18,719 nt of DNA. Source: Verrucomicrobiota bacterium (lineage in GTDB: Bacteria > Verrucomicrobiota > Verrucomicrobiia > Chthoniobacterales > UBA6821). The stretch is from the NCBI GenBank assembly GCA_008932965.1, contig WBXG01000034.1, positions 1 through 18,719 of the forward strand, in the 5' to 3' direction. This document shows positions 1 through 18,719 of the stretch, piece by piece (the first letter of the stretch is position 1; each line of letters starts with the position of its first letter). The translations under genes were made by a program, and so were the position numbers. The notes under the pieces are model-generated. The model saw nothing but the letters and a program-made list of their open reading frames with translations, did no database searches and was not told the DNA's origin.

Positions 1-9
1 GGAAGTCAG

Positions 10-1203
10 ATGGATGCTGCGTTAGACTCCCATTTTGATTTGGGCAGTATGTACACATACAGCCCTGCATCAAAATACTCGCCTGCCTTACCCCATCAGC
101 CTTCGCGGCCTCCTCGTCACGATCAGTATGAAACATCCGGGCTAGCAATTCTCATCCTAATTCTGGCACTTACCCTTTTTAGTCCAGGCGCCTTTTGTTT
201 AGAGATCGATCTTGTCACGGTGGATCGTCCCAACAACCAAGCAGATTCACGAACCGGCAAAGGAACGGTCCCTTATGTTTATGAAATAGGGAAATTTGAT
301 ATCACTGCTGAGCAGTATTGTGCATTTCTAAATGCTGTAGCAAAAAAAGATCCTCATCATCTTTATCATGAGGCAATGCTCAAAGATGATTTTATTAATG
401 AAATCCACCAGGAAAGGAATAAGGAAGTGGATTATTATTTTGTAACGCCCGGGAGAAAGGATTTGCCTATCGCCGGTGTGAGTTTTTTTAATGCTGCACG
501 ATTCTGCAACTGGTTAGAAAACAGACAACCGAGTGGTGCAGAAGGTCCTTTAACGACCGAAGACGGAAGTTATTTGATAGAGGAGAATTCTTGTACTCAA
601 CGGGCACAGGCTCACTGGTTCATCCCAACAGAAAATGAATTTTACAAGGCTGCTTATTATCACAAGGAAGATCCATCTCATTACTGGAGTTATGCTACTC
701 AAAGCGATACTCCCCCTTGCAATAGCGTTGCGCCAGAGGATAACCAAAAAGATTCACTTCAAAAAAATGCCAACTACTGCATCCATGAAAAACCAGCTAT
801 GAATTTCCCCGATGACCTAACAAGCGCCGATTTAACTCCAGTCGGTATTTTCAAGGGATCACCGGGACCCTTTGGGACGTATGACATGAGCGGCAATGTT
901 TATCAATGGACAGTAGAACAGTACAAGGGGGTATCTGAAAAACAGTGCAATGCGACCTCTTTATTAATGCTACGGGGCGGCTCACGTTATGATGGAATGC
1001 GCTGGGGAAATGGTATTATAACTGATCGCCTCGACTATTTAGGAGTGAGGTATCTAAGGCCAACACTAGCATCTTGCGACGTTGGCTTTCGTGTCATTCA
1101 CTGCAATCTAACGCCACCATTGATGCATGCTAGAATTTTATTTAATGAACCTTTTAATGAACCAGGGTTTGAAGAAGTAAAAGCACTTTGGGAATATTTC
1201 TAA
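10..1203 (+). CDS. FGE-sulfatase (SUMF1-like) fold family protein with a Pro-rich N-terminal tail and one hydrophobic anchor or signal segment
   Basis: 397-aa ORF with ATG at 10 preceded by GGAAG. Family hallmarks are present: SGNVYQWT, LRGGS and DVGFRV near the C-terminus. A hydrophobic stretch GLAILILILALTLFSPGAFC follows a 43-aa Pro-rich tail. The frame is also open at positions 1-9, so the true start could lie upstream of the window. Confidence 0.7.
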   Translation: MDAALDSHFDLGSMYTYSPASKYSPALPHQPSRPPRHDQYETSGLAILILILALTLFSPGAFCLEIDLVTVDRPNNQADSRTGKGTVPYVYEIGKFDITAEQYCAFLNAVAKKDPHHLYHEAMLKDDFINEIHQERNKEVDYYFVTPGRKDLPIAGVSFFNAARFCNWLENRQPSGAEGPLTTEDGSYLIEENSCTQRAQAHWFIPTENEFYKAAYYHKEDPSHYWSYATQSDTPPCNSVAPEDNQKDSLQKNANYCIHEKPAMNFPDDLTSADLTPVGIFKGSPGPFGTYDMSGNVYQWTVEQYKGVSEKQCNATSLLMLRGGSRYDGMRWGNGIITDRLDYLGVRYLRPTLASCDVGFRVIHCNLTPPLMHARILFNEPFNEPGFEEVKALWEYF

Positions 1204-1313
1204 AATGAGAAACTCTAACATCAGATCCACCGATTCCTTCATCATAGAGTCAATGGCTTTTGCTCTAAAAATTGTGTGATTTAATAATCACCGAAATAGT
1301 ACCATTTGCATTC

Positions 1314-2000
1314 ATGTACCAAAAAGCTGTTAACAACCACGAACTACTATCGCAGAGTAATGGCTGTGTCATCACCATCGATGGCCCTGCAGCCTCAGGA
1401 AAAAGCACTGTCGCGCGCCACCTCGCTAAGAAACTCGGTTTTATTTTTGTCAGTTCTGGCTACTACTACCGAGCCCTTGCTTGGGGAGTATTACAAAAAA
1501 AACTGGAACCCTCTCAAGAAAACAAGATCGCTTCCTGGCTACAAACCCTCGATTTTCAAACAACTATTATCGAGGGAGAAGCGCGTCCACTGCTCAATCG
1601 CATCGATCCCAAAGAGCATCTCTTCGATCCTGGGGTCAATGCGCTAGTCTCACCCTTAGCAACTTTACCTGAAGTCAGAAAATTTTTACTCACCAAGTTG
1701 AGGAACCTGTCTCTGGATCATAATCTGGTGATGGAAGGACGTGATATTGGATCTGTTGTTTTTCCAGATACCCCCTTCAAATTTTATCTAGATGCCTCGC
1801 TTGAAGAGAGAATGAGGCGACGTCATCAGGAAGGAGAAATCGATGCTATTGCAGAACGGGATCGTAGCGATTCTTCACGTGCAGTGGCTCCCCTATTAAT
1901 TCCTGATGGTGCTAGAGTGATTGACACAACGCATTTGAGTATCGGAGAGGTTGCCGAACATATTTTCCAGTGTATCCAAGAAAAAACTCAAGTGATGTAG
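1314..2000 (+). CDS. cmk: cytidylate kinase
   Basis: P-loop ITIDGPAASGKST and a Cmk-like body (GYYYRA, MEGRDIGSVVFPD, ERDRSD). The ORF-track start at 1272 is TTG. The first in-frame ATG at 1314 gives 228 aa, a typical Cmk length. Confidence 0.88.
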   Translation: MYQKAVNNHELLSQSNGCVITIDGPAASGKSTVARHLAKKLGFIFVSSGYYYRALAWGVLQKKLEPSQENKIASWLQTLDFQTTIIEGEARPLLNRIDPKEHLFDPGVNALVSPLATLPEVRKFLLTKLRNLSLDHNLVMEGRDIGSVVFPDTPFKFYLDASLEERMRRRHQEGEIDAIAERDRSDSSRAVAPLLIPDGARVIDTTHLSIGEVAEHIFQCIQEKTQVM

Positions 2001-2010
2001 CCCCAAGACC

Positions 2011-2682
2011 ATGAATTTCATCTATTACATTTTTTATACGCTTTCTAAAATCATTGCTCATGCCTTATTTCATCATCGGGTGATTCATCCTGAGAGAATG
2101 ATCGAATCAGGACCACTCATTTTAGCAGTCAATCATCAAAGCTATTTTGATCCTCCGCTTGCAGGAATCTGCTCTCAAAGAGCTATCTATTTTCTTGCCC
2201 GCAAGACCTTATTTGCAGTTCCTGTGCTCCGAAAATTACTCCCCCATTTTCAGGTTATTCCCGTAGATCGTGATGGAAACGATCGTACTGCGCTTAAAAA
2301 TATCATCCAGCGACTTCGAGAAGGGCAAGGAGTACTGCTGTTTCCAGAGGGAACACGTTCTCCAGACGGAAAACTTCAACAAGCACGATCGGTTCTTGGA
2401 TTCATTATCGCTAAAACAAAAGCACCGGTCCTGCCGATGCGCATTTTTGGAGCACACGAGGCATTCCCCAAAAATGCAAAAAAAATAAACCTTCACCCCA
2501 TTACGGTTGTTCTTGGAAAACCACTAGTTTTTACAGAAACCGAATTAACCGCTTTTCATGGAGATGACCGGGCCTTATATCACCATCTCACCGATCGAGT
2601 GATGAATGCCATTGCCGCATTAAAGCTACCTGAAGAAATACCCAACAGGACTCTCACAAATAACGGGGCAACCCGGATATAA
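2011..2682 (+). CDS. plsC: 1-acyl-sn-glycerol-3-phosphate acyltransferase family protein
   Basis: Acyltransferase HX4D motif (VNHQSYFDPP) and FPEGTRS block. ATG start lies 10 nt after the cmk stop. Confidence 0.82.
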   Translation: MNFIYYIFYTLSKIIAHALFHHRVIHPERMIESGPLILAVNHQSYFDPPLAGICSQRAIYFLARKTLFAVPVLRKLLPHFQVIPVDRDGNDRTALKNIIQRLREGQGVLLFPEGTRSPDGKLQQARSVLGFIIAKTKAPVLPMRIFGAHEAFPKNAKKINLHPITVVLGKPLVFTETELTAFHGDDRALYHHLTDRVMNAIAALKLPEEIPNRTLTNNGATRI

Positions 2683-2852
2683 CACTTCATGGTAAAATGA
2701 ATATATTGTGCTAGGATTCTTTTTTACCTAAAAGTGATTCTGCTAAAACAAGCTATTAGAAGCATTAACTATTACTTGCATCACATCTGAATCGGGTAAA
2801 AATCAATATCTATTTTCATTAATGTCCCCCTGTGGACAAACGACCTTCCTTC

Positions 2853-3821
2853 ATGATTACTCCTGCTATTATTGTTCGTCATTGTGTTAAAAATTATGGT
2901 GAGCGTCGTGCGTTAGATGGTCTCAATCTTGAAATAAAACAAGGAGAGATTTTTTGTATCCTTGGGCCCAACGGTGGAGGAAAAAGCACCCTCTTTCGCA
3001 TCTTAAGTACATTCATTCAACCAGATGAAGGCTCTGCTGAAATCCTAGGTTATGATGTTGTCACTTCTGCAGCGGAGGTAAGGGCTCGCATTGGTGTTGT
3101 CTTTCAATCTCCTAGCCTCGATCCAAAACTCACTGTTCGAGAAAACCTTCTCTGCAGTGGGGCTCTTTATGGTCTTCAAGGAAAAGAATTAGAAGATCGT
3201 ATTCAAGCGACCATCGGAACAGTTCAACTCTCAGAGAGACTCAACGATTTTGTAGGAGATCTTTCTGGAGGGTTACAGCGCCGTACAGAAATTGCAAAAT
3301 GCCTCCTCACTTCGCCCGAGGTATTAATTTTAGATGAACCCTCCACAGGGCTTGACCCTGCAGCTCGACTCGACCTTTGGGCGGCGCTTGAACAACTCCG
3401 CCAGGAAAAAAAAGTTACCATTCTTTGTACAACTCATATCATGGATGAGGCCGCACGTGCTGATCGCGTTGGCATTCTCAGTGCCGGAAAATTAGTGGCC
3501 CTCGGAACTCCAGAAGAATTGATCTCGGCATTGCATGGAGATGTGCTCCGTCTTTCTCTCCGTAGTGGAGTCGATGCATTCGCTCAAAAAATAAATGATC
3601 ATTTTGGAATTAGTGCTCACGTTATCGAGGGAGAGGTTCGTTTGGAGCACCCAGATGCCTATGCCCTCGCAGCCCGCATTGCTGCTGATTTTCCAAATGA
3701 GATCACTGGGCTACACATTGCACGTCCTACCTTGGAAGATGTATTCATTGCTCGAACGGGAACACTCTTTGCAGAGCAAGAGGTCGAACCACGTGTGCTT
3801 CACAAAAAAGAAAAATCTTAA
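2853..3821 (+). CDS. ABC transporter ATP-binding protein (ABC-2/DrrA-like exporter type)
   Basis: Walker A GPNGGGKST, signature LSGGLQRR, Walker B VLILDEPSTGLD and H-loop TTHIM, plus a C-terminal extension of about 100 aa typical of this exporter ATPase class. The ORF-track start at 2832 is GTG. ATG 2853 (MITPAIIVRHCVKNYG) fits usual N-terminal spacing, but the start remains uncertain. Confidence 0.88.
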   Translation: MITPAIIVRHCVKNYGERRALDGLNLEIKQGEIFCILGPNGGGKSTLFRILSTFIQPDEGSAEILGYDVVTSAAEVRARIGVVFQSPSLDPKLTVRENLLCSGALYGLQGKELEDRIQATIGTVQLSERLNDFVGDLSGGLQRRTEIAKCLLTSPEVLILDEPSTGLDPAARLDLWAALEQLRQEKKVTILCTTHIMDEAARADRVGILSAGKLVALGTPEELISALHGDVLRLSLRSGVDAFAQKINDHFGISAHVIEGEVRLEHPDAYALAARIAADFPNEITGLHIARPTLEDVFIARTGTLFAEQEVEPRVLHKKEKS

Positions 3822-3829
3822 AATATTTT

Positions 3830-4615
3830 ATGAAACCAACAAAACTCCTCTGGACACCAGTACGCGCCTTGTGGTGGCGTGACGTCATTCGTTTCCTACG
3901 TCAGCGCAATCGAATTATTGGAGCACTGGCCACCCCACTGGTTTTTTGGCTCCTTGTTGGTTCTGGATTTGGACCCTCCTTTCAAAACGGTGGTACTGGA
4001 AACCCAACCTACCTCGTCTATTTTTTCCCTGGAATCATTCTTCTTATCATGCTCTTTACGGCCATTTTTTCGACGATTTCTGTGATTGAAGATCGACGGG
4101 AAGGATTTTTGCAAGGGGCACTGGTGGCTCCCCTCTCTCCAGCAGCAATCCCACTTGGAAAATTTCTAGGAGGTACCACACTCGCCGTGCTTCAAGCTCT
4201 ATTTTTCTGCCTATTAGCCCCCTTGGCTGGAATTCATATTGGAGGAATTCAAGTGCTACTTCTTCTCCCTGCCTTGATCTTGGCTGGTTTTAGCATGACG
4301 GGACTCGGTTTTCTAGTCGCCTGGCCAATGGATTCGACTCAAGGGTTTCATGCCATCATGAATATTTTTCTTATGCCACTTTGGATGATGTCGGGAGCTC
4401 TCTTTCCCATGCCTCCTGGAAGCGGCTGGCTCTACTGGGTAGGTCAACTCAATCCAGTCAGCTACTGCGTCTCATCGATTCGTGAGGCCTTAATGATGGG
4501 GAGAGTGGGCTCTTCTTTATCTCACTACGGATTGGCACTCTTCATTACAGCGCTCTTTGGAGCAGCCACTTTTGGAGTCAGCTTTTATTTAGTGGCCTAC
4601 CCAAGAAAGAAATAA
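3830..4615 (+). CDS. ABC-2 type transporter permease
   Basis: 261-aa protein with multiple hydrophobic segments. It starts 8 nt after the ATPase stop, the typical ABC-2 permease partner arrangement. Confidence 0.78.
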   Translation: MKPTKLLWTPVRALWWRDVIRFLRQRNRIIGALATPLVFWLLVGSGFGPSFQNGGTGNPTYLVYFFPGIILLIMLFTAIFSTISVIEDRREGFLQGALVAPLSPAAIPLGKFLGGTTLAVLQALFFCLLAPLAGIHIGGIQVLLLLPALILAGFSMTGLGFLVAWPMDSTQGFHAIMNIFLMPLWMMSGALFPMPPGSGWLYWVGQLNPVSYCVSSIREALMMGRVGSSLSHYGLALFITALFGAATFGVSFYLVAYPRKK

Positions 4616-4627
4616 CAGAGAGAAATC

Positions 4628-5125
4628 ATGACTATGCCTCACAATCGTTCCAAAAAATCTCCCACCCTACGAATCATCAAGCCCCTTTTTTCAGATACAA
4701 AGGACCTCACTTTCCTAGGAAAGACCCAACTACCTGCAACAGAGATTCCTTCCATTAATTTACTAGAAACCTTTGCTAATCCAGCACCGGGAAGAAAGTA
4801 TGAAATTTGTTTTAGTACCAGTGAATTTACCTCGATGTGTCCAGTGACGGGGCAACCTGATTTTGCGACGATTACTCTTCGCTACACTCCTAACAAACGT
4901 TGTGTGGAGAGTAAGGCGTACAAGCTTTATTTACGCTCCTTTCGCAATCAAGGAGTCTTTGCGGAGGCTATTGTTAACCGAATGCTGGATGATTTAGTGA
5001 CCGTGCTTGATCCCTACAGTATGACGGTGATTGGAGATTTCTCTGCCCGAGGTGGAATTGGACTCCGTGTGGAGGCATCTCACATAGGAAAGCAGAATAA
5101 AAATTCTTTCAAGAAACAGGGTTAG
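4628..5125 (+). CDS. queF: NADPH-dependent 7-cyano-7-deazaguanine (preQ0) reductase, unimodular YkvM type
   Basis: Catalytic Cys context EFTSMCPVTGQPDF and QueF motif VESKAYKLYLRSFRN. At 165 aa it matches the unimodular subfamily length. GAGAGA lies upstream of the ATG. Confidence 0.9.
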   Translation: MTMPHNRSKKSPTLRIIKPLFSDTKDLTFLGKTQLPATEIPSINLLETFANPAPGRKYEICFSTSEFTSMCPVTGQPDFATITLRYTPNKRCVESKAYKLYLRSFRNQGVFAEAIVNRMLDDLVTVLDPYSMTVIGDFSARGGIGLRVEASHIGKQNKNSFKKQG

Positions 5126-5131
5126 GAAATA

Positions 5132-5800
5132 ATGAAGATCATTCTTTTGCTCAGTGGCGGTCTTGATTCCACAACCTTACTTTATGAGATGCACCGCAAG
5201 CATCAGGTGATTGGTTCTTTGAGTTTTGATTATGGAGCCAAGCACAATCACAAGGAGCTCCCAATGGCCTCCTGGCACTCTAAAAAACTTGGAGTTTCTC
5301 ATACCGTTATTCCCATGGCTTTTATGAATGACTTTTTTAAGTCAGATCTTCTTAAGTCAGGAGGGTCTATTCCTGAGGGGCATTATGAGGCTGCCAACAT
5401 GAAACAAACGGTAGTTCCAGCACGCAATGCTATCATGCTCTCTATTGCTGCAGGCTTTGCCGAGAGCCAAGGAGCAGAAGCAGTCGCCTACGGTGCTCAT
5501 ACAGGAGATCACACGATCTACCGAGATTGCAGGGAAGAATTTTTAAAACCGATGGCAGAGGCACTCCGCGAAGGAACCGACGGCGCCATTGAGCTGCTGC
5601 GTCCTTTTATCACGATGAATAAAGCCGCTATCGTCAAGTACGGTGCTGCTCTTGGAGTTGATTATGAGCACACCTGGTCTTGCTACAAAGGAGAGAATCT
5701 CCATTGTGGTAGTTGCGGAACTTGTGTCGAACGACATGAGGCTTTTTTACTGGCTGGAGTTCCTGATCCGACGGTGTATCAGGTTCATCATTATGAGTAA
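5132..5800 (+). CDS. queC: 7-cyano-7-deazaguanine synthase
   Basis: PP-loop LLSGGLDSTT and a C-terminal Zn-binding Cys cluster (CYKG...HCGSCGTCVER). AGGAAA ribosome-binding site; the gene starts 6 nt after the queF stop. Confidence 0.9.
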   Translation: MKIILLLSGGLDSTTLLYEMHRKHQVIGSLSFDYGAKHNHKELPMASWHSKKLGVSHTVIPMAFMNDFFKSDLLKSGGSIPEGHYEAANMKQTVVPARNAIMLSIAAGFAESQGAEAVAYGAHTGDHTIYRDCREEFLKPMAEALREGTDGAIELLRPFITMNKAAIVKYGAALGVDYEHTWSCYKGENLHCGSCGTCVERHEAFLLAGVPDPTVYQVHHYE

Positions 5801-5804
5801 TGTT

Positions 5805-6464
5805 CTAAATATTCCTCATTGAAAGGAATGCACAGGCATTTTTAAGCCCTTGTCGTGCTTCAAGATGATCTGGCTGGAGTGAAAGCACCTGCTGATAGGC
5901 CATGATGGCCCGTTCTGGATTCCAAGGAGTTTTGTTTTCATCCAGGAGAAGAGCCACTCTTGCTATTTCAAGATGAAGCTCAATTTTTTCTTGATTGATC
6001 TTCAATGCTGTTTCTAGAGCAAAAAGTGCCAGAGGGAGCAGCGGAGGATTCCAACGTTTGGCCACTGATGCCATCAGAAGATTAGCAGACTGCTCAAAGG
6101 GTGCTGTGGCTAAAAAATATTCTAAACTCAGGAGCGCTTTTTCGAGACGTTTTCTTTTTATGAGCAAAACAACAGTTCCTCTCACAATATTACAACGAAG
6201 GAACCTCTTGATTTTTTCAAAAACTGTGAAGGATTTTCCCTCATACATCATGATGGCTATCTTCCTTGTTAGCTTTCTTGCCTCCAGAAATTCGGGAGCA
6301 GAGCGAAGGAGGCACTGAGCTAAAAAAAGAGCATCGCTATAACAGTGATCCTCCATTTCCTCTTGGGTCCGCTCCCAGAGATACTTTTGAGCAGAGGTAA
6401 GCTCTAGCCCACATATTCTTGTAATCATCTGTGTTAGAAGATCGAAGTCTCTCTTGATGTGCAA
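5805..6464 (-). CDS. hypothetical alpha-helical TPR-like repeat protein
   Basis: 219-aa ORF. The C-terminal part reads like TPR units (AIMAYQQVLSLQPDHLEARQGLKNA). The annotated start at 6464 is TTG and the first in-frame ATG is at 6428. Function is unknown. Confidence 0.5.
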   Translation of the reverse strand: MHIKRDFDLLTQMITRICGLELTSAQKYLWERTQEEMEDHCYSDALFLAQCLLRSAPEFLEARKLTRKIAIMMYEGKSFTVFEKIKRFLRCNIVRGTVVLLIKRKRLEKALLSLEYFLATAPFEQSANLLMASVAKRWNPPLLPLALFALETALKINQEKIELHLEIARVALLLDENKTPWNPERAIMAYQQVLSLQPDHLEARQGLKNACAFLSMRNI

Positions 6465-6511
6465 GAATTTTTCTATTGGAGCATCGAAGGAAAACCTTCA
6501 TTCTACTCCGC

Positions 6512-7399
6512 ATGGAATTACTCAATTGCGAACTCCCACCTCTTCAAAAATTACGTAGTGGTAAGGTACGCGAAGTCTTTGATCTCGCTCCAATTGGACT
6601 TCGGGAGGAGCTGCTTCTTGTGGCCACTGATCGCCTCTCAGCGTTTGATTGTATTTTACCCAACGCTATTCCAGGCAAGGGAGTAGTCTTAAATCAACTC
6701 TCCACATTTTGGTTTCAAAAGCTTTCTTTTGTGCCCAACCATCTTATTGAGACAGAAGTAGAAAACTATCCTGAGGCGCTAGCACCTTATGCAGAGCTCC
6801 TCCAAGGACGATCAATGATTGTAAAAAAAACAGCACCCCTCCCTGTCGAATGTGTTGTGCGTGGTTATCTTGCAGGTTCTGGTTGGCACGAATATCAATC
6901 GCAGGGAACCCTTGCTGGAATCCCTCTTCCAGCTGGATTACAACAAGCTGAACGCTTGGCCACTCCCCACTTTACTCCCAGCACCAAAGCCGAAGAAGGT
7001 CATGATGAGCCAATCACTTGGGAGGCTTGCCAACAGCTCCTTGGAAAAGAAATTGCAGAACAAGTACGCTCCATGAGTATTGCCCTCTATGAAGCAGGCT
7101 CTAAGTTCGCACTCGAGCAGGGAATTATTATTGCTGACACCAAGTTTGAATTTGGGCTCCTGGGGGACCAGGTTATTTTAATTGACGAATGCATGACTCC
7201 TGATTCCTCACGTTTCTGGCCGATAGATCAATACGAGATTGGAAAAAATCCACCAAGCTTTGATAAGCAATTTGTACGTGACTACCTTGAAACATGCAGT
7301 TGGAACAAGCTTCCACCAGCTCCAACACTCCCAGAAGAGATCATTATAAAAACAGCTCAAAAATATCAAGAGGCCTTAGAGCGCTTCACAAAAAATTAG
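6512..7399 (+). CDS. purC: phosphoribosylaminoimidazole-succinocarboxamide (SAICAR) synthase
   Basis: Motifs SGKVREVFD, LLVATDRLSAFD and IIIADTKFEFG. The ORF-track start at 6476 is TTG. ATG 6512 (MELLNCELPPLQKLRSGKVREVFD) gives 295 aa with typical N-terminal spacing. Confidence 0.9.
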   Translation: MELLNCELPPLQKLRSGKVREVFDLAPIGLREELLLVATDRLSAFDCILPNAIPGKGVVLNQLSTFWFQKLSFVPNHLIETEVENYPEALAPYAELLQGRSMIVKKTAPLPVECVVRGYLAGSGWHEYQSQGTLAGIPLPAGLQQAERLATPHFTPSTKAEEGHDEPITWEACQQLLGKEIAEQVRSMSIALYEAGSKFALEQGIIIADTKFEFGLLGDQVILIDECMTPDSSRFWPIDQYEIGKNPPSFDKQFVRDYLETCSWNKLPPAPTLPEEIIIKTAQKYQEALERFTKN

Positions 7400-7418
7400 G
7401 AACAAAAATTTCATAGCG

Positions 7419-7463
7419 ATAGAGGGAATTTTGAGTTTATCACTTTCATCCCTATTTTTTTTT
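7419..7463 (+). terminator. weak terminator-like element after purC
   Basis: Imperfect stem ATAGAGGGA (7419-7427) / TCCCTAT (7449-7455) with a 2-nt bulge and a 21-nt loop, followed by a T9 run (7455-7463). The stem is poor and only the T-run is striking. Confidence 0.25.
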
Positions 7464-8376
7464 GCTCAGCTATTTTTCCATTCCTGTGAATTCTTTCCTA
7501 GAAACATTCCTCCTCTATTTGGCCACGGAGCGTGGTCTTTCAACGAACTACCAACTCTCCACACGAGCCTCCTTGGAGCGGTTTTTTTCTTGGCTTACAC
7601 AACATACAACCATCACAGAATTGAGTTCTATCACACCTCAACATCTCCATGATTTTTTACATGGTGAAAAAGAGCGTGGACTTGCCTCCACTTCACTTAA
7701 ATTGGAAGTGGTTGCCTTGCGTGTTTTTTTTCGTTTTCTCTCTGCTCGTAAGATTCTCTTAAGTGATCCTGCGGAAAAATTGCCACTTCCTAAGCTTCCT
7801 CATGCATTGCCTCATCCACTCGATCCAGAGAGTGTCCAAAAACTGTTGGCAGCACCACAAGGTCACACTCCTCTGGAAATACGCGATCGTGGACTGCTTG
7901 AACTCCTCTATGCCTGCGGACTTCGTATTTCTGAACTTTGCACGGTACGTTTGGAAAATATCGATTTAGAAGAGGGAATTATTCGTGTTACTGGTAAAGG
8001 AGACAAAACCCGACTTGTTCCCATTGGGCAGGCAGCTATTACTGCAGTTCAAGAGTACCTCTCTTTAGCACGCCCGAAGCTCCTCTCTCCAAAATCGGGA
8101 GCAGCATTATTTCTCTCGGTGCGCGGACATCCACTGACACCAGCTCGTATTTGGCAACTTGTTTCCAAATATGCGAAGCAGGCAGGTCTTGAGAAAGCCA
8201 TACATCCACATCAGCTAAGACACTCCTTTGCCACCCATCTCCTGGCAGGAGGGGCAGATCTTCGAATCATTCAGGAGATGCTCGGTCATGCGAGCATTGC
8301 CACTACTCAAATCTACACAGAGGTCGATCGAAGCCAGCTTAAAAAAATCCACCAACAATTTCATCCTCGCGGGTAG
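7462..8376 (+). CDS. site-specific tyrosine recombinase, XerC/XerD family
   Basis: N-terminal SAM-like block FLLYLATERGLSTNY. Catalytic region contains ELLYACGLRISEL, HPHQLRHSFATHLLAGGADLRIIQEMLGHASIATTQIYTEV (R-H-R-Y residues). The start is uncertain: TTG 7462 is formed by the end of the T9 run, and GTG 7486 (MNSFLETF...) is an alternative. Confidence 0.85.
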   Translation: MLSYFSIPVNSFLETFLLYLATERGLSTNYQLSTRASLERFFSWLTQHTTITELSSITPQHLHDFLHGEKERGLASTSLKLEVVALRVFFRFLSARKILLSDPAEKLPLPKLPHALPHPLDPESVQKLLAAPQGHTPLEIRDRGLLELLYACGLRISELCTVRLENIDLEEGIIRVTGKGDKTRLVPIGQAAITAVQEYLSLARPKLLSPKSGAALFLSVRGHPLTPARIWQLVSKYAKQAGLEKAIHPHQLRHSFATHLLAGGADLRIIQEMLGHASIATTQIYTEVDRSQLKKIHQQFHPRG

Positions 8377-8545
8377 TAAATAATTTTATTTTAGGGAAAG
8401 AAAATAGAACCAATTTTTCCTTTGAAGATGAGGCTGCAGTTGCCCATGGTGCTTGGGCTTATCGTTAGCAAGGTGATGGGGCTGATCATATCATACAAGA
8501 TCAGTCCATCCCGAATCTATCTCATTACTTTCCTACATGAGAGGC

Positions 8546-8570
8546 TTGATTGATAAATAAATTGATTGAT
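8546..8570 (+). repeat. perfect 9-bp direct repeat TTGATTGAT x2 (period 16) upstream of fabI
   Basis: TTGATTGAT occurs at 8546-8554 and 8562-8570, separated by AAATAAA, 32-56 nt upstream of the fabI ATG at 8602. The repeat is directly visible. Any operator or promoter role is only inferred. Confidence 0.5.
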
Positions 8571-8601
8571 CAAAAGACCTCCTCTAGCCCATTCTTTCGG
8601 G

Positions 8602-9387
8602 ATGCATGAAACAATCTACAAACCACTTGAAGGAAAAGTAGGCGTCGTCTTTGGAGTCGCTAACAAACGAAGCATTGCCTGGGCCATTGCACTTGCTTGG
8701 CATCGGGCTGGAGCAAAACTTTTATTCAACTACCAAGGAGATCGTCTTAAAGAAAATGTAGAAGAACTCACCAGTGAATTTGGATCGGATGTTTTCTTGC
8801 TTCCTTGTGATGTTGCTGACGACGCACAAGTCACAGAGTTTTTTACCAAAGTTCGTGAGTATACTCCGAAGCTTGATCTCATGCTCCACTCGGTGGCCTT
8901 TGCTCCTAAGGAAGCACTTGAAGGAGATTTTATTTCTACTTCACGTGAGGCTTTTTTAATGGCCCACAACATCAGCGCTTATTCCCTTGTCGGACTGACT
9001 CGCGAAGCAGCTCCACTCATGACCGAGGGAGGAAGTATTGTGGCTATGACCTATTATGGAGCTGCAAAAGTAGTCCCACATTACAATGTGATGGGAGTAG
9101 CAAAAGCCTCTCTTGAGGCAAGCACACGCTATTTAGCCTATGACCTTGGAACTAAAAAAATTCGAGTGAATTGCATCAGTGCAGGACCAGTACAGACACT
9201 TGCAGCACGCGGGATCTCTGGATTCTCCTCGATGATGAAACATTACGAGGCCCATGCTCCCCTGAAACGGAGTTGTACCACCGAAGAACTCGGACATACG
9301 GGGGTTTTCCTAGCAAGTGATGGTGCTGCAGGAATCACAGGACAAGTGCTCTACGTCGACGGTGGATACGAAATTATGGGAATGTAG
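8602..9387 (+). CDS. fabI: enoyl-[acyl-carrier-protein] reductase (NADH), FabI type
   Basis: Motif GVANKRSIAWAIA and catalytic Tyr-x6-Lys in HYNVMGVAKASLEASTRYLA, with SAGPVQTLAA following. The ORF-track start at 8566 is TTG. ATG 8602 gives 261 aa, typical for FabI. Confidence 0.9.
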   Translation: MHETIYKPLEGKVGVVFGVANKRSIAWAIALAWHRAGAKLLFNYQGDRLKENVEELTSEFGSDVFLLPCDVADDAQVTEFFTKVREYTPKLDLMLHSVAFAPKEALEGDFISTSREAFLMAHNISAYSLVGLTREAAPLMTEGGSIVAMTYYGAAKVVPHYNVMGVAKASLEASTRYLAYDLGTKKIRVNCISAGPVQTLAARGISGFSSMMKHYEAHAPLKRSCTTEELGHTGVFLASDGAAGITGQVLYVDGGYEIMGM

Positions 9388-9633
9388 CCCCCAAAGGGGA
9401 GAGTTCTATTGTTGGGATCATTGAGTGCCATAGCGTTCATACTTGCTACCGATCCCTTACGTAAGCCGGGAAGCTAGCGGGATACTACGTTAGCCCGCCT
9501 ATTTCATACCGATTCTGCTGCGGCTTGCGAGCACCTGATGGATACTGCGTCAGTCTCGAATTGTGATGCCGAGCTGTATCTATCTACATTGACTTGCTCG
9601 CAACTTCTCAGTAGAGCCAGTGGAGCGATTTCT

Positions 9634-10173
9634 TTACTTCCACCAGATTCCATCTGAGGGGAGAGGTAGTGCAGCATTAGATTCAAAGATAGGAGGGTCA
9701 GACCAGGTTTTGGAGTAAGGAGGATTGGAGAACATATGCGTAATGTCATAGGGGTCGATTTCTTGACCAGCAAAGGGACCTTGATTTGGAGAAATGATAT
9801 AATAGAAATAAGTATTTTCAAATGTTCTCTGCTCCAAAACCCTTTTGAGAGTCACCACGGTTCCTTTATGTAAGACTCCCTCTAAGGTGACATGATTATT
9901 TTTAGAGCCGATATATTTATCATCGACTATTTCACTTAGGCCATAAGCAAAATTTCCAAGATTATGCGTCGTTCCCAAACATAATTTGCATGGGGAAGAG
10001 AGATAGGAATGCTCTCCATAGTCATTGAAGTAGTAGATATAAAAATCTTGCTGCAGAACAAATTGCTTACCAATGGCCTCTCGGTAAGGTTTTTTTTTGC
10101 TCAGATCGATCGTGCAGGAGGTTAGAGCACAACCCAGGAAGATCACAATAACTCTTAAAATACATCTTTTCAT
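9634..10173 (-). CDS. small secreted lipoprotein; candidate cognate immunity protein of the upstream Rhs toxin tip
   Basis: 179-aa ORF whose ATG lies 17 nt after the rhs stop, with GGGGGA upstream. Signal peptide MKRCILRVIVIFLGCALTSC has lipobox L-T-S-C (Cys20). I recognise no family motif. The immunity role is inferred from position only. Confidence 0.6.
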   Translation of the reverse strand: MKRCILRVIVIFLGCALTSCTIDLSKKKPYREAIGKQFVLQQDFYIYYFNDYGEHSYLSSPCKLCLGTTHNLGNFAYGLSEIVDDKYIGSKNNHVTLEGVLHKGTVVTLKRVLEQRTFENTYFYYIISPNQGPFAGQEIDPYDITHMFSNPPYSKTWSDPPIFESNAALPLPSDGIWWK

Positions 10174-10190
10174 GATCTCTAGTCCCCCAC

Positions 10191-13100
10191 TTAATGCTGT
10201 ATTAAAAAGGGAAGGTTCCTTTGGAAGGAGTGATTTCCTAAAACATCGAAAAAGTAATTATCTGTTTCTAAGGTGCTATCCCATTTTTTAAAGTGACTAC
10301 TTGGAAACAATATTGAAATCAGATCGAACCGATTGCGTACATTGGTGACACTTTTAAAACCTACCTCATCTTTTTCCATATAGCGCTGGGGATTAAGCCC
10401 GATATACTCAAAATGAGCTTTTGCACTAGGTGTCATGTAAGGAGATGCATTGTTCACTACCACAGAACCATTACTATAGGCAAAGGCTTTTCCTCCATTA
10501 TTGTGATTCACAATATCTGCAAAATAGAGGGAGCGAAGATCGATAAAGCCAAGCTGTTCATAGAAGGCCCTTGGGATATCTTTCCAGCCACTACCATAGT
10601 TATTGATACGGAGTACAGCATGTTTATCGAGTCCTAACGAAGTGGCTATGGAATATGCATTTTTTTGTGCACGCAGAGCCTTTGTAAAAATTCCATTAAT
10701 GCTCATGATTCGGTCTTGATTAGAGGTCTCTTGGAGGGCTTGATTTCTATCTTTTAAAAAATCGGGATTATTTAAATCCCCATCAACATAACTGAGCTCC
10801 ATTCCTAAAATTGTGAATAAAATATTTTTCAGGCTTAAGCTTGGATTATTCATATCATGAACGATGTTCGTGGCATTTTGATACTCCATATCACTAAGGA
10901 GTCCAAGTTCCCTCCCCTTCTCCACACACCTTCCATCCGAATCCAGCCCATTCACCGGATCGCCGTTGCAGTAATCATATAAACTCAAGCTTGCATCATG
11001 CCCGAGGGGGTCTGGGGATAAGAACCTCCCACTCTTAGGTTCATAATACCGAGCCCCCAACGAGTAGAACCCAGTCCAGTCGAGGTAACGACCACGCCAT
11101 TGAGGAACCAGATCAGCATTGACGCTGGAGCCTGGCATCGCTCCGTAACCTCCTAAAACGTTCCCCCAAGGAGAAAAGCCAACATCAGTTGTGATCCCTA
11201 ACGCATCTCCAAAGAAGTTATTAACGACTCCGTGAACTTGGCCAGAGGCTTCTAAAAGGGTTGCTTCGAGTCCTCCTATTCCTTGCGCTCCGCCGTAGGT
11301 GCCACTCCGATCAGGGCCAAAAAGGTTCCAAGTGCGACCAAAATTATCATGACCGAGTTCTAAAAACTCATATTCGGGGTCATAATAATAGGTGAGTTTG
11401 AGTGGGGTAGAGCTTTCTTGGGTGCCAGTGGCATCGCTGTAATGAGTCTGAAGGCGCCTTCCAAAGCCATCATAGATGGTAGTCCAATTGTAGCCTTGGT
11501 TCTTTTCATTACGTTTTTCTACACGCACAAGCCTTCCAAAGCTATCCCAAGTGAGTGACTGAGTTGTACTCTTTTCTATGGAGCGACTCGTAACTTCTCC
11601 AAGGCCGTCATAGCCTATATTCCAGGGGTAGTAGTACCAGCCACTAGAGTAATCGGTATCACGTGTGGGCTGATCAAAACTATTTTTGGCTTGAATGACA
11701 TCGCCGGTAGAACCCTCTAAGTTGAGTCCTGTGGGACTTACCGAGGAGGAGACTCTTACTCCTAAATCGTCGAAGGCATAATGAGCAGTATGTGTTCCAA
11801 TAGGAAATACACTTGGATTGGCAGATTCCATCAGGGTGAAGGGCTCCTGAATCAATCGACCATGATCATCATACTCGTAGTTGCGTGTTTCATTTTGAGT
11901 GCCCACGATGCTATAGCTAGTGAGTTTGTGATCTGATCTCCAGGATAAATTTTCAGTGGATGCATCCGGGAGTTTTGTGCGGGTGATATTTCCAAAACCA
12001 TCCCGGGTAAGTTCCGTAGAGCCGGAGGGAGTTTGCTTGGTAAGAAGAAGTCCATGATCCCCATACGCATAGGAGCAAGTCCCCAGGAGGCTTTCTGATC
12101 CAGTGAGTAGTCCAAGTGCATTGTAGGAAAAATGATAGTCTGGTCCTTTTGTATCATGATTCCATTTAAGTTCTGTGCGGTTCCCTGACGTATCCCAAGT
12201 TTGACTCCAGGAGGAGATAACCTCTCCGTTAAGGGAGGTCGACTCACTGGTTAAATGACCTTCGGGGTCATACTCCCTCGAAACCAATGTCGAGGGACCT
12301 GTGGAGGTCGTGGTATAACCTTGAGCTACTGAAGTAAGTAGGCCCCGTGGGTCGTAGGTATAGGTGGTGTTTTGATTTTGCTCTGGGATTTTAGAGCCAC
12401 TGGAGTTGATAGAGGTAGGATGTCCCCAGCCATCGTAGGAAAGTGAAGTCGTAAAACCACGTGGGTCGGTGATAGAGGAGAGGAGTCCATGAGCATAGGC
12501 ATAGGTATGATTACGGGTCGTGCTTGGGTTGCTTCCAGTGCTTCCAACCAAGGCATCACTTACTTTTTGACCTGCTTTGTCGTAAGAATGTGTTTCAATA
12601 AGCCCTTCGGGCATGGTCCGTTTGAGGATTTCTCCTGCAGGATTACGTTCGTAGGTAACCGAGCTATTACTTCCACTATCGCCGTAGGGAAGGACTTCAG
12701 TTTCAATCTGGTTGAGCGCATTGTAAATCCAGTGACGTTGAAGACCACTCTCATCGCGTGACCAATAGAGGTTTCCATTGGGGTCATAGGCATTCATTTG
12801 GAAGGCTCCATTGGGGTGGGTGATTAAAAGTGGATGCCCTTGCAAGTTTGTATAGGTGGTGGTTGTGATGGCGTTACTTCCAGTGCCAAGGGTTGTGGTC
12901 ACACTTTGATGATCACCGGAGTATTGATTGCTCTCATTATAAGCCACACTTCCATCGGCATTAAATAAGGTAGTGAGTACCACTCTTCCAATCCCATCTA
13001 AAAAGGTATTTTGCCATTCTCCTTTGCCATTGACCCAGCTTATGCAGCCTGGTTTGTAAAGGTATGATTTTTCTGAAAGGGGTCCTGCTTCGCTTTTAAC

Positions 13101-16100
13101 TCGACTTAGTCCATCGTAGCTATAATTCCACGTGCTTCCGGCAAGATCGGTTTTGGAGGTGAGGTTGCCTCGTCCATCATGGCTCTCAGAAGTACTCCCA
13201 AGGTTCTTTCCAGAGGTATCGGTAAAGGTACGGGTGATGCTGTTACCTTGGTAGGTTGTTTTACAGATCGTTCCATTGGGGAGGGTTTCCTGTACAAGAC
13301 GTCCTGCTAAGTCGTAGCGGTAGCTACTCGTCGTTCCATCGGCATGGGAGGCTGATAAGATTTGACCTAGTGCGTTGTAGTTGTAATTTTCACTTCCACC
13401 TAAAATGGTGGTGTGGGTGGCCACGTTGCCTCCTGGCTCATAGGTGAAGGATTCGCTTGCTGCCCCGTCGCCCAAGGAACGTGAAAGCATGTTACTAAGG
13501 GTATCGTAGGTCATGGTTGTTTTATGACCGTTAGGGTCGGTGATCGAGGTGCAGTTGCCAAGCAGGTCGTAGCCATATTCTGTGGCTGCTATTCCATTAC
13601 TTGTGACTCCTTTTCCATCAGTACTAGCAGCGCTAAGCCAGGTGCCTTTGTGAAGAAGGTGTCCACCTCGATCGTAGTCGTAGTAGGTGTAATCGACGGG
13701 GTTGAAGCGGGCTCCTTGTTCCCATTCGAGTTCTCCATTCCAATTGTAGTACCAGCCATGCCAGTCAACCGGCTTGTTATCGGTGCCGAAGGTTTCTTCA
13801 AAGGTGCGGCGGCCAAAAGCATCATAAGAATATTTTTTTAAGATTCCTCGCGAGTCGGTTTCAGAGACGATTTCTCCACGGCGGTTGGTGGTGATCGTCG
13901 TTTTAACTTCTGGATCCTTGCTTCCTGTGCTCTTGGTGATGGAGGTTAGGAACCCGTGGGTGTCGTAGCTGGTGCTGGTGGAAGAACCATCAATGCTTAC
14001 CAAGGTAGGAAGTCCAAAATTGCCGTAGTTGAGTATGGTGGAGCTCACGGTTTTCCCGTCTGAGGTTTTGACAATGCTCGTGGGATTGAAAGGATGACTT
14101 GAATCGCTATAGCTGTAACTTGTTGAGTTACCAACTGGATCAGTGATAGAAGTCACTATGTTGTTTCCGTTGTAGGTCAATGTTGTTTTGGCTATTTCGT
14201 TGCTTCCACTTCCAGTAATTTTGCCGCTTAGGGCGCGACTTGTGAGGTTACCTTGGTTGTCGTAGGTGAAATTTGTGACAAGGCCACGTTTGTTGGTAGA
14301 GCTGTTGAGTACTCGAACGATAACGTCTTTAGACCAGGTTTGAGTAATCCACTCTTGAGTAGTGGTTGGATTGATTCCGCTACCAGTAGCAGGGTAGGTA
14401 ATTTTACTAATTTGGCTACCTGCAATCGTGTAGGTTGTTATGTTACCACTTGCATCTTTGACGCTGGTGGTGCCATTAATCGTATTGTCACTGTTGGTAT
14501 AGGTAACGTTGTAGGTAAAGGTGGCACTTGTAGTTGGTGTTGGACTCACTCCTACAGTGGAAGCTTGAGTGACAACACGTCGCTCAGCGTCGTAGCTGTT
14601 TTGTAAGATGCGGCCGTTGGGATTGGTTTCTTGAGTAAGGAGGTGAGTTCCTTTTTGATATCTGTAGGTAATGACCGAATTGTCCGGCAATGTCACTTTG
14701 ACGAGGTTGCCTTCTTTATCATAGCTGTAGAGGAGCCGACGACCATCGTTAGAAAACGCTTCTATAATGTGAGCATACACGTCGTAGTGAAAATGGATAT
14801 TGTTTCCGTTGTTAGAAGTGACGGCACTCAGTTGCCCGTAGTCATTGGCTTTGTTGTTGGTACCATAAGTGAATGTGTAGCTGTTTCCTTGATTATCTCG
14901 CCATGAATCGAGGTAAGGACGGGTTCGGGTGATTTCGGGAGATCCTAAAACAGGAAATGATTTTGTGGCAAAGGTTCTGATATTTCCATTTGATCCTTTG
15001 AGAATGTAGGATCCATCAGCAGTTTTGCTGATCACGTTATTGAAGAGGTTTTGGCTTGGACCAGGTGTGCCATCGTTGGCATTGATTAAATCAGGATTGT
15101 CTGAGGCTAGTGGCTTCCAGTTTTTTTGATCTGCATTGTAGTGATAAGCAATAACCGATCCATCCATCTCAGCTGCGTAGATCATGCTTGCTGGCGTGGT
15201 CTCATTTCCATCGGCAGAGAGCATGAGGTAAGGAAAGGTACCCAACTTCCATCCACCACCTAGGTTATTATCGCTCAAATTCTGTGATCCGTAGGTGCGG
15301 CGTAGTTCCAGTGGCATAGGACCATTGAGTTGGAGATCAAGTGCGTTTACATAAAATTCTCCATTTACCACACTCACCGGATCCATCACATAGGAGAGGA
15401 GTTTTCCGTAGTAAGAGGGAGTACCTATGAATCCTATGTTTGCTACCTCTTTTTTTAAAATAGCTATTTGCGCTGGAGGTAGAGGAGTGGAGGGCTGTTG
15501 GTTGGGTATGTTAGTTCCACTTCCTGGTTGAGTAGGCGGAGTCGTGTTTGATGGTGGAGGTAGAGGAGTGAAGGGCTGTTGGTTGGGTATGTTAGTTCCA
15601 CTTCCTGGTTGAGTAGGCGGAGTCGTGCTTGATGGTGGAGTTGCAGGAGAATTTGTGTTCGATGTAGGGTCTCCACCCTTGTATTGATTCTGAATCTGCT
15701 TCAGTGCCTGATCCATCTGTACTTTGTAGATCCAATCATTAAGTTGTTTGTTAAGATCATTAAGTTGTTTGTTAAAATCATTGTTCTCATCAGGATTGAA
15801 GGAGGAGATGGGAGTGGTAGAGCCTCCGTAGCCGCCGTTATCAATACTATGGGAATCAGAAATTAGAGCTCCAATAGAATCTTGTGATATAGTGAAGGCC
15901 CCCATGCCTGTATAAGGCTTCCCTTGTTGGCCAGGAGCAGTGACAGGGGTTTGGTTGATGATGGCAATGTTTGTCTTTTTTCCTGCATCTGCTTCTTGAG
16001 TGCCAGGACGAACAAAAAGATCTAAGATAGCTTGAAAAAGGCCGTATCGAATTGCCCAAGCTGCAAGAGAAGCAGTAATGGTATTTAAGTTGGATGATAT

Positions 16101-18719
16101 TTGATAATTTTTATTTATTTCGTCATTGCAATTATAGAGCATGAGGAAGGAAATGTTTTTTCCAGGAGTGGTAGCAATCGCTTTTTCAGGAGTCCAGCCC
16201 TGAGCAATATCGAGTAGTCGCACTGTGGAAATAGCACTCTTTTGATTAAAAAACTCATTAATAATGCGATGTTCTTGAGAAGAGGCTTCTAGGAGAAGAA
16301 GCTTTTGACAATCTAACATTACTGCTGGAGATGCTCCCGATTCACTATGAAAACTATTGTTACCAATACTGACATCTTTGTGAAAAAACATATCTACTCG
16401 TGGATAGACCAAATTAAAATCGAGCTTCCCTTTGTTCATAGTGGTGACAGGTGAACCATTGGCATTCCGTTCAGGGCTTAATTTTGCTAGTCCCTCAGAT
16501 CGTGTGGTAACAATATGATTTTTTGTCAGATTTTCTAATTCTTGTTGAAATTGGCTGCAGTAGCCGTAGTAATATTTACCCATGAGCTGGAGAATCTGTC
16601 CTGTGGCTATTTCGGGATCAATAGGAAATTGAGGATCTGCTTTGCGTTGATTTTCATAATAAACATATTTTTGCCATTCAAAGTCCTTCATCTTTTCGCT
16701 CACGCGTCCATAGTTAAGCGCCAAAGCAGCCATATCTCCTTTTTGTAATGGCCGCTCTTGAGTGATAGCAATGCTTTCATTAACGCCAGGAAATTGGTTG
16801 AAGTAAGTCATTTTTGTCAGATCTACCTGTTGGTGGTGCTTTGTGATGATTTGGTAGGAAAGATAATTATCACTTGGAGTAAGAGTCGCACTGATTTTTT
16901 GAGGAGTTAACAAACTACCTGTGTCCGGGTTCGTACCCTGATTGAATGTATGCGAGGTGCTTTCTTTGTTTCCTGAGCCACTATCGTAGGCTTCTAGAGA
17001 CAGTGTTATCGTGTAGTTTGCTGTCCCTGGAATAATTTGATGGGAAAGTAAAAGCCGTCGATCGTGCAGATCGGCAAAATGCATGGTACCTGTTTGTAGT
17101 AAGAGTGGATTAGTAGTGTCACTAGCTCCCTTGCCATTGCGATTACTAAAAACTTTGATTTCAATGGTATCAAACATTTTTTCATCCAATGTAGAAACAA
17201 CATTACTACTAGTAATGAGTGGGGTTTGCCAAGGCCGTGGAAAGTCGTTCCAGCTGGCGTAATCATGGAATTGATTTGCAAATTTAATTCCCACATCATC
17301 CAGATTGAGATTGTTTTTTTTGAGCTGCTCTTCTGCATAAAGTGGGAAAAGCGTTCCTGGATTATCTTCGCTTAAAATATCAGGATCATTTGTGTTCCAG
17401 GGGTTGCGAATGACAGGGTCGTTATAGAGATATTTTAAAATCCACTTGGTTGCTGTGTTATAATCATTTGGAAAATAGTTCCAAAGGTCTCGTCCTTCGA
17501 TCACTTTTGTATCTTTAATCCATGGAAAAAGATGAATCCATTTTCCATCTATATAAGCTGTTACCCATGGGTAGTTTACTGGAATAAGTTCAGGCACTGG
17601 TACCGGTCCCAGGAATGTCATTGTTCCTCGAAGCTGCGTGTGAAGCATCTTGCTGAGCTGTTCATCGAACATGAGTGTTTTATCATGCTCAGGAAAAACG
17701 TAAGCAGCAGGGACTCCAGCTTTGCGAAGTAAATAAATCAAGAGCCCACATTGCTCGATAGGCGATCCTTGACCTTCCATGTAGGTTGCCAAGGCGTCAC
17801 GCATGATTCCTTGGGAATTAATCGAAAAAGGGGAGCTATTTTCCGTCGTGTTAAATCCGACTGCATCGGTAAGTTCAATTTCGTTTTGAACATAGTTAGC
17901 AAGTGCCAATGGGTCTTTTCCTTTTTCCTCAATAAGTTTGTCGAGTTCAGGATGAGTTTTAACCTCGGGACTAGTGTCAACTTTTGTATATTGATCTGGC
18001 TTAAGGGAGATTAAATTATCTTGAACTGGCTTGGAATGGTGAATGAGCTCATCCACGCTTTTTCCCTCAAACTCACTAGGAAGAGCTTTTCCTTGAAAAT
18101 GGGGTAGTGTCAGTAAGGTCGTACTCCAGGGAGCTAGATCGTCGAAATCGAGTGTATAACTCAAATTACAAGCAGAGCCACTCTTATCCTCTTCTTGAGC
18201 CATATCTACTATTTGACCATTAAGTAAAACTATTCCTTTCATGCTTACTTTATAAAAAAAGTTAGCGTTGTCTGCTTTGCAGGTAATCAATAAAGGATAT
18301 AATGTCTCCTGTCCCCAGATATCAGATGATAATGCTGCAGCCACATATTGAAGTTGCATTTCAAAATGCAGAGGCTTCCCATTAATGGTTTCTGCAATGG
18401 TAAATGTTTTGGAAGTAGCATGTTTCATAAGATTTTCCCATTCATTTACTTTAGGCAAGGAATAAGGGACAACAAACACACTCTTAACATTAGTATTTCC
18501 GTTTACAAAACTCTCTTTATCGTAAACTTCTATTTGCATGTCGATATTCCCTATTTTAGTAAAATCTTCTCCTCCTGACGCAATAGCAAACGAGTAAGAT
18601 TGCTTTGGATAAAGAGGTGTTCCTCCACTACTACTTCCAAAGGCAACAAAAGGAGGTTGGTCTCCAATCGCAGTCGAGTTAATTTTAGGAAGGGTATTAA
18701 CCAGAGCATAACTTATTAC
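10191..18719 (-). CDS. giant Rhs/YD-repeat polymorphic toxin, partial (N-terminus beyond the right window edge)
   Basis: The ORF track gives 2782 aa from ATG 18539. My translation of 18540-18719 in the same frame has no stop (VISYALVNTLPKINSTAIGDQPPFVAFGSSSGGTPLYPKQSYSFAIASGGEDFTKIGNID-MQIEV...), so at least 2842 codons are visible. There are dozens of YD repeats (YSYDKEGNL, FTYDNQGNL, YGYDLLGNC, YRYDLAGRL, YEYDDHGRL...). The Rhs N-terminal plug motif DPVSVVNGEFYVNALDLQLNGPMPLELRRTYGS and the core end GARYYEPKSGRFLSPDPLG...YDYCNGDPVNGLDSDGR are both present. Confidence 0.95.
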   Translation of the reverse strand, partial: VISYALVNTLPKINSTAIGDQPPFVAFGSSSGGTPLYPKQSYSFAIASGGEDFTKIGNIDMQIEVYDKESFVNGNTNVKSVFVVPYSLPKVNEWENLMKHATSKTFTIAETINGKPLHFEMQLQYVAAALSSDIWGQETLYPLLITCKADNANFFYKVSMKGIVLLNGQIVDMAQEEDKSGSACNLSYTLDFDDLAPWSTTLLTLPHFQGKALPSEFEGKSVDELIHHSKPVQDNLISLKPDQYTKVDTSPEVKTHPELDKLIEEKGKDPLALANYVQNEIELTDAVGFNTTENSSPFSINSQGIMRDALATYMEGQGSPIEQCGLLIYLLRKAGVPAAYVFPEHDKTLMFDEQLSKMLHTQLRGTMTFLGPVPVPELIPVNYPWVTAYIDGKWIHLFPWIKDTKVIEGRDLWNYFPNDYNTATKWILKYLYNDPVIRNPWNTNDPDILSEDNPGTLFPLYAEEQLKKNNLNLDDVGIKFANQFHDYASWNDFPRPWQTPLITSSNVVSTLDEKMFDTIEIKVFSNRNGKGASDTTNPLLLQTGTMHFADLHDRRLLLSHQIIPGTANYTITLSLEAYDSGSGNKESTSHTFNQGTNPDTGSLLTPQKISATLTPSDNYLSYQIITKHHQQVDLTKMTYFNQFPGVNESIAITQERPLQKGDMAALALNYGRVSEKMKDFEWQKYVYYENQRKADPQFPIDPEIATGQILQLMGKYYYGYCSQFQQELENLTKNHIVTTRSEGLAKLSPERNANGSPVTTMNKGKLDFNLVYPRVDMFFHKDVSIGNNSFHSESGASPAVMLDCQKLLLLEASSQEHRIINEFFNQKSAISTVRLLDIAQGWTPEKAIATTPGKNISFLMLYNCNDEINKNYQISSNLNTITASLAAWAIRYGLFQAILDLFVRPGTQEADAGKKTNIAIINQTPVTAPGQQGKPYTGMGAFTISQDSIGALISDSHSIDNGGYGGSTTPISSFNPDENNDFNKQLNDLNKQLNDWIYKVQMDQALKQIQNQYKGGDPTSNTNSPATPPSSTTPPTQPGSGTNIPNQQPFTPLPPPSNTTPPTQPGSGTNIPNQQPSTPLPPAQIAILKKEVANIGFIGTPSYYGKLLSYVMDPVSVVNGEFYVNALDLQLNGPMPLELRRTYGSQNLSDNNLGGGWKLGTFPYLMLSADGNETTPASMIYAAEMDGSVIAYHYNADQKNWKPLASDNPDLINANDGTPGPSQNLFNNVISKTADGSYILKGSNGNIRTFATKSFPVLGSPEITRTRPYLDSWRDNQGNSYTFTYGTNNKANDYGQLSAVTSNNGNNIHFHYDVYAHIIEAFSNDGRRLLYSYDKEGNLVKVTLPDNSVITYRYQKGTHLLTQETNPNGRILQNSYDAERRVVTQASTVGVSPTPTTSATFTYNVTYTNSDNTINGTTSVKDASGNITTYTIAGSQISKITYPATGSGINPTTTQEWITQTWSKDVIVRVLNSSTNKRGLVTNFTYDNQGNLTSRALSGKITGSGSNEIAKTTLTYNGNNIVTSITDPVGNSTSYSYSDSSHPFNPTSIVKTSDGKTVSSTILNYGNFGLPTLVSIDGSSTSTSYDTHGFLTSITKSTGSKDPEVKTTITTNRRGEIVSETDSRGILKKYSYDAFGRRTFEETFGTDNKPVDWHGWYYNWNGELEWEQGARFNPVDYTYYDYDRGGHLLHKGTWLSAASTDGKGVTSNGIAATEYGYDLLGNCTSITDPNGHKTTMTYDTLSNMLSRSLGDGAASESFTYEPGGNVATHTTILGGSENYNYNALGQILSASHADGTTSSYRYDLAGRLVQETLPNGTICKTTYQGNSITRTFTDTSGKNLGSTSESHDGRGNLTSKTDLAGSTWNYSYDGLSRVKSEAGPLSEKSYLYKPGCISWVNGKGEWQNTFLDGIGRVVLTTLFNADGSVAYNESNQYSGDHQSVTTTLGTGSNAITTTTYTNLQGHPLLITHPNGAFQMNAYDPNGNLYWSRDESGLQRHWIYNALNQIETEVLPYGDSGSNSSVTYERNPAGEILKRTMPEGLIETHSYDKAGQKVSDALVGSTGSNPSTTRNHTYAYAHGLLSSITDPRGFTTSLSYDGWGHPTSINSSGSKIPEQNQNTTYTYDPRGLLTSVAQGYTTTSTGPSTLVSREYDPEGHLTSESTSLNGEVISSWSQTWDTSGNRTELKWNHDTKGPDYHFSYNALGLLTGSESLLGTCSYAYGDHGLLLTKQTPSGSTELTRDGFGNITRTKLPDASTENLSWRSDHKLTSYSIVGTQNETRNYEYDDHGRLIQEPFTLMESANPSVFPIGTHTAHYAFDDLGVRVSSSVSPTGLNLEGSTGDVIQAKNSFDQPTRDTDYSSGWYYYPWNIGYDGLGEVTSRSIEKSTTQSLTWDSFGRLVRVEKRNEKNQGYNWTTIYDGFGRRLQTHYSDATGTQESSTPLKLTYYYDPEYEFLELGHDNFGRTWNLFGPDRSGTYGGAQGIGGLEATLLEASGQVHGVVNNFFGDALGITTDVGFSPWGNVLGGYGAMPGSSVNADLVPQWRGRYLDWTGFYSLGARYYEPKSGRFLSPDPLGHDASLSLYDYCNGDPVNGLDSDGRCVEKGRELGLLSDMEYQNATNIVHDMNNPSLSLKNILFTILGMELSYVDGDLNNPDFLKDRNQALQETSNQDRIMSINGIFTKALRAQKNAYSIATSLGLDKHAVLRINNYGSGWKDIPRAFYEQLGFIDLRSLYFADIVNHNNGGKAFAYSNGSVVVNNASPYMTPSAKAHFEYIGLNPQRYMEKDEVGFKSVTNVRNRFDLISILFPSSHFKKWDSTLETDNYFFDVLGNHSFQRNLPFLIQH
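10194..10928 (-). other. C-terminal variable toxin tip (245 aa) of the Rhs protein, function unassigned
   Basis: This is everything after the ...DPVNGLDSDGR core-end motif (CVEKGRELG...FLIQH). It has lower GC than the YD core. Motifs IMSINGI, LRINNYGSG, AFAYSNGS, RFDLIS and GNHSF occur in Ser-Asp-His order. Confidence 0.6.
10929..15383 (-). other. Rhs shell: N-terminal plug motif, YD-repeat array and Rhs repeat-associated core domain
   Basis: The region starts with DPVSVVNGEF (D codon at 15381-15383). It ends with WRGRYLDWTGFYSLGARYYEPKSGRFLSPDPLGHDASLSLYDYCNGDPVNGLDSDGR (R codon at 10929-10931). Confidence 0.85.
15475..15640 (-). repeat. 81-bp tandem duplication (2 copies, 79/81 identical, plus 4 nt of a third) encoding a Pro/Thr-rich linker
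   Basis: Copy 1 (15475-15555) and copy 2 (15556-15636) differ at two positions. They are in frame (27 aa each), encoding TPPTQPGSGTNIPNQQP(F/S)TPLPP... Confidence 0.9.
15735..15783 (-). repeat. 21-bp tandem repeat (about 2.3 copies) encoding NDFNKQL-NDLNKQL-NDW
   Basis: ATCATTAAGTTGTTTGTTAAG at 15735-15755 and ATCATTAAGTTGTTTGTTAAA at 15756-15776, then ATCATTG. In frame with 7-aa units. Confidence 0.85.
17511..17915 (-). other. transglutaminase-like (papain-fold) segment in the N-terminal module of the Rhs protein
   Basis: DPLALANYVQNEIELTD ... MRDALATYMEGQGSPIEQCGLLIYLLRKAGVPAAYVF ... NYPWVTAYIDGKWIHLFPWIKD matches the transglutaminase-core layout (G-x-C...LLRA-GIPAR ... HAWxEVY-x-GxW-DPT). 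The Cys codon is at 17748-17750. Tyr and Phe sit where His and Asp are expected. Confidence 0.5.

Follow-up and report, generated by a model that had tools for sequence, protein, structure and literature searches.

The window analysed here is an entire contig of 18,719 bp from a Verrucomicrobia MAG, and its minus strand carries a single open frame of 2842 codons that runs off the contig end (Table 1). Pfam and NCBIfam models matched the encoded protein with RHS_repeat (PF05593, E=4.8e-71), YD_repeat_2x (TIGR01643, E=1.5e-58), DUF6531 (PF20148, aa 1113-1159, E=1e-10, above the cut-off of Pfam) and Rhs_assc_core (TIGR03696, aa 2517-2596, E=4.9e-16). From the N- to the C-terminus, the protein is composed of a conserved module of about 1000 aa, a Pro/Thr linker, the DUF6531 plug, the YD shell, the Rhs core and a variable tip. 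Both the single frame of at least 2842 codons, open from position 18719 down to its stop, and the modular Rhs architecture with this order of domains had been proposed in an initial annotation and were confirmed. All features by which Rhs/YD toxins are recognised were found, namely a YD array, the DUF6531 plug, a core with a DPxG...DxxG-type motif, and a tip with a downstream immunity gene, and the locus is a genuine giant Rhs toxin gene truncated by the window edge. Autoproteolysis at the core is a known property of the Rhs family, and the SPDPLGH ... DPVNGLDSDGR motif is presumed to represent the aspartyl autoprotease and the cleavage site of the tip. The linker contains an 81-bp tandem repeat (2.1 copies, 97% identity, 15474-15640), and a 21-bp repeat encoding NKQLNDL (15734-15782) is located just N-terminal of it. 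Scans of the window for Rfam families, tRNA and tmRNA were empty.

Table 1 Features of the Rhs toxin locus; residue numbers refer to the visible part of the protein
Feature	Position	Strand	Basis or remark
Rhs polymorphic toxin gene	10191..18719	-	5'-truncated at contig end; stop 10191-10193; 2842 of about 3053 codons visible
Beta-sandwich, first part of pre-shell module, aa 1-195	18135..18719	-	AF2 model pTM 0.81; alignment consensus
Transglutaminase-like core, degenerate triad, aa 250-470 (predicted)	17310..17972	-	Pfam sub-threshold; Foldseek; invariant columns
Second half of module, aa 471-990: beta-rich domains, long helical hairpin, alpha/beta domain	15750..17309	-	AF2 secondary structure
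Pro/Thr-rich linker, aa 1015-1088	15456..15677	-	81-bp tandem repeat within
DUF6531 Rhs N-terminal plug (DPVSVVNGEF...), aa 1113-1159	15243..15383	-	Pfam; alignment to plug of solved T6SS Rhs structures
YD-repeat shell (cocoon), aa 1160-2516	11172..15242	-	RHS_repeat and YD_repeat_2x
Rhs-associated core, aa 2517-2596	10932..11171	-	TIGR03696; SPDPLGH ... DPVNGLDSDGR motif
Toxic tip, predicted minimal alpha/beta-hydrolase, aa 2598-2842	10194..10928	-	AF2, Foldseek, invariant residues
179-aa lipoprotein (MKRCILRVIVIFLGCALTS|C), candidate periplasmic immunity protein	9634..10173	-	Lipobox; starts 18 nt past Rhs stop

The missing 5' end was approached via relatives in 90% clusters, which led to a syntenic orthologue (L093:822-9983); exact matching of the immunity protein as a route to a longer contig yielded shorter contigs only. 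The orthologue has 3053 codons and shares 90.4% identity over window aa 1-2842 (aa 260-3053 of L093), its frame running 259 codons further upstream than window residue 1. Because it aligns throughout and extends upstream, the gene can be assigned about 3050 codons, with the 3' 93% being visible. The expected continuation past position 18719 was thus borne out, the suggested rightward extension placing the start upstream in the orthologue; further homologues align from window residue 1-2 with 44-55% identity. The ATG at 18539 was rejected as the true start, the 60 codons upstream of it being conserved coding sequence. Judged from L093, the absent N-terminal stretch probably measures some 220-259 residues and would contain a hydrophobic signal for export, then an Ig domain of the Big_7 type, followed past the window edge by the roughly 90-aa lead-in of the pre-shell module. 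In L093, the hydrophobic segment (WYEICGLVLLFALSTNTILFA, 21 residues) precedes Big_7 (E=2.9e-7), and because 30-70 residues separate it from the possible starts, it could be a signal anchor instead of a cleaved peptide.

The pre-shell region of about 1050 aa, initially regarded as far larger than usual, is normal within the verrucomicrobial family, in which extensions upstream of window residue 1 measure 70-1905 aa. Structure prediction with AF2 and a Foldseek search, both recommended by the initial annotation, revealed a transglutaminase-like core, with 3isr as a match (probability 1.0) and TG3, TG2 and FXIII at E-values of about 1e-4, all with low TM-scores. Of the profile searches suggested at the same time, those for RHS_repeat and TIGR03696 were significant, Transglut_core (aa 272-397, E=0.003-0.008) stayed under Pfam's cut-off, and PAAR and Tc domains were absent. 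At the positions of the canonical His and Asp, invariant Tyr383 and Phe398 are present in 30 of 30 aligned sequences. Cys324 occurs in at least 90% of the sequences and is surrounded by invariant R307, E315, E322, Q323 and K402, which together form the strongest conservation of the whole module. Based on the sub-threshold Pfam match and the low-TM Foldseek matches, the module is predicted to possess a transglutaminase-like fold that has lost His and Asp. Residues 471-990 gave no match in Pfam or NCBIfam and are conserved together with the transglutaminase core among the homologues. A profile of the module, searched against PDB sequences, matched no transglutaminases; its hits were confined to Rhs shells and to Ig/FN3 domains that homologues had brought into the profile. 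A search of the viral library BFVD was without a meaningful match, so an ancestry from phage receptor-binding proteins is unsupported.

The tip is predicted to be a small Ser-Asp-His alpha/beta-hydrolase of the esterase/lipase type. Its AF2 model (pLDDT 91.5) resembles cutinases, PETases, lipase B and LipA in Foldseek (probability 0.95-1.0; E-values weak, 3e-3 or worse), and Ser2749 (AYSNG elbow; family consensus AHSQG), Asp2799 and His2830 occupy the expected topological positions. These catalytic residues are invariant across 29 sequences, and the oxyanion pair N2675-G2676, together with D2714 and R2717, completes the signature. The GC content is 0.38 in the tip and 0.47 in the shell, the drop spanning the tip and the immunity gene, and the tip family (208 representatives) is found at the C-terminus of many different giant proteins and scaffolds. 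The adjacent lipoprotein, for which Pfam gave no match, is 39% identical to the ORF that immediately follows a related tip at locus P0048 (E=3e-38) and is likely the periplasmic immunity protein for the tip. Searches of both proteins against Pfam, NCBIfam and PDB sequences gave nothing, or a sub-significant match to the cutinase elbow. Tle lipase effectors are neutralised by periplasmic Tli lipoproteins, and the pair described here shares with them an alpha/beta-hydrolase fold and a periplasm-located lipoprotein immunity; sequence searches of Pfam, NCBIfam and PDB did not link the tip to Tle or other lipase families. The tip carries NG, D, R, [H/Y]SxG, D and H in the same order as Tox-AB hydrolase2 with its NG, [DE], [KR], HSxG, D and H motifs, a comparison made by motif signature and not by family profile, but the immunity listed for that family is Imm-SUKH and no lipoprotein (Zhang et al. 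2012, PMC3482391).

Species-representative genomes contain the pre-shell module at no fewer than 146 loci, nearly all of them in Verrucomicrobiota and often with several in one genome; the module is fused to Rhs in 31 of the 32 loci with sufficient downstream DNA. According to a simple hydropathy heuristic, 62 of 67 complete homologue N-termini (about 93%) are signal-peptide-like, clear signal peptides being present in P0001, P0052, P0014 and others. The Big_7 domain of L093 recurs in P0003 and P0019, and other homologues contain RCC1, Ig, Calx-beta and TSP3 domains. Housekeeping genes adjoin the gene both in the window and in L093. As initially noted, no delivery partner is visible, PAAR, VgrG, Hcp and Tc domains being absent from the window, the L093 N-terminus (aa 1-393) and the upstream neighbour of L093. 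The proposed inspection of the surroundings, carried out on the available flanks, revealed no T6SS or Tc genes in the window, L093, the flanks of L003-L007 or the recurrent flank clusters of 80 loci (about 85 flanks). A recurrent small secreted ORF immediately precedes 41 distant members of the family and might have been a hidden partner for delivery; this idea was discarded, the ORF being absent from the clade of the window, L093 included.

A computational survey has described a class of RHS toxins composed of a signal peptide, an inactive transglutaminase, sometimes bacterial Ig domains, RHS repeats and a variable toxin, and has assigned this class to the Sec/T2SS route and its transglutaminase to the inactive enzymes (Zhang et al. 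2012, PMC3482391). The present toxin belongs to this known class and not to a new delivery system, a match made by the described architecture and not by sequence comparison with the published examples. [quoted passage not shown] The published class has a single transglutaminase domain, whereas in the verrucomicrobial proteins this domain is part of a conserved unit of about 1050 aa (beta-sandwich, transglutaminase core and about 520 further residues) that a repetitive Pro/Thr linker connects to the shell. Two statements of the initial annotation are not supported, namely that the N-terminal region could be a novel trafficking module, since it has the inactive-transglutaminase architecture, and that the delivery route is fully open, given the Sec-type hydrophobic signal in L093, those assigned by the hydropathy heuristic in 62 of 67 homologues and the assignment made in 2012. 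The terms 'inactive transglutaminase' and 'Rhs' also occur together in a paper of 2025, which deals with unrelated genes.

We favour, with a probability of about 0.72, the interpretation that the locus encodes a chromosomal, Sec-exported Rhs toxin of the inactive-transglutaminase class with a hydrolase tip and a cognate lipoprotein immunity. The protein would be exported through Sec, and a general route, the T2SS or a different one, would then carry it to the surface of the cell or into the medium; passage of the folded cocoon of about 1500 aa through the T2SS is our proposal. The Ig and transglutaminase-like module would have no catalytic role and would serve for binding or anchoring, and the cocoon would retain the tip until it is freed by the aspartyl autoprotease motif. 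The tip may then attack, on the periplasmic side, an ester-linked component of a competitor's envelope, such as a phospholipid or lipoprotein, and the immunity lipoprotein would neutralise the tip in the periplasm of the producer and its siblings. A counterpart exists in Gram-positive bacteria, where WapA of Bacillus subtilis or Streptococcus suis is a Sec-dependent, wall-associated Rhs toxin. Common to both are a Sec-exported Rhs cocoon without T6SS or Tc partners, polymorphic tips and adjoining immunity genes; WapA, however, belongs to monoderms and has wall-binding repeats, whereas the present protein carries the transglutaminase-like module and comes from a diderm phylum, in which an outer membrane also has to be crossed. 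It is conceivable, though rather unlikely, that the Ig and transglutaminase-like module of about 1050 aa, tethered to the cocoon by the flexible Pro/Thr linker and found almost exclusively in Verrucomicrobiota, acts as a self-contained device for receptor binding and outer-membrane crossing, by a logic like that of the receptor-binding domains in CdiA and colicins. If true, this would be a new Rhs delivery route into diderm neighbours that needs no T6SS, Tc or CDI partner.

Among the alternatives, an improbable one is that active secretion across the outer membrane does not take place and that the protein stays periplasmic or anchored in the inner membrane, to be passed on by lysis, outer-membrane vesicles or membrane exchange, or that its targets are grazers or hosts of eukaryotic origin. 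The hydrophobic segment of L093, located far from the start, and the size of the cocoon, which is large for a T2SS substrate, fit such a fate, and the RCC1, Ig, Calx-beta and TSP3 domains of homologues, which are adhesin-like, are reminiscent of the teneurin-like ectodomains found in cell-surface proteins of eukaryotes. Close paralogues with ordinary cleavable signal peptides speak against it, and the conserved cognate lipoprotein beside the tip points to bacteria, self or kin, as the target. The transglutaminase-like module may retain some catalytic activity, Cys324 and several charged residues being strongly conserved; that it is active via a non-canonical site formed by Cys324 and the invariant residues, as a processing protease, a cross-linker that attaches the toxin covalently to the envelope or a second toxic activity, is nevertheless quite doubtful in view of the Tyr and Phe at the His and Asp positions, the location of the module outside the cocoon at the end opposite the tip, and the published judgement on the class (Zhang et al. 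2012, PMC3482391).

A T6SS cargo effector that relies on PAAR, VgrG and chaperone genes located at another site of the genome was also considered, as the gene search covered the flanks of the loci and the closest solved shells, i.e. the best PDB sequence matches (8qjc, 8h8a, 7q97, 8uxt), are T6SS Rhs proteins. T6SS effectors make up the majority of the Gram-negative Rhs toxins characterised so far, and those such as RhsA of Pseudomonas protegens, Tse15 and the Rhs proteins of Salmonella and Photorhabdus share with the window protein the plug, the cocoon, the core motif and an encapsulated tip with immunity. T6SS Rhs effectors possess PAAR, prePAAR or clade domains, lack a Sec signal and have vgrG or eag as neighbours, but neither these domains nor a VgrG-binding domain or adjacent vgrG/eag genes were found for the window protein or L093; together with the Sec-type signals and the T6SS-free flanks, this makes the explanation very unlikely. 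A Tc-type toxin requiring a TcA translocator is hardly credible: TcB-TcC likewise has a YD cocoon and a C-terminal autoprotease, and the gene described here is very large, but SpvB, TcdB_mid and beta-propeller gatekeeper domains have no match in the window protein, a TcA-sized gene is absent from the flanks of the window, L093 and related loci, and an immunity gene of the bacterial type is present.

The mechanism of Rhs toxins is understood only for those that act with a T6SS, with a Tc translocator or at the wall of Gram-positive bacteria. The family is proposed as a concrete model for an Rhs cage that a diderm exports by Sec alone, for the crossing of two outer membranes and for what a degenerate transglutaminase module binds. 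Current concepts remain unchanged, because the class and its Sec assignment were already predicted in 2012. The tip and lipoprotein pair constitutes a candidate family of envelope-targeting esterases that comprises about 200 cluster representatives and is not covered by a Pfam model. The pre-shell family also has at least one cultured carrier, Verrucomicrobium sp. BvORR034 (L064).

The giant Rhs gene at 10191-18719 is real: ORF analysis of the minus strand revealed 2842 codons open in a single frame from 18719 to the stop codon at 10191-10193, and the frame remains open beyond the first ATG called by the ORF tool (18539) up to the window edge. The protein was matched by RHS_repeat (E=4.8e-71) and YD_repeat_2x (E=1.5e-58), and the RHS_repeat, DUF6531, TIGR03696, and sub-threshold Transglut_core matches bear out the Rhs architecture proposed in the initial annotation. 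Pfam and NCBIfam gave no match in aa 1-270, aa 400-1110, and the final 245 residues (aa 1 being the first codon at the window edge). The Pro/Thr linker contains an 81-bp tandem repeat (15474-15640; 2.1 copies, 97% identity), and a second in-frame repeat (15734-15782; 21 bp, 2.3 copies) is located in or next to it.

Features of the Rhs protein (window residues; tip residues counted from aa 2598) and of related loci
Feature	Position	Source or remark
Beta-sandwich	aa ~25-195	AlphaFold2 model
Alpha+beta core	aa ~250-470	AlphaFold2 model
Transglut_core, weak and sub-threshold	aa 272-397	Domain search, E=0.003-0.008
Beta-rich domains	aa ~480-670	AlphaFold2 model
Long helical hairpin	aa 675-731	AlphaFold2 model
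More beta and alpha/beta elements	up to aa ~960	AlphaFold2 model
Pro/Thr linker	aa 1015-1088	Contains 81-bp tandem repeat
DUF6531 plug	aa 1113-1159	Domain search, E=1e-10
Rhs-associated core TIGR03696	aa 2517-2596	Domain search, E=4.9e-16
Oxyanion loop	tip N78-G79, right after strand	AF2 tip model
Nucleophile elbow	tip S152, between strand and helix	AF2 tip model
Asp	tip D202, after next-but-one strand	AF2 tip model
His	tip H233, loop preceding last helix	AF2 tip model
Upstream ORF of ~140-160 aa, examples	L068:8172-8600, L040:9239-9676, L003:8581-9003	Among L034-L088

The window spans a whole contig (18,719 bp) from a Verrucomicrobia MAG (locus tags DVB29_), and the gene indeed continues past 18719, as had been proposed, since homologues and the orthologue on contig L093 extend further upstream. 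Because pre-shell homologues match the window protein from residue 1-2 on (44-55% identity), coding sequence extends through the 60 codons preceding ATG 18539. L093 (28 kb) is syntenic with the window, sharing the immunity gene, fabI, xerC/D, purC, TPR, queC, queF, ABC transporter, plsC, and cmk genes. Its complete Rhs gene encodes 3053 aa, of which aa 260-3053 correspond to window aa 1-2842 (90.4% identity; ~92% at the DNA level); the window therefore lacks ~259 5' codons, or ~221 if an alternative TTG start preceded by a Shine-Dalgarno-like AGGAAGG sequence is used. The blastn alignment of both contigs is interrupted at the linker repeats, so that linker length may vary between strains, and again at ~14290-14395. 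The region absent from the window comprises a 21-residue hydrophobic segment, WYEICGLVLLFALSTNTILFA|TEDGG, and a Big_7 bacterial Ig domain (E=2.9e-7, above the Pfam cut-off).

Among genomes sampled at one per species, 146 module-encoding stretches were found, nearly all from Verrucomicrobiota by record title and often several per genome, with carriers including Chthoniobacterales, Limisphaerales, Terrimicrobiaceae, and Verrucomicrobium sp. BvORR034. Eighty loci of the family were fetched for a survey of N-termini and flanks; 74 had a usable module match, and the N-terminal ORF was closed within the locus in 67, of which 62 (93%) begin with a signal-peptide-like hydrophobic stretch according to a hydropathy heuristic. 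The extensions upstream of window residue 1 are variable (70-1905 aa, median 453) and contain RCC1 propellers, Ig, and Calx-beta domains in homologues; a Rhs shell was present in 31 of the 32 loci having at least 6 kb downstream. The earlier statement that the delivery route is open is not fully supported, its first step (Sec) being visible in the L093 orthologue. The toxin would be exported by Sec and carried onward by a general pathway. It is unlikely that the protein is not truly secreted or has a eukaryotic target.

Twelve module contigs (L021, L028, L043, L045, L048, L051, L056, L072, L078, L025, L082, L088) bear the titles of Francisellaceae, Bifidobacteriaceae/Bifidobacterium, Alphaproteobacteria, Pseudomonadota, or Binatia MAGs, which probably reflects mis-binning or mislabelling and not true phyletic spread. 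In several loci (e.g., L004:10001-20550, L003:10001-19278), the giant gene is split into at least two overlapping or abutting called genes, the break commonly falling close to the linker or inside the shell. Either assembly frameshifts or true pseudogenisation may underlie these splits, and most database proteins of 700-1700 aa that seem to contain the module alone are fragments of this kind.

Canonical transglutaminase-like proteins carry the motifs G-x-C, H-A-W, and L-D-P. In an alignment of 30 family members, conservation of the module was strongest around GSPxEQC(A/G)LLIYLLRKAGVPAAYV ... NYPWV ... HLFPWIK; the catalytic cysteine (Cys324) is retained in at least 90% of the sequences, and the His and Asp positions are occupied by invariant Tyr383 and Phe398. 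The AlphaFold2 model of aa 1-990 had a pTM of 0.81 and a mean pLDDT of 78.7. With two of the three canonical residues replaced, activity through a non-canonical site is unlikely. A non-catalytic role of the Ig and transglutaminase-like module in binding or anchoring is favoured, and the linker would keep the module away from the cocoon.

Transglutaminase domains that have lost catalytic residues were described by Zhang et al. (2012; PMC3482391), who assigned "Inactive transglutaminase" to the T2SS/Sec-dependent route in Table 1 and listed RHS plus transglutaminase architectures in Verrucomicrobia; our literature search turned up no subsequent experimental study of the class. The earlier observation that a delivery partner is missing holds, but the novelty claimed is only partly supported, because the N-terminal module and this absence are what characterise a class already identified by computational analysis in 2012. 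T6SS or Tc genes were absent from the window, L093, and the homologue flanks examined, including the Pfam-annotated neighbourhoods of four homologues and the recurrent flanking-ORF families clustered from 80 loci (response regulators, XRE regulators, ParA, TraG/TrwB coupling proteins, and RCC1 proteins). Upstream of its Rhs gene, L093 carries a divergently oriented FAD-linked oxidase gene, and thus no delivery partner. With these flanks, T6SS cargo is a very improbable identity for the window protein, and a Tc-like toxin even more so.

Some loci form a subgroup with TraG/TrwB coupling-protein and ParA genes, as well as XRE and response regulators, in their flanks (L003:21001-23491; L057:3679-5172; L063:2046-2744), which suggests that integrative conjugative elements carry some of the family's Rhs genes; the window copy, unlike these, lies between conserved housekeeping genes. 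In 41 of 74 related, distant loci, a secreted ORF of ~140-160 aa is located directly upstream on the same strand, its stop codon adjoining the Rhs start or overlapping it. The encoded protein, without a match in Pfam, carries a signal peptide of its own, a beta-rich domain of ~90 aa, DxDGDG motifs rich in Asp, and a C-terminal end that is conserved (...ADPNNPGxGxLxVxIxSPxNG). This ORF, absent from the window's clade and the L093 orthologue, may be an operon partner in its subgroup.

For the tip, the last 245 residues, a word index retrieved only three relatives and an exhaustive profile search 208 cluster representatives, many C-terminal in proteins of 2000-3700 aa; P0048 (3234 aa, 55% identity) and P0052 (2995 aa, 48% identity) are full-length relatives of the same overall architecture. 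Among 29 aligned tips, G79, N110, D117, S152, and D202 are invariant and N78, G154, and H233 occur in at least 90% (consensus SINGIxT ... NxTH ... GD ... AHSQGT ... GGQ ... DxVP ... HxF). The high-confidence AF2 model (pLDDT 91.5, pTM 0.89) predicts an alpha/beta-hydrolase fold, with the conserved residues at standard positions and a putative Ser2749-Asp2799-His2830 triad. Foldseek retrieved cutinases, PETases, fungal lipase B, B. subtilis LipA, and TesA thioesterase (probability 0.95-1.0, E 3e-3 or weaker), and the tip profile reached the cutinase GYSQG elbow among PDB sequences (E=0.05). The motif order equals that of "Tox-AB hydrolase2" (NG, [DE], [KR], HSxG, D, H), given by Zhang et al. 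among verrucomicrobial RHS toxins (PMC3482391). Freed by autoproteolysis, the tip would act from the periplasmic side on a component of the envelope that contains an ester linkage.

A 179-aa ORF begins 18 nt after the Rhs stop codon and has a lipoprotein signal (...ALTS|C) and no Pfam match. The ORF that immediately follows the gene of P0048, a protein with a tip from the same family, shares 39% identity with it (E=3e-38), and this lipoprotein neighbour is thus conserved next to the tip. The lipoprotein would confer protection, and would also shield the producing cell during passage of the toxin through that cell's periplasm. Interest now centres on what the ~1050-aa module may do, on how the outer membrane would be crossed, and on this uncurated family of putative esterase tips and lipoprotein immunity proteins. 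The GC content of tip and immunity gene (window 9634-10928) is 0.38-0.39 versus 0.47 in the Rhs core/shell and 0.45 in the housekeeping flank, consistent with a recombined, swapped toxin/immunity cassette. In another assembly (L091:1-5275), no intact giant gene precedes this immunity gene (P0203); its place is taken by several short ORFs (133-176 aa) and an RHS-repeat fragment of 497 aa, so that the locus could be degraded or could be an orphan array of tips and immunity genes. The left flank of the window gene consists of ordinary housekeeping genes: an FGE-sulfatase-domain protein, cmk, plsC, an ABC transporter, queF, and queC, and further a TPR protein, purC, xerC/D, and fabI. The XerC/D-type tyrosine recombinase gene (7462-8376) lies 1.8 kb from the Rhs/immunity pair; as its position is conserved across all syntenic contigs (L089-L095), it looks like a housekeeping Xer and not a mobile-element marker.

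Follow-up and report, generated by a model that had tools for sequence, protein, structure and literature searches.

What does the long C-terminal tip of a giant Rhs protein do, and is the small lipoprotein encoded directly behind it the partner that protects the producing cell? These questions are raised by a pair of minus-strand genes in the window, by which we mean the whole 18,719-nucleotide stretch of DNA that was analysed. We put at roughly 60% the probability that the tip is a Ser-Asp-His esterase toxin that acts in the periplasm, likely targets phospholipid, and is neutralised by the lipoprotein. The argument starts from the following features, numbered by position in the window.

10191..18539, minus strand: Rhs polymorphic-toxin gene, 2782 aa, stop codon 10191-10193 (ORF list and translation)
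10932..11171, minus strand: Rhs-associated core-end domain (aa 2457-2536, TIGR03696), ending DPVNGLDSDG(R)
10194..10928, minus strand: 245-aa C-terminal toxin tip, from aa 2538 of the Rhs protein, C-terminal to the core-end domain
10174..10190, minus strand: 17-nt spacer from the Rhs stop to the lipoprotein ATG, with a Shine-Dalgarno-like run, GGGGGA
9634..10173, minus strand: ORF of a 179-aa lipoprotein, the candidate cognate immunity protein (GenBank KAB2643729.1, "hypothetical protein")

First, the setting is that of an Rhs/YD polymorphic toxin, with a repeat shell, a core-end domain ahead of a variable tip, and an immunity-candidate gene directly downstream. The protein has RHS_core/YD repeats and matches RHS_repeat of Pfam in 15 stretches (PF05593, E=2.9e-71) and TIGR01643 of NCBIfam (E=8.7e-59); it also carries DUF6531 at aa 1053-1099, and its core-end domain scores 59 bits against TIGR03696, for which the cutoff is 32.5 (E=4.8e-16). 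Exactly 245 residues come after ...YDYCNGDPVNGLDSDGR, and the ORF translation bears out the earlier note, which had placed the tip at these coordinates directly after the core-end motif. That note quoted plus-strand coordinates without stating that the gene lies on the minus strand, a minor omission. By analogy with known Rhs biology, the core-end region would be where autoproteolysis is expected to free the tip, whose GC content is 0.382 versus 0.473 in the Rhs core. The N-terminus of the Rhs protein has no assigned domain, the protein lacks a signal peptide as well as PAAR and VgrG domains, and neither T6SS genes nor genes of any other secretion system occur in the window.

Second, the tip belongs to a family of its own. 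Searches of Pfam, NCBIfam, PADLOC and PDB sequences found no curated model that matches it, Pfam, NCBIfam and PADLOC yielded nothing significant for the other family members either, and the profile searches proposed earlier, once run, returned no confident match to another toxin family; a PDB single-sequence match to the solute-binding protein 3gfv (E=0.2) and an NCBIfam match to ACC deaminase (E=0.11) were set aside as noise. The earlier statement that the tip falls in no named family accordingly holds for the curated libraries; in the literature, its motif signature fits that of Tox-ABhydrolase-2, to which we return below. An exhaustive phmmer search with the tip gave 27 matches, about 25 of them genuine; two (P0013 and P0020) were dropped as spurious, being repetitive proteins whose matches break up into many short stretches. 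A k-mer-prefiltered protein search was far less sensitive, recovering a single homologue when queried with the tip and 10 when queried with a profile. Each of the roughly 25 homologues forms the C-terminal end of a giant protein, Rhs or other, and some of the non-Rhs carriers also contain a RES domain. A genome scan with the close sub-alignment found one locus only, in a Spartobacteria MAG, and tblastn against the PLSDB plasmids gave no match.

The alignment of this family (n=25, 23-67% identity to the tip) makes it possible to ask which residues matter. S152, G154, D202, G79, N110, D117 and N196 are invariant, whereas H233 is found in its column in 22 of 25 sequences, or in 24 of 25 if four columns of drift are allowed, and is absent from P0002, a close relative. 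Position 120 is R in 11 sequences and Q in 14. The elbow is mostly AHSxG across the family, and AYSNG, with Tyr in place of the consensus His, is common to the tip's whole sub-clade. The motifs that had been quoted as signs of a hydrolase (IMSINGI, LRINNYGSG, AFAYSNGS, RFDLIS and GNHSF) all occur in the tip, with the Ser codon where it had been located, and their conservation in the 25-sequence alignment indicates that they are not there by chance. Mapped onto the tip, the conserved sites and predicted sub-regions are as follows.

10722..10928, minus strand: tip residues 1-69, helical N-terminal region with an (S/D)GD motif (AF2 helices 2-7, 13-26, 33-49 and 55-66)
10194..10721, minus strand: tip residues 70-245, predicted minimal alpha/beta-hydrolase catalytic core (AF2 strand/helix alternation and Foldseek)
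10692..10697, minus strand: N78-G79 after the first core strand (SINGI), N in 24/25 and G in 25/25
10473..10475, minus strand: S152 (S2689 of the full-length protein), predicted nucleophile in an A-Y-S-N-G elbow, codon AGT, 25/25
10323..10325, minus strand: D202, predicted catalytic acid, codon GAT, 25/25
10230..10232, minus strand: H233, predicted catalytic base (GNHSF), codon CAC, 22/25 in column

Third, structure prediction, the other check that had been called for, gave a confident model whose best matches are minimal alpha/beta hydrolases. The AF2 model of the tip (pLDDT 90.7, pTM 0.87) has no low-confidence segment and consists of alternating strands and helices. The elbow that bears S152 is formed where strand 146-151 passes into helix 154-164, strand 193-199 leads up to D202, and H233 is in the loop that strand 218-220 leads into; model and alignment thus agree on the fold, the nucleophile elbow and the nucleophile-acid-His order. 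All of the top 50 Foldseek matches in the PDB are alpha/beta hydrolases, with cutinases and LipA leading and CALB and PETases among the others, at probabilities of 0.97-1.0 and TM scores of up to 0.56 on the target; none of the E-values falls below 3.7e-3, a modest level, and the query-normalised global TM is just 0.3-0.47. Against BFVD the matches are DUF676, class-3 lipase and LysB proteins, with E-values down to 6e-6. No sequence profile is significant against any lipase family, and the faint signals point the same way: weak PDB profile matches of the family are confined to the nucleophile elbow in cutinases and lipases (cutinase, E=0.11), weak per-member Pfam matches are to alpha/beta hydrolases only (Palm_thioest, DUF676, Abhydrolase_6, Cutinase and Tle3), and hhalign of the family against an approximate LipA sequence aligned the elbow alone, at 26% probability, leaving the Asp and His regions uncovered. 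The model, the uniform structural matches, the canonical residue positions and the family conservation therefore sustain the alpha/beta-hydrolase signature first read from the letters, and support a predicted Ser152-Asp202-His233 triad; we consider it very probable that the tip is a small serine hydrolase of the lipase/cutinase sort. N78-G79 occupies the site of the HG-type oxyanion-hole motif in lipases and, by that analogy, may share its role. The N-terminal helical region, whose SGD/DGD motif is conserved across the alignment, is possibly a lid or a linker.

Fourth, there is the gene directly behind the tip. Its product begins with a signal peptide, has a lipobox, L-T-S-C20, whose Cys is encoded at 10114-10116, and shows conservation at the C-terminus (NPPY.KTWSDPPIF...ALPLPSDGIWWK); in its homologues (n=16) the lipobox Cys and the signal peptide are conserved. 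The sequence of the short spacer suggests that the two genes are co-transcribed; scans for promoters and terminators around the pair found no more than in shuffled controls. A member of the lipoprotein family lies directly downstream of the toxin domain in 7 of 7 distinct related loci with a readable downstream gene, in close and distant relatives alike, including distant non-Rhs carriers, and the lipoprotein diverges in parallel with the toxin domain. Two loci in which it appeared to be absent (L001 and L003) are on contigs that end inside a longer spacer, one that in L005 runs to about 300 nt before the lipoprotein. One lipoprotein family behind every toxin domain that could be read, diverging in parallel with it, is the signature of a cognate inhibitor, and the earlier proposal of a lipoprotein immunity gene is thereby strongly supported. 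As far as conserved synteny can tell, it marks domain and lipoprotein as a true toxin-immunity module, one that probably acts in the periplasm. As for the lipoprotein itself, none of the 17 family members has a Pfam match at E<=1, NCBIfam and PADLOC likewise yield nothing, and the predicted model is moderately confident (pLDDT 68), its fold search giving noise only (E of 0.4 or higher) and no match to a known fold.

Taken together, these observations suggest the following sequence of events. The tip would be freed from the Rhs shell by autoproteolysis and would fold as a minimal alpha/beta hydrolase of the cutinase/LipA/DUF676 type, some 175 residues preceded by the 70-residue helical region. 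In the periplasm of the target cell, the Ser152-Asp202-His233 triad, probably aided at the oxyanion hole by the N78-G79 loop, would hydrolyse an ester-linked envelope lipid. The most likely target would be membrane phospholipid, by analogy with the Tle phospholipase A effectors, and a lipase or phospholipase A-like activity may be expected of the tip on the same analogy. The producer would be protected by the lipoprotein, which is presumed to be co-transcribed, to reside in the periplasm and to bind the toxin.

It is also possible, if somewhat unlikely, that fold, triad and periplasmic site are as described and the substrate is something other than bulk phospholipid; candidates are lipoprotein or lipid A acyl chains, thioesters, peptidoglycan (at an O-acyl or peptide link) or, through peptidase activity, a periplasmic protein. 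The nearest neighbours of the tip are cutinases, LysB (a mycolyl-arabinogalactan esterase), palmitoyl-protein thioesterase and DUF676 rather than classical phospholipases, and the additional invariant polar residues N110, D117 and N196 have no assigned role. Tox-ABhydrolase-2, which matches by motif, is likewise classed as 'miscellaneous', its substrate not defined (PMC3482391). Weighing on the other side, the characterised periplasm-acting alpha/beta-hydrolase toxins that target other bacteria, Tle1-4, are all phospholipases A (PMC9860674), and no feature of the tip indicates a specific alternative. The narrower proposal, that domain and lipoprotein form a distinct periplasm-acting toxin-immunity family whose minimal cutinase-like enzyme is directed at some envelope ester rather than at bulk phospholipid, strikes us as distinctly unlikely; if it were true, the locus would represent a new interbacterial killing chemistry and not another Tle.

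There is a slimmer chance of a cytoplasmic site of action, with acyl-ACP, acyl-CoA or some other ester as possible substrates, or of an anti-eukaryotic effector; in either case the lipoprotein would serve as an accessory, export or receptor factor. Many Rhs tips do act in the cytoplasm, the Rhs protein lacks a signal peptide, and Tox-ABhydrolase-2 has been paired with cytoplasmic SUKH immunity and includes host-directed copies in an amoeba endosymbiont (PMC3482391). Yet a single lipoprotein family follows the toxin domain in each distinct locus read, whatever the carrier, and diverges along with it, and between the tip and fabI there is no second small ORF that might encode a cytoplasmic immunity protein. 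The host-directed effector, which the earlier note had offered as an alternative, is disfavoured: the tip is accompanied by a likely cognate immunity gene, and its source, an uncultured Verrucomicrobiota MAG, shows no sign here of host association. Hardly credible, finally, is an inactive or decaying cassette, or a hydrolase likeness produced by AF2 and Foldseek themselves: the elbow Tyr against the consensus His (AYSNG versus AHSQG), the close relative that lacks the catalytic His and the modest Foldseek scores would fit it, but the ORF is intact, all seven invariant residues and the His are kept, the Tyr-containing elbow is shared by the sub-clade, and the model is confident throughout with uniform structural matches.

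If the preferred reading, a periplasm-acting and probably phospholipid-directed esterase with a lipoprotein inhibitor, is confirmed, its significance would be several-fold. To our knowledge, Verrucomicrobiota have almost no characterised antagonism systems, and their weaponry would gain a toxin family of alpha/beta hydrolases that experiment has yet to touch, together with a new family of lipoprotein immunity proteins. The tip would provide a very small esterase scaffold (~175 aa) with a dedicated protein inhibitor. Rhs shells could then carry periplasm-acting cargo of the lipase type in addition to cytoplasmic nucleases and ADP-ribosyltransferases. And the motif family that Zhang 2012 left as 'miscellaneous, substrate unclear' would become open to functional study for the first time.

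How, then, does the locus compare with what is known? The closest precedent by motif is Tox-ABhydrolase-2, a polymorphic-toxin domain family defined in silico (Zhang, de Souza, Anantharaman, Iyer & Aravind 2012; PMC3482391), found in RHS and FilH carriers and in phyla that include Verrucomicrobia. There it was classed as an alpha/beta hydrolase that is not specifically related to lipases and whose substrate is unclear, and was placed under 'miscellaneous toxins'; Pfam contains no model of it. Its published signature (NG, [DE], [KR], HSxG, D, H; PMC3482391) recurs in the tip in the same order as N78-G79, D117, R120, YS152xG154, D202 and H233, a comparison by motif alone, in which Y stands for the H of HSxG. 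The tip's partner differs too, being a member of an uncatalogued lipoprotein family instead of Imm-SUKH. In the literature searched, the Tox-ABhydrolase name appears in no paper but Zhang 2012, and there is no characterised cutinase-like Rhs tip.

Among characterised enzymes, the tip resembles the fungal cutinases (PF01083; 4pse, 8jct, 7cy3) and B. subtilis LipA (1i6w) in size and Ser-Asp-His order, and its elbow aligns with cutinase GYSQG and LipA AHSMG. It departs from them in its low identity (10-14%), in its extra N-terminal helical region and in its proposed role, that of a delivered toxin as opposed to a secreted nutritional enzyme; the Pfam Cutinase model does not match the tip and reaches only 2 of 25 relatives, at E=0.0087 or worse, below the gathering threshold.

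A further comparison is with the Tle effectors, which act in the periplasm and are paired with Tli proteins that are either periplasmic or outer-membrane lipoproteins (PMC9860674). With Tle1-Tle4 the tip shares a (here predicted) alpha/beta-hydrolase fold, a small-x-S-x-G elbow (AYSNG, or AHSQG in relatives) and an S-D-H triad, and, as in Tle/Tli pairs, an immunity-candidate gene immediately downstream encodes a predicted lipoprotein. Its structural and Pfam neighbourhood is that of Tle3, since the neighbours of Tle3 in the AIEC Tle3/Tli3 pair are palmitoyl thioesterase and lipase (PMC9860674). By contrast, the tip has no match to DUF2235 (Tle1), the Tle3 model is touched by only 2 of the 25 members (E=0.13), and no Tle structure is among its top 50 PDB matches; it is also much smaller, is fused to an Rhs shell rather than riding on VgrG, and, set against the Tli partners, its candidate immunity family matches no solved fold. 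The concept of a lipase-like effector paired with lipoprotein immunity is already established by Tle/Tli, and we judge tip and lipoprotein to be a module of the Tle type that belongs to a new sequence family, an uncurated example of a familiar bacterial weapon design.

The tip under study closes a polymorphic toxin gene on the minus strand, followed directly by the gene of a small lipoprotein.

10191..18539, minus strand: Rhs/YD polymorphic toxin gene, 2782 aa, recognised as a single long ORF with domain matches
aa 1053-1099 of the Rhs protein, minus strand: DUF6531, by domain match
aa 2457-2536 of the Rhs protein, minus strand: Rhs-associated core domain TIGR03696, by domain match
9634..10173, minus strand: lipoprotein, 179 aa, its ORF starting 17 nt past the Rhs stop with a GGGGGA run ahead

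The Rhs protein has 15 stretches of PF05593 RHS repeats (E=2.9e-71), and its core terminates in ...LYDYCNGDPVNGLDSDGR, after which exactly 245 residues remain (10194-10928), just where the earlier note had placed the tip. Its motif strings are all present in the translation and its coordinates are all correct, although it left the minus strand of the gene unmentioned: the proposed catalytic serine is encoded by AGT (10473-10475), the aspartate by GAT (10323-10325) and the histidine by CAC (10230-10232). At the other end of the protein, aa 1-1040 (15420-18539, minus strand) contain no recognisable delivery domain, and neither a signal peptide nor PAAR nor VgrG was found there; the N-terminal ~1000 residues have no PDB sequence match, and their sole hint is a weak transglutaminase-like match at aa 213-337 (E=0.008). 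The linker ahead of DUF6531 carries two in-frame tandem repeats (15474-15640; 15734-15782), one of 81 bp in 2.1 copies encoding the Pro/Thr-rich unit TPPTQPGSGTNIPNQQP.TPLPP, the other of 21 bp in 2.3 copies encoding NKQLNDL.

The predicted structure of the tip is that of an alpha/beta hydrolase. AlphaFold2, run with a 25-sequence alignment of the tip family, returned a model without low-confidence segments (pLDDT 90.7, pTM 0.87), in which residues 1-66 form four helices and strands and helices alternate from residue 74. In this model S152 falls exactly on the turn that joins strand 146-151 to helix 154-164, the position of a nucleophile elbow, while D202 follows strand 193-199 and H233 follows strand 218-220, giving the canonical nucleophile-acid-histidine layout. 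All of the best 50 Foldseek matches in the PDB are alpha/beta hydrolases, led by cutinases from Trichoderma, Aspergillus and Paraphoma, LipA from B. subtilis (labelled "a minimal alpha/beta hydrolase"), CALB and PETases, with probabilities of 0.97-1.0 for the leaders, E values from 3.7e-3 upward and TM-scores on the target of up to 0.56. In BFVD the best matches include an unnamed protein (E=6e-6) and one with DUF676 (E=1e-4), together with class-3 lipases and LysB esterases. By sequence, the family profile yields weak matches (E ~0.1-1) restricted to the GYSQG/AHSxG elbow of cutinases and Geobacillus lipases, and single family members match Palm_thioest, DUF676, Abhydrolase_6, Cutinase and Tle3 weakly; no non-hydrolase family recurs among these per-member matches.

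When the tip was searched exhaustively with phmmer against 1.84 billion cluster representatives, 27 proteins matched at E<=1e-3, two of which were discarded as repetitive false positives. In every retained match the homologous region is the C-terminus, whether the carrier is of Rhs type (P0002, P0004, P0007, P0012, P0017, P0024), some with different N-termini (RCC1/WD40, PD40, Big_7), or a giant protein without RHS repeats, two of which have an internal RES domain. This shared terminal position on Rhs and non-Rhs giants argues that the tip is a mobile polymorphic-toxin cassette. Across the alignment (23-67% identity to the tip), G79, N110, D117, A137, S152, G154, N196 and D202 are invariant, N78 is kept in 24 of 25 sequences, and H233 occupies the same column in 22 and lies at most four columns away in 24. 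The elbow consensus is A-H-S-Q-G-[ST], rendered A-Y-S-N-G-S in the sub-clade of the window's tip. The triad anticipated by the earlier note is supported by predicted fold, structural neighbours and conservation alike. Three invariant polar residues outside the triad, N110 (10599-10601), D117 (10578-10580) and N196 (10341-10343; all minus strand), might orient the aspartate (cf. Asn in Tle3), bind a metal or line the substrate pocket. One homologous tip, that of P0002 (L004 1981-5394; 49% identity), ends in ...ILKNKNTI without the catalytic histidine and the last ~12 residues, so this allele is perhaps truncated or in decay; its gene stops 11 bases from the contig end, and the contig covers no downstream neighbour.

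The lipoprotein, which GenBank lists as hypothetical protein KAB2643729.1, has a signal peptide and the lipobox L-T-S-C20. Its 16 homologues, none annotated, conserve the lipobox cysteine and a C-terminus of the form NPPY.KTWSDPPIF...ALPLPSDGIWWK. It matches no Pfam family, and its beta-rich AlphaFold2 model (pLDDT 68) has no meaningful PDB neighbour. In the readable contexts (L005, L006/L007), a homologue lies directly 3′ of an Rhs gene with a same-family tip, and all four distant toxin relatives inspected (Rhs P0017 and P0024, non-Rhs P0015 and P0008) have a 154-182-aa lipoprotein downstream, which the lipoprotein-family profile matches at E = 2e-45, 4e-11, 3.5e-7 and 5e-4 (Z set to 1e6). 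Over six loci, the divergence of the toxin is matched by that of the lipoprotein (tip 65/61/26/24/28/27% identity; lipoprotein 65/60/38/24/24/22%), and the lipoprotein appears to be the cognate partner of the tip. The spacer between the two is 17 nt in the window versus ~300 nt in Spartobacteria-type loci, where it is conserved from the tip stop to the lipoprotein signal peptide (L005 5934-6240; L003 5739-6224; L001 673-993) and was merged by the gene caller into a 259-aa ORF (P0032). The short contigs L001 and L003 show no lipoprotein because both end inside the spacer that precedes it in L005. Two non-Rhs giants with an internal RES domain, P0015 (L012 3001-8924) and P0027, end in the same hydrolase and lipoprotein module; the P0015 gene is directly preceded by three tyrosine-integrase genes and could belong to a mobile element, with two toxins in one protein.

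The source is an uncultured Verrucomicrobia/Verrucomicrobiota MAG (locus tags DVB29_), and the left half of the window holds ordinary chromosomal genes (cmk, an acyltransferase, an ABC-2 transporter, queF, queC, purC, a tyrosine recombinase and fabI). An FGE-sulfatase/SUMF1-like protein at its left edge (10-1203, plus strand; PF03781, E=6e-22) bears no relation to the tip. The GC content of the tip and lipoprotein gene (9634-10928) is 0.38-0.39, lower than in the Rhs core (10929-15400; 0.47) and the whole window (0.44), consistent with a horizontally exchanged toxin/immunity cassette.

Judging by the core-end motif, autoproteolysis would free the tip from the Rhs shell to act as a Ser152-Asp202-His233 hydrolase, a role that fold and conservation support; its activity and substrate we infer. 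A dedicated inhibitor in the form of a periplasm-exported lipoprotein would imply that the toxin is dangerous in that compartment, which points to a substrate in the envelope. The earlier note's reading, an alpha/beta-hydrolase triad in an envelope-directed toxin with lipoprotein immunity, is supported by the predicted fold, by conservation within the family and by the conserved gene order. Tle1-4 are GxSxG alpha/beta-hydrolase phospholipases A acting in the periplasm, with periplasmic proteins or outer-membrane lipoproteins encoded by adjoining genes as their immunity proteins (PMC9860674), and by this precedent a phospholipase A-like attack on the membrane is most likely. Hydrolysis of another envelope ester is a serious rival, given that the structural neighbours are cutinases, LysB and thioesterases and that Zhang et al. 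saw no specific lipase affinity in the family with the matching motif (PMC3482391). Action in the cytoplasm or on a host is less likely, for the lipoprotein partner stands beside the toxin domain in every locus whose downstream gene could be read.

How, then, does the tip relate to known families? It has no significant match in Pfam, NCBIfam, PADLOC or PDB sequences, and the earlier note's failure to match it to a named toxin family holds for the curated libraries. Among polymorphic toxins, Zhang et al. (2012) distinguished three alpha/beta-hydrolase toxin domains, one of which, Tox-ABhydrolase-2, has the signature "NG, [DE], [KR], HSxG, D, H", is carried by RHS and FilH proteins in phyla including Verrucomicrobia, and was filed under "miscellaneous toxins" because a lipase link was not seen (PMC3482391). 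The tip family presents the same order (N78-G79, D117, R/Q120, [H/Y]S152xG154, D202, H233) and is therefore probably Tox-ABhydrolase-2 or a sister, as compared by published signature rather than by profile; the immunity listed there is SUKH, in contrast to the lipoprotein here. A literature search encountered the Tox-ABhydrolase name in Zhang et al. 2012 alone and found no experimental work on the family. Profile searches placed the tip in neither Tle1-4 nor Pfam Cutinase. The tip and lipoprotein pair deserves experiment, while offering no conceptual surprise: like the Tle effectors in its predicted mode of action and distinct from them by sequence, the tip is an instance of a new, uncurated sequence family of well-known design, a lipase-type effector with lipoprotein immunity on a polymorphic toxin.
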